A DNA stretch of 63,998 nucleotides, filler included, from Malassezia furfur (lineage: Eukaryota), in NCBI GenBank assembly GCA_052055015.1. It is 4 parts of 4 records of this genome, joined end to end, with 100 filler letters (N's around TTAATTAATTAA, not from the genome) between each part and the next. Parts side by side here need not be neighbours in the genome. Positions count along the whole stretch, not along the records: positions 34,789 to 51,987 come from JBQJIT010000229.1; 3 more parts are not named here. One strand, 5' to 3'. A model generated the notes under the pieces. It did no database searches. It was given only the letters and a program-made list of their open reading frames with translations, and was not told the DNA's origin. Shown piece after piece: positions 1 to 63,998 of this stretch. Both the position numbers and the translations under genes were made by a program. Position 1 is the first letter of the stretch; each line of letters opens with the position of its first letter.

Positions 1-473
1 GCGTCCGCCTTGTCCTCGAGCTTCGCCTCCTTGGCGTCCTCCTTGGCGTCCTCCTTGGCGCCCTCCTCGTTCTTCACCTCGGACTCACCGTCGAGACCGC
101 CGGCACCCATGCGCTGCGACTTCTCCGTCTCCTGGCGGCCAGTGCCCGAGTGACGGTCGAACTGGCGGCCACGCGGCTTGCTGCCGCGGCCGCGGCCACC
201 GCGCTCACCGCTGCGGCCACCGCGGCTGCCACCACGGCCGCCGCGCTCACGGTCGCCGCGGCTGTTGCGCGGCTGGCGCAGGTCACCCTCGCGCGGGAGC
301 GGCGCGTCCGACGTGGGCTCCGCGGTCTTCTGCGCAGGGCGCGCAGCACCCGGCACGGTGCGCTGCTGCTGCTGCTTGGGCTGCGTGGCAGCGGGGGCAG
401 CGGCCTTGATGGGCGCTGCCTCCGCGCCGTCATCGCCGAGCAGTTGGAACGGGTTCGTGCTCGCAACCGACAT
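1..473 (-). CDS. STM1: Stm1/SERBP1-family ribosome hibernation, RGG RNA-binding protein (3' end runs off the window)
   Basis: Manual translation MSVASTNPFQLLGDD... matches the Stm1 N-terminal NPF motif, followed by RGG repeats and RQFDRHSGTGR. Not in the ORF track because no stop lies in the window. Confidence 0.85.
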   Translation of the reverse strand, partial: MSVASTNPFQLLGDDGAEAAPIKAAAPAATQPKQQQQRTVPGAARPAQKTAEPTSDAPLPREGDLRQPRNSRGDRERGGRGGSRGGRSGERGGRGRGSKPRGRQFDRHSGTGRQETEKSQRMGAGGLDGESEVKNEEGAKEDAKEDAKEAKLEDKAD

Positions 474-877
474 CTTTTGTGTTTGTTGGGCTGAAAGAGT
501 CTGCTGTGTGTAAGCACGGTGTTCTCGGCGCGTGCGTGCAGCACACCACCGGTCTACGCACCACCCAAACGTCGAGAGAGGAAGAAAACGGCAAACCCAC
601 CCAGCGCTCGCGCGACCGCCCGGCGGTCTGGAAAGGGACGCGGAAATTGCACATCTACCCTGTCCGGACGCGGCACTTGCCGCAGTTCTAGCAAGTCACA
701 TGCGCGCACTCGCGCGCCGCCGCGCTTGGCCCCTCGGGGTCTCGATAGGCGTGGAAATTTTGGCAAGCGCGGCCTGCGGGCACAGCGCGTCTCTACAAGG
801 ACATCACACTATAGAGCGCACGTTCAACCACGGCACGCTTTGGATAGAAGGTAGAGGCAGATATGCCGGTGCGCAAC

Positions 878-1666
878 TTAGAACGCGGCGGGCTGCGGCA
901 CACCGCCCTGGGGGTGCTGCAGGGCCTCGGCGGGGAACTCCTGCGAGACCTGCGCCGACGGCGGCTCGATCGTGGGGCCGTTGCGCGCCTCGGACATGGG
1001 CGCAGTGACCGGCACGTCCTCCTTGGGCTCGAGGATGGTAACCGCGTCGGGCAGCGGGAAGGGGCGGCCCACGCGACCCTCGGGGTCCCAGCCGTGCATG
1101 ATCTTGACCTTGATACCCAGCACACCCTGCTTCATCAGAACGTGGCGCACGGCCTCGTCGACAAAGTCCTTGACGGGCTGACCGGTGTGGATCATGAAGC
1201 CGTCGTTGAACTTCATGCTCTTGGCACGGGCGGCACGGAGCTTGCCCGAGATGATGACCTCGCAGCCCTTGGCGCCCGACTCCATCACGAAGCGGAGCAC
1301 ACCGTAGGCGGCACGGCGGACGGGGAGACCACCGAGCAGCTTGTTGCGCAGCGACTCACACTGGGCCACGGCGTGCAGGCCGCGGTTCTGCACCTTCTCG
1401 GCGTAGAGCTCAAGCGAGCCCTCGGGGAAGCGGAAGCGCTGGCGCACGAGCGACGTGAGCTCGCGGATGCGGCGGCCCTTGTCACCGAGCACCTCCTGGG
1501 TGTGCGTAGCGCGGATGATGATCTCGGTGCGGACGTGGTTGACACGCACAAGGCAGCCCGAGTAGCCCTCAGCGGCGAGCTCGCGGGTGAAGAACTCGTT
1601 GAGCTCGGCCGTGAAGACACCGTCGGCAACAAACTTCCTCTTCTTCGAAATGATAGCAGACGCCAT
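878..1666 (-). CDS. RPS3: 40S ribosomal protein S3 (uS3)
   Basis: [18 protein letters not shown]..., [13 protein letters not shown]; intronless ORF. Confidence 0.98.
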
Positions 1667-2237
1667 TGTCGTGATGGTCAACCTGTGAAGGGCAAGAAAG
1701 AGGGGGGCGCGCGCTTCCTGCCCCTCCTTTGGAACTACATTTGCTCACGTGACCCGCTCCGCCTGGCTGCCCACCTCCCTCCACAGACAAGGTAGGTCGC
1801 GAGCGCGGGCTGGGACGAGCTGTGCGAAGCACACAAACTGGCATCTCTTGGCCGAGGCACACACCACACACGCGTGTGCCGTTGACGAGACGTGACTGGC
1901 TGAGCCTGCGCAATGCTTTGCGAGCAATACTAACGTAGCAGTAGTTGCGCCCGAATTTCTTTCTCCTCTGCATCGTTTGTGAGTCAGCCTGCGCCGTGCG
2001 CGCAAGACGGGTCTTAAGAGCACCGAGCCCGCAGGCGCCTTGTGCGTGCTGCTCTCCTTGGCCGGGGTTTGAGTCATAGCCCGCCGAAAACGAGGCGCGC
2101 TCTGCCTTTCGTCTATGTCACGAGAGAGGGGCGCGCTGGCGCTTCGTGGCACCGGCTGCCTCTGGGCGGCCGTTCGGCACATGCGCTTGCCCCGCATGTG
2201 CCATGCTGCTCGCGGTACACACTAGTTTGGTATAGAC

Positions 2238-5060
2238 CTAAAAGAAGCGCCACTTGGACTGCTGCACGGGCCGGCGCGGCGCGCGGTCCTGGTAGAGCTT
2301 GGTGAGCTCGTCGAGCTTCTGCATCACCGCCTCGAGCTTCTGCTTGCGCTCCTGGAGGTCGATGTGCTTCCGGATGGACGGGTTCTGCCGTGCGAACGCC
2401 AGCATGTCCTCCTTGCTCATGTCGTAGCCGAGGCGCGCGTCGATCTCGCGCGGGAATTGGTAGAAGAACTCGGCGAGGAGCTCGATGTTAATAAACATCA
2501 CCGCGGTGTACGTCAACTTGTCGGCGACCGCGTTCAGGAAGGACTCGGGGCAGAACGCCTTTTGCTCCGGTCCTGCCTTGCACCGGCGCGAGCGCAGTGC
2601 GGCAAGGCGCAGCTGCAGGATGCCCGCGCGTTCCTGGAGGAAGCGCGCCTCGCGTGCCTTGCTCAACAGCGCGGCGTTGAAGCCCGGGCGTGTGGGGTCG
2701 TTTTGGTCGTCCTGCGCAAGCGCCTCGAGCGCCTCCGCATCGCCGTTCACCTCGAGCCGCGCCGCAAGGCGCTGGCGCTCGCGCTCCTCGAGCTGCGTGA
2801 TGTACTCCATCGCGCCGCGCAGGCGACGCGAGCCGATCGCACTGCGCAGGCGGTCGTAGGCGTCCTTGCACATGGCGAGCTCGGCGCGCATGAGTTCCTC
2901 GGACTGCTTGCGCCCCTGCTCCCACTCGCGCCGGTCCATCTCGACCTCGTACTTGTACGGCTTCACGCAGTTCTCCACCTGGTCGGCAGTGATGGTGAAG
3001 CGGTCGCGCAGCAGCGCGGAGCCAAACGCCAGGATGCGCTCGGCGGTCTCGACGTGGTAGTTGAACGGCTCTGCGAGCGCCAGCTGCTCGAGCTGCGCGC
3101 GGATCGTGTTGGCGACGAGCTGCGTGCTGGTGCGGCCGATGCCGCTCTTGGTCAGCGCGCCGGTCGCCGCATCGAGCTTGTGCATCCACTCGGGGCTGAG
3201 CTCGTCTGGGGTGACGCGGCGCTTGTCGCCCTGCTCGGTGAGGGCGAGCACCGAGTCGTCCGACCAGTAGATCTGCGCGAGGATGTCCATCACCTTGTCG
3301 TCGAGCGCGTGCTTGAGCAGGACGCGCATCTCGGGCTTGCCGAAGCTGTTGGCAAACAGCTTGAAGCGCTGCTTGAGCAGATCCATCACCTCGGTCACGT
3401 AGCTCTCGGCGGTGATGCTGCGATCGTTGTACTGCACCTTGAACTGGTACGCCGCATCCTCCAGCTCGGAGCGCACCACGCCCGACACACCCGACAGCGA
3501 CGCGCCCATGCTCTCCTCCAGAACGACCATGAGGCGCTGACGCAGCTTGTCGGTGCCGACCATGGGCGCGACGCCCGCGTTGCGGCCGCGGTGCGGCGCC
3601 TGGAAGGCGTCGGCATGCTCGCGGTAGTAGCTCCGCTCAAACTCTTGCGTGAGCTCGATGGGGTTGGCGCGCTTCAGCGAGAACACCGACTGGTTCGTCG
3701 GCTCGGGCGAGCGGCAAATCACGCCAATGTACCCGAGCGACAGGGGGTATTTGTTGTTGTTGAGGATCGCCGCGCCCGTCTCGGGCGGGACGAGGTCCAT
3801 CTTGGTGATCACACCGATCGTGCGCATCCCGAGCGGGTCCACTTTGCGGCTCGCACGCAGCGCGGGCGAGTTGGCCAGGTCGACGTCCGCGGCGCTCACC
3901 GCAAGGATCACGTTGGGCTCCTGGATGTACTTGAACACCAGGTTGGAAATCTTCTCGCGCAGCTCCTCGGGCTGGTCCATGGAGCTAAGCTGCACATAGC
4001 CGGGCAGATCGATCAACGACAGGTCCGGCACATGGGGGCTGTAGATGTGCAGCTCAATGGGCTTGTCGCTCACACACTCCTCACGGGGCACGGCCATGTT
4101 CATGTCGTACAGCACCTTTTGGATGCGCACAAAGTCGGTCACCTTGCCCAGCCCGGTGCCAGGGAACTCGCCGTACTCGACGATTCCGTCGCTCGGCACC
4201 TCGCCGGGCGGCACATGCACGAGCGTCAGCTCGATCGGACGCCGCGTCACCATGTTGTTGCCCTTCGGCAGGAACTCGTGCCCGACGATCGACTCTAGCA
4301 CACTGCTCTTGCCGCTGCTTTGCGAGCCAATCACCACAATGCTCGGCAGCACCAGCTGGTCGCTGTCGTGGTCGACCGACTTGAGGATGTTGCGCACCTC
4401 GATCAGCTTGCGCGTCAACAGCATCAGCTCTTCGGAGCTGCCAGGCACGGGCTTCGGCGCACCGTCCTCGGCATGCTCGGCATGCTCGCCGTCATGCTCA
4501 CCGCCACTCAGCGTCGCGCCGAGCGCCGCCGCAGCCGCCGCCAGCATCCCGTCGTGGTTCGGCTCGGGGTCGGGGCGGTTCGACTCGTCGCCACGCTCCT
4601 GCTCGGCCTCTTCTTCGCGCGCCTGCTCAAAGTTCGACTGGAAACGGTCCCAGAACGATGCCCAGGAGCTACGTGCGCCCTCAAGCGCACTGCTCGTGCG
4701 CATGCTCAGCGAGTCGTACATGCCCGACGCCGTGTCCGATGCCGAGCCGAAAAAGTTGCTCAGCTTGCCTTTGAACTCGTCCAGTTTGTAGTTCGTGTAG
4801 GCATACAGGCCCGTCGCCCCCGCCATGCCATACAGCGGCAGACGCACCATGCGCAACATAAACTTGGGCAGCCCTGAACTCGTGCTGATCGCCCGCACAT
4901 GCACCTGCCGCTGGAACGCCACCGGCGGCACCACCGGTCGCAGCGCCGTGCCGCGTAGGCTGTGCATTACCGGAGAATACACATTGCGTGCGAGTCCAGA
5001 CGCTCGGCGGATGCCCGCGGAACGAAGCTGCGGTGCGACTGCACGCCGTAAGAGCAACAT
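2238..5060 (-). CDS. MGM1: Mitochondrial dynamin-like GTPase Mgm1/OPA1
   Basis: Arg-rich presequence, hydrophobic segment, GSQSSGKSS P-loop, TRRP, DLPG, TKMD, C-terminal GED-like region. Confidence 0.95.
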   Translation of the reverse strand: MLLLRRAVAPQLRSAGIRRASGLARNVYSPVMHSLRGTALRPVVPPVAFQRQVHVRAISTSSGLPKFMLRMVRLPLYGMAGATGLYAYTNYKLDEFKGKLSNFFGSASDTASGMYDSLSMRTSSALEGARSSWASFWDRFQSNFEQAREEEAEQERGDESNRPDPEPNHDGMLAAAAAALGATLSGGEHDGEHAEHAEDGAPKPVPGSSEELMLLTRKLIEVRNILKSVDHDSDQLVLPSIVVIGSQSSGKSSVLESIVGHEFLPKGNNMVTRRPIELTLVHVPPGEVPSDGIVEYGEFPGTGLGKVTDFVRIQKVLYDMNMAVPREECVSDKPIELHIYSPHVPDLSLIDLPGYVQLSSMDQPEELREKISNLVFKYIQEPNVILAVSAADVDLANSPALRASRKVDPLGMRTIGVITKMDLVPPETGAAILNNNKYPLSLGYIGVICRSPEPTNQSVFSLKRANPIELTQEFERSYYREHADAFQAPHRGRNAGVAPMVGTDKLRQRLMVVLEESMGASLSGVSGVVRSELEDAAYQFKVQYNDRSITAESYVTEVMDLLKQRFKLFANSFGKPEMRVLLKHALDDKVMDILAQIYWSDDSVLALTEQGDKRRVTPDELSPEWMHKLDAATGALTKSGIGRTSTQLVANTIRAQLEQLALAEPFNYHVETAERILAFGSALLRDRFTITADQVENCVKPYKYEVEMDRREWEQGRKQSEELMRAELAMCKDAYDRLRSAIGSRRLRGAMEYITQLEERERQRLAARLEVNGDAEALEALAQDDQNDPTRPGFNAALLSKAREARFLQERAGILQLRLAALRSRRCKAGPEQKAFCPESFLNAVADKLTYTAVMFINIELLAEFFYQFPREIDARLGYDMSKEDMLAFARQNPSIRKHIDLQERKQKLEAVMQKLDELTKLYQDRAPRRPVQQSKWRFF

Positions 5061-5130
5061 CGACGCCCCTGCCAACACGCTGCACCCTGGCCCCGGGGAC
5101 CTACGCACGCAGCGGGGATCTATGTGGAGG

Positions 5131-6454
5131 TTACGTCGCACGCGGTCCCAGCGCGCCGCCGAGCGCCGCGTCGTAGCGCTGCAGCAGGTCGCGCGCCGCG
5201 GTCATCACGCTGTTCTCCGGCGCGGCATCGTCGGTGGACGTCCAGCCGTCCACGCGGCCAGGGTGCACGTACTCACGCCCGAGCCACGTGCACTGCGTGC
5301 CGTACCGCACCGTGCTGTCGAGCGCCTCGGCCGGGGCCACGGCGACGAACGACGCGGCCACCGCACCTTTGTACGCGTCGATCGGATGGTGCGGAGAAAA
5401 CGTCCAACGAGCCTAAGTCAGTCAGGGGCCCACGTACCGCATAAAAGACGAGCTTCATCAGCGACAGCAGCAGCACGTGGATCACCTCGCTAAAGATGCT
5501 GCTCGCCACGATGCCGGGATGCGCCGTGTACACACGCACGCCGCCCTCCTTTTTGAGCCGCTCGTCCATGCCAAGTGCCGCAAGCTCGCACTGATACTTA
5601 GTCGACTCGTACGCGTGCGGTGAGCGCCGGGCGTCAAGGCACTGGAAGTCGTCCGCACAGTAGTCCGCGCGATTCGCCTCCAGCGAGCCTGTCCAGATGA
5701 TCCGTGACGCGGCAAGGTATGGCGATGCGCGCAGGTGTGGCACGAGCCCGTTGGCAAGCACGTAGTGCATCCCACAGTTGATCTCCCACACCCAGCCGAA
5801 TCCGTCTGCGGTCTTCTCGCTGGGGCGTTGCAGCTTGTACGAGGGCCGCGTCACGGCACGATGCAGGTTGGTCAAGATTTCAAAGAATGCCAACGGCCAG
5901 TTGATTCCCGCCCACGCCGCGCCGCCCGCGTTTAGGACGAGGTGCGTCAGGTACGGATACCGCTCGCGCACCGTCTGTACGCACGCTTGCGTGCTCGCAA
6001 TGCTTGCAAGATCCAGAGACACCACATCAATCCGTGTTCCGCGCACAAACCCTTGGCGGTATGCGGCCAGCGCACGCGCATTGCGCTCGGCAACGGGCGC
6101 ACTGCGGTCGTTGGTGAAACGCGCGCGCACATGATCGGCAGCGCCCGCATCCACCGCCGAGCTTGCTCCCTTTTGTGCAGAGTCACCCTGTGCCACATCA
6201 TCGCCTCCGAGCTTCTCGAGAAGCGCTTCGAGCTTGGCGACGGCCGCGCGCGCCTTGGTCGCGTTGCGGCACGCGAGGACGAGCGTGCATCCTTCGCTCG
6301 CGTCGTACGGTGTCCCAGTTGCCTCGACAGGACCCCCACGCAGCAGGGCACTGTCTGGCGGTGACGGGTTCGAGAACTGTACCAAAAGTCGCTCGCACAC
6401 GCCCAAACCCACACCGCCGTTCGCGCCCGTCACCAGAACAATTGGGCGGCTCAT
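5131..6454 (-). CDS. ERG27: 3-keto-steroid reductase (ergosterol pathway), one intron 5413-5437
   Basis: VLVTGANGGVG, YxxxK (YESTK); removing a 25-nt GTACGT..TTAG intron restores ARWTFSPHH..AYKGA. Confidence 0.9.
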
Positions 6455-6482
6455 CGTGGAGAAGTGGAGGTTGCTGCCGTGC

Positions 6483-8144
6483 ATGTTTCGCACGCTCGGC
6501 GCGCTGAGCGGCATCGTGTGCCCCGCATTTCGCGAGGGCACATGCGAGAACCAGCGCGTGAACTGCCCCTACTCGCACGACCTATCGTTGCTGCAGACAA
6601 GACCTCCGCCTGAAAAGCGACGTAAGGTGAACGAGACGGCGAATGCGGCCCAGGACCACCCACCCACCTCCGCAAGTCGACCGGCGGCGCAAACGGCGCG
6701 CCACCCCGGTGCAGTGGCGCCGGTCACACAAGAGTCGCAGCTCAAGTGTCCCACACTCACAAGCAAGGTCCATCCCGCGTCCTCGCGCATCTCCCTCGGT
6801 GCGCGCCAGAACGGGTTAAAGAAGATTTACAGCACGCTCGTTGCGTTCTACCAGCCTCTTTTGACACATGCAGACCCAGCTCTCCGCGATATGGGCATTG
6901 AAATGGCTGCTACGGATGCCCTGGCGATCGAGGCGGATGTTTTCCGTCTTGCCAGCGAGCATTCGTACCGCAACTCGTCCATGAGTGCGGCCGTCGGCGT
7001 CACCAAGCGGAACAAAGACGAGCTTATCCGCGCCGTGGACGAGGCACATACCGCCCTTCAAGACTATGGACGCGATCAAGCACAGAAAATTTTGCAATGC
7101 TGCACCGAGACTGGCTCCAACAACGAGGTCACCGCCAAGCGACAAGGTGTTGAAAAACGCAAGCTGGGCCGGCTTACGCGCGAGCGGATCATCAAGGCAG
7201 GGTTCTTGTGCCCAAAAGGAGACCTTCAGGTGCTTGGCTACCTTACCGAAATTCCCTCGAGCTGGGGTCCAGGAGGCGAGGCCGTCGACGGCACGGGTGA
7301 AAAGCAGAGCTGTGCACGGTGCGGCACCGTCTTTCGTGTCGCTCCGCTCCGCAAGTCGCCCGACGATGATGGACAAGACCCCGAGGCATGTCGTTTCCAT
7401 CCAGGCCGCCCGCGTCGCGAGCAAACAAGCGACACAAAGCTGCGCAAGATTTTGCGCTGGACGTGTTGTGGACGTACGGTCGATGCACAGACACTGGGTG
7501 ATGATCGCTGCGCAACAGGTCCCCACGTCTTTAAGGAAGAGGCAGACGAGGCACTACACAAGCGTGCACCGTATACGACATTTGCACAGCTTGCCAAAGA
7601 CGTGGGCGTGGAAGACAGTGCGCTAGAGATTGCTGCGCTCGACTGCGAAATGAGCTACACAACTGCGGGTCTGAGCGTGACGCGGATCACGCTGGTGGAC
7701 GAGACGGGCGAAGTCGTCTTTGATGAGCTGATCCGGTGCTCAGGCGATGTGCAGGTGTTGGACTTCAATACCCAATTCTCGGGGATTCAGCCCAAGGAGT
7801 ACGAAGAAAATGCCGTGTTGGACCTGCATGCAGCGCGTCGTGCGCTGGTACAATATGTTGGCCCGAATACGATCCTGGTACGTGCTTGACTAACACAGAT
7901 TGGTCACGGTCTTGAAAATGATTTGCGTGCCATCCGTGTGGTACACACAAACCTCGTCGATACCTGCCAGCTGTTCCCCCATCCCCGGGGACTTCCCTTT
8001 CGGCTGGCACTGCGTGACTTGGTCGCGACGCACCTCGGCAAAATCATTCAGGCGGGCGGCTCAGCAGTGGGTCATTCTTCCGCTGAAGATGCGCAAACCA
8101 CCCTGGAACTGGTACGGTACAAGTGGACCCAACTGTGTACATAG
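6483..8144 (+). CDS. REX3: DEDDh RNA exonuclease Rex3-like, one 21-nt intron 7878-7898
   Basis: N-terminal Cys/His motif, CRFHPG, ALDCEM; spliced ILIGHGLENDLRA; HSSAEDA. Confidence 0.88.
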
Positions 8145-8850
8145 CTATTTTTGGCGCTTGGCCGGCCGCGGCACGGACGAAGGAGCTTCCTCTGCGACCC
8201 GCTTGGCATAGGCTTCTTGCAAGGCGGCACGTTTCTCGTTGCGCAAGGCACGACGTTGTTTGCGCCGCTCAACACGGGGCACATGGGAGTCGGCGCTGGG
8301 CCGCGATGTCTCCTTGCGCTGGGTAAGCAAACGACCTACCTTGGCTTCCGCTGCTTTTTCTTCCTTTCTCCGCTCGTCCTCAAGGAGATCGACCAGGACG
8401 CGCGGATCAAGCAGCAAGACGCGATCACCTTCACGCTCTTTTTCCGCTTCAGCAAATTGAACAAAACGGGTATATCGTCGCTTGTGCGCCTGCGTCAGAC
8501 TTGTGACCTACCTTGCTGTCCAAGTGAACCTCGATGGCCTTCTCGCTGCGCAGCTGCGCAAGAGGGCAAGAAACACATCGGAAAATTGTGGCACGCACGT
8601 TGGCCTCATCGTCCACGTACACGGGGCTTTCCAGCGCTTGTTTTACCGTGAACTTGTCTTCGTCCGCATCGTCTTCGTCATCTTCGTCGTCGTCTTCGTC
8701 ATCTTCTTCGTCGTCACTGTCACTCCCAACATCGCTGTCGCTTGCACTGTCCTCATCCAGTGCAGCCTCGAGCGTCACAGGCTCCGATTCATCTACCTGG
8801 TCCTCGAGCTCGTCCCGCAGCGCGCGTGCGCGATTCAGCCGCTTGAACAT
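8145..8850 (-). CDS. Small acidic/basic protein with a single C2H2/U1-like zinc finger, intron 8490-8511
   Basis: Poly-D/E tract; CVSC...HLDSKAH after removing a 22-nt intron; Lys/Arg-rich tail. Confidence 0.7.
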
Positions 8851-8897
8851 GGTCGTCTGCACCAAAATCGGCTGAGTCAGCATACCACCTCCACACC

Positions 8898-9966
8898 ATG
8901 ACGCGCGCCGCATCGCGTAGTGGTGCGGAGCCGTCCGACACGGACGCGTGGTTGGCCGAGCTCATCTCGGAGGAATCCGCCTCGGCGCTCTCGCATGGAT
9001 CTCGTACGGCGGCACTTGGCCTAGGACGTGAGGTATGTTTCTTGCTGACGCAGACCATTGAACGGAAAGCGGCCGATCTCGTGCGCCTAGCGCTCTTTAC
9101 CGAGTACAAGCGGCACCCCCTTCGACGAGAGGAGGTGATGAAGAAACGTGGGTGCACGTTCTGACACAGTGATTGGAAAGGATGCGAGTCGCGCATTCCC
9201 TGTCATCTTTGCTTATGCACAGTCCCTTTTACGAACGACCTTTGCGTTCGAGCTTGTGGAGCTGCGTGCGCGCAACCAAGAGAACCCCTTGCTGCTCGAG
9301 ATGGCGGAAGCACTCGATGAGCGCGCGGGATCCAAGCGGCAGCGAACCGAGGGGCGACCTCGGAAAGATACCTCGTCGGCAGCGACCTGGATGCTTCGCT
9401 CGACATTACCTCCTCACATCGTTGCTGCTATGAACACGCGTGATGGACAGCAGGAGCCCATCATGGATTGGCATGCAGATTCCCAGCTTGCTGGAATGGG
9501 CGTGTTATTCCTTGTACTGAGCATCATTTTGCTTTGCGGTCGACGCGTCGACGAAGGCCGCTTACGGGCGTACTTGGCCCAGCTTTCCCTGTCGGTGGAC
9601 CGGCCTCTCCCCTCCGCCTTGCAGCCGTTTCATGCGTCACATGAGCCGGAAGCAAATGCAACGCAGGCGCGGCAGCGTTTCTCGGGCGACCAAAAGCTCA
9701 CGCTCGAGTCCTACTTAACACAACTACAGCGGCATGGGTATATCGAAAAAGTGCGTGCCGAGACGGTGCGTGCCGCAGATGGGTCGACTACGTCGCCTCC
9801 CGCCGAATATCGGTGGGGCCCACGTGCCGAGGTCGAAATTGGCGAACACGCCGTGGGGGCCTTCGTTGAACGCATGTTTGGACCGGTCAAACAAGAGAAC
9901 AGAGAGGCCCAGAGCGACATCAAAAAGCGCATTGAACGTGCGGCAGGTACTCCCCTTGTAGGCTAA
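8898..9966 (+). CDS. NSE3: MAGE-domain Smc5/6 subunit Nse3-like, introns 9033-9053 and 9148-9169
   Basis: LVRLALFTEYKRHPLRREEV, FAFELVEL, GVLFLVLSIILL, YRWGPRAEVE (MAGE signature). Confidence 0.85.
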
Positions 9967-10766
9967 GATACCGTGTAAAGATCTCCCTCTAGCTCCCATT
10001 TTGTGCGGTTCCGCCAGAACTTGGCCCAAAAGGTATGGATGTCGCGCCATTCTGCGCCCTGGATCATGCGTTCCTCGACAGGGGATCTAGTCGGCGGGAA
10101 GTTGAAGTGCGTGACGTGTGCGAACGCTTTGCGATACGCAGCCATCTGCGACTTGGCCTGCGCTGAGGAGGACAAGACGGGCGCCGCAAAGCGGGTCACG
10201 ACGCACACGGGGGTATCGAGCGGGGGTGTGAATGTGGGGAACGACAAGAGTGGACCACATACACTTACCACGCTTCCAAGCGGTGCAGGCCGTCGTGCAG
10301 CGAGCGTCTCGAGGGCCAAGGACCCGCCTTGTCCGAAGCCAAACAGGTGGATCTGCTGGGGCTGCCAGCCGCACCCTCCCTCCTGCGGGGTTGCGCACAG
10401 ATAGTGGAGGAGCTTCTGGAGGGCCCCGATGGCTTGCGTAGGATCGGGGTTGGGAAGTAGTTCGCCGAGCATGTCAAACGTGTCCCACCAGGTCCACGCC
10501 TCCTCTTCGAGTAGCGGCACCCGTTTGAGGCCCTGGACGCTAAGGACGGCCGTCTGCGGCAGGGTGCGCTGCAGGGAGGTGCCGAGCTCGAAAAACGGCG
10601 TGGCACGGTCGCCAAGTCCGTGAAGGAGAAGCAGTAGGTTGGAATCGATACCTCCAGGTGCGCTTGCATACCGAAAGGTCAGTTCGGTGCCTTGGTGCGC
10701 GCGCAACCCCGCGGGGGACGCCGCGGGATGCACCTTGGGCTCTTGCGCGAGCGGCTGGGCGTTCAT
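9963..10766 (-). CDS. Phospholipase/carboxylesterase (abhydrolase_2 family)
   Basis: LLLLHGLGD and LFGFGQGG nucleophile-elbow variant; start codon inferred (MNAQPL). Confidence 0.75.
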   Translation of the reverse strand: MNAQPLAQEPKVHPAASPAGLRAHQGTELTFRYASAPGGIDSNLLLLLHGLGDRATPFFELGTSLQRTLPQTAVLSVQGLKRVPLLEEEAWTWWDTFDMLGELLPNPDPTQAIGALQKLLHYLCATPQEGGCGWQPQQIHLFGFGQGGSLALETLAARRPAPLGSVVSVCGPLLSFPTFTPPLDTPVCVVTRFAAPVLSSSAQAKSQMAAYRKAFAHVTHFNFPPTRSPVEERMIQGAEWRDIHTFWAKFWRNRTKWELEGDLYTVS

Positions 10767-11054
10767 GCGAAGCTGCACGGACGTTGGCGTCCACGTAAGC
10801 ACCTGTTGAGATGCAGCCAACACGTGACCCCATCGTGTAGAATCTGCGGTGCGCTGCATTGGGCGCAGCGATGTGGTTCGCTGGCGCCTATGTTTTCCGG
10901 GAATGTGCCTGGCCTGCAGCAAAAGGGCGGCCCCAGGAATGCCACGCAGCAAAGGCGCTGTGCCACTCGCCAGGGATTCTGTCTTTCGCCCAACCCCTGC
11001 CGAGGATCCCTCCGAGTGGCACTGCAACGGACTCCCGCAATTTAATCAAGCGAG

Positions 11055-12513
11055 ATGGTACGTCGTCTGGTAATTATGCCGCGCCACACAACCGTCCAAC
11101 CAACGACTAGCACACGATCGTTGCACCCGGGCGTCCCTGCATGATGGTGTGGGGTTTCTAGGTTCCTTGTGGCGCCAGGCCGAGGAGGCCTATCTGCCCT
11201 GTAGCGACCGATCACCGGCAGCCGATGCACGGACGGCGTGTGGTGCTCCACTAACACGTCAGGCACACCATGCTCGACCGAACGACGGGAGTCCGTCCGG
11301 ATATCCCCATCGCTTTGTCGCTCCTGATGCCGGGCTGATGTTAGACGGCGGTGGGCATGGCGTCACGCCATATGCGCTGCACCAGATGTCCCCGATGAAC
11401 TTCGGCGCGCCGTCGCCGAACATAAGCATGAACATGCCGGGCGTGATGATGCCCATGTTGGGCTACGGGGTGCGACCGATGCACTTCAACTTGAACGCCA
11501 TGCCCGAGGCGAATGCCATGTTTGGCAACGCCGACGCCAGCACTGCGCCCAACTACGGTGGGCTGCCGCCCATGTACACAGCACCGCTTGGGAACGGGAT
11601 GATGTTTCCGCCGGTATCGAACACGAATGTGCCCGGCAATCTCAACAACAACACCGCAACTTCGTTCACGACCACGCAACCTCCGGTCGTCACCAGTTCA
11701 CTCCCGCCAGGTAAGGTGAAGAAGCAACTCGGGCGACCGCGCAAGTATCCGCCGCCTGAACCTGCCGGTATGCGTATACACACGTTTTCAGCGATGGACG
11801 CGACGCGCAAGCGCGGACCGGCACAGCGACCACAGCTGCGCTCGCGGCTGAAGCCGCCGAAGCAGTCGCCATCCGCCTGGCAAATCTTTTTCTCCGAGGA
11901 GCTGCAGAAGATCAAGGCGACCTCGCCCGAGGAGCGCCTCAATGTTGCCCATATCGCCAAGGACGCAGGGCAGCGCTACGCCGATTTGCCTGAGTGGAAG
12001 CGACAAGAGTACCAGCAGCGCAGCCAAGAGGCCAAGGAGCAGTACGAGAAGGAGTTGGCCGAGTGGCGCTCCAAGCTCACCCCGGACGACATCAAACAGG
12101 AGAACCTGTTTCGCTCGGCGCAACGAAAGATGGGCAAGTCGCGCCGCGGTAACCTCAAGGACCCCAATGCGCCCAAGAAGCCGCTATCGGCCTACTTCCT
12201 CTTCCTGCGTACCATCCGGATGGACCCGGTCCTGTGCCAAGAAGTGCTCGAGGGCGAGCATGAGACGACCAAGCAGAGTGTGCTGGCGGCGGCCAAGTGG
12301 CGCACCATGTCCGATACCGAGAAGCAGCCGTTTTTGGAGCAGGCTGAACGAGACAAGACCGAATACGAACGACTCCGGCGCGAGTATGAAGCGTCGCACG
12401 GCGCCGCGGGCAGCAGTGCCGCGGCGCACGGAGCGACGGACGACGAAGCCGGTCCGCCGGTGCTGCCGAGTGGTGGCACGGTGTTGTCCGCGTCTTCAGC
12501 GCCTCTGATGTGA
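11055..12513 (+). CDS. Double HMG-box protein with AT-hook; probable ATG-only first exon and 205-nt intron 11058-11262
   Basis: GRPRKY AT-hook, PKQSPSAWQIF and DPNAPKKPLSAYFLF HMG boxes; 5' structure inferred from ATG|GTACGT and CTAAC..CAG. Confidence 0.8.
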
Positions 12514-12566
12514 TACCCATGAATTGTTTGCTTTGTAATGTAGCTGTATAACGACTCGAGTGATGC

Positions 12567-13427
12567 CTATACAATGCTTTCCAACTCACGCGCAAAGTGC
12601 AAGTTCGACGTGATCGTCGCGCGGCGCGGGATGCGTTCCTCGCCCTCGGCCGCGCTGCGTTCGGCATGCTTGATGGCGAACTCGACGGTCTGCGTTGTGG
12701 GGTTCACGTGCCATCCCCGCTCCTTGGCAAACTCGAGTACCTCGGGCAGGCTGTTGAAGAAGAGCAGCGTCGCGACGTCGTTGAGCGGCAGCGAGTCGTA
12801 CGCCTTTTCCTCGCACGACGCAATCTCGTGCCGGATTGTGACCATCAGCATGTCCACGAAGAATTGGAACTCTTCGCGCGGAACGTTTTGCCGCTCACGC
12901 CAGACGTTGGAGTAGGAGCCCTCCATGAGCCACCGCTCCAGCAGGACAGGGTGCTGGATGTAGGGGCTGTCGCGCACAAGCTCAGCGGGTAGCATCTCGA
13001 GCGCCATGTGAAAGGCCGAGATCGAGTTCGACGACAGCTTGCGCAGCAGCGACAGGCCGACAATCGGCTCGTAGTTGTCCGACGGTGGGAGGTATGTACT
13101 GCGTCAGCGGTGGACGTACGGCAAATCGAGGTAGAACGGCTTCAGCTGGCTCCAGTACCGGTCGAAGCTGTCCGTATCCTTCGCATGCACGCTCGCAAGC
13201 GCGCCAATCTCGGCGACATCGCGCGCGATCACGAGCGAGTCGACGTCGAAACCGCCAGGCGACGGCGGTTGGGGGTACAGCAGCTCGCGTTCAGCCAGCA
13301 TCAGCTTGAGCTGCGAAAGCTGAGACGCCACAGTATCCACCTCTGCCGCACCCTTGGTCCGGCACAGCGCCGAAAAGTCGGCTTGCAACTTCTGGTGCGC
13401 CGCACGCAGCTCCTCGTCGGCGGCCAT
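12567..13427 (-). CDS. RPN12: 26S proteasome lid subunit Rpn12, 21-nt intron 13099-13119
   Basis: FDRYWSQLKPFY, LERWLMEGSY, EIASCEEKAYDSL, ARELESIV. Confidence 0.95.
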
Positions 13428-13483
13428 CGTAGTCAGTGCCACGCCGCGCGTCCGATCACGTGGAAGTGGAGGCTGCTTCCACG

Positions 13484-14385
13484 ATGGCCTGCGCGCTGCG
13501 TCCTGCGCGGGGCGTGGTGCGCGTCGAGCGGCGCGCGTGCTGCGCTCCGAGCTCTTCGCGGTGGCAGTCGACCCAAGTATCTCCACGTCTATGGGTCGAG
13601 GAAACTGCTGCGCGATGGGAAGCAAACCCGCTGTGTACGTCACCATTTTGACCCAGTGTACATGCTTGCTTCGCCGCTTCGAAGATGCATCGTGACGCAT
13701 GCCGTACTACCCAATGGTGTGTTTTCGTTACACTTACAAAGCGTTGATGATCCAGCTCAAAGCTGCCAAAATTCCCGGTGACCAGGCCGAATATACCATC
13801 CTACCCGACGCCATCCTCCACCCCCAGTTTGCCCAGAAGAAGCTGGGGCGTGGCATGTGGATATGCAACGACCAGCGTGTCTACCAGCGGCTCGTCGAGC
13901 GACGTACGTGGGAGACTCACACAGAAATGCACCGTGCCATTGCTTCGGATGCAAGCATCTCGCCGCGACTCCCTATGCTGCTGACCCACCAATTTCAAGA
14001 GCGCCTGGTGCAAGAGGTCCAGCTTCTGTGCGAAGCAGCTCAGAATACACGGGAAACGTCTCCAAGTACTCAGGATGCACCACCAGGCTTTGCAGCTGAA
14101 CCGAGTCTCTGCCTCACCACCGATGAACTGGACGCAGACTGCGCCAGGCTCGCCGTGCGGGATGGCAGGGCGACGTACGCCTTGGCGCGCCTCGTTCCCG
14201 ATACCGGCTTGCGCACACAGCTTGTCCACTGGCTCGATGCATGGGTGCGGCAAGCCCCTGAGCGGTGTCGGCGAACCGATGCAGGCTACGACGTGGCTCG
14301 GCATGCCTCGACGGCGGCGCTGGGCGTCGCATGTTGGCGTGCTAGTTCATGGCTTGATTCTGGCAAACATACGGCAGCTACCTGA
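13484..14385 (+). CDS. Conserved fungal, probably mitochondrial protein (Rrg8-like), introns 13635-13656 and 13717-13741
   Basis: Splicing two micro-introns gives a continuous frame with a presequence-like N-terminus and NPLLYMLASPLRRCIVTHAVLPNALMIQL; family name from recall only. Confidence 0.6.
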
Positions 14386-14392
14386 CGCACGC

Positions 14393-14896
14393 TTACTGCA
14401 TGTAGCGCTTGTAGAGATAGTAAGCCACGACGCTGGTGACGGCGAAGATGATGACCAGAGGACTGGGTGAGAACAACGACGTACGGGCCACCCGCCGACT
14501 TGACCTCGCCCTCGGCAGCGCGACCGGTCTTGGGCACGTTTTCCTGGGGTTAGCTACGCCGCGAAGACGGCAACGTACAGGGTCCGCAATGACACCAATC
14601 AGCATTTTCTTGAGGTCCTCGCGGGCGTCCTCCGAGTGGCCCACATCCTCGAACGGCTCGGTCGCGTCCTTGCCGGCCTCGGTGATCAGGACCTCCTCAC
14701 CACCAGGGTGCTGTTGTGTGAGATGGCGCACGGCGCATGGCGTACCTCGGGCATGAACTTGGTCACATCGTAGACTGCGCGGTCAGTACGGCCGTCGCCA
14801 ACAGCACCACCTACCCTTGCCGTCGATCAGGAGCCAGAGGTCGTTCTCCTTGTTGTGCTTGCAGAACTCTTCGAACGTGATCTCGCGCGTCGCCAT
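14393..14896 (-). CDS. CYB5: Cytochrome b5, four introns (14775-14814, 14711-14745, 14544-14578, 14463-14484)
   Basis: Spliced [40 protein letters not shown] plus C-terminal membrane anchor. Confidence 0.95.
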
Positions 14897-15066
14897 GGTT
14901 ACGGTGTCTCGAACACGCGCTGGGGTGCCAAACGTTCTGCAGCCGCGATGCACAATGCCTCGGCCGATGCACGGGCATTCCCCAGGCCGAACGCCACGGC
15001 ATTCACGTATCCAATACGCGCGCGCTGATTGGCTCGTGCCAGTGCGCGGCGTCGCTACGGCCCGTA

Positions 15067-17261
15067 CTACAGTTTCGCGGTGGGCGCCTCGGGGGCGCCA
15101 GGCGTCGCGGCAGGCACGTCCGCCGGCGTTTTGGAGGGCGACGAGGCTGCTTTCTTGGGCGTGTTGAGTAGGATGACACTGGGTTAGTCCATAGGCTACG
15201 CACTTGACCGTGATCTGGGTAAGTAGGGCGTATACGTACATCGTCTCGGTACCTCCGCGACTCGGGGCTCGGGATGGCAAGCAGTCCCGCGACGCGCTCG
15301 CGTGCCGCGCCGCCTAGCGCATTGCGGACGAGATGCGTGCTGAGGTTGTCGTCCTCAAACGTGAACTTCTGCAGGTGGTTGGGCGTGCGCAGCAGCGGGT
15401 GCTGCGTGCTGTGTTCGGGGGCGTCGGCCGCGGCCGGCGGTGCGGTGCCGTCGTGCGGCTTGGGCGCCGCGGCGTTGGCGCGCGCCTCACGCGCCTTGGA
15501 CGGCTCAAAGCACTGCTGCTGCAAATCGGCCGCGAGTACCGTGCCGCGGATGCCTGCGAGGTGGCCGGCAACGAGGCCGACTGCCTCCTGGTCGCTCATC
15601 AAATCCCACAGGCCGTCGGTCGCCATGATGATGAAGCGCAGCTCGCGCGACGAGTGGTTGCCCGACAGCGAGCTGAGACTCTCTGACGCGGCAGCGACAA
15701 GCGACTCGTTCGACGCATCCTCGCCCGTGCCCTGCGGGATCTTGCGCGTGACGACGACCGGCTCGGCGGTGACGTACGGCGGGGTCTTGAGCGTCTTGGG
15801 CGGCGCACGCACCGCCTTGCCGCTCGGCAGGAAGGTTTCGACGATGCGCTGCTGCATGTCGCGGTCCCACTTGTAGCGCGCGTCGCCAAACGCGCGCGTG
15901 GGCTCAAGACCACCAAGCACACGGCCGCGCTGAATGACCGTCGACGCCTCGTCCGGGGGATGCTCGCGCTGAATGCGGCGTACCTCGTCCGGGTTGCGAC
16001 CGGTCTGGTCGATGCTGAGCGCCTCGACCTCCCAGCGCCCCGCGCGCTCGTCCCAGTAGCCTGCGACCGCGCGGCTGTCGCCCGTGGTCGCGACGTACAA
16101 GTCGCGGCGGGCACTGTCGATGTACACCATCTGGGCACAGCTGCCGCTCAGCGCCGGGAGCAGCGCCTCGCGCGCCGACGCCTGCGACGCGGTAAAGAAG
16201 GACGAGGCATTGGACGTGCCCTGCACGGTCGACGGCCAGATGCTGTGCGCGAGCGACGACAGCGAGTTCTTGGAGTCATTGGCCGTGGGCGCTGTGCCCT
16301 GCGACGCGGCCGCCGCGAGGCTCAGCTCGTACTGCTTGAGCAGCTCGAGCGGCATGCTGACAATCTCCTTGTCGAGCCCGCGGAAGCCCTTGACGAGCGC
16401 GCGTTTGACGATATCGGGGTTGCCGTCGAGCCCAAAGGCGGCGAGCATGGCGCCCTCCTTGCGGCGGTCGCCGCTGCCAAACAGCGTATGCCACACCGAG
16501 GAGGTGAGCGAGGTGTGCGAACGCGCCATCTGCGCATACTCGCCCGTCTCGCGGAACACCTTGTCCAGCTCGAGCGCGACAAACGCAATCAGCTTCTGCG
16601 ACAGGAGCTGCGCCGTGTGCGGACCGCCGTGGCCGTCCATCACGGTGAAGAAGCACAGGTCGCCGCGCGGGCCGTTGGCCGCAGGCGGCGCGGCACCCTT
16701 CTTGCTCTTCGGCTCGTCCACCGCGCGGTCGCGCTCGACAATCACCTCGGCGTGCCGGTCCTCGGTCGGGTCGTTGCTCGGCACGCAGTTGGTGTCGTAG
16801 CGCGCAACGAGGCAGGCGCCGGGCGGGCGCTCCACGATCGTGCTGCGCTCGTTGGCACGCAGGCGCGCATCGACCTCGGCCGGCGACAGCGGCGTGATCA
16901 CCTTGAACGGCTGCTCGCCCGGCCCACGCACGCGCGCGGGGATCGAGAAGGTGGACGCCCGCGCGGCGGGCGTCGAATAGGTGCGTGCGGCACCGGGGGT
17001 GTCGTCCGGCATACGGCGCCCACGGATGTTTGCCCAGTAGTACCAGCCGCCGAACGCGGCTGCTGAGCCTGCGACGCCTACAAACACCCACTCGGAGCGG
17101 CGCTGGCGCTGGTAGGCCGCCGAGGTGTTGGGCGGCGGCACTCGTCCCGCGGGGCGTCCGCCAGTGCTGCGCGTGGACGGGCTGCGCAGCAGGGAGCTGG
17201 TAGACACAAAGCGCACGGGCACGGCCGGCACAGCGTCACGCAGCGAGGAAGGACGCAGCAT
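15067..17261 (-). CDS. PTC5: PP2C phosphatase Ptc5/PDP-like, introns 15215-15239 and 15179-15203; start uncertain near contig end
   Basis: VMDGHGG, GGLEPTRAFGD, ATDGLWD, spliced RYRDDITVNVI; presequence plus TM segment; ends AKL. Confidence 0.88.
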
Positions 17262-17308
17262 GCGAATCGCACGGTCAGCGCACACGCCTGGGCATCGACC
17301 CATGCGGA

Positions 17309-17408
17309 NNNNNNNNNNNNNNNNNNNNNNNNNNNNNNNNNNNNNNNNNNNNTTAATTAATTAANNNNNNNNNNNNNNNNNNNNNNNNNNNNNNNNNNNN
17401 NNNNNNNN
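17309..17408. other. Artificial contig-joining spacer
   Basis: N44-TTAATTAATTAA-N44, with stops in all six frames. Confidence 0.98.
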
Positions 17409-18476
17409 GCGCACCGGCTGTGCGCTGCCGCCAGCGATCGAGAGCCTGCTGCGCGAGGTCGAGCCGCGCGGGGAGAACGACGGCGGGGACGTCACCGGTG
17501 GAGTGTCGTGGCGGAGGCCGCCGCTGCGCGCGGCGATGTCGCCACTCGGCACATCCGAGGGGAGCGTCAGCGAGCGCATCTGCCGCGCAAGCTCGCGCTC
17601 GGTGGGCGAGGGGGAGAGTGGCGCGTCGCCGGGCGCCCCGAGGCGCGAGATGGACGTCGGCGAGGTGCTCAGGGTGCGTGTGCCCATCACATCGTCGCCG
17701 AGCGCCATTGCGACGGACGCCTCGGCGTTTTGCTGCTGGTGCAGGAGCGCACTGTCGTCGTCGGGCGACGAAGAGAGCACCTCGGTGCCGAGCGCGCTCC
17801 CGCGGTGCAGCGGCATCGTGCCCGGGATACCCGATCCCGTACGGGGCGGCAGCCACGACGTATCGAGATCGGGCGCCGTCCACTCGGGCGCTGACGTCAC
17901 GCCCGGCGCCGGCGATGCCCAGTCGTCGACAGGCAGCATGCGTGGTGAGCCGACCGCCGAGCCGGGCATGCTAAAGGTGCCGTGCGATGAGAAGACGTGA
18001 GGCGCCCGTGCCGTGACGGGCGCGTCGACGTCGAGCGTCTGCGAGCGGCTCAAGGGGTGGACGCGCGGCAGCGTCGACGACGACGTGCGCATCGAGTTGG
18101 CGCGCATCGCGGCCGTTGCGCCAGGCAACGACGGCCAGCCGTACGTGGCATCGTCCGCCCACTCACCATGCATGGGGCGCATCAGAAACTCGCTTGGATC
18201 AACGGTCATGGTGCGTTTCGGTGGCGCACGTCCCTGGAAGGGCGGGCTCATGCTGCCACTCAGGCCGTGGGCGGCACCGCCGGGGCGCGCATACGACCTG
18301 CGTGTATTCGACGATGCATTCGTCGGGCTCGACCACGATCCCGTGCGGTGCAGGTCGAGCGACGGCGAAAATGCACCGGCATTCGCATCGGGTACGAAAC
18401 GCGGCGCTTCGGCATTCGCACCCGCACCTGGTGGCCTGCGGAACGCCGCATCACCTGTCCCGCGATAATCGCGCAT
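17409..18476 (-). CDS. Ser/Pro-rich low-complexity N-terminus of an unidentified protein, truncated by contig end
   Basis: Open frame of more than 350 codons from MRDYRGTGD to the gap; no domain recognised. Confidence 0.6.
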
Positions 18477-18939
18477 GTTCACCTCCCACGCGCCTCCAAA
18501 GACTCGGCAAAGAAGCGACGCGTGTCGGGGTCGTCTACGACGTGGACGGAAACGCACACACCGCGAGCGACACCGGGAGGAGATTTGCTGCCGCAGCGGT
18601 AATTTCCTCGTGCACGAATTCGCATATTTCCCCAACACGCGCACCACGCGAAGGAAAAAATAGAAAACGGAAAAGGCCCGACGTGGCACGCGTGCAGCGC
18701 ACGCCGGGGCACACGCGACCCTCGCGGACCGCTCGCTCGCGGGCCACCCAGCGCTGCAACCGCATGCGAGCAAGATACCGAGGTCCGGCGCATCAGCCGC
18801 GTCGCACGACAAACACTACAGCAGCACCTCCCATAGCACACACACACATTCGTTTGAGGAGATCTCCTAATATGGCATTTTGGGGTACATAGAGCACACC
18901 GTGGAATACGGACAGGCTATTGAGTTACAGCCTTTTTTT

Positions 18940-19514
18940 TTACTTCTGCTGAGCAGTCCACACGTTGCGGATGACTGTAGGGTTAGTACATGTTCGGGCG
19001 GCGCAACTGCGCACGGCGGTGTCGTTGGGTTTGTTGCAGCAGTCTGACGCTCATAGACTCATAAGATAGGAGTCTGCGAGCTCTTAATCCGCTGAACTTT
19101 GATTTGCGCTCCATAATAATGGAATCCTTCGCCTGGCATAGACAGATGGAGTGTTACCTCCGTGCCAGGCGCAGACTGTCTGGAGCAAAGGGGAGGCCGC
19201 AACCAACCCAAAAACATCGCGCGCGCGCAGTCAAAGATACGTACAGCCCTTCTCCTGGCAGATGCGGTTCAGCGAGTCGTCGCTCTCACCCTGGTGGCGG
19301 ATCGAGCCAGCGATGGGGATGTTGGTCGTCTGGCCAGGGATGATCTTGCCGTTCTCGTCAACGTCCGCGATGGCGATCTGGACCGAGGCGTGGTCCTTGG
19401 CCTCAATGAGACGGCCAGTGGCAGCGCACTTGCGGGGGACGTAAAGGTCAACAAGCTCTCCCTGAACGGTCAGTCACGGCGAACACGCGTCACACATACG
19501 TGGATGTTCTCCAT
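18940..19514 (-). CDS. RPS21: 40S ribosomal protein S21 (eS21), introns 19462-19499 and 18975-19244
   Basis: Spliced [34 protein letters not shown]...GESDDSLNRICQEKGFIRNVWTAQQK*. Confidence 0.95.
19029..19190 (-). ncRNA. Intronic box H/ACA snoRNA in RPS21 intron 2
   Basis: Hairpin - H box (AAATCA) - hairpin - ACA+3 nt; both pockets complementary to LSU rRNA GGAAUCUGACUGUCUAAU. Confidence 0.85.
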
Positions 19515-19674
19515 GGTGATGTCGGTATGTAGGCAGGGGTGGAACGGCGAAGGCGCCCCTATGACAATTGCACGTGATGCATATAGTTCGTCGATTGCTG
19601 ACACGAGCTTACCCAAGCAGGCGGACGCGCGCCGCTGATCCCCGCACGTCCCCCTCCACGTAGCGTACGGCAGC

Positions 19675-19950
19675 ATGGCAGTACGTCGCACGACCCCAGC
19701 CACCTAATGCAGGACGATCATCACTATCGCTTCCACGTGAAGATGGCATGTGGAGCATGCTCTGCTGCGATCGAGCGTGTTCTTTCGAAGCTCGAAGGTG
19801 CGTTATTGAGCTTATCCAGGCGTGTCCAAGTATGAGACCTCGATGGAGACCCAGACGGTCGATGTGTACACTACGCAGCCGTACGACACGGTGCTTGAGA
19901 AGATCAAGAAGACGGGCAAGGAGGTCATCTCCGGCGAGGAAGTGCACTGA
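19675..19950 (+). CDS. ATX1: Copper chaperone Atx1, introns 19681-19712 and 19798-19819
   Basis: Spliced MADDHHYRFHVKMACGACSAAIERVL...KIKKTGK (MxCxxC and KTGK motifs). Confidence 0.93.
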
Positions 19951-19956
19951 AATCTA

Positions 19957-22100
19957 TTAGCAGCCACCTCCGCAGCCATATCGGCACCCGTAGCACAGCA
20001 CAGGCACGTTGCTATTTGTCAGAACCAGCCCTGCGATACTCGCAAAGCCCTCGCCCAACACAAATCCAGAGGCCACAACAATCACCAGGAGGGTTTTGAG
20101 GTCCTGTTGTGTGTTGCAGCGCTGTGCATAGCGCGTATATCCGGCAGCCGCCAGACCGCCTAGCAGCCGTGCGAGCGAAAAGTTGGGCGTGTTCATCATC
20201 CCAGTTGCAAACGCAATGCCACTCGGGAAGGCGAGTGCGCACTGCTCCCACAAAGGTGCCGGCTCCTTTCGGCGCCGTTTGGACCGCAAGCGGCGCAGAT
20301 GGCGAGAGCGCGCAACGGCATGCATAATGCCTGACACGCCAAATAGAACCCCAAAAAGCAGCATAAACGATGGCACAGTTTCAGGCAGGGTCCCATTGTT
20401 GATCAGTCGCGCGAGGTTCAGCCAGATCGCCGACGTTGGTGCGGGGAATTGGGGGCCAGGAATGGGGTACGTCGAGCGATACACCGTGTAGCCAAACACG
20501 GTGAAGCCTATGCCCAGCAGACTCCCGAGCAGTTGGCCTCGGAACTGGTTCCAGGGCGCGACGCCGACTAGATGACCCGTTTTGTAGTCTTGCATCAGCT
20601 CACCAGCCTGCATAGCGCCAGACTCGGTGATAGCACCGGCAATCAGATTCGCCACCACATTGCCGGGCTGCACCACACCGTAAAGCAGCTGGCTGATTTT
20701 GGCGACACCGCTCACGGGGTTTAGATCGGTCTCTCCCAGTGCGCGTACCGCCAGCACGGAAAAAAGGCTTGCAAGAATAAAGGCAAGCAGAGTTGCCCAT
20801 GGAGCAATCGACGTGCCTGCAGCACCTGCGACTGCCGCTACACCCACGATGCTGGAGATGATGAGGCCACCAACAACCCAACTCATGGGCGTCTGACGCT
20901 CCGGAGGCTCATCGTCCTCGTCTGGAAGCGTGATTTCTGAAAGCGAGTCTTCTGCCCTCCCTGATGAGCTTGCGGGCGGGGCGAGTCCGTCCGGTCCGTC
21001 CGGCAAAAGTCCTTCTTGCTCGTGAGAAGGCAATGCGATGCGATGTTCGGCGCTTTTGCCCCAGTCCAAAAAGTCTTTGGTACCTGAGGAAAAGATGAGC
21101 GCCACCACACCAATGATGCTTTCTGCGCACATCACGGCCAACGAGATCCACAAGATCCAGCCACGCCCACCTTCGTCGGCGTCCAATGGCTCACTTGGCG
21201 CCCATCCAAATGTGTGCGCCATGGGCGAGAGAATCGCCCAGCCGACCACAGCCCCAAGCACCATATGAATGGAGGTGGGAAGACCCATGATCATACCTTG
21301 TCCAATGTAGCTAAACGACGGGGTAAACCACCACCCCCAACGTGTCAGAGAATGCCCCCGTGGAGCAAACACATCAAATATAGGCAGGGCATACACCACG
21401 GGGACCACAAACGAGAGCAACGTCACGAAGCAGGACACGCCCAGCGAGACAAGCAAAACATTCCAGCTCGTCTGAACGTCCTGTCGCGATGCATGCGAAG
21501 GTACTTCGGTGGCCACATCCTCGTCATCTGCGGCTCGTGCATTTTGTGTTTCGACTGGGTCGCGCTTCAGTGGAGTCCGATGAAGCAGAGAGACCAGCTG
21601 CGCGGTTGCTGATCCACTTGGAAACGGCAGACGTTCATGCAAGATCATGGGCTCGCGCAGCGGGCTTGCAAAGAATATGCCGGCACTGCGTAAGAAGATA
21701 AGACGTACAAGGCCAGACCAAATGTCCAGAGCCAAATGCCCGTCTGAGAAAAAATCATGGGGCCCACGCCATCCTGCTTTTCATCAAGCATTCCCAATGC
21801 AGGAAGCACACCGATGGCACCGGACACGAGTGGCAAAGAGCCAATCGAACTGGCGACGGTCTGAATAACCACATTTTCTTTTAGTGTGAGTGGCTTGCTC
21901 AAGATCACGAATCGCTTGCCACCCAGCTGAACCGAAGTTGGTATCAGCTTGAACAGGGCAAACCCCAACAGACTGCCCTGTAAGGTCATCGTACTGATCC
22001 ATCCAGACTGGAGACCAAGATACAGGTTGGTGAAGGTAATCAGAGCGCCGACGACGATGCCCATGCCAATCGCACGCGGCTGGATGAGTTTGTGGAACAT
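19957..22100 (-). CDS. OPT-family (YSL-like clade) oligopeptide/metal-chelate transporter, intron 21686-21708
   Basis: NLYLGLQSGW, ENVVIQT, LPFPSGSATA, GETDLNPVSG, LMQDYKTGHL; many TM helices. Confidence 0.9.
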
Positions 22101-22266
22101 ACTGTCAGCTCATCGTCGCATCGACACGTTGGTCTCCGACGCGCGGCAGGACATGAGTCCGTATCGCGCACGTCCGAGCTCATCGCCGACGATCGTGCGA
22201 ATAAAGCGGCGTGCACCAACTACCTCCACTTGCGCCCGAGTTTAATTTTTTTTTTGTCCGAAGAAT

Positions 22267-23919
22267 CTATGTTGAGGCAGCACCCAGCGCAGAGCGTGCA
22301 AGGATCATCTCGAGCGCCCCGTTGACCTGCACAAGCTGGTTCTGCAGCCGCATTTCCTCGGCAAGCTTAGCCCAGATGCGCCCGAACAGGTCGTCAATGA
22401 TGGGCGACTGGCCAAGTACCGACGCATACGTGTCGATGACGGTGTTCAGCGTATCGCACACCAAACTGGTATACTGCGGATTCGTCGCATGACGAAGCAG
22501 GAAGCGCAGCAGTGGCTCGAGTGTGACGTCGTCACGTCCCGAGATCGCACGCCGAAGACCGTCTGCTTGCCCACTGGGCGACCGCCGGATTAGCTCCATA
22601 AGCAGCGCAAACGTGACGCTTGCCGGTACGCCATGCTGCAGACTCGCATCAAGCGCGTCGCGGTACCGGAACGCCTTGAGCAGCTGGTCGTAGCGCTTAA
22701 GACGCTGCTTGCGCCGCGACTCGGCGGCGAGCTCGTCGGCGCCCGTCGGTGCACTCGCGCGGCCTGGCGCCGAATTGGTATCGAAAAAGTGTTCGTAGGC
22801 GCCCGAACGGAATGCGTCGCGCCGGCGCTCACGACTCTGCAGCTCGGATGCCTTCAATTCGCGCTTGCGGATGCAGAGCGTGCCGTCAGCCATACCGGTA
22901 GCAATGTGGCTCTCGTCCGGAGCAACCGCCAGGCTAAGGATCGGCGCGGGGTACCGCATCGTATGCGTCACGCGATAGTCCTGGGCAGGATCGTAGACCT
23001 TGACAAGGTGGTCGAGGCCACCGCTCATCAGGCGCATGCCGCCGCTGCCCTCGCTCGACGAGGTGAATCCAGCGCCGGACTCGACGGAAAGCGCCAGACT
23101 CGTGACGGTTTTTTGGTGGTTCGAGATGGCATGCGTGCACCGCCCGCCAGAAAGCAGGTCCCACACACGCACGACGGGGCCACCGGCACTGACCGCAATG
23201 CCGCCGCCGCCCGTGGGGTATATCAAAACGTCTTCCACCGGCGCGCCATGGTCCATCTGCATTGCTTCGCCGCCACGCTCGGCCATGCGCACATCCCACA
23301 ACCGCACAGTACTGTCGTACGATCCCGACAGAATGAGGTTGTGGTTGTCGGGCGACACGGTCGCCGCACGCACATAGTCCTGGTTCCCCTCGAAGGAGCG
23401 CAGCTGACTCTGGCCCGGCACGTCCCAAACCCGCACGGTGCGGTCGTCCGACGCAGTGAGCACCTGCGTGGGATTCGGCGAGAACTTGGATACATGCACC
23501 GGAAGCTGGTGCCCCGTAAAGGCACGCAGGATAGTGCGCGAGTTGGTGTCGAAGATCTGCACCGTGCCGTTGTCCTCACCGGCGACCAGCAAACGCGCGT
23601 CCGAGCGGAAATGTGCACTGCGTGCCACATCCTTGAACCGCATGATCGTCTTCACGACACGCGACGTACGCATGCTGTAGATCTGGACACGTGTACCCGT
23701 CGTCACAGCAAAGCGGCTGCGCGAACCGGTGCTGGGGCCTTCTTCGCTTTCTCCGATGTTGCTGGGCGTGGGCACAAAACTAATGCAGGTGATGGGCGCA
23801 AACTCCTTCAGAAAGATGGGAGACTGGAACTGTTTTCGCCAGTACATCGACTCGTTCGGCTGCTGCAGCGCAGCCGAAGGCACCGCCGTCGCCGGCGCAC
23901 GCAGCGGCTGGTACTCCAT
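22267..23919 (-). CDS. UTP15: U3 snoRNP WD40 protein Utp15
   Basis: WD40 repeats, NHQKTVTSL, UTP15 C-terminal domain (ISGRDDVTLEPLLRFL). Confidence 0.92.
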   Translation of the reverse strand: MEYQPLRAPATAVPSAALQQPNESMYWRKQFQSPIFLKEFAPITCISFVPTPSNIGESEEGPSTGSRSRFAVTTGTRVQIYSMRTSRVVKTIMRFKDVARSAHFRSDARLLVAGEDNGTVQIFDTNSRTILRAFTGHQLPVHVSKFSPNPTQVLTASDDRTVRVWDVPGQSQLRSFEGNQDYVRAATVSPDNHNLILSGSYDSTVRLWDVRMAERGGEAMQMDHGAPVEDVLIYPTGGGGIAVSAGGPVVRVWDLLSGGRCTHAISNHQKTVTSLALSVESGAGFTSSSEGSGGMRLMSGGLDHLVKVYDPAQDYRVTHTMRYPAPILSLAVAPDESHIATGMADGTLCIRKRELKASELQSRERRRDAFRSGAYEHFFDTNSAPGRASAPTGADELAAESRRKQRLKRYDQLLKAFRYRDALDASLQHGVPASVTFALLMELIRRSPSGQADGLRRAISGRDDVTLEPLLRFLLRHATNPQYTSLVCDTLNTVIDTYASVLGQSPIIDDLFGRIWAKLAEEMRLQNQLVQVNGALEMILARSALGAAST

Positions 23920-23987
23920 GGTAGCGGCTGGCGAAATTTTTCGTCCACGTGATACGCCGCGAGTCTCCTCCACGCGCACCGACCAAC

Positions 23988-26103
23988 ATGGCCGACGTGG
24001 GGCACGACGACAAGTTCTTCCAGTATTCTACGGTGGAAGACTTGCGGAATGAGCTGACTGCGGACAAGAAGGGGAAAAGCCTGTCGCGGAGACGCGCGAC
24101 ACTCAAGCGTATTATTGCCAATGCGACGATGGGCAACGATATGCAGGAGTTGTTTCCCGAGGTGATCGAGTGCATGGACATTGCCGCGATCGATGTGAAG
24201 AAGATGGTTTGTACGTATCTTCGCTCACGCAGACCTTTACATTATCAACTACGGAAACTCGAACAAGGATCTGCTGCCGCTGTGCATTAAGGGCTTCTTG
24301 CGCGACTGTAGCGATCCCAACCCGCAGGTGCGCGCATTGGCGCTGCGCTCCATGTCGTATCTTCAGAGCCCCCTTGTCTTTGACGCACTTGCGCGGCCCC
24401 TGAACCATGCGATCCACGACAAGGATGCTAGTGTACGGAAGACGGCGGTGATGTGTATCGCAAAAATGCACATGTTCGACCCAGCGTTAATCGAAACGCA
24501 TGGATACGTGGATGTGCTGAAAAGCATGCTATTGGACGAGAATGTCAAAGTGGTCTCGAATGCGGTCGTTGCACTGTACGACATTGTTGAGCGCAGCGAA
24601 AAGATTGAGCTACGGATCAACCTGTCCATTGCTGAGAAGCTCGTGTCGATCTTGGGCCAATGCTCGGAATGGGGACAGACGTATATCCTCGAGATGCTCC
24701 TGTTTTATGTGCCAAACACGAGCCACCAGGCCGAAGTCATTGCAGAGGCAGTCAGTGTGCGGCTGCAACAGACCAGCGCCTCAGTGATTCTAACCTCGGT
24801 CAAGGTCATCATGTACCTGCTGAACTACATTGCCAGCGCCGAATTTCGTGCGCTGCTCTGCCGCAAGACGAGTGCGGCGCTGGTCACGTTGCTATCGGCG
24901 CCTCCACAGATTCAGTACGTGGGTCTGCGCAACATCCTGCTGGTGATCCAGCGAAGGCCTCTGGTGCTGTACCACGATGTGAAGTTGTTCTACCGAAAAC
25001 CCAAAGACCCCGGCTATGTCAAACTAACCAAACTGGAGATCATTTGCCGCTTGGTCAATGAAAGCAACGCCATGCAGGTCTTGCCGGAACTGTGCGACTA
25101 TGTGGCCGACAAAGACGCGGATTTCGCGCGCAAGGCGGTCAACAGCATTGGACGGATTGCACTCCGCCTTGAAAGCTCAGTTGATGCCTACGTGGATGCA
25201 CTGACCAAACTAGCCAAGAAAGGCGCCAACTATGTGGTACAGGAGGTGATTATTGTGGCCAAGGATTTGTTCCGCAAGTACCCAGATCAATACATGGACC
25301 TCCTCAACGTCCTGTGTTCTCGCCTCGGGGAACTGGATGAGCCGCAAGCCAAAGTGGCCATGATTTGGATTCTGGGGCAATACGCCGACCGGATTGGTAA
25401 CAGTGAGGAGCTCCTGGACGACTTCCTCTACACGTTCTTGGAAGAGCCCGTCGAGGTCCAACTGGCTCTCCTCACCGCCACCATGAAACTGTTTTTGAAA
25501 CGGCCCACGGCCGGCAGCTCCCTTGTGCCCAAGGTTTTGAAATGGGCCACGCAAGATGTGATCCACCCCGACTGCCGCGACCGAGGCTATATGTACTGGC
25601 GCCTGTTGTCCACTGATGCGGAAAAGGCGCGCAAAGTGGTTCTGGCTAGCCTGCCTATCATCGACACCCACAACGATCGCATGGACCGGAAACTTCTCGA
25701 CCAGCTCTTGCTGCAAGGAAACAGCCTTGCCTCGGTGTATTTCCGCACGCCACAGTCCTTCATCCAAGGTGGGAAAGGGCGCTACCTCACCGATTCTGCG
25801 GCGCTCGAAGCCAATGCCAAGAGCCGTGCGGGGACTCACCTGTACACCCGCCCATCGGGCAAAACCCCCGTCTCGGACCCCCACCATGTGGTGCCGCTGG
25901 CGCCCATCTCGACGTCCATGAGTATGGGCCTATCTCAAATGCTCTCGGACTCGGATTTGGTGGCGACGCCCAACGAGTCCCTCATCTCCGACCTGTCGAC
26001 GTCCGTGGCCCACGGAGACACAGAAGAGGAGCCGCTGACGAGCTCTCTGTCACAGATGCACCTGACCCACCACGATGGCCCTGCCGTGGGCGCATTGATT
26101 TGA
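23988..26103 (+). CDS. APL1: Adaptor complex beta subunit (most likely AP-2 beta, no appendage domain), intron 24211-24232
   Basis: Adaptin-N repeats: KKMVYLYI, DPNPQVRALALR, WILGQYADRI, DRGYMYWRLLS; AP-1 vs AP-2 is inferred. Confidence 0.8.
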
Positions 26104-26376
26104 TACGATCGCCCTTCCTTTTCTATTGTGAATATGTATAGCTTCCTATGTAGTTCTAGAAGGCCCTTGATGCCAAGGGTGGCCTTGAGTGAACCTTGGT
26201 GCCGCGTCCGTGCGCAGGGCAGTGTCGCTGTCTTGGCCCTGCGTGCTGAGTCAGCAAAGGCTCACGGGATCCAACACACGAGGGCCAATCAGGACTTGCC
26301 CCAACACTTGTCGTCGGGGTTGCCGCGCGCCGCGCGTTTCTTGACAAACACGGCCAGGGCCAAATAGTCGAGGACG

Positions 26377-28401
26377 ATGGTGCGCGACTACCGAGCAGTG
26401 CCCACAACGCCTCGTCGCCCGCGTGGCCGGCGTGATCAAGACTTGGCTATCGACGTGCAGCCCTCACCACAGAACCATCGCGGCGCCCTCATGCGCGGCG
26501 CACCCCAGGCCTCTCCGGAACCGCTGCGGCCCCAGGTGCCGCCGAGCGCCATGGCGTCAACGCCGACGCTGAACCGTCAGCGGAGCCGCAATGCTCCCAC
26601 ACTGTCCATTCCGGATCAGTCCTTTGCGTCGGGCAACAGCGCCTCGCCCACGTCTCACGGCACGCTCACGCCCGACGCGGAGGCACGGAAACGACCACGT
26701 CCGTATAGTGTGCGCCAGAGCGCCATGCCCCGCAAAGGCACCATTGTGCTGCATCCCATGCAAGCAGAGCCGGACGACTATCTGCACATTCCGGACAAAA
26801 ACCCCAATGCGCACGCGAGGTATCCCACTTGGCGCGGATGCATCAATGTGTTGACATTGGCGATCATTGTTGCTGCGATCATCATGCTTTTCCTTGGATA
26901 CCCCCTTGTTGCACACTTCGACCACATCTACGGAAAAGTCGACGTGAATTCTGAGCTTCAGTCAAATGCTAAGATCGACCCCATTCCCGTGCGGCCCTTG
27001 ATTGACCCTGATACGCCGCAGGAGAGCAGGACGCGGACGGGCAATCAGGATGGAAGCAAGTATAACCTCGTGTTCTCGGATGAGTTTAACACGCCGGGCC
27101 GCACCTTCTGGCCGGGTGACGATCCGTACTGGGAGGCCGTCGACATCTGGTACGGTGCGACGTTCGACTTTGAATGGTACACGCCGGAAGGTGTGAACAC
27201 TACCACGGATCAAAATGGAAATGGTGTTCTTCAGATCACCCTCGAAGAAGAAATTGAGCGCGGTCAGTATTTCCGGTCCGGTATGCTCCAGTCGTGGAAC
27301 AAGTTCTGTTTCCAGGGCGGCTTCATTGAAGCAGCTATCCAGTTTCCGGGTGGTTTCCAGACGCAAGGTTATTGGCCTGGTTTCTGGTTGATGGGCAATC
27401 TCGGTCGGCCTGGCTATTTGGCCTCGGCGGATGGCATGTGGCCCTATGTCTATGACGACTGCGACGTTGGTATTATGCCGAACCAGACATACGCCGATGG
27501 CCGCGGTCCGTACGCGGCGCTACATGGTAACAAGGGCAAACAACTGTCGAAATTGCCGGGCATGCGTTACCCATCGTGCACCTGCAAAGGCGAGGATCAC
27601 CCCGGTCCGAACAATGGCGTGGCACGCAGTGCCCCTGAAATTGACATCTGCGAATTGCAGGTGGAAACCATGGGGGATGTTCATGGCTCGTACGCTTCGC
27701 AGTCCTACCAAGTGGCGCCCTTCGACGACGGATACAATTGGCAAGCAAACTCGAGCGGATTCCACATCTACGACGATGACATTAGTGAGGCTAATGAATG
27801 GATGGGTGGTCCGACGCAAGAAGCCATGTCGACGGTGACTCGGATTGATGACACTGCCTTCGAAAATCTCGGTCAAGATGCGACATATACGATTCTGGGT
27901 GTCGAATACGAACCAGATTGGGACGGCGATCAAAGCGGCTATATCACGTTCTATGCGAATAACAAGCCGACCGTGACAATCAACTCGGGCGCCCTCAGCC
28001 CTGACTCCAAGACGATGATCGGCCAGCGTACCTTCTCGCAGGAGCCCATGAGTATCATCTTCAATCTGGGTATTGCGAGCGGTTTCCAATACGTCAGTAC
28101 GTGTCTCTTATCCTCGCACTTACACAGACTGGAACGGTGGCAAGACGCGCGGCGTCAGCTTCCCTGCCACCATGAAGGTGGATTATGTCGTACGTTGATG
28201 AAACTGACCCAGCGTGTCTATCAGCGCGACGGCGTTCCGGATTCGCGCAAGTCCTGTGATCCGCCGGACCACCCTACGGCCGACTACATTAACCGTCATT
28301 TGGATCTTTACATGAACAACAATCTGACTCGGTTCGAGCAAGGAAAGACGAATGGCAAGAGCAACCAGTGGCCCAAAAACAAATACAAAGACGGGTGTTG
28401 A
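26377..28401 (+). CDS. KRE6: Kre6/Skn1 beta-1,6-glucan synthesis protein (GH16-like), introns 28097-28127 and 28190-28212
   Basis: TM helix, LVFSDEF, SGMLQSWNKFCFQGG, APEIDICE, spliced FPATMKVDYVRVYQ. Confidence 0.92.
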   Translation: MVRDYRAVPTTPRRPRGRRDQDLAIDVQPSPQNHRGALMRGAPQASPEPLRPQVPPSAMASTPTLNRQRSRNAPTLSIPDQSFASGNSASPTSHGTLTPDAEARKRPRPYSVRQSAMPRKGTIVLHPMQAEPDDYLHIPDKNPNAHARYPTWRGCINVLTLAIIVAAIIMLFLGYPLVAHFDHIYGKVDVNSELQSNAKIDPIPVRPLIDPDTPQESRTRTGNQDGSKYNLVFSDEFNTPGRTFWPGDDPYWEAVDIWYGATFDFEWYTPEGVNTTTDQNGNGVLQITLEEEIERGQYFRSGMLQSWNKFCFQGGFIEAAIQFPGGFQTQGYWPGFWLMGNLGRPGYLASADGMWPYVYDDCDVGIMPNQTYADGRGPYAALHGNKGKQLSKLPGMRYPSCTCKGEDHPGPNNGVARSAPEIDICELQVETMGDVHGSYASQSYQVAPFDDGYNWQANSSGFHIYDDDISEANEWMGGPTQEAMSTVTRIDDTAFENLGQDATYTILGVEYEPDWDGDQSGYITFYANNKPTVTINSGALSPDSKTMIGQRTFSQEPMSIIFNLGIASGFQYVSTCLLSSHLHRLERWQDARRQLPCHHEGGLCRTLMKLTQRVYQRDGVPDSRKSCDPPDHPTADYINRHLDLYMNNNLTRFEQGKTNGKSNQWPKNKYKDGC

Positions 28402-28512
28402 TATTGTAGCATGTAGCCTGTTGGTGATTAGTCATCCAACCCCCGCACTTTTGCGAACAACCTTGTACACCGTGGAGGCGACGTGTTTGGCACTAGTGGG
28501 AGCCGTGTGAGC

Positions 28513-29700
28513 ATGTCTCCCAACGCGGGATCGTCATCAGGCGAGCCCGGCAATTCAAAGAGGCACAGCCATACACCAGAACCCAGTCCACAGCCCGCTA
28601 TACCGCGCGGCTCCCGCGAGCCATCACCTTCCATGGCGGCTCCCGCGCTTGAGAAGCTGCGGATGCATTGGACCTCGCACATGGACCAGTACAACATCCA
28701 GTCTCATCCGCAGTACGAGTCGCCTCTTCCGTACCTGATCTCGTCTCAGCTGCGCAAAGACCCGTTGCCATTGCTGCGACCACGGCCACGCCACGGCTCC
28801 CACTCGCTCCTCCGTATGATGAGCACCTCTACGTTGCCTCCTCTTGGACGGTCCCTGCCCAAAACCATATGGAAAAACAAAACTTCGCCGTACGGTCAAG
28901 ATCCCAGCTGGCGTTCCGAACAGATTTCTTTTCTTCATTCCGAGCAACAGCGGCACAGCAATGCCGGGCAGGCATTACCGGGCCCCAGTATGCGGCCGCT
29001 GCCTCGATACGGCATGAACCCATACTCACCGGGCCAAGTTCCGGGTCCGGTACCGCTCGAATCCATGGCCGCACGAAGAAGTACATCTCCAATACCGCCT
29101 GCCATTCCGCTCCGTCGTTCGGCAAGCTATGACGACAGGACTGGATCGGATACGCCCCCCAAGTACAACCCGAACGGCACGGCGGACATGAAAATGGATA
29201 TCAATACAGTGATGCGGAGCATTCCCCGAGAACTGCATCGCTTCTTTGCTCTAACCGACACCAAGGACCAGCCCCATTTGGACGAACTACGCAAGCGCAA
29301 ACGGAACCTGCAGCAACGCATCGACAGTGGCGATCCGGACGCCTTGGCCGAGCTGCGCGAGTTTCGAGCAGCAAAACGCCGGTCCAATCCCAATGGCCTG
29401 TTGAGTGAACAAGAAAAAAAGGCGAACCACATTGCTTCGGAGCAGAAACGCCGCGCGAACATTCGCAAAGGCTACGATATGCTGAGCAATGCGCTACCAA
29501 AGCTCCGCGGCCGCGGAGCGGAAAACAAGGACGAAGAATCCATGGATGCAGAGAACAAGGGGGGCGTGTTGAGCGAGCTTGCTGTGCTGGAAGAGGCGAT
29601 AGCCGTTTTGGAGGAACGGCTCGAAGAGCACCGGGAGCTGCTGGCACGCAAAGCCGAGTTGCAGACACGTATTCTTCAGTCTTATGGTGTAGCTAGATAG
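28513..29700 (+). CDS. bHLH transcription factor
   Basis: KKANHIASEQKRRANIRKGYDML basic helix, SELAVLEEAI helix 2, coiled coil. Confidence 0.85.
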   Translation: MSPNAGSSSGEPGNSKRHSHTPEPSPQPAIPRGSREPSPSMAAPALEKLRMHWTSHMDQYNIQSHPQYESPLPYLISSQLRKDPLPLLRPRPRHGSHSLLRMMSTSTLPPLGRSLPKTIWKNKTSPYGQDPSWRSEQISFLHSEQQRHSNAGQALPGPSMRPLPRYGMNPYSPGQVPGPVPLESMAARRSTSPIPPAIPLRRSASYDDRTGSDTPPKYNPNGTADMKMDINTVMRSIPRELHRFFALTDTKDQPHLDELRKRKRNLQQRIDSGDPDALAELREFRAAKRRSNPNGLLSEQEKKANHIASEQKRRANIRKGYDMLSNALPKLRGRGAENKDEESMDAENKGGVLSELAVLEEAIAVLEERLEEHRELLARKAELQTRILQSYGVAR

Positions 29701-31188
29701 GGTGGGGCGCGATACTAGCCCCAAGGATATCGGAAATGTCATCGGATACTTGCAGACCGCGCTTCTCCATGGCCTCGTCGTTTTGGAATTTAGACAGGTG
29801 ACGGGAGCCAGAGTCGCACAGGATGGTGACGACCACGGGTCGGTCCTCCATCTGCATGGCCGGAAGATTGGGGATTCCGTCCGGCAACTTCTGGTCTGCC
29901 TCTTTGCCGGATGCCTCAAGTCGTTCCGCCTTAAGCTGCAACGCGACCCGCACGGCTGCGACACAATGCACCGCCGAGGAAGAGCCAAGGAAGAGGCCGT
30001 CGTGCGATGCAATGTAGCGTGACATCCGCACTGCCTCGTCGTCCGTAACACGCACGGCATTGTTGATGTACGGAAGCCCCATCTCCAAATTGTGTGTCAG
30101 GCGGTTCAGACCGATACCCTCAACGACGCTGTCCACTTGGTGTCGCCGGCGCGTCCCCTCGGCCTCGGTGGAATTGTACAGCACGCCGTACTTGACGCGG
30201 TTGTATACGCCCGAACCTGGGGGGTCTGCGGCGATCACCAGCGGGTCCTTGCCGTTTTCTTGTTCGCCTGCTTTGCGCTTGATGTAGGCGGCGACACCTG
30301 CAATCGTACCGCCCGTCCCAGCGCCCGAAACGAAGGCGTCCAAGTTCCCGTTCGTCTGCTCCCAGATCTCCGGCCCCGTGTGGTGGTAATGTGCGTAAAA
30401 GTTGGCTTCAGTCTCGAACTGATCGGCAAAGAAGGCCCGGGCATACGGCTCATAAGCGTTCGGTGTCCATGCTTTGGCGCGAGCGCGCGCTTCATTGACA
30501 AACTGGGATGTTAGTAGGTGACGTACATGGCGCGGATCCACAATTCCGCGGGGCCGCACGGCTTCGACTTTGGCACCCAGCCGCCGGAGCAGCTGTGCCT
30601 TTTCCTCCGCGACATCATCTGGGACAATCTGTGTGAGATAGAATGCGTACGATGCAGCAGTTGTAGCCCTTTGCGCGCGCCAATGTTGCAATCGAGATTC
30701 CGGTAGACCCGACGGTCCCCTCGAAGATCCAGGAACCGACATTGGGGACGAGATCGCCGCGCTCTTCCGCTTGCTTGATGATTTCGAGTGCGACGCGGTC
30801 CTTGGGGCTGCCGCCCGGGTTCAGAAACTCGGCCTTGCCTAGAATCTCGCAGCCGGTGAGCTCTGACAGACTGTTGATGCGCATCAGCGGCGTATTGCCT
30901 GAATGAGCAAGGGCACGTACCGATCATCCCAGCAATTCCATCGACGATCTTTCCGCTCCTGCGCAGCTCCACGGGTTCAAAATGTTCGGGTGCTTCGTAC
31001 CCCACACGCCGTGCGCTCCAGCGTTTCGGAAGACGCGGGTTCCAGACCGTGTTGAGGAGGACCTTGTGCAGTTTTGCAAAAGCAAGGGACCCAAGTCCAA
31101 CAATAAGCCCACTCACGAAACCGACACCAAAAATACCATTTCGATTCAGATGCAGTCGTTCAAACAGCCGGGTCAACCAGGCCGACAT
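29693..31188 (-). CDS. Cysteine synthase-like PLP enzyme (Mcy1/Cys12 type), introns 30899-30920, 30629-30650, 30503-30526
   Basis: KAEFLNPGGSPKDRVA, EGTVGSTG, GAGTGGT, EGIG, LGSSSA; N-terminal TM. Confidence 0.9.
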
Positions 31189-31282
31189 GACCGTTGTGCC
31201 GTGCGCAGTGACGCCTACCCCGATCGGTAACCCCGATCGGCGTGGGGAACGGACAAGAAAAAAGCACGCAGCAAAAAATATG

Positions 31283-31380
31283 TTCCCAATCCGGGAGTCG
31301 AACCCGGGTCTTGTCGGCGCTTCACAGACCAAGTCCGATCTTATGAGAGCGACATATACTAACCGTTGTACTAACTAGGA
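31283..31380 (-). tRNA. tRNA-Glu(CTC) with about 26-nt intron
   Basis: Acceptor TCCTAGT/ATTGGGA, D arm, anticodon stem TGTCG/CGACA with CT-CTC-A, intron after position 37, T arm CCGGG-TTCGACT-CCCGG. Confidence 0.93.
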
Positions 31381-31405
31381 GAACCGGTTGAAGGTATGTG
31401 GTCGG

Positions 31406-33297
31406 CTAGCGTATATAACCTATAGAGTACATGTATGTTGAAGAGGAGGCCCTAGCAACGAGGGTTTGTGGGCCTACAACGAGGGTGGGAGGGACTGCGT
31501 TAGGAGGTAGGATGGTGTCGTGTATTGTCTTGGTCCCAGTGGGCCCGGTGGGCCTTGGTATGTCTGCGTCGCCCCACGCGCAATACGCCCCGCACGTTAA
31601 TTTGGTCACATTACGTACATTTACCCATTCTTTCGTGACGTCTGGCACGAGGGTCGACTGGACCAACTCTTCCAAGCGATGCACGCACCGTGTCATTGTC
31701 TCGGATAGGCCGCTTGCTTCCGTGGATTGTGATGCATCCGCTGCGAGGGAACATTGCCTGACGGGCGAGCCGTCAAGCAGCCATGCCGCGTCCCAATGCG
31801 GGGCAACGAGGAGGAGGAGCGCACATGCTGCTTCCAGCTCACACAGCGGCACATGAACCCATGCGCGCGGCGCAAGGAGCAGCGTATCGAGCCAGTTCAC
31901 GACGAGCTCTGTGTCGACCATCACTTGCTGGCAGCACAGCTCGCCCAGAAAGCGTGCTGCATCGACCAACGCCGCGTCGCGCAGCGCCGGGCGCTTTGGC
32001 TGTGCGGTGAGTGCACGGCCGCGCTCCGGGCTTGCCGTGGGCACCTGGAGCGTATGTGTAGTGCGTGTGGCGCGGGCGATCGCGTCGCGCGTCTCGTCGA
32101 AGCGCGCGCGAAGCTGGTCTTCGAGTGCGTTGCGCAGCGCCGTCGGGGTCGTGACCGGCGCCGTGCGCGCGGCGTGGGGAGTACGCCGGTGCGGCAAGAG
32201 GCGCGTGCCGCCGCGCGCCTCCTGATACTCCCATTGGTCGAGCTGAGCGATGCATGCCGCACAAAAGTGGGCGAGGATCGCCGGGCGTGCAAATGTACGC
32301 TGTCGGTCCCTGCGATCAGTGCGGCTACCTACTGCGTCGCCATGTACCACAGCGCCTGGATGATATGTGCGGCGATCTTGTCGACCATCTCGGCGCCGAG
32401 CACGCCCGACAGATGCTGTGCCCAGGCGGTGTGCGCTGCGCCCAGTGCGCCGGGCGCCAAAGGCTCGCGCGTCGCGGACGACTTGCGGAAGCTCGGCGGG
32501 CTATACGCAAACTCGGCGGGTGTGCTGGGTTTCCACGCGCGGCGAAGCAGGTGCACGACGGCGTGGGCTGTCTGGTGCGCGAGGCGCGCTGCGAGGCGCG
32601 GGCGGTGCACGAGCGCGTCGGCGTGCGCCGGCGGACACGCGAGTGCCGCAAACGCGAGGTCGAGCTGCCACTGGAGCTTGGCGAGCGCCGAGTGGTCGCG
32701 CGCGAGCAGTGTGCTCACAAAGGCAAACTGCCACTCGTGCCGGATCGGGAGGCGGTGCATTGCGTGGCCATTCTGGCGCGTATGTGCAAGGACCGACTCG
32801 ATGTCGGCCGCCGGGGGCGACACGAGGATCGACGGCGGGGACAGCGTGGGCGCCGTGCGCATCTGTGCGTCCCACATGCCGCCTGGCGTGCGTGGCGGCG
32901 TGCGGCCATGCAGCCGGGAGCGGACGGCGCCGCGAAACGGCGACGACGACGACGGCGTGCGGGGTCCGTCGGTGGCGCACGGCAGCTGCAGCCGGCGGCG
33001 TGGGACTGGGGCGTGCGGCGCGCATACGCGTGCGTGTGGGCGCACGGCGCGTGCGCAGGTGCGCTTGGGACTCGGTGCGCACGCCGGTGTCGGCGAGCTT
33101 TCGGGCGCGGCGGACGTGTAGGGCCGCTTGCGCGACGGCGCGCGCGCGAGGTCGTGCGAGCTGCTCGACGGTGTGTGGTCACTGCTGGTGCTGCTGGGCG
33201 CGTGCGCGACGCGGCGTGGGCCGTGCGGGGCGCCCGATGCGATGGGGACATGGCGCAGTGCGTGCTGTGCGGCGCGCCAGGCGGGTCGTTCCGCCAT
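31406..33297 (-). CDS. Hypothetical protein with degenerate MIF4G-like helical domain, intron 32310-32332; 3' end uncertain
   Basis: A 23-nt intron joins two long ORFs; ARFLGELC and ELEAACALLLLVA resemble MIF4G helices. Confidence 0.55.
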
Positions 33298-33351
33298 CCT
33301 ACTCCACGTGGTCGGTGGCGCGGCGCGCGGCGCGCGCGCAACGTGCACGGT

Positions 33352-34688
33352 CTACGAAACGTGTACGGGAAGCGGCGTGCTCACAAACACGGTCGCGGGC
33401 ACGTCTGGCGTATCGGGGATCACCTGGGCCGTGGCATGCAGCGCAAACGTCCCGGAGGACAGGAAACAGAGCGTCTTGCGTACCTCGGCGACCGCATTGG
33501 GCGCGAGCGGGCTGGGGTGCACGGCGGCGCTGTCGCTGCCGTCTGCAAAGAGCACCTGCGCGGCGGCGAACGCCTCGGCGCGCTCCTCCTCGAGGCGCGC
33601 GCCCGCGGTGGGCGCGAGGTGCAGCCGCAGCTGCAGCGGCGCCTCGGTGCGGTTCGTCAGCGTGGCGACCACCTCGACGAGCGCCTCGCGCGCGACCATC
33701 GGCTCGGCGAGGTGGAGGTCGATGCGCACCTTGGGCTGCGAAAAGATGCGCACGTCGTCGATCGATGGCCACTGCGACCGGAGCGACACGTCGCCCGTGA
33801 GCGCGGTGTGCGGCTCCCTCCAAGCGATGCGCACGCTCTCGAGGAGTGCATGGCGCAGCCAGAACTGCGCGTTGCATGCCGCCTGCATCTCGTCCGAGAG
33901 CGGCGACTTGGCCACGACAAACTGGCGCGGCGACAGTTTCGGGATGGGCGCCTGCAGCGCCGCGGTCGTGAGCGTCTGCTTCGCCATCGGCACGTGGATG
34001 CGCACCGTGGTGTGTGGCAGCACGCTGCGCTCCATGTGCAGCGGCACGTCGGGCGCCGCCTGGGCGTCCACGACGACGTCCAGCCACCGCTCCGACACGT
34101 TGCGCAGGTCGAGGCGCAGCAGGAAACTCGGCCCCAGCGTCACCGCCTCGGCGTGCATGAGCTGCGCGGCGAGGTGCTCGGCGCTGTGCGTGTCGACCGC
34201 CGCAAACCCGAGCGGGAGGCACTCGACGCTCGGCCGCACGCTCAGCGGAATGGACAGCAGCGCGGTGCGCAGCACGAGCGCCGCGTCCTCTGCGGCCGGA
34301 TTCCCGTAGTACACACGCACACTTGCCCACGCACACTCGGCCTTTGCGCGCACACGCAGCGGCACGGTGCACGACGCCCGCGGCGCAAGCTCCAGCGTCC
34401 GGGCGTCGGTGCCGACGGCGAGCACGGGCTGGTACAGCAGCTGCCACTCGAGCTCGTGCACGTCGCCGGCGAGCAGTTTGCCGTCGGCGATCGCCGCGCG
34501 CATCGGCGCCTGGAGGGCGTCGTCGAGCTCAAAGCGCACAAACGCAATGGTCTCGTCGGACGCGTTGGTGAGCGTGAGCGGCAGCGTGGCGACCTCGCCC
34601 TCGAGCAGCGCGAGCGCCGTGCGCCCGAGCGTCGGGAGCGACGCGTGCAGCAGCGGCAGGGCCGGCGCGACGTCGCATGCGGCGGGCG
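33352..34688 (-). CDS. TRS120: TRAPP-II subunit Trs120-like C-terminal part (5' truncated by contig end)
   Basis: LLEGEVATLPLTLTN, LLRLDLRN, FWLRHALL..WRE; frame open up to the gap. Confidence 0.7.
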
Positions 34689-34788
34689 NNNNNNNNNNNN
34701 NNNNNNNNNNNNNNNNNNNNNNNNNNNNNNNNTTAATTAATTAANNNNNNNNNNNNNNNNNNNNNNNNNNNNNNNNNNNNNNNNNNNN
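34689..34788. other. Artificial contig-joining spacer
   Basis: N44-TTAATTAATTAA-N44. Confidence 0.98.
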
Positions 34789-37701
34789 GGCTTTGCGTGG
34801 ACTGCGTGTCTTGGGCAGCTGGGCGGGTGCGCCGCCGCCCGCGCTGCTCTCGGCCATGAGCTGCGCGAGCTCGTTGTCGAGCGCGAGCTCCGCCTCGCGT
34901 GCGCGCGCGGCCTCTTGCTCGTGCTCGAGCGCCTCGATCTCCTCGGCGGTCGCGGGCGGCGCGGCGTCGGGCGCGGCGTCGCTCTCGTCGTCGTCGTCGT
35001 GGTGCCGGCGCGGACCCTGCTCCGAGTCGCTCTCCGAGTCGCTCTCCGAGTCGCTCTCCTGCGCGGCGCCCGCGGCGACGTTGGCGAGCTGCCGCCGGTG
35101 GTAGAAGGGCAGCACGGCGTCGAGGCGGCGCTCGGCGTCCGCCTGGTCGTCGTCGCGCCACACGAGCTTGGGGCGCAGCGTCTCGAGCGTGTGCTGCAGG
35201 CGGTACGCGACGTCGGCGGGCAGCGGCTGCCCCTTGCGCCCCACGTACACGCGGAAGGCCAGCAGGAACTCGTCCATGCGCTTGCGTGCGAGGCCCGTGT
35301 CGAAGCACGCGCCGCACGTGTCGAGCAGCGTGCAGACGAGCGTGATGCGGAAGTAGTCCGTCGCGCCGTCGGGGCCGCCCGCGAGGCAGAAGCGCGCGAG
35401 GCAGTCCATCACCACGTGGCTGTTCACCACGCGGTAGTTGTACAGCTCGCCAAGGTAGTGCACGAGCGCGACGCGCTGCTGGTTCGCCGCGTACGCGTTC
35501 TGCTCGAGCCCCGCGTGGATCGCCTCGGCGATGGCGTCCAGCACGGGCACAAAGAAGGCGTTGTGCACGGGGTATAGCGCGCGCATGATGCGCGCAAGGA
35601 GGTGCACGAGGTGGAACTTGAGCTCCCACGGCCGTGTGAACCGCGCCGCGAGCGCCGCACGCACCTCGTCGCGCGTCCAGTCGAGGCGGCGCACGAGCTG
35701 CACGACGCGGTCGACGTTGTGCTTGTTCAGCATGTGGCAAAAGAGGTGCGTGATGAACTGCTGCATCACCGTCGGCGCCTCGTGCACCACCGCAACGCGC
35801 GGCGGCGGCACACACTGGTAGTACGCGTTGTCGAGCAGCAGCGCGACGCGCGAGTCGGTGTGGTGTGCCGCACGCTTGCGCTGCAGCAGCTGCAGCATGC
35901 CGCTCATCCGCTCCGCCGTCGCGGGCGTCCGCACCAGGTAGCGCCCACACGTCTCAAGGAAGAGCGCCAGCACCTCGAGCGCGGGCACGCCAAAGTCGTC
36001 GAGCAGCGTCTTGATGCAGTAGAACACTAGGTGCTCCGGCACGCGCCCAAACTTGACCAGCTCGCCCAGAAACACGGCGTTGCGCGCACGGCTCAGCGCG
36101 GTCCCGACGTCGTTCGCGCGCCGCCGGTGCAGCGCACGGAACTCGGCGTCCAGGCCCGCCAGCACCCCGTGCGTCACGTCGGGCATGCACGCATGCAGCG
36201 TCGCCACCAGCCGTGCATAATACGGCAGCAGATCGCGCCGGTCGCGCGACACACCGAGCAGGTGGCGCACGAGCCGCGCACGCGTCGCGCGCGTATTGCA
36301 GAACGCCAGCTCGACGGCCGCCTGGTCAATCATCTCGCGGCTCGCGAGGCTCGGCAGGCGCGCCAGCACCGCATTCACCTGCGCGGGCACCGACGCGGCG
36401 TCGACCTCCTCGCCGCCGCCCTCGGCTGGCGCCGCACCGCCGCCCGCGTCCTTGAGCAGCGCGGCGGGCACGTGCATGCGCAGGTCACACAGGTCCGTGT
36501 AGAAGAAGCGCGTCTCCTCGTCCTCCCATGGGCTCTGCCCAGACGCGAGCTCCTGCTCCATCTTCGCGCCTATCTCGGCGAGCACCGACTTCGCGTCCAG
36601 GTTCACCCCGAGCCGCGCCTCGGGCGCCTTGCCGCCGTCGGCCACGGGCGGCATGCGCACACTCAGTTGCTCCGACAGCCCCTTGGCCGCCTCGACGAGC
36701 CGCGCCAGCTCGGCGGCACGCCGCTCAAACGTCTGCTGCCGGTCCTCAAACACCTCGCCGGAGCGGATGTATGCGTCGCGGTTGCGCTCCTCCTGCTGCA
36801 CGAGGTGCTGCGTCAGCATACGCACGTACCGTGCGCTCCCGCTGGATGCGCCGCGCAAGCGTCGTAAAGTAGGTCTCGAGCAGCTTCCGAAAGCGCGCCT
36901 TGGTCGCGGCGGGGACGAGCGCATTCGGCTCCGTCGCCGCAGGCGCCACGGCCTCACCCGCCTCGTGCTCGACCACGGGCGCAAGAAGGTGCGCGCCGTA
37001 CGCCTTGAGCAGCGGCAGGACGAGCGAAACGTTCGCATGGTCGCGGTCCTGGACAAGCTGCGTCAGCGGCGCCCACGTACCAAGCTGCGCAGCGCATTGT
37101 ACAGCACGTCGTGACCCATCGTGGCGACGCGCTGCGCGTCGTCGTCCTCGGGCACCTCGGTACCCAGCAGGCCGGTCAGCGCCAGCTCGGCGGCGCCGCG
37201 CAGCAGCACACGCTGCCGGCCGAGGCGCGCCGCCTCGTCCTTCTCGCGCTGCTCCGCAGAGAGCTCGTGGAGCGCAGCAAGATTCGGGGGTATGAGCTGC
37301 GCACTCACCGCGCGCGTCAAGGGGATTGTGAACGCCTCAGCGCCGTACCGCCGGTGCAGCGTCGCGATCAGCTCCACGGCCGCGAGGCGGTCCTTCAACG
37401 TCGCGCTCCGCCATAGTAATTCGGGAAGGCTTGGCACCAGCTCATCCAGATACTTGCCGAGATTTAGTGTGTCGACGTCGCGCAGCAGCTGGTCCTTGGC
37501 GTCGGCCACGTTGCCCTGGCGCACGCGCTTGATGAACGTCGAGTTGCGCTTCAGCGACGCGTCCAGCGCCTGCGGCGCGGCCCTGGCACCGGCGCGCCAC
37601 ACGACGGCATTTTGCGCAAAGAGCGCTGCACGTTGCCGATCGCGCTCGCCCGCTTGGGCATCGGACGCGGGTTTCGCCCCGCCCTCCGCTGCCGCGCTCA
37701 T
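34789..37701 (-). CDS. NMD2: Nonsense-mediated decay factor Upf2 (3' truncated), introns 37058-37080 and 36808-36829
   Basis: LDASLKRNSTFIKR, WEDEETRFFY, three MIF4G domains (YLGELYNY, DYFRITLVCTLLDTCG), acidic tail. Confidence 0.92.
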
Positions 37702-38450
37702 CGACCGTGCAGACGTCGACGCGTTCGACGTCGTAAATTAGTCAGCAATGCGCACTGGCGCCCGCGGCGCGACCTCCAGGCACGATCGGCGGCAGCGACG
37801 GCACCGAGAACGTCCACGCGACCGAAATGGTCCACACGAATGCCGCGGGCACGATTACGTGTCGTGCACGACTCGCCGCACGCGCGCGAACAAAGGGTCG
37901 CGCAGCGAGCGAGCAGCCTGCACACCCTCTGGAAGCCTACTGCGCTCGCGCGCAACTGCCCCAGCCCATTGGACCCCGGGGACAGCGTTCCAGCCTTGGC
38001 ACCACTCAGCGCACGCGCGCTGCGTCCCTGCACGGCCCTTGGCCATGAAATCACCACCTTGCATCTCGGCCGAGACACCCGAGGTCGCGTGAATCCATCG
38101 TGCATCGAGTTCTGCTAGGCGACTCGGTGGTTGTACGAACAGCAGCGTATTCCTCCCACCACCCTTTGGATCTCGTCGCACGCGAGCTGCGAGCGCGTTT
38201 GACACACGCTCGAACCGTCCCTCTTTACCCCGCTGTAGTGTTGTTTTCCGAGCGGTACGTACTCACCGCGGCGCACAGGCCTCCTGCAGCAGCGCACGCC
38301 GCGCATCTGAAGAACAGAGCGCTGACCCTTCAGCGCGCACACGTCGGTGACTTCTCCTTCCTCCCCGGACTCCTTTTCTTTTTCTGTTCTTTTGGTTTTG
38401 CTTCGCCTCAGCGGCACCTCACCCCACGTTTCGTTTCGGACTCGAGCATC

Positions 38451-39692
38451 ATGAGTGTTCACACAGCCAGCTCCGATCTCGGCACCGACGCGCCCGCGGG
38501 CCTGCCTGACCATCAGGCCAATCTCGTGCACGACATCTCTCTCTCGGGCTCCAATATTCCTTCCAATGCGTTCGACATAACCCTGTCGCCGAGCGAATCG
38601 TCGGCGGCGCTGGACACGAGCGTCGGCAACATGTTTGCTCAGGACGCTGCCAACACCTCGGGCATAATGGGTGCACAGCAGGCCGGCCACGCCATGGCGT
38701 CGTTCCCATCGCAGTCCACCTCCCAAACATCGTATACCCAGACCGTTCCAGCTCCAATCGTCATTCGCGCATTGATTGTCACCAGCGACGCCAGTATCAT
38801 CATCGGCAAACAGGGCCGTCATATTAACCAAATCCGCGAGCTGAGCAACGCGCGGTTGAATATCAGCGAAAGCATCCCCTCCAATCCTGAACGCATCTTG
38901 ACGGTCTCGGGCCCGCTGGACGTTGTGAGCAAGGCGTTTGGCTTGATCATGCGCCGCATCAACGACGAGCCCTTTGACCAGCCTTCCCTGCCAGGCTCGC
39001 GCGCCGTCACCATTCGCCTAATCATCCCCAACTCACGCATGGGCTCCATCATCGGCAAGCAGGGCAGCAAGATCAAAGAGATCCAGGAGGCGAGTGGCGC
39101 GCGCCTCAATGCAGGCGAGGCCATGCTTCCTGGCTCTACGGAACGGACCCTGAGCATCACCGGCGTCGCCGATGCCGTGCACATTGCCGTGTACTACGTC
39201 GGGGCGGTCTTGCTGGAGCACCAGGACCGCAACGCCAACAACCTGGCTTACCGCCCTGCGGCGGCCACCCGCGCCATGGGCACGCCGCAGTTTGATGTCA
39301 CGGGCATTGCGCCAGCCGCGGGTATGATCAGCCCGACGGTGCCGGCGCCCAGCGCGTTTGGCTTCCCCGGGCAGGCGGCGGCGGCGCCCAGCACGCTCGC
39401 GTCGACGGTCGCGCCCGGCTCGCAGACCCAACAAATTTTTATTCCGAACGACCTGGTTGGCTGCATCATTGGCAAGGGCGGTCAAAAAATCAATGAGATC
39501 CGCCAGCTTAGCGCAAGCCACATCAAGATTATGGAACGCGGCGCGGGCCTCGCCGCGGGAGGCACGGGCTCGGAACGCCTGGTCACCATCACGGGACCGC
39601 CCCCCAACATCCAAATGGCCGTCACGCTCCTTTACCAGCGTCTCGAGCAGGAGAAGATCCGGCTCGCACGGAGCTCTGCAGGTGCAATCTAA
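38451..39692 (+). CDS. Triple-KH RNA-binding protein (Pbp2/Rnc1/hnRNP E-K type)
   Basis: Three KH GxxG loops: IIGKQG, IIGKQG, IIGKGG. Confidence 0.9.
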   Translation: MSVHTASSDLGTDAPAGLPDHQANLVHDISLSGSNIPSNAFDITLSPSESSAALDTSVGNMFAQDAANTSGIMGAQQAGHAMASFPSQSTSQTSYTQTVPAPIVIRALIVTSDASIIIGKQGRHINQIRELSNARLNISESIPSNPERILTVSGPLDVVSKAFGLIMRRINDEPFDQPSLPGSRAVTIRLIIPNSRMGSIIGKQGSKIKEIQEASGARLNAGEAMLPGSTERTLSITGVADAVHIAVYYVGAVLLEHQDRNANNLAYRPAAATRAMGTPQFDVTGIAPAAGMISPTVPAPSAFGFPGQAAAAPSTLASTVAPGSQTQQIFIPNDLVGCIIGKGGQKINEIRQLSASHIKIMERGAGLAAGGTGSERLVTITGPPPNIQMAVTLLYQRLEQEKIRLARSSAGAI

Positions 39693-39932
39693 TCTGCCTG
39701 CCTTCTTTTTCCTATTCTCCGTACCTTTGTTCCAGTAGTGCGTCTTCCTACAGTAATGTACTATTTCGCTTCGTCTGTCGCACGTTCGACCACGACGCAC
39801 GCCCACCACGTGGAGTCGACGCGCGCCCGTCGCTGCGCAGACTAGGGTTACGTCACGTGTCTCTGCCGGCGTTGGCCCGAACGTAACCCGCCACAGTCTG
39901 GGCTGGTCGGGTCATCCTCTGATTCCATCACT

Positions 39933-40465
39933 ATGCCTGTGACGTGAGTGCGATGCGCAGAATCGGAGCAGCATACTGACACACGAGCCTACTCGGCTTA
40001 TGCCATCAGCGGTTCTGACATCTTCAAGATCTTCTTCGCGATCTTCCTCCCGCCCGTGGGTGTGTTCATGGAGCGCGGCTGCAACGCCGACTTCTGGAGT
40101 ATGTGTTGCACACGACTTGCTGCCTAGCGCGGCAGCATTGTCACAAGAACAGTACTAACCTTCTAGTTGACGTCCTGCTGACCATCATTGGTTACTTCCC
40201 GGTACGTACCATGCTTGACAATCGTATGCTAACACAACAGGGTATCATTTATGCAGTGCGTATTCCCATGCACCCGTGTGCAACTACTAACACGGCATAC
40301 TTGCCCTGTCGTACAGCTGTACGCACACTCTCTCGATCTACATGGGCATCGGGGGTCCTTCTCCGCACAGATTACTAACACAAGCGCCACTCTGCGCAAA
40401 TTTCTCCAGCTATGTCATGTACGTCTTCCCGTGTGTTCGGCTAACGCGGTAGCTTCCGTTATTAA
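39933..40465 (+). CDS. PMP3: Plasma-membrane proteolipid Pmp3 (57 aa, 7 exons)
   Basis: Exons 39933-43, 40010-98, 40167-201, 40241-55, 40317-18, 40410-18, 40453-65 give MPVTGSDIFKIFFAIFLPPVGVFMERGCNADFWIDVLLTIIGYFPGIIYALYVIFRY*. Confidence 0.9.
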
Positions 40466-40752
40466 ATGGGACGTGTAATGGGCGCGTAATACAAATTAAA
40501 TCGCCTCGGCGTGCTCATCGGGTTTCGAATTGCCTTAATACATCTAGAACTCGTATAGGAATCACCTCAATTCATCACTCTAAATTTAGCGAGCCTGCGC
40601 TCCGATCGCGCCGGTCATGCGGATCTCGTCTGGATCGGTCCCAGGCACCGCGGCCGCGACCAAATCGCCAAAAATCAGAAAGCTTAGATAGGTGCATGCA
40701 GTGGCGTTTCGTATTTTTACATTGTTTACATATTAACTGGCCGGTCCCGTCC

Positions 40753-42429
40753 TTAGGCAGTCAGCGGCATCTTGCTCCCTTGCGGGAAGTGGAAGTTAGA
40801 AAGGTAGGATTCAATAATGTTGGCCGCCGCAGTCGTACCACCCGCCTGCATCGCGCGCAGCTTCCACGCAAGCGCAGCATGACGGAACTTGTCCCCCTTG
40901 TCCTCGAGCAACTGAGCCAGCTTCGTGCTCACGTCGATAGGGTCAAAGAACGGCGACTTTTCAGCCCACAAACCGACACCAGAGTGCTCGATGTAGGCAC
41001 CAATATCGTGCGTGTCCACCCACTGCGAAACACAGAACTGAGGAATGCCATAGTACAGCGCCTCGTTGAACGAGTTGCCACCACCGTGGTGCACACAGAC
41101 GGCCACCGCCGGGTGCTGCAGCACATCCTCGACGCTCGGAAGCCACTCTTCCCGACGGATAAACAGAGGCAAGCGCGACTCGTCTGCGCTGGGAATGGGT
41201 TGCGACTCGAACGGCAGCTTGGGGATCTTCCAAAGAACCTGCAGCTCGGGGAACAGGTCGTGGAGCCGCAAAAGCGCCTCAACAATATTGTCATAGTCCC
41301 GGCGCGAGTAGAAGAAGATGCTTCCCATATTAATGTACACAACACGCTTGCCGTTCAACGAGGCCTGGTCCAGCCACGCCTTCACGGGGTCCGTGCGCAT
41401 AATGCCTTGCGCCGTCGACATGTCCTTGTCGAGCGCCATGTCCACCACGGTCGGCGTCGAGGCAATCGACAAGGGCGGCGACATGCTCGAGGGCGTCACC
41501 GGCACCACCATCGTCGGGGTGCTCAGCTGCATCGCCTTGACGCTCGAGCGCAGCGGGCTCGTCGCAGACGGAGGGAAGCAGAGCCCCACAAAGTACACCG
41601 AGTTATCGTAGGCTGACGGGTGGAAAAAGTCCATGTTGGCCACGTTGAAGGAGATGGTCGCAATCTGCTCCTTGAGCATGCCCGGCGTCGGCGTCATCAC
41701 CGAGTCGCACACAATGTCGGTCGGCTCGAGCCCAAGGACCTTCTCACGGAAGCGGCGACGCTCCTTAGCCCACGGGTTGAACAGGACAAACTTGAGCCAC
41801 ATCAGAATAAACATGACGTTGTGCAAAAACGTCAACAGACCACCCTGGAACTTGCGGCCACCACTCATGGGCATGGGCGCACGCCACAGGTCCACGTCCT
41901 TGGCCACCGCGGAAGAGGCACCAGGCGAAGTCTCGATGAAGGGACGCTTCGTAAGGCGGACACCATCCACGGCAAAGGGACTAAAGTTGTCCACAATCAC
42001 CAGGTCCGGTGATTGCTCCTCAATCATGTCACGGATATGGAAAACAAGGTCGCGGTAGTCGTCCGAGCTCGGCGGCACCAGTTCGGTAAAGATCTTCAGC
42101 CAGCCCCAGATATCACCAGGCGCCGAACGGCAGTACTTGTGGAAACGCTCCGGGTCCTCTGCAGCCTCCGCCGTGTAGTCGGCGAGAGCTTCACCCGACC
42201 CGAGCGAGTAAAATACAAGCGGCTGCTTCGCCAAAAACTCTTCACTGGGCCGAGTGTCGGGCTGCGGCACGCGGCCAAGCTTCGTCTGCAGCTTCTGCAC
42301 CTTGCGGAGGACATTGTCGGAAGACGCAAGGACCACTTGGTGGCCACGGTTGATCAGCTCTTCCGAAACGGCCAGAAGCGGGTTCATTTGACCCGTTGCG
42401 GGATTTGTGATGATCAGGAACCTCCTCAT
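40753..42429 (-). CDS. GT1-family UDP-glycosyltransferase, smut glycolipid (Ugt1/Emt1)-like
   Basis: N-terminal TNPATGQMNPLLAVSEEL, VYINMGS, donor-binding box WLPS..VLQHP..VHHGGGNSFNEALYYGIPQ. Confidence 0.88.
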   Translation of the reverse strand: MRRFLIITNPATGQMNPLLAVSEELINRGHQVVLASSDNVLRKVQKLQTKLGRVPQPDTRPSEEFLAKQPLVFYSLGSGEALADYTAEAAEDPERFHKYCRSAPGDIWGWLKIFTELVPPSSDDYRDLVFHIRDMIEEQSPDLVIVDNFSPFAVDGVRLTKRPFIETSPGASSAVAKDVDLWRAPMPMSGGRKFQGGLLTFLHNVMFILMWLKFVLFNPWAKERRRFREKVLGLEPTDIVCDSVMTPTPGMLKEQIATISFNVANMDFFHPSAYDNSVYFVGLCFPPSATSPLRSSVKAMQLSTPTMVVPVTPSSMSPPLSIASTPTVVDMALDKDMSTAQGIMRTDPVKAWLDQASLNGKRVVYINMGSIFFYSRRDYDNIVEALLRLHDLFPELQVLWKIPKLPFESQPIPSADESRLPLFIRREEWLPSVEDVLQHPAVAVCVHHGGGNSFNEALYYGIPQFCVSQWVDTHDIGAYIEHSGVGLWAEKSPFFDPIDVSTKLAQLLEDKGDKFRHAALAWKLRAMQAGGTTAAANIIESYLSNFHFPQGSKMPLTA

Positions 42430-43768
42430 CGTGCTGTCGAAACGGGTTGCCGATGTAGAGAGGGCGAGCTGGGATCCGATGGCCAGCTTTTTATTGTATT
42501 CCGAACTCTGAAACTGCAGGGCCACTTTAATGATTGCACACCCGCTCTCAAACTGTCTGCTGCATTGCAGTACATGGAGACTGCGACATTTGCCACCGTC
42601 TAGGACATCAAAGGTCTGGATCGGCCAATGAAATTCGCTCAACCACGTTATCTGAAGCACAAATTTACACAGGGTTGAGTTGACGCAGAGTTCATTCTTG
42701 ATTCGGAGTGTGAAAGACGAGGGTTCTATGATTCAATTTATGATTGGTCCAGATCACCACTTCTTTACGCGAAGCATCAAGATACGATAGATAAAGATTG
42801 GCCCTATTGTTCAGTTGTCGTGGTGCTAAGATCGAACGTGCAAATATATTTTTCGGATTTCGCTGCGCACAGGTTCCCCTGTTCAAGCGAGCAACGGGGA
42901 TCACGTATTAATCCCGCGAAGCACGTGCGATATTCACTTGGAATCGTGCGTGGTTTCGCCATGCTCTCGGTCAATGTTCCTCGCTGCAGGGCTTAAAGAC
43001 CAGCTGCGCATAGGAGTTAAGAGGAGGTCTAAAATTAAGAGACCCAGAGTAGGTATTTCTCCGCACAACGTGCCCGAGAGCGCAGACTAAGGGCTCGGTG
43101 TAAGACTACACGCCAACGCCACCGTCTTGGCACGTGTATGTGCTTCGAAAGCTATAGAGCGCGGTCAATTAGATCTCTATGTACAATGCAAAGTATTCCC
43201 TCTCTCCTTAACCAGACACCCTACTTTGCTCGCATTCCGATCCGCTTCAGACGCCGTCTTCTGTGAGCCAGGGAATCGCGCTCATCAGGTGTCCGTGCCG
43301 TTGTCGCTCTCGTGACAAATGATTTGAAATCGGATGCAGCTCGGTGCTGACAAAAAGAGGTCATGAATGCGGGACCAACGCCCGGACGCCGATGCTGCAA
43401 TGTCGCCAAGGGGGGATGCAGATGTTACTTGGCGTCTGCTTGTCACCGAGGCCGGGCTGTCCAGGGTGCCTGAAGCCGCGTGGTCCCACAATTAAGCCAA
43501 TCCAAGCCGCGAAATTCGAAATAGGATAAGGGCGTTCGAGTGCCCTGCTCCGAGCTATTAGGTAATCTGGTGAACAAACCCAATCGGGCGCCGCGTTGTT
43601 CGTGTTGGCGTAGGCATGCCCATGCAAGTTGTTGTTCAGTTGACCCATAGTCCATCGGTGCGCGCACGCCCTTGCGCCAGTGTTGAAATCCGTTTGTACA
43701 GCGAGCGCGTTGATTCTTCAAGCCATTACTGTCAAACCACACCTACTGGATTGTGGTCCTTTTTCAAG
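42430..43768. promoter_or_regulatory. Long shared divergent promoter of the UGT and CYP genes
   Basis: 1.34 kb without a credible ORF, visibly lower GC than the flanks, several CCAAT/ATTGG and CTCGG/CCGAG motifs. Confidence 0.6.
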
Positions 43769-45613
43769 ATGAGTGGCAGTGAATCCGTCGCAACTCTCTT
43801 TGTGCCGGCCCTCAAGGTACTTGGTGCTCTTGTGGGCGTCCTTCTCGGCGTGGTTCTGCTGTTCCTGCTGAACCAGATTCTCGGTGCCGTGTACCGTGCG
43901 ACCATCGGCGAATGGTTCAGCCCGTGGAAGCACATCCCTAAGGTCAAGACGACCGACCCGCTTGCGCTCTTCTTCGGTGATTTCCGTGCGATCAAGGCTG
44001 CGCAGCCGGGCGAGCAGCATGTCCAGTGGATGAACGAGCTCGGCCCGATCTACCGTTACCGTCACATGTTCGAGGTGCAGCGTGTGCTGCTGGCCGACCC
44101 CAAGGCGCTGATCCATGTGCTGAGTCCCGCGAAGGCGTACCAGTTCCCCAAGCCCGAGTACACCAGTGCCTTCTTGACGGCCGCCCTTGGCCAGGGTCTC
44201 GTGTCGATCGAGGGTGAGACGCACCGTCGCCAGCGCAAGATTATTGCCCCGGCGTTTGCGCCCAGTGTCGTGAAGGAGTTCTGCCCCGTGATCCACCGCC
44301 ACGCCAAGCTGCTCACTGATAAGCTCGAGACGATTGTCGGCGAGATGATTGCGCGTCACCAGGGCAAGATCCCCAAGGACACGCTCATCACCGGCGAGTG
44401 CCCCTCGGACCGCGACGTGAAGCTGGCAGACCCCGACCACTCGGCTGTGGTCGACACGCTGTTCTGGCTGTCGCGTACGACGCTCGACATCATTGGTGAG
44501 ATTGGTTTCAGCGCCGAGTTCCTTGCGCTGGAAAACGGTAACGACCACCCCCTGGCGAACGCCATGGGCACGCTCATTGGTGCGATCCTTGACCTGGAGC
44601 TGAGCACGGCCATCTTCCTGATTCTCTCGGAGAAGCCGGGTCTCAAGTGGCTGCGCTACCTCCCCAGCGACCGCAACCGCCGCCTGAAGGAGTCGCAGAA
44701 CGTCGTGCGTGAGCACGCGGCCAAGATTATCGACAAGATGCGCCAGGACATTCTTGCGGAGAACAAGGACGGCGTCACCTCGGATGTGATGAAGCCCAAG
44801 TCGGTCATTTCGCGCATGGTTCGTGCCAACATGGCAACCGACCTGAAGCCGTCTGAGCGCATGTCGAACGAGGAGCTGATGGGTCAGGTGACGACGGTGA
44901 TTATTGCCGGACACGAGACGACCGCGACGCAGAACACGTGGGCGCTGTGGCTCCTGGCCACGCACCAGGACGTGCAGGACCGTCTGCGCAAGGAGCTGCA
45001 GGACCAGATGGCCAAGGAAGCCGCCGAGATTGACTCGCTCACTGAGGAGGAGCGCGCCATCTACGACATCCAGCCCGTGCGCAACCTCGATGCGGTGCCG
45101 ATGCTCGACAAGGTGGTGAAGGAGTCGGTGCGTATGCTGCCGTCGGTGCCCAGCACCGTGCGTGTCGCGCTCAAGGACGACGTCGTGCCCCTGTCCAAGT
45201 CGTACAAGCGTGCGGACGGCAAGGGCACCTACAACTCGATCGTCATCCCCAAGGGCCACGAGCTCTTCATCCCCCTCAACGTCATCCAGCTCTCCAAGGA
45301 GATCTGGGGCGAGGACGCGCAGGAGTTCAACCCCGACCGCTGGGACAACCTGCCCTCGTCGGTCATTGACGCCAAGATGCCGCCGGGCCACACGTTTGCC
45401 TTCCTGTCTGGCCCCCGCTCGTGCATTGGCAAGCAGCTTGCCATCATGGAGACGCAGGTTCTGCTCGCGCACCTCTTGCTCAAGTTCAAGTTTGACATTG
45501 TCCCTGGTTGGGACCTCATTCAGCGCCAGCAGGTGGTGCGCCGTGCATTCGTCGATGGCCAGAAGGAATACGGCGTGCGCATGCCCCTGATCCTTACGCC
45601 TCTGTCGAAGTAA
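43769..45613 (+). CDS. Cytochrome P450 monooxygenase (ER-anchored)
   Basis: N-terminal TM, AGHETT, ESVR (ExxR), FNPDRW, FLSGPRSCIG heme motif; intronless. Confidence 0.95.
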   Translation: MSGSESVATLFVPALKVLGALVGVLLGVVLLFLLNQILGAVYRATIGEWFSPWKHIPKVKTTDPLALFFGDFRAIKAAQPGEQHVQWMNELGPIYRYRHMFEVQRVLLADPKALIHVLSPAKAYQFPKPEYTSAFLTAALGQGLVSIEGETHRRQRKIIAPAFAPSVVKEFCPVIHRHAKLLTDKLETIVGEMIARHQGKIPKDTLITGECPSDRDVKLADPDHSAVVDTLFWLSRTTLDIIGEIGFSAEFLALENGNDHPLANAMGTLIGAILDLELSTAIFLILSEKPGLKWLRYLPSDRNRRLKESQNVVREHAAKIIDKMRQDILAENKDGVTSDVMKPKSVISRMVRANMATDLKPSERMSNEELMGQVTTVIIAGHETTATQNTWALWLLATHQDVQDRLRKELQDQMAKEAAEIDSLTEEERAIYDIQPVRNLDAVPMLDKVVKESVRMLPSVPSTVRVALKDDVVPLSKSYKRADGKGTYNSIVIPKGHELFIPLNVIQLSKEIWGEDAQEFNPDRWDNLPSSVIDAKMPPGHTFAFLSGPRSCIGKQLAIMETQVLLAHLLLKFKFDIVPGWDLIQRQQVVRRAFVDGQKEYGVRMPLILTPLSK

Positions 45614-45779
45614 TTCATTACTCCATGGGCCGATGAATCTGGTATTGTCGGTTTGCCCTAGGGCAGTCTCTGTCCTTTCTTCCCACCCTTATTTTTTGTG
45701 CAATAAAACAGGAATTGCGATTACATAGAAGCATCATCGCCCGTTCGCCCGCCTCTTGTCTACCGCAGGTCTACGAAAA

Positions 45780-46301
45780 TCACTGCGGAGCCCGGAAGCC
45801 GCCCGTGGAGCCAAAGCCGCCGCTGCCCCGTTCCGTGTCTTCGAGCGACTGCGTGAGTATGTACTACACACCTCGACCTCCTCGATCTCCGGCGTGGAGA
45901 TCTTTTCGAGCACCAGCTGCGCGATGCGGTCGCCCGCGTGGACTGAGGTCAGCGCCGCGCACGCACATTGGAAGTCTTCGGCGCCAAAGTTGAACAGCAC
46001 CACACCAAGTAGGCCACGGTAGTCGGCATCCACGACGCCAGCTCCAGTGTCAATGCCATGCTTCACCGCTGCTGTTAGCCGTCGACCTACCCAGCCCACT
46101 GCGCGGCGCGACGCGGCCATAGTGGCCCTCAGGGATCGCGACCGAGATGCCCGTTTGCACGACGGCGCGGCCGCCCTTGGGGACCACGGTGTCTTCCGCC
46201 GCATACAGATCGTATCCAGCTGCCTGGCTACTTCCACGCGTCGGAATCTTCGCCAGGGGGTATGCAGGGTTGCGGCGCACCAGGAAACGAACCGACGACA
46301 T
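45780..46301 (-). CDS. DUT1: dUTPase, three 22-24 nt introns
   Basis: AAGYDLY, APRSGLA, GVVDADYRG, GDRIAQL, RGSGGFGSTG. Confidence 0.95.
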
Positions 46302-46372
46302 CTCAGAAGAAGGCACGCGTCGCCGTCCAACGCGAGCGTTTACGCGTTCTACTTCGGCCGACGCACGTTGCA

Positions 46373-47375
46373 CTACGCACGGTGCGCCATCCAAAATGCG
46401 TACTGGGCCCGCAACATGGGGGGCAACACGTCGTCGTCAAGCGAGTAGATGGTGTAGCGACCGGTCTCATGCCAGGCACTAAGGAATTGACGCGTGTTTT
46501 CTGCTTCGCGCAGCTGGATCACCACCCATATCACCGTCTGCGGCCCACACAGCACATCCATCGTGCGCAGCAGTGCGGAATGGAGACCCGGATTGTAGAC
46601 ACAGTCAGTGCAGACCAGTAGGTCTGGGTATACAAGCGCACCATTAGATCCACCATCGTGCTGGAAAGGGGCAAGGATGCTCGATAGAAGCTGCCGCATC
46701 GCATACGAGTCGGGTTTGGCTGCACACCGCTCGACGTCAAACCAGTCCAGCTCCTCGGCGGAAACGAGCGCCGCGTCCGTGCGGAGCTGTGCAAAGTTCT
46801 TGCGCATCAGGGGGACATTCACGTCACGGTCCGTAGCGACCCACCGAATTGGGCGCGCGGTCGGCGGCGCCCAACTCGTGTCCGTAAAAAGACAGAGCGG
46901 CAGGACGCCCGTCCCGGCGCCAAGCTCAAGCACCGTCTGTCCTTGAAACTTGGGGTGAAAGGGAGGCAATGGTGCATTGTGCACGCCGGCGTAAAAGTGC
47001 GCGAGGCAAAAGTCGGCCAAGAGCACACTCGAGCGCCAAACGACGCTGCCGGTGTCGCCTGCTGCGGAGCGTAGCGTGGTTGTCTGGGTCAGCCAGCAAG
47101 TAGCACCCACATCTTGATAGACGGTCACCTCGATGCGGGGCTGGCGTGTGTGTGGGCGGTCCTGTGCGGACTCGCGTTTGGCCTCGCACGGCAGTTGGAT
47201 CGACAGTGCATCCGACTTGCTGTCGAGGAAGCCAAGCCCTGCGTGGGCGGTGCCTCGGTTCCGAAGCGTGTAGAGCAAGAAGAGCTGCATGAGATGGTGC
47301 ATGTACCTCTTCATCTACATCCTCGACGCAACGAGCGACGTCCTCGGAAAGCCAAGGTGCGCCGCACGTCGACAT
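46373..47375 (-). CDS. RKM5: Seven-beta-strand protein lysine methyltransferase (Rkm5-like), intron 47285-47306
   Basis: DEELFLLY, GDTGSVVW, VLELGAGTG, DCVYN. Confidence 0.75.
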
Positions 47376-47435
47376 TGTGCGCACTGACCCACTGTGTGGA
47401 GATTCGCCCAATTTTCTCTATGCATACATTGGCAA

Positions 47436-48890
47436 TTACGTCCAGTCGCGTCCACGGCGGCCCTGACTCTTGAGCTTTTGTTCGCGCGCACGCGCCACAT
47501 GCTCTTGCACGGCCGCCTGTCCGCCGAATCCAGCGGCGGCAGCCATATCGCTTTTGGTATCCCGCGAGTCGACCACTTCGTAGTCGTGCACCGAGAATTG
47601 GTCGTTGGAGCCCATCAGGGGCACACCGCCTGAATCAAACCTGCGTTAGTCGTTGGGACATACCGATGATCGCGCCAATTTGCATCGTCATCATCATCAC
47701 TTGCGCCATACTCGTGCATGTCTTCCTCGTCGTCTGCCTCGCGCGACGTCGCCGTTTCGCGCACATGCTGCGAAGGCTCTGGTTTACGAATCTGCCGCCG
47801 GAACGCCTCGAGTTTCGACAGGGTCTGTGCCTCGGTTTTCCTGCGATCCGACTTGCCACCTTTTTGCCGGTACTCTGCCACCATGGAGGCCAGCAAGTCG
47901 CGGCCGCCGGTGGGTTGTGCCTGCTTCGGCCGCGACGGAGCGGCAGCGTGCGCGTCTCGGCGGATGGCGTCCTGGAGCGCGCGCGTCTGTGCGTCGGTGG
48001 GGGCAGGCGCCGCCGGCTGCGGAGAAGGTTCTGAGGGTGGCGTGCGTTCTGGGGGCGAGGCGGAGCGCGTGGGGACGTGCGGTTGTGCCGCCGGCGCCGG
48101 TTGTGACATTTTCCGCACCTGTTCCTTGCTGAGCTTTTTGTCGTGCAGGAGGTCGTGGCTGCTGATCGGCTTGCGCGCGGTGCGTGGCAGCGGGTCGATG
48201 TCCTCCTCCTCGCCGAAGCTGAGCAGCGCAGTGTTCTTTTTCTTCTTCCTCTCGTGCTCCGGCTCCGCGCGTCGTTCGGCGGCGTACTTTTTTGCGCGTG
48301 CCTGTGCCTCGCGTTCCTCGCGCGTGATGCGCGGCACAATGTCTGGGAAGGGGTTGTCCACGACCTCGACGCGCAGCAGCTTGGGAGGGTACACGGGGCG
48401 GTCCGGCTCGGTGGTGGAGAGCTCGACTTCGGAGAGCGCGAGCACATTGTAGATGGTCGTGCCTGCGACACGTCCAAAGATGGTATGTTTGTTCTGCAGC
48501 TCGGGCGTGGCGTCGAGCGTGATCTGGTGAGCGGGGTGCACGTACGAAGAACTGCGAGTCGTTCGAGTTCCGGGTGCCGGCGTTGGCCATGGCGACGAGG
48601 CCGCGGCGGTTGAAGCGGAGGCGCTGGTGCAGCTCGTCCGCAAACGGCTCGCCATAGATCGACTCACCGCCTGAGCCTGTGCCCGTGGGATCGCCCGTCT
48701 GGATGCAGAAGTGGGGCACGATGCGGTGCCAGAGGCATCCGTCGTAGTAGCCCTCGAGCGCGAGCGCGACGAGGTTCCTGCACGCCTTGGGCGCCTCCTT
48801 GGACCAGAGCTCGATCTCGATCTCGCCCTTGGACGTGTGCAGGATGACCTTGCCGTCCGTGGGCGGCTCGGTGACGTACAAGGTCGACAT
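47436..48890 (-). CDS. CWC27: Spliceosomal cyclophilin Cwc27, introns near 48525-48546 and 47641-47663
   Basis: MSTLYVTEPPTDGKV, GDPTGTGSGGESIYG, NDSQFFITL, C-terminal DYEVVDSR. Confidence 0.92.
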
Positions 48891-48916
48891 GACCGATCTC
48901 CACTAACGTGTGTCTA

Positions 48917-51619
48917 TTACGGGGCGCGTGCCTCTGCGCCGACCAGCGGCGAATGTGGAGGCAGCGCCAGGGCGCCGCGGTCGGCCACGGCGTGCGTCGG
49001 CGGGTCGGAGGGCCGGGGGTGGGGCGAGCGGAGCGACAGGGAGCGTATGCGCTCGCGGTTGCGCTCCGTCTGGGCCAGCAACGGGGTGGGTGTATTACTT
49101 TCGGGGGTTGCAATGCGGTCGAGCGCGAATGCATCGCTGCGGGGGCTGCGTGCGAAAATCACGTCAAAGTCGACGAGCAGGGCGAGGAGCAGGCTCGCCG
49201 GCATCGCGAGCGTCGGGCTCAGCACGATGCCGAGGTTGTGTGCGTTCATCTTGTTCTTGTCTGCGGCGGCGTCCACGCGGTTGAAGTGGGCGCAGAGGTA
49301 GCGCAGCAGCGAGTAGTTTTCCGGGGGCAGCTGCGCCACGAGCTGCGCCAGGGCCGCGGCGCGCTCGGTGCGGTCGGGGAGCTCGGCGGCCTGGCTCATG
49401 TCGGCCAGGCGGCTCGCGCACAGGTTCTCGGGCAGCGCACGCAGGTACATCTTGAGCAGGCTGCTGAGGTTGTGCGGATCGCTCGTCAGCGTGCGGAGCT
49501 GGGCGCCGTCCGCCTCGAGGTCGACGTCGCGCATCGCCGAGAAGGACTCGTACAGCGCCTTGACCGCCGACGAGCTGCCGCTCACGCGGTAGATGCCCTC
49601 CTCCTCGATGCCGCGCGTGTGCTCGAGGTAGTCGACGCACCGGCGCACGACCGCCGGCACGGGGCTCATCTGCCCCGTCGGGTCGACGGCCAGGCCGCTC
49701 TCGGCGACGGCCGTGTGCAGCGACGCGCCAAACATGCCCGCGTCGCCGGCATGCGGCGCGGACCCCTCGGGCGAGCCGTGCACATGGCCCATCCCGAGCA
49801 GCCCGTGCCAGAAGCGCCGCTTGTCGCCGCTCTGCGCCGGCTGCTCTGGCGTGAGGCTCGTGCGGAAGAGGCCCGTGAGCCCGTGGCGCGTGCGCTCCAG
49901 GCCGAGCACCGGCGAGGTGGAGTCGGCGCGGTCCACCGGTGACGACCATGGCTCGTATCGCGGCGTGGCCGTCGCGGGCAGCCGCGGCGTGCTCGGCACG
50001 TCGTGGGGGCGCGGCGCGGGTTCCGGCGTGCTAAACGGGCGGTGGATCGGGTCCTGCGCCTCGTGGCTCTGCAGCAGCAGCGCCTGGAGCCACGCCGCAC
50101 ACTCGTCGCTCGACTCGGTCGCGAGCGTGACGGTGGAGCCGCCCGCAGGCTGCACGAGGATCACGGCGCACCGCGGGCCGATGTGCCCGAGGCGCGTGTG
50201 CGGTGCGTCCTCGTAGTGCCGCCGGATGCGCGCGTGCGGCAGGCGCACAAACAGCGGCGGCGCCGTGTTGCCGAGCGCCTGCAGATACAGCATGTGGGGG
50301 TGCAGCGAACACACGCGCCACTCCCACACGCTGCTGTGCACGCGCTTGGTGAGCAGGTGCGCCTGCCGCAGGCTCGGCCCGAGCGTCGGCGCGGCATCGG
50401 TCGGCGCCAGGTCGGCGACCACGTTGGTGCTCAGGAACTGCACCACCACGTCCGCGTACCAGACGGGCAGGCGCTGCAGCGCAGCGACCCAGGCGTCGAC
50501 GAGCGCATTGCGCTCCGCGACGCGCCACGGCGTCCAGTTGCGCTCAAACAGGTCCGTGTCGGGCGGCGGGGCGAGCAGCTCCGTCTGCGTGTCGGAGAGG
50601 CTCTGCGCGCGCCGGCGCAGCCGCTCGCTGACTTGCACCAAGTCGGCGTACGCCTTCTCGATCACGCACATGGGTGCATCGTCCCCCGCCGCGGGCTGCA
50701 CCCGCAGACGCATCGCGACCTGGCCCGCGGCACGCACGTGCGAGTGTACGACGTGCACGGCGGCGCTCAGCAGCGGATCGCGCTCGATTGCCGCATGGCC
50801 GGCGCCCTCGCAACGGCGCGGTGGCGAAGTGCCGGGCAGTGTGCTGTCGGCCGCATACACAGCGCTGCGCCCGGGCGAGGGGGGGATGCGCAACGCGCTT
50901 GCGCTGCCGCTTGCGTGCTGTGCGCGCGGCGAGGCGGCAAGCACCGGCGCACGGGCGTTGCGTTCCGCCGGCGCCGCGTCTTGGCTGCGGGCCGACGCCG
51001 AGGAGGCGAGGCTGCTCTTGCGCCACAGCGACGGCGAGTGCGTCACGATCGGCACGGCCGCTGTCGCCTTGGGCTCGGGTGTGCCGCGGGGCGGCACGGC
51101 GCGCGAGGATGCGGGCGCCGCACTGCCAAACAGGTCGCGGCGCGGCACGTCGATCGGCGCCGCCGTATCCGACGGGGGGCTGAGCGTCGATTCGGTCGGC
51201 GACGGCGACGTGACCGAGATCGAGGCAGTGCCGGTGCTTCCAGAGCCCTTGCCGTGCCCGAGATGCGCGGCCTCGCGGGCGCTGCGTGTGCTGCGCCGGC
51301 GGAGCAGGCGGAAGCGGCTGTTGGACGGAGGCGACATCGAGACGCCCTCCATCCCGAGCCCGATAGGCTCGGCGGCCGCGGGGCGCTCTTGAAACGTGTC
51401 TGTGTAGGTGTGGTATGCTTGGGACAGCGCCAGATGCTCGCCGACGAGGTCGTTGTATTGCAGCAGCAGGAAGGGCAGCACAATCGACGGATCTTGGGTA
51501 CCCACGTGTGCGTAGCAATCCGCGAGCGTCAGCTTCTGTAGGGGTAATCGTGCCACCGGGGCTGTATCACGCAGCTCCTGGCGCCCAGCGCCCGCCTCCG
51601 CATTGCGGGACTCGAGCAT
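48917..51619 (-). CDS. PX-PH-RhoGAP protein (Bem3-like)
   Basis: EKAYADL (PX-like), PH-like region, RhoGAP motifs EEGIYRVSG, LLKMYLRALP, NKMNAHNLGIV. Confidence 0.82.
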   Translation of the reverse strand: MLESRNAEAGAGRQELRDTAPVARLPLQKLTLADCYAHVGTQDPSIVLPFLLLQYNDLVGEHLALSQAYHTYTDTFQERPAAAEPIGLGMEGVSMSPPSNSRFRLLRRRSTRSAREAAHLGHGKGSGSTGTASISVTSPSPTESTLSPPSDTAAPIDVPRRDLFGSAAPASSRAVPPRGTPEPKATAAVPIVTHSPSLWRKSSLASSASARSQDAAPAERNARAPVLAASPRAQHASGSASALRIPPSPGRSAVYAADSTLPGTSPPRRCEGAGHAAIERDPLLSAAVHVVHSHVRAAGQVAMRLRVQPAAGDDAPMCVIEKAYADLVQVSERLRRRAQSLSDTQTELLAPPPDTDLFERNWTPWRVAERNALVDAWVAALQRLPVWYADVVVQFLSTNVVADLAPTDAAPTLGPSLRQAHLLTKRVHSSVWEWRVCSLHPHMLYLQALGNTAPPLFVRLPHARIRRHYEDAPHTRLGHIGPRCAVILVQPAGGSTVTLATESSDECAAWLQALLLQSHEAQDPIHRPFSTPEPAPRPHDVPSTPRLPATATPRYEPWSSPVDRADSTSPVLGLERTRHGLTGLFRTSLTPEQPAQSGDKRRFWHGLLGMGHVHGSPEGSAPHAGDAGMFGASLHTAVAESGLAVDPTGQMSPVPAVVRRCVDYLEHTRGIEEEGIYRVSGSSSAVKALYESFSAMRDVDLEADGAQLRTLTSDPHNLSSLLKMYLRALPENLCASRLADMSQAAELPDRTERAAALAQLVAQLPPENYSLLRYLCAHFNRVDAAADKNKMNAHNLGIVLSPTLAMPASLLLALLVDFDVIFARSPRSDAFALDRIATPESNTPTPLLAQTERNRERIRSLSLRSPHPRPSDPPTHAVADRGALALPPHSPLVGAEARAP

Positions 51620-51754
51620 CGCCCGCGAACGCACGCCGCGACTCGGATCGCCGCAAATGGCGACTGCCCGCGAGATCTCCCCCCCATTCCCCCCAAACCA
51701 CGTGGGCGCGCGCACGGGCGGGGTCCGCGTGGAGGTCGATCGACTCGGCCAACC

Positions 51755-51987
51755 ATGACACCGGCGCACCCCGAGGACGCCGCGGAGGCGAAAGCGCCTA
51801 CCCCGCCGCCTCTGCCGCCGCGCAAGAAGCGCGATCGCGACGCAGACAGCGGAAAGGAGGACCAGGCAAGCACGGACGCGACGGCCGCGCCGAAGAAGGC
51901 GCGCGCCAGCGACGATGCAGGCGAGGCCGACGCGCCCAAGTCGCCGTCGTTTGCTTCCTTTGTCGCACACAAGGACACCCAAAAGGC
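51755..51987 (+). CDS. N-terminus of an unidentified protein with NLS-like basic clusters (truncated)
   Basis: ATG-initiated open frame up to the gap; RKKRDR and KKAR clusters. Confidence 0.45.
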
Positions 51988-52087
51988 NNNNNNNNNNNNN
52001 NNNNNNNNNNNNNNNNNNNNNNNNNNNNNNNTTAATTAATTAANNNNNNNNNNNNNNNNNNNNNNNNNNNNNNNNNNNNNNNNNNNN
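51988..52087. other. Artificial contig-joining spacer
   Basis: N44-TTAATTAATTAA-N44. Confidence 0.98.
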
Positions 52088-52106
52088 ATTGTTTTTGCGA
52101 TTTAGC

Positions 52107-52669
52107 TGTGGACGACGTACGTGCACCAAGACGCCACTGACCGCAGCTGGACACAACATTGCGTCGTGCCCGACGGCCGGCAACCCGACTTGGTATGTCG
52201 GCACGCCGCCGTGTATGCTAACCGCAGCTACAACTGCAACCAGCAGGGCCACGTCTCGTCTGAGTGCCCGCAGGAGCCGCTGCCGAAGGCGTGCTTCCGG
52301 TGCAACAGCACCGAGCACCTCTCGCGTGACTGCCCTAACCAGCCCGCGGAGCCTGCGCAGGGCGGCCAGGAGTGCTATCGCTGTGGCGAGGTAGGCCACA
52401 TGGCGCGTGCGTGCCCCAAGAACCCCGCCGGTGCCGCGGGTGCGCGTGGCAACGCGCGTGGCTGCTACAACTGTGGCGGCCTCGGCCACATCAGCCGCGA
52501 GTGCCCCTCGGCGGCGAACACGCTGACCGGCGCGGGCGGCCCCAAGTGCTACAACTGTGGCCAGACGGGCCACATCTCGCGCAGCTGCCCACAGCCGCCG
52601 CAACGCTCGTGCTACACGTGCGGCAGCGCCGACCACCTGGCGGCGTCGTGCCCGCAGCAGGCTGCCTAA
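52107..52669 (+). CDS. GIS2: CNBP/Gis2/Byr3 multi-CCHC zinc-knuckle protein (5' truncated, micro-introns)
   Basis: Tandem CxxCxxxxHxxxxC knuckles. Confidence 0.88.
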
Positions 52670-52729
52670 AAAAGGATGGCTTTGATGCGAAGTAGCGTAA
52701 TAGGAATACGTACGTGGTTGCTATGGCTC

Positions 52730-55399
52730 TCAACATTCGCCGAGCAGCATGTTTCCGGGCCAAGTTCCGCCATAGCCCCCCTCATCGCGCGACCCGGTCC
52801 AGCTGGTGAGGTCCTTGTTGTAATAGGCATCCTTGTGCCGCTCGATGTACTCCTTCGTCGGGTAGTCGGGTGGCGAGCAGCTGGTCCTGATTTTGTCGGG
52901 CTCCTGCCAGATACGCACATAGTCGATCTTCATGATGGCCGGCCACTTAAGCGCATCCCAGTTGACCCAGGTGAACGAGGATGCAATGCCCAGGTTAAAG
53001 ATAATGTACATTGGCTCTTCGGGGATCAAACGTGGCCCAATTTCGGTGCGCGGGTTGGATCCAATCGCACTTGCATTCACCGTGAACATTGGCCGCTGCG
53101 ACACAGTCCACGTAATGTAGGAGCCATTGCCCGTACCCGGTTCGTATTCGTAGCCATACTGGTCGAAGTCACCACCGGTAAGCTGGTAAGCAGAATCGGT
53201 GGTATTGACCTTGGTCGACACCGACTCTTGGTAGGCATTGCCATTGTAGTCATTCATGATGGTCTCATGCTCCGAATCGTTGTAGATGTAGTACGCGCCG
53301 TTTGTGGTGGTGATGTTGTACGCATCGTCGAACGGCGCCACCTGGTAGGACATCGACACTTGGCCATGATCGTTCGGTCCGTTGTTGGCGGACGCTTCAA
53401 AAATATCGATTTCCGGAGCCGCACGACCCACCCACGTGCCATCGGGGTGCTTGGGGCCGGGGTGGTCGGCGTTCGGGCAGGTGCAGCGGCTCAGGCGCTG
53501 GCCCGGCAGGAAACTCAGTTGCGGGCCGTACTGATCGACGTAGCGGCCCGACGTCTCGGCCGCAATGGGGCCGCCGCCCTGGCTCGCAAGGTAGGTCTGG
53601 TTCTCCAGTGTGCCGACGTCGCATGAATCGTACGAGTACGGCCACAGTCCCTCGGTTGAGGCGCCGTGGCTTGCGCGACCCAGGTTGCCCATCGTCCATG
53701 CGGCGGGCCACAGGCCTGAAACGTTGTTGAAGCCGGGTAGCTGCACACTCACTTCGATGTAGCCGCCTGTAAAGCAAAATTTGTTCCAGCTGTTCACCAT
53801 CCCGCCACGGAAGTGCAAGTTGTGCTCGGGCTTTTGCGAGAGCTTGATCACAAGGCTCCCATCCTCGGTCTTGACCGCCTCAGGATCGTACCACTCGTAG
53901 TTTTTCGTCTGCCAGTAGTGCAGGTTCTCTGCCTGCCAAAAGGGGTCTTCGCCGGGGTAGAAGCTGCGTCCATCTTCGTTGAATTCGTCACTGAACACGA
54001 GCACCATAGGCTTCCCGTCACGGAAGCGTGTCCGGTTCCGCACGTTCATAGGGGTGTCCGGGTCAATGAGCGAGGTCCGCAATTTGCTCATGTCCTGCAG
54101 TTTGGGGACATTGTGGGCGTCGCGGCCCAGCGCCAAGGCGCGGTCATGATCAGCGTGCTCCGTGCGCACCGAACGCAGCACAGGGTATCCAAGGAAGAGC
54201 ATCAGCACGGCCAGGACCAGCAGGACCATGGTCGAGACGTTGGCAAAGCCGCGCACCGAGAAGTGGTCCTTGGTCCGCGGTTTCCGCTCGTCCCACTCCT
54301 GGTCGGCGCCATGCAGCTGGTCGAGCGTGTCGCCCACAAAGACTTGCGATTGGTAGTCAGGGGGCAGAATAAACTGGTCCGTCGACTGATCGGGGAACGA
54401 GACCACCGAGTGGTCTGGCTCGCTCATGTCGCCGACGCCCGGTGCGTAGTTCTGGAAGAGTTTGCCGCGGCTCGGCGATGCAAGGGGGGTGTGGTCGTCG
54501 TAGCCCATGTACATGCCCGCGATGCTCGTGTGATCGCCTAGGTCCGAGTTGCTGCGCATCTGCAGGCGCTGGGTGTGCGCCAGCATCTCGGGAGTGTCAG
54601 GGCCGGCCTGGTGTCGCGAACGCTTGTGCACGCCGCTGGCGTGCGACATAATGGACGACATGCGCGACATGCCGCCGCCATAGCCATCTACAATGTTGTC
54701 CGTGACTGAGCCGGTGCCGGGTAGCACCGACGTTGGCCGCGAGGGGTTGTCGAGATCGTACGAGTCGATCAGATCAAGCTCAGGATCCGCGACGGCGTGC
54801 GCATTGTAGTGGGGTGTGATGGTGCCGCTGTCGATGCTCGAGCGCGGAGATGCACTGATCGAGCGCTGTGGTGAGCCGCTAGGCGGTGTCGAGTGCCCTA
54901 GCGGGGGCAGCTCCGCCGCCGGTCCTGACACATGTGCCTGATACGGCGCATTTTTGGCAAGCGGGGACGAGAAGGGGCCCTGCCGTGGGTTCGGCGTCGC
55001 ACCAGAGCCATACGCCTCAGCGTATACGACCTCTGGCGAGCCGAGCACGGGCGAAATCCCTGTGCTGGCCGTCGGAGACTGTGTCTGCAGCGGGTGCTGC
55101 TGGTGCGGACGGAGCGGCGTGCGGGACGACCAGAGCGCCTCAGGCATGGTAGGTGTCGCTTGTGCCTCGTATGGGCTCTGCATGGCCGTTGACGGGCGGC
55201 TGCCACCGAGCGCCTCGCCAAGCACGCTGTGCTGCGGCCCCTCGTCGTCGCTGTCGAAGACATCGCCGTAGGCGTCCACGATCGACCGGTTGTCGTCGTT
55301 TACATCCGCGTTCAGCTGAGACGTCGCCCGGCTGTCCGGATCGATTCCCCATGCCCCACCTGGGGGTTCTGCGGACCTGTGCGATGCAGGACCTGCCAT
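52730..55399 (-). CDS. KRE6: Second Kre6/Skn1 paralog with long disordered N-terminus
   Basis: LVFSDEF, SWNKFCFTGG, APEIDIFE, MKIDYVRIWQ; single TM. Confidence 0.92.
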   Translation of the reverse strand: MAGPASHRSAEPPGGAWGIDPDSRATSQLNADVNDDNRSIVDAYGDVFDSDDEGPQHSVLGEALGGSRPSTAMQSPYEAQATPTMPEALWSSRTPLRPHQQHPLQTQSPTASTGISPVLGSPEVVYAEAYGSGATPNPRQGPFSSPLAKNAPYQAHVSGPAAELPPLGHSTPPSGSPQRSISASPRSSIDSGTITPHYNAHAVADPELDLIDSYDLDNPSRPTSVLPGTGSVTDNIVDGYGGGMSRMSSIMSHASGVHKRSRHQAGPDTPEMLAHTQRLQMRSNSDLGDHTSIAGMYMGYDDHTPLASPSRGKLFQNYAPGVGDMSEPDHSVVSFPDQSTDQFILPPDYQSQVFVGDTLDQLHGADQEWDERKPRTKDHFSVRGFANVSTMVLLVLAVLMLFLGYPVLRSVRTEHADHDRALALGRDAHNVPKLQDMSKLRTSLIDPDTPMNVRNRTRFRDGKPMVLVFSDEFNEDGRSFYPGEDPFWQAENLHYWQTKNYEWYDPEAVKTEDGSLVIKLSQKPEHNLHFRGGMVNSWNKFCFTGGYIEVSVQLPGFNNVSGLWPAAWTMGNLGRASHGASTEGLWPYSYDSCDVGTLENQTYLASQGGGPIAAETSGRYVDQYGPQLSFLPGQRLSRCTCPNADHPGPKHPDGTWVGRAAPEIDIFEASANNGPNDHGQVSMSYQVAPFDDAYNITTTNGAYYIYNDSEHETIMNDYNGNAYQESVSTKVNTTDSAYQLTGGDFDQYGYEYEPGTGNGSYITWTVSQRPMFTVNASAIGSNPRTEIGPRLIPEEPMYIIFNLGIASSFTWVNWDALKWPAIMKIDYVRIWQEPDKIRTSCSPPDYPTKEYIERHKDAYYNKDLTSWTGSRDEGGYGGTWPGNMLLGEC

Positions 55400-55673
55400 C
55401 GTCGCCTCGGTGCGGGATCGGCTGTGCTATCCGTTAAAGGATCGCCTAGGGCGGTTGCACACCCACAACACCCTGACAAAGCTTGACTTTCTGCTGACTA
55501 ATTGTTGTGGTGCGTAGGTCAGCACAGATGCGCCGTCAATTGGCTCGGACCCTGCCGCGCGCAGCAGCTGCCACGCAAGGGCCCTGGAGGGACTGGTCAG
55601 GCGCAACGTGCCACGCGCACAGAAAGGGCGCTTGCCTCGTGCGACCAAAAAAAAAATGTGGGTGTGCAGAAGC

Positions 55674-57440
55674 ATGCTGCGGCTCGCAGCAGCCCGTGTC
55701 GCGCCGCGGACGTGCGCGTACCCAACCGTGGGGTGCGGGGCCCGCTGGCTCACCACCGCGCCCCCCACGGATGCGGCAGCGCACCCGCCCCTGGCGCCGG
55801 CACCCAGCGAGGCGTTCCAGCGACTAGGGCTGTCGCCCAACCTGAGCACGCACTTGGTCACTGCGCTGCCGCACATCACGGCGCCCACGCGCACACAAGA
55901 GGCGCTCATCCCCGCCGTGCTGTCGCCCACGGACGTGGTGCTGCGCGCGCATACCGGCTCAGGCAAGAGCTTTGCGCTGCTCCTCGCGCTCCTGTCCAAG
56001 CCGCGCCTCCTCTTCCGACATGCCGGCGGCGCACCGCAGGCGGGCGTCTCGGCGTGGATCGTCGTGCCCAGCAACGAACTTGCCGAGCAGTACATGGCGT
56101 GGGCACGCGCCATGCTCCCCCGCGAGCTCTCCGATACCCTCACGGCTGTGATCCAGTGCGTGGTGCGCGGCGGCGAAACCGACCTACAGCTTGCGCGGCT
56201 CCGCGACGCGCCGCCGCACATTGTCATCGGCACACCGACGCGCCTCCTCGAGATCCTCGGCACGCCGCACGGCGAGACGCTGCTTGGCCTCTCGACGCTG
56301 CGCACGCTCGCCCTGGACGAGGCCGATGCACTCCTGCAGCTCCCCGGGCGCTTCCCCAGCGAGAAGCAGGTGTGGCGCCACCTTGCACACCGCGCGCCGG
56401 GCCTCGAGCTGCTCAACTATGTCATGCAGCGCCGCGCGACCTACTCGGGCGGCGAGCGGCAGCCGACCGTCGGGCTCGAGCGCAGCGATGCGCGCCGCCC
56501 CCCGGAGCCGGTACGCCGCACGCAGTACCGCGGCGCAGAGCGCTCGCATGGCCTCGCGACGCCGCGCGCACGCACACCCGGCACCGTGCCGCTGCAGCTG
56601 ATCTGCACGAGCGCGACAGCCAACTCGGTGCTGCGTCACTTTCTGGGCGCCCGCACCGGGTGGCTGCGTACCAACCTGCGCGAGACCAAAGACACTGCCG
56701 TGTACCTCGACCAGACCGGCATGAACAGCGGTGCGCCTGCTTCGGCGGCACTCCCGCGCGAGATCGAGCACACGTGCCTTGTCGTCGATGCACCGGTCGA
56801 CAACGGCGAGGCGGCGTCGGGCGCGCTGCAGCTGCCGGCGCTGCGCAATGCCACGGCGGTGCACCGCGGCGCAGGGCCCGACGCGCTGCGTCCCGACCGC
56901 GCGGTGGTGGCAGCCTCCGATGCCCCTGCCGAGCACGCCATTGATCCGCTCTTGCTCGAAGCGCTTGCATTTGCGTTCGCTGCGGACGGCGTCGCGCGCG
57001 GTTTGGCACTCATCCCGCCGCGCTGGAGCCTGCGCAAGACGCAGGCGGCGCTCGAGGCGCTCGGCGTTCCCGTCCAGCCGATCGTGCCGGGTGAGCGGGC
57101 CACGGAGCGCACCGAGCCCGTGCTCTACCTGCTACAAAGCAGCAGCGCGCGCGGACTCGACGTGCCGCATCTCTCGCACGTCTTCCTGGTCGGCCTACCG
57201 GCCGTGGGCGACGCGGTGCATTATACCCATGTGGCTGGCCGCGTGGCGCGCATCGGCTCGGGCGCCGACAGCGCCGAGCGCGCGCCAGGCAAGGTGGTGA
57301 CGCTGCTGCGCGGCCACAACCAGCCTGGCACCGAGGCCGTGTCCAGCGCCGAGCACCGCCTTGCGACGCTCTATCGGCGCCTCGGTGTGGTGCCGCGCGT
57401 GTTTGATCTGTCGCTGTTGGATGCGCGTCACGAATCATAG
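55674..57440 (+). CDS. Divergent DEAD-box RNA helicase, probably mitochondrial
   Basis: Presequence-like start, Q motif PTRTQ, HTGSGKS, GTPTRL, DEAD, SAT, ARGLD, HVAGRVAR. Confidence 0.8.
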   Translation: MLRLAAARVAPRTCAYPTVGCGARWLTTAPPTDAAAHPPLAPAPSEAFQRLGLSPNLSTHLVTALPHITAPTRTQEALIPAVLSPTDVVLRAHTGSGKSFALLLALLSKPRLLFRHAGGAPQAGVSAWIVVPSNELAEQYMAWARAMLPRELSDTLTAVIQCVVRGGETDLQLARLRDAPPHIVIGTPTRLLEILGTPHGETLLGLSTLRTLALDEADALLQLPGRFPSEKQVWRHLAHRAPGLELLNYVMQRRATYSGGERQPTVGLERSDARRPPEPVRRTQYRGAERSHGLATPRARTPGTVPLQLICTSATANSVLRHFLGARTGWLRTNLRETKDTAVYLDQTGMNSGAPASAALPREIEHTCLVVDAPVDNGEAASGALQLPALRNATAVHRGAGPDALRPDRAVVAASDAPAEHAIDPLLLEALAFAFAADGVARGLALIPPRWSLRKTQAALEALGVPVQPIVPGERATERTEPVLYLLQSSSARGLDVPHLSHVFLVGLPAVGDAVHYTHVAGRVARIGSGADSAERAPGKVVTLLRGHNQPGTEAVSSAEHRLATLYRRLGVVPRVFDLSLLDARHES

Positions 57441-57462
57441 GATGTACATAGATCTACGCCCA

Positions 57463-58040
57463 CTAATGCCCCGGCTTGGCACCGTCCACGTACATGTTGC
57501 GCGTCGCAGCGGGGAGCTGCACCGACATGCCGTCCATGTCCTTGCTCACCTTCACCTGGCACCCCAGGCGCGACGTGTCGGTCAGCCCGAACGCCAGGTC
57601 GAGCATGTCGTTCTCGTCGTCCCCAGGCTCCTCGAGCTTGTAAAAGGTGTCCTCGTCCAAAATAACGTGGCACGTCGAGCACGCGATCGAGCCCTCGCAG
57701 GCACCCTCGAGGTCAATGTCGTACTCGTGGGCGATGCTGAGGATATCGTCGCCCTCGTTCGCCTCCACGGTCTTGAGCGGGTTCCCGTTCGAGTCCTTGA
57801 AGTGGATCTTGATGCTGCGTCAGTGTCGCGCACACGCACCCCTCGCCGGGCTTGGGTCGCTGGATGCCCTCGTGCAGGGTCGCTGCGTTAGAAGGCGCGC
57901 GCGCCACAGAACGTACGAAGCGTCGTCGTGAATGGCCGCATGTGCGCGGTCCGCAGCACGGGTATCGCATGCGGCACACTCGCAGTCCTGCCCGCCCATC
58001 GGGGCAGCGCCAGGAGCGGGCGGCGCAGTAGAACGTGCAT
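57463..58040 (-). CDS. YAH1: Mitochondrial [2Fe-2S] ferredoxin, intron 57815-57839
   Basis: EGACEGSIACSTCHVI, DMLDLAFGLTDTSRLGCQ. Confidence 0.95.
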
Positions 58041-58151
58041 GCTGAGTGGTGCGAAGGTCGGCGACGGAAAAAGCGTCGGTGCGGCGAAATGGCCACTTTT
58101 CGATTTGTCAGCACGCGTCAGGAACCTACCCCCGCGCCCCTTCCCCACGCC

Positions 58152-59504
58152 ATGGCACGGACCGCGCTCCGGCCGCCCCTGGTGGGCATGGTCGCGTGGA
58201 TCACCTTAAGCGTGTTCCAGTTTGGCTACGGCATCTCGGAGCTGAATGCCATCGAATCACAATTTACGTGCCACAACGCGCCGGGGTGCCTCGGCCTGTC
58301 GGAAAACGCGTTTGGGCTTATCACGACCATGTTTACCGTCGGCGGCGCGCTCGCCTCGCTAGGGTGCGGCAGCGCCGCGCGGTACGCCCAACTGGGTCGT
58401 AAGGCATCGCTGCAGGTCAGCGCTGCATTTTCTTTCCTGGGTGCCGCGTTGCTCGGGAGTACCGCATCCCTTACCCTGCTTTCCACCGGCCGGTTCTTGC
58501 AGGGCATAGGCGCTGGCATCGGCGTCGTCCAAGTGCCGCTCTACCTCCAAGAGATCGCCCCGCCATCGCTCGCGGGCGAAATCGGCATCCTAAACCAGGT
58601 CGCCGTCGTGACAGGCATTTTTGCGGCCCAGGCCTTTGGCACCCTCGCCGCGGCGCACCCCTCGTCCTGGCAATCGGTGCCGCAAATCAGCGCCGCAATC
58701 GCGCTTGGCCAGTTGTTCGTCGGTGCATTGTGGGTATGCGAGAGCCCGGGATGGCTCGAGGGCGAGGGCGCTCACGTTGCGGTCGCCGCGCACGCACCTT
58801 CCCCCGCCGATCTCCGTGCGCGCTTGTGGGGTCGCGAAACGTACCAGACGCTACCCGTCACAACCGAGCCGGCAGCCCCGACGGCGCCTGCGCCCGGCTG
58901 GCGCGCAGATCCACAGTTTCGGCGCGGCATGTGGATTGTGGCTTTGACTCAGATGGCGCAGCAGTTCAGCGGAGTGAATGCCATCCTCTACTACAGCACC
59001 GACATCCTCTCCCAACTCATGCCGAATCTCGCACGCATCGTCGGCCTGCTCATTACCGTTGTGAATGGCGTGATGACCTTCCCCCCCATTGTGCTCATCT
59101 CCGAGAGGCGCGTGGGTCGCAAGTCGTTGCTCGTCGGCTCGGCCGCGGGGATGGGCATCTTTTGCCTGTTGCTCGCTTACAGCCTGTGGAGCGCCCACGC
59201 ACTCGGCAGTGCGATTGCGATCTTGTGCGTGATTGCGTGTTTCTCGATGGGGCTCGGACCCGTGCCGTTTGTTATTCTGCCCGAAGTGATTCCCGCGGCC
59301 TATGTGTCGCTCGGCTCGTCGTTTGGACTAGGGATCAACTGGGCATCCAACATCGTGGTGGCCGCGTCCTTCCCGCCGCTGCGCAAGGCACTCGGCGCGC
59401 TCGATGGACAAACGGGCGGCCTCGTTTTTCTGCTATTTGGCGTGGCCAATCTTGCGTTTGCCGCATGCATCGCGCGGGACTACCGGTACGAGGGGGATAG
59501 GTGA
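58152..59504 (+). CDS. MFS sugar-porter family transporter (Vps73-like)
   Basis: QFGYGISELN, GRK loops, QQFSGVNAILYYS, GLGPVPF. Confidence 0.88.
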   Translation: MARTALRPPLVGMVAWITLSVFQFGYGISELNAIESQFTCHNAPGCLGLSENAFGLITTMFTVGGALASLGCGSAARYAQLGRKASLQVSAAFSFLGAALLGSTASLTLLSTGRFLQGIGAGIGVVQVPLYLQEIAPPSLAGEIGILNQVAVVTGIFAAQAFGTLAAAHPSSWQSVPQISAAIALGQLFVGALWVCESPGWLEGEGAHVAVAAHAPSPADLRARLWGRETYQTLPVTTEPAAPTAPAPGWRADPQFRRGMWIVALTQMAQQFSGVNAILYYSTDILSQLMPNLARIVGLLITVVNGVMTFPPIVLISERRVGRKSLLVGSAAGMGIFCLLLAYSLWSAHALGSAIAILCVIACFSMGLGPVPFVILPEVIPAAYVSLGSSFGLGINWASNIVVAASFPPLRKALGALDGQTGGLVFLLFGVANLAFAACIARDYRYEGDR

Positions 59505-59529
59505 ATCGTGGATTGACTATCAACGTACA

Positions 59530-61254
59530 TCAACGCAATGAGCGCGGCGCCGCCGCGCCCGATGCGGCTCCTGGGCGTGCAGCGCTCATCATACCCTTGT
59601 AGCTCGAGCCTAGGATTCCGCGCTGGGCTGTGCCCTTGCTAAGCTCCGTAGGCTGCTCAAACACTCGCCAGAACTTGAGACTCTCGTCGCTGCCGACTGT
59701 CGCGAGGCACTGCCCGTCGGGACTGAGGCTCGTGTGCAGAATGCGCCCGTCGTGCGCCGCAGGCACCTCGGCCACCTTCTGGCCCGAGGGATGCGCCCAC
59801 ACACACAGGGCGCCCTCGTTGCTCTCTGCGTTGCTCACGCCATGTGACGAGACAATCTCGCGGTAGTGCGGCGCCCATTGTAGCGATGTAATTTGTGCAT
59901 TGGTCTGGATCGTCTGCACACGAGTGTTTTGGGTCGTGTTCCAAAAATGAATGCACCGATCGGCACTGCCGCCGCCGGTCGCAAGCAGACTGCTGTTGTG
60001 CGGCGACCATGCCAGCGCTTTGACGGCCGCATTGTGGTTCTCCTTGCGCATCTTGGCCACCGACGTGCGCCGGTCCCACACCTTGACCACATTGTCGTTG
60101 CCGCCGGACGCCAGCAGCGCACTGTCGGCGCGCCAGGCGAGGCCACACACCTGCGCGGCATGCGCACGCTCGAGCGAGCGCGTAACTGAGTCACGCTGGC
60201 GCACGTCGTGCTCCCGGATCAGGCCGCTCGCGTAGCCGACGTTGAGTGTTCCATCGGGCGCCCATGCGAGCGCATTGATGGTGCTCGCATCCGACCCCCC
60301 ATTGGGGTCCGGGCGGAGCGTGCGCAGCCGTGCACCCCGGTTCACGTCCCAGATCTGCGTGTAGCCGCGGTCGGTGCCGACGGCGAGAATGTTGCCGTCG
60401 GCGTCCCAGCGCAACGAGGTCACCAGTCCCCCCCCGCCGACGCGCTCGCTCTCCTCCTCGAGGTCGAGCAGGAAGTTGGCCTCGCCCGTCTCGCTGTTCC
60501 ACGTGTGCACGGCTGACTGCAGCGCAATCGCAATCACATTTTGCGTGGACCAGTGCAAAAGATTGTAGTAAAAGTCGGGCACGATGGCCGGCGCATCCAG
60601 CACGCGTTCCGGCGCCGTAGGGATGCGACGGCGCCCGGCGGCCATGAGGCTCGACGGCAGCGTGCTCTTCTTGGTCGCATACCGTGAGCGAACATCCTTG
60701 TTGCTCGACATGGCGCTCGGTGGCGCGGCAGAAAACGAGAGAATCCGCTGCCCATGCTCGACGTGGCAGACCTCTTCGAGCCCCGCGTGTGCATCGACAT
60801 CCGTGAGCGACGAGGCTGACGACGAAATGGAGTCGGAGCGCTCCACGCGCTGCATTGTTGCCAAGCTCTCCCCCGCGCCGTCCTCCAGGAACGGCTGCGA
60901 GGCGGAGCCGGTTGCGCGGCTCAGCTCGCGGTTGGGGATGTACCGGTCACCTCGCTGCACCGACACGGACGCGGCCGAGCGCCGACGCCCAAGGGTGACG
61001 TCCGGCCCATCCCAGTCCTTGGAAACGATACCACGCGTATCCTCCAGACCGACGGGGACCATATCCTCCTTCTCGCGGCGCGACTTGGGCGCCGCGAGCT
61101 TGGCGGGCTTGGCGCGGATCGGCGAGGTATTCATGCGCGCCTGGCGCACGTTGGCCGACACATCCGCAAGAGGGGAGTCCAGCCCCATAGAGGCCATGCT
61201 ACGCGCAAGCGCGGCCGTGGAGCCTTTGCTCCGGGTCGGTGTCGATGGGCCCAT
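59530..61254 (-). CDS. CDC20: APC/C activator Cdc20/Fizzy; start codon uncertain
   Basis: C-box DRYIPNR, RILSF motif, ERVLDAP, WD40 propeller, C-terminal LR tail. Confidence 0.9.
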   Translation of the reverse strand: MGPSTPTRSKGSTAALARSMASMGLDSPLADVSANVRQARMNTSPIRAKPAKLAAPKSRREKEDMVPVGLEDTRGIVSKDWDGPDVTLGRRRSAASVSVQRGDRYIPNRELSRATGSASQPFLEDGAGESLATMQRVERSDSISSSASSLTDVDAHAGLEEVCHVEHGQRILSFSAAPPSAMSSNKDVRSRYATKKSTLPSSLMAAGRRRIPTAPERVLDAPAIVPDFYYNLLHWSTQNVIAIALQSAVHTWNSETGEANFLLDLEEESERVGGGGLVTSLRWDADGNILAVGTDRGYTQIWDVNRGARLRTLRPDPNGGSDASTINALAWAPDGTLNVGYASGLIREHDVRQRDSVTRSLERAHAAQVCGLAWRADSALLASGGNDNVVKVWDRRTSVAKMRKENHNAAVKALAWSPHNSSLLATGGGSADRCIHFWNTTQNTRVQTIQTNAQITSLQWAPHYREIVSSHGVSNAESNEGALCVWAHPSGQKVAEVPAAHDGRILHTSLSPDGQCLATVGSDESLKFWRVFEQPTELSKGTAQRGILGSSYKGMMSAARPGAASGAAAPRSLR

Positions 61255-61376
61255 GAGAAGGAGGGAAGACGGCGCGCCGTGTGCTTCGTCTGCGTCGGCA
61301 CCTCCACATGGAGATGTTGGTCCAACATCTCTTGCCTTACGTAACCAAACCACTACGGAGGGAGCGGCCAGCGCAC

Positions 61377-62488
61377 TCAGGCCGCACGCGTCTGGGTGAG
61401 CGGCGCGGCGCGGTCCGCTTGGCCTTGCTGGTCGTTCGCCTGGTATCCGCTTGGTGCGCCGAGCTCAGTCGAGCCAGGGTAGGGGTTCGAGATCGCGGCG
61501 CTCGTGGTAAAGTACGGGTGACGCAGCGCCTCGTCCGCACTGATCCGCTGCGACGGATCAAAGGTGAGCAGTTTCTCGAGTAGATCAATCGCTTTCAGTT
61601 AGTCGCGCCACGTACCAAGCGGGTGCACCTTAGGGTAGAGCGTCTGGAACGGCACTTTGGGCATACGTGCGAGCGGCCTGTACTGGATCTCGGGCGAGTC
61701 GTTCAAAATCCGCTTGATGGTATTGTCGTCGGGGGTGCCGAGAATGCGGATGATCTGGTTGAGTTGATCGTTGTTATCGCGGCCACGGAAGATGGGGATA
61801 CCGCTAATCATTTCGGCCATGATACACCCCGCCGACCACACGTCGATGCTCGTCGAATACGTGCGGCTGCCGAGCAGCACATCGGGCGCGCGGTACCACA
61901 GCGTCACGACCTCGTTGCTGAACGTGTTCACCGGGATGCCGAATGCTCGCGCGAGACCAAAGTCGGCGAGTTTAAGCTCGCCGCGCTTGTTGATCAGCAG
62001 GTTCTGCGGCTTGAGATCGCGATGCAGAACGCGGTTCTCGTGGCAGAAGGCGGTGCCCTTGAGCAGCTGGAACATGAAGCTGCGCACAGTGGCCGGGTCA
62101 AGTGCACCTCGGTTCCCGTGCACGTCCATGTACCGCTTCAGGTCCTGCTCCATGAACTCGAACACGAGCATCAGCTTCGACTCGGTATGAATCACGTCGT
62201 GGAGGCGCACGACGTTCGTATGGCGCAGCTCCTTCATGAGCGAGATCTCGCGGATCGCCGTGGACGGAGTACCCTCCTCGGCATCGAGGTGGATGTCCTT
62301 CAGCGCGACGATCTCGTTGGTGAGGCGCGAACGGCCCTGGGTCAGTCGGGCAGCGACGCACCTTGTATACAGTGGCGTACGTGCCTTCGCCTGCGGTTAG
62401 CTGTGCTGCAAGAGCGACCTACCGAGCTTCTCAAGCTCTGTGTGCGTTAGTGACCTGCAACAAGCGCATACGTACGGACGTAGTTCAT
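61377..62488 (-). CDS. PHO85: Cyclin-dependent kinase Pho85, four introns
   Basis: Spliced [48 protein letters not shown]. Confidence 0.93.
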
Positions 62489-62617
62489 CTTCGCCACGGC
62501 GCCGCACGGAACCGGTGGGCGCGACGCTCGGGTGTTTGGTGTTGCTGACCGCCGCTGACTAAATTTCTCGCCGCCCGAAAATTTTTGTGCGGCCCCGTTT
62601 CGAGTGTGACGACGACG

Positions 62618-63998
62618 ATGGCGAAGAACAAGACGCCAAAACCGCCCAAGTCACGGCCTGCGGCGACGAGCGCGCTCGCACAGCCGCTCAAGGAGACAGC
62701 GGCGGACGCCAACATTACCGCGTTTGCCCCGGACGCGAGCGCCTTTGCGCAGCTCTCGCGCGCCGTCGACCGCTGCCGCCTGCGCGTGTATGCGGCGAGC
62801 CCGCCGGGGCTCGTCGCCGACTTTTTGCTGCCAGAGGGTGCGCAGTGCGCAGCCATCGCCTGGACTACGCTGCCCGCTGCGGCACCGGCGGACGCAGCCG
62901 CGCCCAAGAAGCGCAAGGCACAGAGTAAGGCGAGCGCCGCACAGGAGCCCACGGCCGCCGCGCCGCTGCACATTGCCCTCGGCCTGTCGGACGGCACGGT
63001 GCTGCTGTATGCCCCGAGCCAGGCCAAGGTCGTGCGTGTGCTGATCGCCGCCGCGCCAGACAGCGCGTCGTCGGCGATCCGCAGCCTTTCCTACGACGCG
63101 GCCAGCGCCCTGCTGTGGGCGGCCACCGCCAACGGCTGGGTGCACGGCTGGTCCACGGCGCAGCTCACGGGCGCCGCGAACGAGCGCGTGCCGCCCACGG
63201 TGCACTTCCTGCCCGACAAAAAGTCGCCCGTGCACCAAGTGTGCGCGCGGCCAATGCGCCTCCTCGCGGCGCACCATGCCCTTCTTTTGCTCGATACGCA
63301 GCGCGATACGCCCAAAGAACTGATGCGGTTTACCGGGCATGCGACGCCGGTCGCCGCGCTCGCGTGGGCGGACGAGCAGACGGTGGTGTCGGCCGCGCTC
63401 GACGACCGCCATGTCTACGTCTGGCGTGCGGGCGATGAAAAAGCCGCCGCGCAGGCACGCGCGGTGCTCATCCTAGACGCGCCGCCACGCCGCGTGCACG
63501 TCGCCAACGCATCTGCAGATGAGGCCCTGCTGGTAACGGTATCCGAGCTGGGCACCACGCACATCACGCAACTCCCCCTGCGGCTCCCGAGCGGGAAAAA
63601 GGGGCTCGTGACGCTCACGCCGACGGTCCAGGTGCGCCCCGCATTCCCGGCGGCCGAGCTCGTTGACGCCCACGTGTGTGCAGACGGGCAACGCGTGCGC
63701 TTTGCGCGCGCCGTCAAAGGCGTCAAGATGGTGCTTGAGGAAGCGCCGCTGTACACCGCCGAGGGCACGCTGCCTGATACGCTCTCGCTGGCGCCGAGTG
63801 CGCCCAAGACCGCCGCGGCCGCCGAGCACGGCACCCAGCGGTACAAGGAGACGAACGGCGCCACGGGCGTCCGTGCCGAGGTGCCGCAGCACGCCGCGAG
63901 CGCTGCGGCCCTCGTCGGTACCGACGGGATGCTGCCCGATGCCTCGGCGCGCGACGCCGACGACCACGACCGTCTGATGGCCGACGGCGACCTCGTGG
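62618..63998 (+). CDS. UTP5: SSU processome WD40 protein Utp5/WDR43-like (runs off the window)
   Basis: Open frame MAKNKTPKPPKSRP..., ALGLSDGTVLLY, FTGHATPV; RRPE-like motif upstream. Confidence 0.7.
   Translation, partial: MAKNKTPKPPKSRPAATSALAQPLKETAADANITAFAPDASAFAQLSRAVDRCRLRVYAASPPGLVADFLLPEGAQCAAIAWTTLPAAAPADAAAPKKRKAQSKASAAQEPTAAAPLHIALGLSDGTVLLYAPSQAKVVRVLIAAAPDSASSAIRSLSYDAASALLWAATANGWVHGWSTAQLTGAANERVPPTVHFLPDKKSPVHQVCARPMRLLAAHHALLLLDTQRDTPKELMRFTGHATPVAALAWADEQTVVSAALDDRHVYVWRAGDEKAAAQARAVLILDAPPRRVHVANASADEALLVTVSELGTTHITQLPLRLPSGKKGLVTLTPTVQVRPAFPAAELVDAHVCADGQRVRFARAVKGVKMVLEEAPLYTAEGTLPDTLSLAPSAPKTAAAAEHGTQRYKETNGATGVRAEVPQHAASAAALVGTDGMLPDASARDADDHDRLMADGDLV

Follow-up and report, generated by a model that had tools for sequence, protein, structure and literature searches.

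On its minus strand, the window (the whole 63,998-nt stretch of Malassezia furfur DNA that was analysed) holds RPS21, the gene for ribosomal protein S21e, which has three exons as read from the sequence (Table 1). The translation of exon 2 (19461-19246) matched positions 6-76 of the 79 in the Pfam profile PF01249 Ribosomal_S21e with an E-value of 4.7e-33. GC content in the window is 57-68% and the splice signals are of the fungal type; in intron 2 a branch-site-like TACTAAC (18988-18982) lies 7 nt upstream of the CAG acceptor. An earlier note on this DNA had drawn attention to a 270-nt intron and placed a snoRNA inside it at 19029..19190. Our reading bears this out: the intron is intron 2 of the S21e gene (19244-18975, minus strand), and it consists of a structured core with about 50 nt of plain intron sequence on either side. 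Its length is explained by the snoRNA gene that it contains. The neighbour of RPS21 (19957-21735, minus strand) resembles an OPT-family oligopeptide transporter by protein-atlas feature matches (score 0.95); PF03169 occurs in all members (100%) of the best-matching atlas clusters, which are broad. A run of N at about 17308-17352 was read as an assembly gap; it appears as 15 X in the ORF translations that cross it, and its coordinates were computed from the ORF ends.

Table 1 Elements of the RPS21 gene and of the predicted snoRNA in its second intron (positions in the window)
Feature	Positions	Strand	Sequence and basis
RPS21 (S21e) exon 1	19500..19514	-	ATG at 19514-19512; frame runs on into exon 2; sequence reading
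RPS21 intron 1, 38 nt	19462..19499	-	GTATGT...CAG; inferred from splice signals and reading frame
RPS21 exon 2	19245..19461	-	Pfam PF01249 Ribosomal_S21e match
RPS21 intron 2, 270 nt, snoRNA host	18975..19244	-	GTACGT donor, CAG acceptor; sequence reading
RPS21 exon 3	18940..18974	-	stop TAA at 18942-18940; reads ..IRNVWTAQQK stop
Box H/ACA snoRNA, probable snR3 counterpart	19029..19190	-	Rfam RF01434 full-model alignment and constrained fold
Hairpin 1	19107..19187	-	lower stem UGCUCCA (19187-19181)/UGGAGCG (19113-19107), plus upper stem
Hairpin 1 5' guide strand GACAGU	19175..19180	-	with the preceding A pairs rRNA ACUGUCU, 3' of U2129; target scan
Hairpin 1 3' guide strand GAUUCC	19121..19126	-	pairs rRNA GGAAUC, 5' of U2129; target scan
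Extra unpaired AUUAUUA, 3' guide to lower stem of hairpin 1	19114..19120	-	makes the guide-to-H-box distance 21 nt
H box AAAUCA (ANANNA)	19100..19105	-	sequence and constrained fold
Hairpin 2	19037..19094	-	lower stem CAGCGG (19094-19089)/CUGCUG (19042-19037); upper stem GCUCG../..UGAGC
Hairpin 2 5' guide strand AUUAAGA	19082..19088	-	pairs UCUUAA 3' of U2264 (6 bp) and UCU 3' of U2133
Hairpin 2 3' guide strand GUCAGA	19043..19048	-	pairs UCUGAC 5' of U2133 (6 bp) and UGAC 5' of U2264
ACA box	19032..19034	-	14 nt from GUCAGA; sequence and constrained fold

The structured core of intron 2 has the layout of a box H/ACA snoRNA. Unconstrained and constrained folds alike gave the hairpin-hinge-hairpin-tail arrangement of this class. 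The hinge holds an H box of the form ANANNA, and an ACA triplet lies close to the 3' end; when the guide strands and boxes were held single-stranded, the order was hairpin, H box (AAAUCA), hairpin, ACA. The minimum free energy was -59.6 kcal/mol compared to a mean of -42.9 for shuffled sequences (z-score -4.06), and none of 200 shuffles was equally stable. Each of the elements listed in the earlier note is present in the sequence. For hairpin 1 these are the stems GCTCCA/TGGAGC and CGCCTGGCA/TGCCAGGCG, the pocket strands GACAGT and GATTCC, and the H box AAATCA; for hairpin 2 they are the stems CAGC../..GCTG, GCTC/GAGC and AGACTC/GAGTCT, the pocket strands (G)ATTAAGA and GTCAGA, and the ACA. 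The two distances it had given were also reproduced: the 3' guide of hairpin 1 is separated from the H box by 21 nt, and GTCAGA from the ACA by 14 nt, the latter within the 14-16 nt discussed below. The 5' end of the RNA is uncertain within 19186-19195. Mature H/ACA RNAs are expected to end 3 nt past the ACA, and the 3' end was set at that position.

We then asked what Rfam makes of the locus, a search that the earlier note had proposed. At E ≤ 1 the whole window gave just two matches, snR3 and one tRNA. The snR3 match was to S_pombe_snR3 (RF01434); it scored 35.1 bits and aligned model positions 1-167 end to end with minus-strand positions 19195-19030, and the E-value was 2.1e-5 in a 401-base region and 0.0034 in the whole window. 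Homology to known snR3 in sequence and structure can therefore be detected over the full length of the model. In gathering mode no match was reported for the whole window, the 35.1 bits comparing with a curated cut-off of 100 bits, and we therefore assign the RNA to the broader snR3 family of fungi rather than to the narrow RF01434 model. The S. pombe snR3 consensus has in common with the M. furfur sequence AGACAGU, UUAAGA and GUCAGA, the lower stem of hairpin 1 (GCUC.A/UG.AGC) and the 14-nt distance from GUCAGA to the box. The proposal that the intron holds a box H/ACA snoRNA is supported by this match together with the architecture and the fold z-score.

The targets of snR3 are known from yeast, and they provide a specific expectation for the two pockets. 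According to the accessible text of PMC5824354, hairpin 1 guides 25S-2129 while hairpin 2 guides both 25S-2264 and 25S-2133, and all of these are conserved across Dikarya. To look for the corresponding sites, we used large-subunit (LSU) rRNA fragments of other eukaryotes as targets, fetched from a prokaryote genome collection with a 19-base rRNA motif. The motif had been quoted in the earlier note as part of fungal LSU rRNA and it does exist there: of the 16 loci that it retrieved, 14 were eukaryote LSU rRNA fragments and 2 were chance matches. The 14 fragments (L001-L006, L008-L011 and L013-L016) come from assemblies whose labels say bacteria or bacterial MAG, and they represent contamination. 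Contiguous pairs were scored on both sides of the unpaired U-N. For hairpin 1 the best site was at motif offset 6, equivalent to 2129, with 6 + 7 = 13 bp in all four LSU fragments scanned and a runner-up of at most 8.5. For hairpin 2 the two best sites on L002, the sole scanned fragment that is uninterrupted through both, were offset 141 (2264) with 4 + 6 = 10 bp and offset 10 (2133) with 6 + 3 = 9 bp; on the other three fragments the best site was 2133. The offsets of the sites are 4 and 135 apart, the same as between 2129, 2133 and 2264.

When the guides were shuffled, hairpin 1 scores of at least 13 arose in 1 of 2000 trials, whereas hairpin 2 reached at least 10 in 25 of 2000 and 9 in 76 of 2000. 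Taken singly, the predicted fits of hairpin 2 are modest, and their weight lies in their coincidence with the two published sites of snR3 hairpin 2. The portion of PMC7991803 available asks for 8 bp or more between guide and target, with no fewer than 3 on either side of the unpaired U-N, and the fits at 2129, 2264 and 2133 all reach this minimum. The M. furfur RNA therefore shows the complementarity that characterizes the snR3 family, hairpin 1 to 25S-2129 and hairpin 2 to 25S-2133 and 25S-2264. The earlier note had claimed a single RNA with pockets for 2129 and 2133, and this part stands, with 13 and 9 bp respectively; the third site, 25S-2264, had been missed even though its fit of 10 bp is the better of the two for hairpin 2. 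The bulge that the note required in the second pocket is needed at 2133 but not at 2264, in the region of helix 69, where TTAAGA pairs without one. The bulge at 2133 is a consequence of one hairpin 2 pocket serving two sites. In three of the fragments, L005:3501-3750, L006:3501-3750 and L016 (minus strand, past the motif), the rRNA stops after ..ACTATGACTC and unrelated sequence follows. This break falls a base or two beyond the 2264-equivalent and may mark an rDNA intron inserted in helix 69.

Two pockets that address two neighbouring uridines had led to the suggestion of a novel fusion, in which one RNA does the jobs of two yeast snoRNAs, snR11 and snR3. The pockets do address 2129 and 2133, but the premise of two separate yeast guides is wrong. 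In the table of PMC5699541, as far as it was available, snR3 is listed for both 2129 and 2133 and snR11 for 2416; PMC5824354, within its accessible text, has the snR3 family carrying these targets across Dikarya; and the S. pombe snR3 model already holds both sets of guides. We regard a fusion as scarcely credible. Since snR3 guides 2129 and 2133 in yeast, the use of a single RNA for the two sites is already known and holds across Dikarya, and the M. furfur RNA is a member of a known family with known targets that resides in an intron of a ribosomal-protein gene. As a double guide it is of no new type.

We next examined whether RNAs with the same layout occur elsewhere. A pattern with fixed AGACAGT, TTAAGA, GTCAGA, ANA and ACA spacing was scanned against metagenomes and hit at least 118 loci (119 hits), mostly by chance. 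Because the guide motifs were fixed by the pattern, their presence in the relatives is not independent evidence. Among the matches listed, an architecture filter kept 6 loci, of which 5 were accepted: L020, L044 and L062, which form one group, L103 and L132. The sixth, L025, was set aside as AT-rich low-complexity sequence. L069, which had the sole exact GATTCC among the 119 hits listed, is AT-rich and without convincing stems, and it failed both the architecture filter and, at E ≤ 1, a covariance model built from the M. furfur RNA (R1). The R1 model added L023, which is identical to L048 and L108, and L038 (E 0.18-0.27), all with the full layout on inspection. In total 9 of the 118 loci, again among the matches listed, share the layout, and they fall into four sequence groups.

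The M. furfur RNA and these snR3-like loci share the order of elements, the guide strands, the H box and an ACA 14 nt from GUCAGA; they differ in the 3' guide of hairpin 1, which is GAUUUC, GAUUCA or GAUUUG in the metagenome loci compared to GAUUCC in M. furfur. Three features are independent of the search pattern. A GAUU[CU]N 3' guide is correctly placed in each locus, and an ANANNA lies exactly 15 nt downstream of it in each. Third, the stems differ in sequence yet remain complementary, the lower stems of hairpin 1 being UGCUCCA/UGGAGCG in the window, and UGCGUC/GAUGCA, CGCACU/AGUGCG, GGCACC/GGUGCC and CUGCGCC/GGCGCGG in the four groups. For hairpin 2, a MAFFT alignment of 6 sequences, 3 of them near-identical, was evaluated with the structure taken from the window. 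The ten pairs beside the pocket were 94.8% paired, compared to 36-48% when the strands were slid, and 7 of the 10 change on both sides, a count that none of 500 shuffles reached. RNAalifold recovered hairpin 2 from this alignment unaided, with 20 predicted pairs, 11 of which had compensatory changes. Hairpin 1 was not recovered by RNAalifold on the same alignment because MAFFT had misaligned it, and the covariation of hairpin 1 therefore rests on constrained folds of the individual sequences.

Sequence models supported the relatives unevenly. Rfam matched only L103 at E ≤ 1 among the 6 candidate loci (25.7 bits, E 0.12). With filters off, R1 scored L103 at 23.6 bits (E 0.00016), L132 at 16.7 bits (E 0.011), L023 and L038 at 13.4 bits (E 0.083) and the L020 group at 8-9 bits (E 1.3-2.3). 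As a single-sequence covariance model R1 is insensitive, and with its default filters it misses L020, L044, L062, L103 and L132; without filters its alignments of the relatives were incomplete and it gave noise hits in the window, and no pairs were counted on these alignments (A3/A4). In L132 (298-490, minus strand) the hinge contains an extra well-paired hairpin between the H box and hairpin 2.

The surroundings of the relatives were searched for the host gene. In tblastn at E ≤ 1, where some loci had 1200 nt of flanking sequence and the rest about 300 nt, there were 0 hits to an S21e exon near the 118 listed loci, indicating that RPS21 is not a host common to these relatives. The snR3-like gene in L062 (1187-1372, plus strand) lies between ORFs and outside any RPS21 intron; the nearest ORF (L062:1-297, minus strand) is on the opposite strand and encodes a cyclin C-terminal domain (E 3.5e-10).

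These findings also bear on whether the intron yields an RNA at all. The hairpins and the rRNA complementarity in a long intron could be fortuitous, or the relic of a dead gene, with no stable RNA produced; the Rfam score under the curated threshold and the non-canonical spacing of hairpin 1 count in favor of this. However, a full-length covariance-model match (E 0.0034), three best-fit sites that are the three known targets of snR3, two intact boxes with the 14-nt spacing in hairpin 2, a fold z-score of -4.06 and compensatory stems in the relatives all argue against it, and we consider it highly improbable. We favor instead the reading that a counterpart of snR3, a fungal box H/ACA snoRNA, is encoded in intron 2 of the S21e gene, and that the RNA is very probably real. 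We put the probability of this reading at roughly 0.85, on the strength of the sequence itself, its architecture, the homology signal, the complementarity to rRNA, the conservation of stems and the placement in sense within a ribosomal-protein gene.

One feature of this snR3 counterpart departs from the rule. The 3' guide of hairpin 1 (GAUUCC, 19126-19121) lies 21 nt from the H box, outside the range of 14-16 nt. Counted in the same way, all 8 relatives scored have a distance of 15 nt, and the S. pombe snR3 consensus and hairpin 2 of the M. furfur RNA both have 14. The excess is accounted for by an extra AUUAUU, without which the spacing would be 15, and the extra bases resemble a short expansion of an AUU repeat. 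On reading the sequence, no other ANANNA was found 14-16 nt from the hairpin 1 pocket; AGCGCA, at 16 nt, was tried as an alternative H box and rejected, as it is not an ANANNA and overlaps the lower stem. The conserved distance of 14-16 nt from pocket to box is described, in the available parts of PMC6800473, PMC7991803 and PMC5778458, as a ruler by which the uridine to be modified is positioned in the active site of Cbf5, and one of these reviews gives 15-16 nt for eukaryotes. Given this ruler, the 21-nt spacing implies that hairpin 1 may be impaired, or else that the spacing is tolerated with bases looped out. It weakens the case for hairpin 1 being an active guide and leaves the identity of the RNA as an H/ACA snoRNA untouched.

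The spacing can accordingly be read in a second way, which we take seriously while rating it at somewhat less than even odds. The RNA would be the same snR3 counterpart, with hairpin 1 a decayed pocket put out of register by AUUAUU; only hairpin 2 would guide (2133 and 2264), and U2129 would be unmodified or served by another guide. The contrast between 21 nt in M. furfur and 15 nt in all 8 scored relatives or 14 nt in the S. pombe consensus points in this direction, as do the positioning role ascribed to the 14-16 nt distance in those same partly available sources and the repeat-like look of the inserted bases. On the other hand, hairpin 1 retains two intact guide strands that match the rRNA perfectly (6 + 7 bp), which argues for continued selection, and the bases left unpaired at the bottom of the pocket might be looped out. 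A narrower scenario, that snR3 moved into the RPS21 intron within this lineage and that its first pocket now works or fails with a 21-nt spacing to the H box, strikes us as unlikely.

Under the favored reading of an intron-encoded snR3 counterpart, we infer the following course for expression, processing and modification. The snoRNA would be made as part of the RPS21 transcript, in the sense orientation, and freed once the intron has been spliced out and debranched; exonucleases would then trim it back to ends protected by Cbf5-Nop10-Nhp2-Gar1. Hairpin 2, with its canonical 14-nt spacing to the ACA, would bind two stretches of 25S rRNA with one pocket and guide the conversion to pseudouridine of the uridines that correspond to yeast U2133 and to U2264, the latter in the helix 69 region. 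As in yeast snR3, hairpin 1 has complementarity to the sequence around U2129, here of 13 bp, and its activity there may have been weakened or lost through AUUAUU.

The closest known system is snR3 of S. cerevisiae and S. pombe (AJ632000; RF01434, clan CL00040; HACA_3 in the accessible text of PMC5824354), which is likewise a two-hairpin box H/ACA guide. The two have in common a hairpin 1 directed at 25S-2129 and one hairpin 2 pocket for both 25S-2133 and 25S-2264, as described for yeast in the same partial source. They differ in the distance from the hairpin 1 pocket to the H box, 21 nt in M. furfur compared to 14 in the S. pombe snR3 consensus. A second difference concerns genomic setting. 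Yeast snR3 genes are free-standing, whereas the M. furfur RNA lies inside an RPS21 intron. In this respect it resembles the intron-encoded H/ACA snoRNAs of ribosomal-protein and housekeeping genes, being in sense orientation, one to its intron and in no need of a promoter of its own, and it differs in nothing of kind from intron-encoded box H/ACA RNAs in general. Such snoRNAs in ribosomal-protein gene introns have been studied before, judging from the portions of the literature available to us; within the same portions, our search found no paper that ties snR3 to an RPS21 intron.

The value of the finding lies mainly in annotation, as this is a gene that Rfam misses at its curated thresholds. 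It adds an intronic instance of snR3 hosted by a ribosomal-protein gene, other lineages having been seen without an adjacent RPS21, and it leaves the understanding of how H/ACA guides work unchanged. The 21-nt spacing of hairpin 1 nevertheless offers a small natural experiment on the H/ACA distance ruler. If hairpin 1 still pseudouridylates the 2129-equivalent, it would be a natural case of an H/ACA RNP that tolerates six looped-out bases in the 3' strand of its pocket, well outside the 14-16 nt ruler. If the 2129-equivalent is unmodified, the RNA would instead record a datable loss of one of three guide functions by a short repeat expansion, with the guide strands still intact.

The other Rfam match in the window (31283-31380, minus strand) was to a tRNA gene of the nuclear type that contains an intron and has a T run after it. 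Absent from the Rfam gathering-mode listing and from the ARAGORN calls, it scored 47.7 bits in E-value mode against a tRNA cut-off of 29.

What the first reader, a model, noticed from the sequence alone, without database searches (positions are those of the whole stretch)
40753..45613. Divergent UDP-glycosyltransferase + P450 pair: candidate minimal glycolipid (biosurfactant) cluster
Seen: two intronless genes lie head-to-head across a 1.34-kb spacer, by far the longest intergenic region here, between unrelated housekeeping genes (PMP3, DUT1) on one contig. The UGT begins TNPATGQMNPLLA. Known: Ustilago/Pseudozyma cellobiose-lipid clusters hydroxylate a fatty acid with a P450 (Cyp1) and glycosylate it with a GT1 enzyme (Ugt1), and Malassezia lacks cytosolic fatty acid synthase. 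Inference: the N-terminus recalls the NPAxG start of Ugt1/Emt1, and the pair may be a stripped two-gene module (no FAS, acyltransferase, exporter or regulator nearby). It could convert host skin fatty acids into glycolipids for emulsification, antimicrobial action or immune signalling, or it could be a hydroxylate-then-conjugate detox unit.
Basis: partly seen in the sequence, partly recalled or inferred. Interest (0 to 1): 0.85.

Follow-up and report, generated by a model that had tools for sequence, protein, structure and literature searches.

The report
Candidate Malassezia mannolipid gene pair
A skin yeast keeps a sugar-transferring enzyme beside a fatty-acid-binding P450 of unknown function, and the pair is a testable but unproven candidate for making the mannose-bearing lipid that the immune receptor Mincle detects.

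Summary
The pair is real: a 558-aa GT1 glycosyltransferase and an intact 614-aa P450, divergent across 1,339 bp, in a Malassezia furfur-like genome. It does not look like a cellobiose-lipid remnant. The transferase clade (Malassezia, Tilletia, Ceraceosorus) is sister to Emt1, the beta-mannosyltransferase of mannosylerythritol lipids (100/99), and carries a membrane-type helix that Emt1 lacks. The P450 is, by synteny and locus tags, CYP5218 (MGL_3996), published as binding fatty acids without turning over six free acids. Both clades show the same taxa. The genes are adjacent in every Malassezia checked, near each other in Ceraceosorus by accession, and apart in Tilletia; the whole housekeeping block is syntenic too. 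Malassezia makes beta-mannosyl-10-hydroxystearate mannitol esters (a Mincle ligand) and mid-chain hydroxy fatty acids; I found no genes named for either. Best reading (0.4): the P450 hydroxylates a fatty acyl chain and the transferase beta-mannosylates it. Donor, acceptor, product and co-expression are all untested.

The parts
40753..42429 (-). GT1 (GT-B fold) glycosyltransferase, 558 aa; clade sister to Emt1; proposed lipid beta-mannosyltransferase
   Evidence: Pfam; trees; 27% identity over residues 3-546 to P. hubeiensis Emt1 GAC96558; AlphaFold model pLDDT 89, GT1 structures as top Foldseek hits
42388..42390 (-). Gln14 at the site of the catalytic His of plant UGTs (Glu in Emt1); also Gln in many outgroup GT1s, so not diagnostic
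   Evidence: alignment; motif table
41770..41841 (-). Hydrophobic helix, residues 197-220, in the N-terminal (acceptor) domain; likely membrane-inserting; polar in Emt1
   Evidence: Wimley-White sum <= -7.3 in 25 of 25 clade members, >= +0.8 in 10 of 10 Emt1-type, -6.7 to +8.5 in 25 others; helix 198-217 in model
41425..41553 (-). Ser/Thr/Pro-rich low-confidence linker insertion, residues 293-335; short or absent in the second paralogue
   Evidence: pLDDT < 50; alignment
41011..41145 (-). Nucleotide-sugar binding signature W429...HHGGGNSFNE...SQWxDT473, closely matched by Emt1
42430..43768 (.). Divergent intergenic spacer, 1,339 bp, GC 0.51; presumed shared promoter region; no conserved motif found
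   Evidence: 646-778 bp in 5 other loci, no 7-mer shared by four species-level spacers; no Rfam match; only short repeats
43769..45613 (+). Cytochrome P450, 614 aa, inferred orthologue of M. globosa CYP5218A1 (MGL_3996); N-terminal membrane anchor about residues 15-35
   Evidence: 98% to M. furfur CBS9595_002777; MGL_3995 is an Emt1 hit and MGL_3996 is CYP5218
45401..45430 (+). Heme-binding motif FLSGPRSCIG (residues 545-554)
39933..40479 (+). Flank: PMP3, multi-exon (ends approximate); not part of the proposed module
   Evidence: PF01679 on exon 40011-40097; syntenic in other loci
45734..46301 (-). Flank: dUTPase DUT1, interrupted by introns (ends approximate); not part of the proposed module
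   Evidence: PF00692; syntenic

Best explanation
The two genes are a coupled membrane-bound module that builds beta-mannosyloxy fatty acyl units. CYP5218 puts a hydroxyl on a C16-C18 acyl chain at mid-chain, probably on an esterified or activated chain (acyl-CoA, mannitol ester or membrane lipid) rather than a free acid. The Emt1-sister GT1, held at the membrane by its hydrophobic helix, then transfers mannose with inversion from GDP-mannose to that hydroxyl. The product would be the 10-O-beta-mannosyl-hydroxystearate unit of the Malassezia Mincle ligand. The second paralogue, or a second round by the same enzyme, could add the beta-1,2 mannose. The mannitol acyltransferase lies elsewhere and is unidentified. 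Shown here: enzyme classes, sister relation to Emt1, helix, linkage, matching taxa. Inferred: donor, acceptor, P450 reaction, product, co-regulation.
For: Emt1 clade is sister to the clade of this UGT: 100/99 in a 32-row IQ-TREE, SH 100 in a 93-row FastTree. Emt1 makes a beta-mannoside. This is the only PF00201 and only Emt1 match found in the genome. The ligand has beta-mannose and beta-1,2-dimannose on 10-hydroxyoctadecanoic acid, and M. furfur activates Mincle. M. pachydermatis, the source species, has the UGT and P450 on consecutive accessions plus a second paralogue. Membrane-type helix in 25 of 25 clade members and 0 of 10 Emt1-type. CYP5218 gives type I binding with C12-C18 acids. A 2026 review says no hydratase is identified for Malassezia 10-hydroxypalmitate and cites 9-hydroxy acids made from saturated acids. 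No oleate hydratase (PF06100) match in this genome, control rang in 5 of 14.
Against: CYP5218 gave no product with lauric, myristic, palmitic, palmitoleic, oleic or linoleic acid and three foreign reductases; the authors concluded fatty acids are not its substrates. C10 is the position expected from hydration of a delta-9 double bond, which needs no P450. Identity to Emt1 is only 27%, and no motif separated mannose from glucose donors. The whole neighbourhood is syntenic in Malassezia, so linkage there says little. The genes are apart in 5 of 5 Tilletia assemblies with both locus tags. No shared spacer motif. No second paralogue found in this genome. Absences come from a 1,856-contig assembly; the PF12141 control was silent.
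Confidence: 0.4

Rival explanations
1. The UGT is the beta-mannosyltransferase for the Mincle ligand, but the hydroxyl comes from an unidentified hydratase or from the medium; CYP5218 does some other reaction on a related lipid or is an unrelated neighbour.
For: No in vitro turnover by CYP5218; C10 fits hydration of oleate or palmitoleate; genes apart in Tilletia.
Against: No PF06100 match in this genome; matching taxa of both clades and linkage in Ceraceosorus.
Confidence: 0.2
2. A coupled oxidise-then-glycosylate pair with another product: glucosylation of host or medium lipids for detoxification, another glycolipid, or the gentiobiosyl diacylglycerol also reported from Malassezia.
For: Nearest outside P450s include xenobiotic-oxidising basidiomycete families; GT1 donors switch readily (general knowledge); gentiobiosyl diacylglycerol is a second Malassezia glycolipid; the helix fits any membrane acceptor.
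Against: The closest characterised relative found is a beta-mannosyltransferase; I found no other candidate for the beta-mannosyl bonds in this genome; near single-copy retention in a reduced genome is less typical of broad detox families (inference).
Confidence: 0.22
3. Incidental neighbours: two functionally unrelated genes kept together by general Malassezia synteny.
For: RhoGAP-CWC27-methyltransferase-DUT1-CYP-UGT-PMP3-KH-MIF4G order is kept in the loci that span it; apart in Tilletia; second paralogue sits among housekeeping genes without a P450.
Against: Accessions two apart in Ceraceosorus, a different class; same named taxa for both clades.
Confidence: 0.15
4. A stripped cellobiose-lipid (ustilagic acid or flocculosin) cluster: Cyp1-type omega-hydroxylase plus Ugt1-type glucosyltransferase making a secreted biosurfactant.
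For: Same two enzyme classes and same logic as that cluster.
Against: P450 family differs from the U. maydis P450s um06463 and um06459; Ugt1 absent from the top 20 Emt1 hits that include the Malassezia proteins; no Ustilaginales hit at orthologue level for either gene; no palmitate turnover.
Confidence: 0.03

Closest known systems
Emt1 erythritol beta-mannosyltransferase of the MEL cluster (U. maydis, Pseudozyma; P. hubeiensis GAC96558)
   Same: GT1 fold; sister clade (100/99); NPAxG start, INMGS, HHGGGNSFNE and SQWxDT motifs; reciprocal best match within this genome.
   Different: 27% identity; separate clade from Emt1 and its Aspergillus/Microstromatales/Exobasidium relatives; Gln for Glu at residue 14; hydrophobic helix absent from Emt1; neighbour is a P450, not Mac1/Mac2/Mat1/Mmf1.
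CYP5218A1 (M. globosa MGL_3996)
   Same: Inferred orthologue: MGL_3995 is an Emt1 hit and the P450 is the adjacent gene in all Malassezia checked; size fits (construct 69,833 Da published; 68.9-71.1 kDa computed for 32 homologs).
   Different: No direct sequence comparison with MGL_3996 was possible and no exact mass match was found. In the parts I read, the paper does not mention the neighbouring transferase.
Ustilagic acid / flocculosin cellobiose-lipid cluster (Cyp1, Cyp2, Ugt1)
   Same: P450 plus GT1 acting on a fatty acid.
   Different: 11-12 genes with FAS, acyltransferases, exporter and regulator; different P450 families; terminal rather than mid-chain hydroxylation; glucose rather than the proposed mannose.
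Malassezia mannosyloxystearyl-mannitol Mincle ligand (Ishikawa 2013, seen through reviews PMC4066366, PMC4196476, PMC5776103)
   Same: Needs a beta-mannosyltransferase for a hydroxy fatty acid and a C10 hydroxyl, which is what this pair could supply.
   Different: A compound, not a gene system; no biochemical link to these genes has been shown; isolated from M. pachydermatis, not from this genome's species.

Membership tests
GT1 / UDP-glycosyltransferase superfamily | GT-B fold and C-terminal nucleotide-sugar signature | tested here: met
   Pfam; model and Foldseek; motifs
Emt1 (MEL mannosyltransferase) | Falls inside the Emt1 orthologue clade | tested here: not met
   Sister to, not inside, the Emt1/Emt1-like clade; 27% identity against 68-72% among Ustilaginales Emt1 proteins
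Emt1 (MEL mannosyltransferase) | Clustered with mac1, mac2, mat1, mmf1 | tested here: not met
   Neighbours on the contig are KH, PMP3, P450, DUT1, methyltransferase, cyclophilin, RhoGAP, MIF4G and one ORF without Pfam match
Emt1 (MEL mannosyltransferase) | GDP-mannose donor, beta-mannoside product | not testable with these tools
   No diagnostic motif found; GDP-mannose as Emt1 donor is recalled
Cellobiose-lipid cluster | P450 of the Cyp1/Cyp2 families | tested here: not met
   CYP5218 versus CYP5025A1 (um06463) and CYP5030A1 (um06459) in PMC4633277 supplements; gene-name mapping recalled; test is by published family names, not by my own alignment
Cellobiose-lipid cluster | Ugt1 orthologue | tested here: inconclusive
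   Ugt1 sequence not obtained; indirect only: absent from the published top-20 Emt1 hits and no Ustilaginales orthologue-level hit, but that word-based search also missed Emt1
Cellobiose-lipid cluster | Linked FAS2, acyltransferases, ABC exporter, Rua1 | tested here: not met
   Not on the 17-kb contig nor among window-gene matches in the syntenic loci
Sterol 3-beta-glucosyltransferase (UGT51) | High similarity to UGT51 and PF03033 domain | tested here: not met
   E 8e-6 partial match only; no PF03033 on the protein; UGT51 was not in my trees
CYP5218 | >40% identity to CYP5218A1 (MGL_3996) | tested here: inconclusive
   No named MGL_3996 sequence retrieved; 68-74% identity to M. restricta and M. 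pachydermatis syntenic P450s; assignment by locus-tag adjacency
Cytochrome P450 | Heme cysteine, ExxR, I-helix acid-alcohol pair | tested here: met

The most novel reading that the evidence does not exclude
This locus is the core of the pathway for the Malassezia beta-mannosyl-10-hydroxystearate Mincle ligand, and CYP5218 is the missing mid-chain fatty acyl hydroxylase that also yields the antistaphylococcal 9/10-hydroxy fatty acids. One two-gene module, older than the split from plant-associated Exobasidiomycetes, would then turn host lipid into both an antibacterial acid and, once mannosylated, an innate-immune ligand.
Probability: 0.2. Interest if true: 0.88.

Novelty: new variant of a known kind. 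Interest (0 to 1): 0.68.

Why it matters
Malassezia is the dominant fungus on human skin. Its Mincle-activating mannolipid has a known structure, but I found no genes named for it, and a 2026 review states that the enzyme for its mid-chain hydroxy fatty acids is unidentified. CYP5218 has been an orphan since 2016. This pair gives two specific genes whose assay or deletion tests all three questions. It also defines an uncharacterised GT1 clade sister to Emt1 that may beta-mannosylate lipids, a hard linkage to make chemically. The logic (P450 plus GT1 making a glycolipid) is known; the clade, the pairing and the proposed product are the new part.

Tried and rejected
Ugt1, Cyp1 and Cyp2 sequences were not retrieved, so no direct tree with them exists. 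Mass matching to the published CYP5218 construct gave no exact hit among 32 proteins (nearest 69,828 is M. vespertilionis and is coincidence). Spacer footprinting: no alignable DNA between species and no shared 7- or 8-mer; the 6-mer excess (91 against 50) used a mononucleotide shuffle and is not trusted. Gln14 and the terminal DT pair looked like donor or mechanism markers but recur in many outgroup GT1s. Correlated UGT and P450 identities across 9 species (Spearman 0.86) are expected from shared descent and are not counted. PF12141 (beta-1,2-mannosyltransferase) search was uninformative because the control was silent. PF03033 gave no match. Foldseek showed only general GT1 likeness at 12-17% identity. 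ESM Atlas gave generic family names. Rfam and repeat scans of the spacer showed nothing notable. Four look-ups in earlier scan findings returned nothing. No expression data were available. A first mixture-model tree did not finish and was replaced.
Full report
OBSERVATION. The window joins four contigs at N runs; the pair lies within one 17-kb contig. The minus-strand ORF 40753-42429 encodes a 558-aa GT1 protein and the plus-strand ORF 43769-45613 a 614-aa P450 with all catalytic motifs. They diverge across 1,339 bp, the longest non-coding-like stretch of the window by a GC3 heuristic, between PMP3 and dUTPase. The P450 is 98% identical to an M. furfur protein, so the genome is M. furfur or close to it.

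THE TRANSFERASE. Homologs fall in steps: Malassezia-level hits 46-79%, Tilletia 43-44%, Ceraceosorus 39%, then about 27-29% full-length. A profile search of 1.84 billion representatives returned a 601-aa protein at E 1e-138 (the profile included Emt1-like rows). It is P. hubeiensis GAC96558, with a cluster member named erythritol-mannosyl-transferase 1, and is 27% identical to our protein over nearly its whole length. In a 93-row FastTree (69 outgroup rows, limited to 430-620 aa among ids P0041-52 and P0185-259) the Malassezia+Tilletia+Ceraceosorus clade has support 99 and joins the Emt1/Emt1-like clade at 100. A 32-row IQ-TREE subset gives 100/99 for both branches. Outgroups were chosen by similarity to the query profile, and Ugt1 and UGT51 were not in the trees. 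Independently, PMC4915680 Table 2 (passages read) lists M. globosa MGL_3995 and MGL_1756 and M. sympodialis CCU99492 among 20 Emt1 BLAST hits and does not list Ugt1; CCU99492 is in the cluster of one of my orthologues. The AlphaFold model is a confident GT-B fold. Residues 197-220 form a hydrophobic helix in 25 of 25 clade members aligned and are polar in 10 of 10 Emt1-type proteins, whose acceptor is a soluble polyol; 25 other GT1s are mixed. I picked this segment after a hydropathy scan. It suggests a membrane lipid acceptor. No motif told mannose from glucose donors. This is the only PF00201 or Emt1 match in the genome (lower bounds in a 1,856-contig assembly).

THE P450. Hits fall in the same steps: Malassezia-level 59-90%, Tilletia 43-45%, Ceraceosorus 40%, two unnamed partial proteins at 46%, then 35% or less. 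These form one clade, support 100. MGL_3996, next to MGL_3995, is CYP5218. PMC4904373 (abstract, results and discussion read, methods passages) reports type I binding of C12-C18 fatty acids, no binding of sterols or alkanes, and no product from six free acids with three foreign reductases; stearate is not in the turnover list. The authors conclude fatty acids are not the substrates. My orthology assignment is by synteny; I had no MGL_3996 sequence. In PMC4633277 (passages, one section, supplement 2 whole, searches of the six supplements) CYP5218 appears only for two Malassezia species, and U. maydis um06463 and um06459 belong to CYP5025 and CYP5030.

LINKAGE. Of 15 metagenomic loci, 6 hold a second paralogue among housekeeping genes with no match to this P450 (two of the six annotated), and 9 hold the orthologue. 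Five of those 9 have enough upstream DNA, and 5 of 5 carry the P450 divergently, with spacers of 646-778 bp; they represent about three species. Consecutive tags or accessions add M. yamatoensis, M. vespertilionis, M. sp. CBS 17886, M. equina and M. pachydermatis. Accession order can mislead: the M. restricta accessions are about 60 apart and the older M. pachydermatis ones 11 apart. The flanking housekeeping order is conserved as well, so linkage within Malassezia is weak evidence. Tilletia copies are apart in 5 of 5 assemblies with both tags. Absence from Ustilaginales is only suggested, because the word-based search also missed Emt1.

THE PRODUCT. Three reviews (passages read) describe a Mincle ligand from M. 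pachydermatis: mannitol esterified with two 10-O-beta-mannosyl and one beta-1,2-dimannosyl 10-hydroxyoctadecanoic acids. M. furfur is among the species that activate Mincle. I recalled this compound first and then checked it; I did not read the primary paper. PMC13317201 (section 6 read) says M. sympodialis makes 10-hydroxypalmitate that kills S. aureus, that no hydratase is identified, and that older work found 9-hydroxy acids from saturated acids. This genome shows no oleate hydratase match. M. pachydermatis has the pair and the second paralogue; this genome shows no second paralogue.

MECHANISM. Best reading (0.40): CYP5218 hydroxylates an esterified or activated C16-C18 chain at mid-chain and the membrane-bound Emt1-sister enzyme adds beta-mannose. 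The weakest step is the P450, given the negative assay and the C10 position typical of hydration. The transferase half alone is about 0.6 (best reading plus rival 1). Rivals: transferase only 0.20; another coupled product or detoxification 0.22; incidental neighbours 0.15; cellobiose-lipid remnant 0.03.

COMPARISON AND NOVELTY. It works like the P450-plus-GT1 core of fungal glycolipid clusters. It fails membership of Emt1 (sister clade, no MEL genes) and of the cellobiose-lipid cluster (P450 family, gene content; Ugt1 test inconclusive). Both genes have appeared in print separately. Ten literature searches showed no paper linking them to each other or to the Mincle ligand; MGL_3995 and MGL_3996 each occur in one paper. 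For most listed papers I saw only the listing, and the library lacks most subscription papers, including the primary ligand paper; the primary 10-hydroxypalmitate paper did not come up, and bioRxiv supplements were closed. Other papers seen as passages: PMC11117751, PMC10218983, PMC6384859, PMC7673458, PMC10098057.

VERDICT. A real, conserved pair; new variant of a known kind; interest 0.68 because it makes open questions in Malassezia lipid biology directly testable, while every chemical step remains inferred.

Noticed in passing
L003:9986-11545, L008-L012; proteins P0020-P0024, P0481: A second Malassezia paralogue (46-52% identity) at a BRCT-UGT-YL1-RNR2-NDC80-CAP locus, nested within the Malassezia clade, with a changed N-terminal motif and a shorter linker; present in M. 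pachydermatis, not found in this genome. Candidate for the second mannose.
   Followed up: partly
proteins P0059, P0072, P0073 (Malassezia sp. CBS 17886 MSPP1_001666-001668): Three tandem copies of the P450 beside the single UGT (MSPP1_001669) by locus tag.
   Followed up: no
proteins P0325, P0326 (M. restricta AXA52112, AXA52113): The orthologous UGT is annotated as two 280- and 268-aa pieces named 'diacylglycerol acyltransferase family', while metagenomic copies are intact 566-aa proteins; likely an assembly or annotation error.
   Followed up: no
protein P0415 (M. pachydermatis KOS12782): The UGT orthologue is labelled 'cytochrome p450' in UniRef and nr although it matches GT1 families only.
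   Followed up: yes
proteins P0030-P0037: Emt1-like proteins in Aspergillus, Talaromyces, Microstromatales and Exobasidium form the clade with Emt1; their clusters were not examined.
   Followed up: no
G000 P450 scan: Only about five P450 types found, most in two copies, in a 13.7-Mb assembly, which suggests a hybrid or diploid genome; the UGT-P450 locus was found once.
   Followed up: partly
window 17309-17408, 34689-34788, 51988-52087: N runs mark contig joins; genes across them are not neighbours by this evidence.
   Followed up: yes
window 37063-37701 (-): A 212-aa ORF with no Pfam match, conserved at 44-49% in the syntenic loci.
   Followed up: no
G000: No PF03033 match, so a sterol glucosyltransferase may be missing from this genome or from the assembly.
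   Followed up: no
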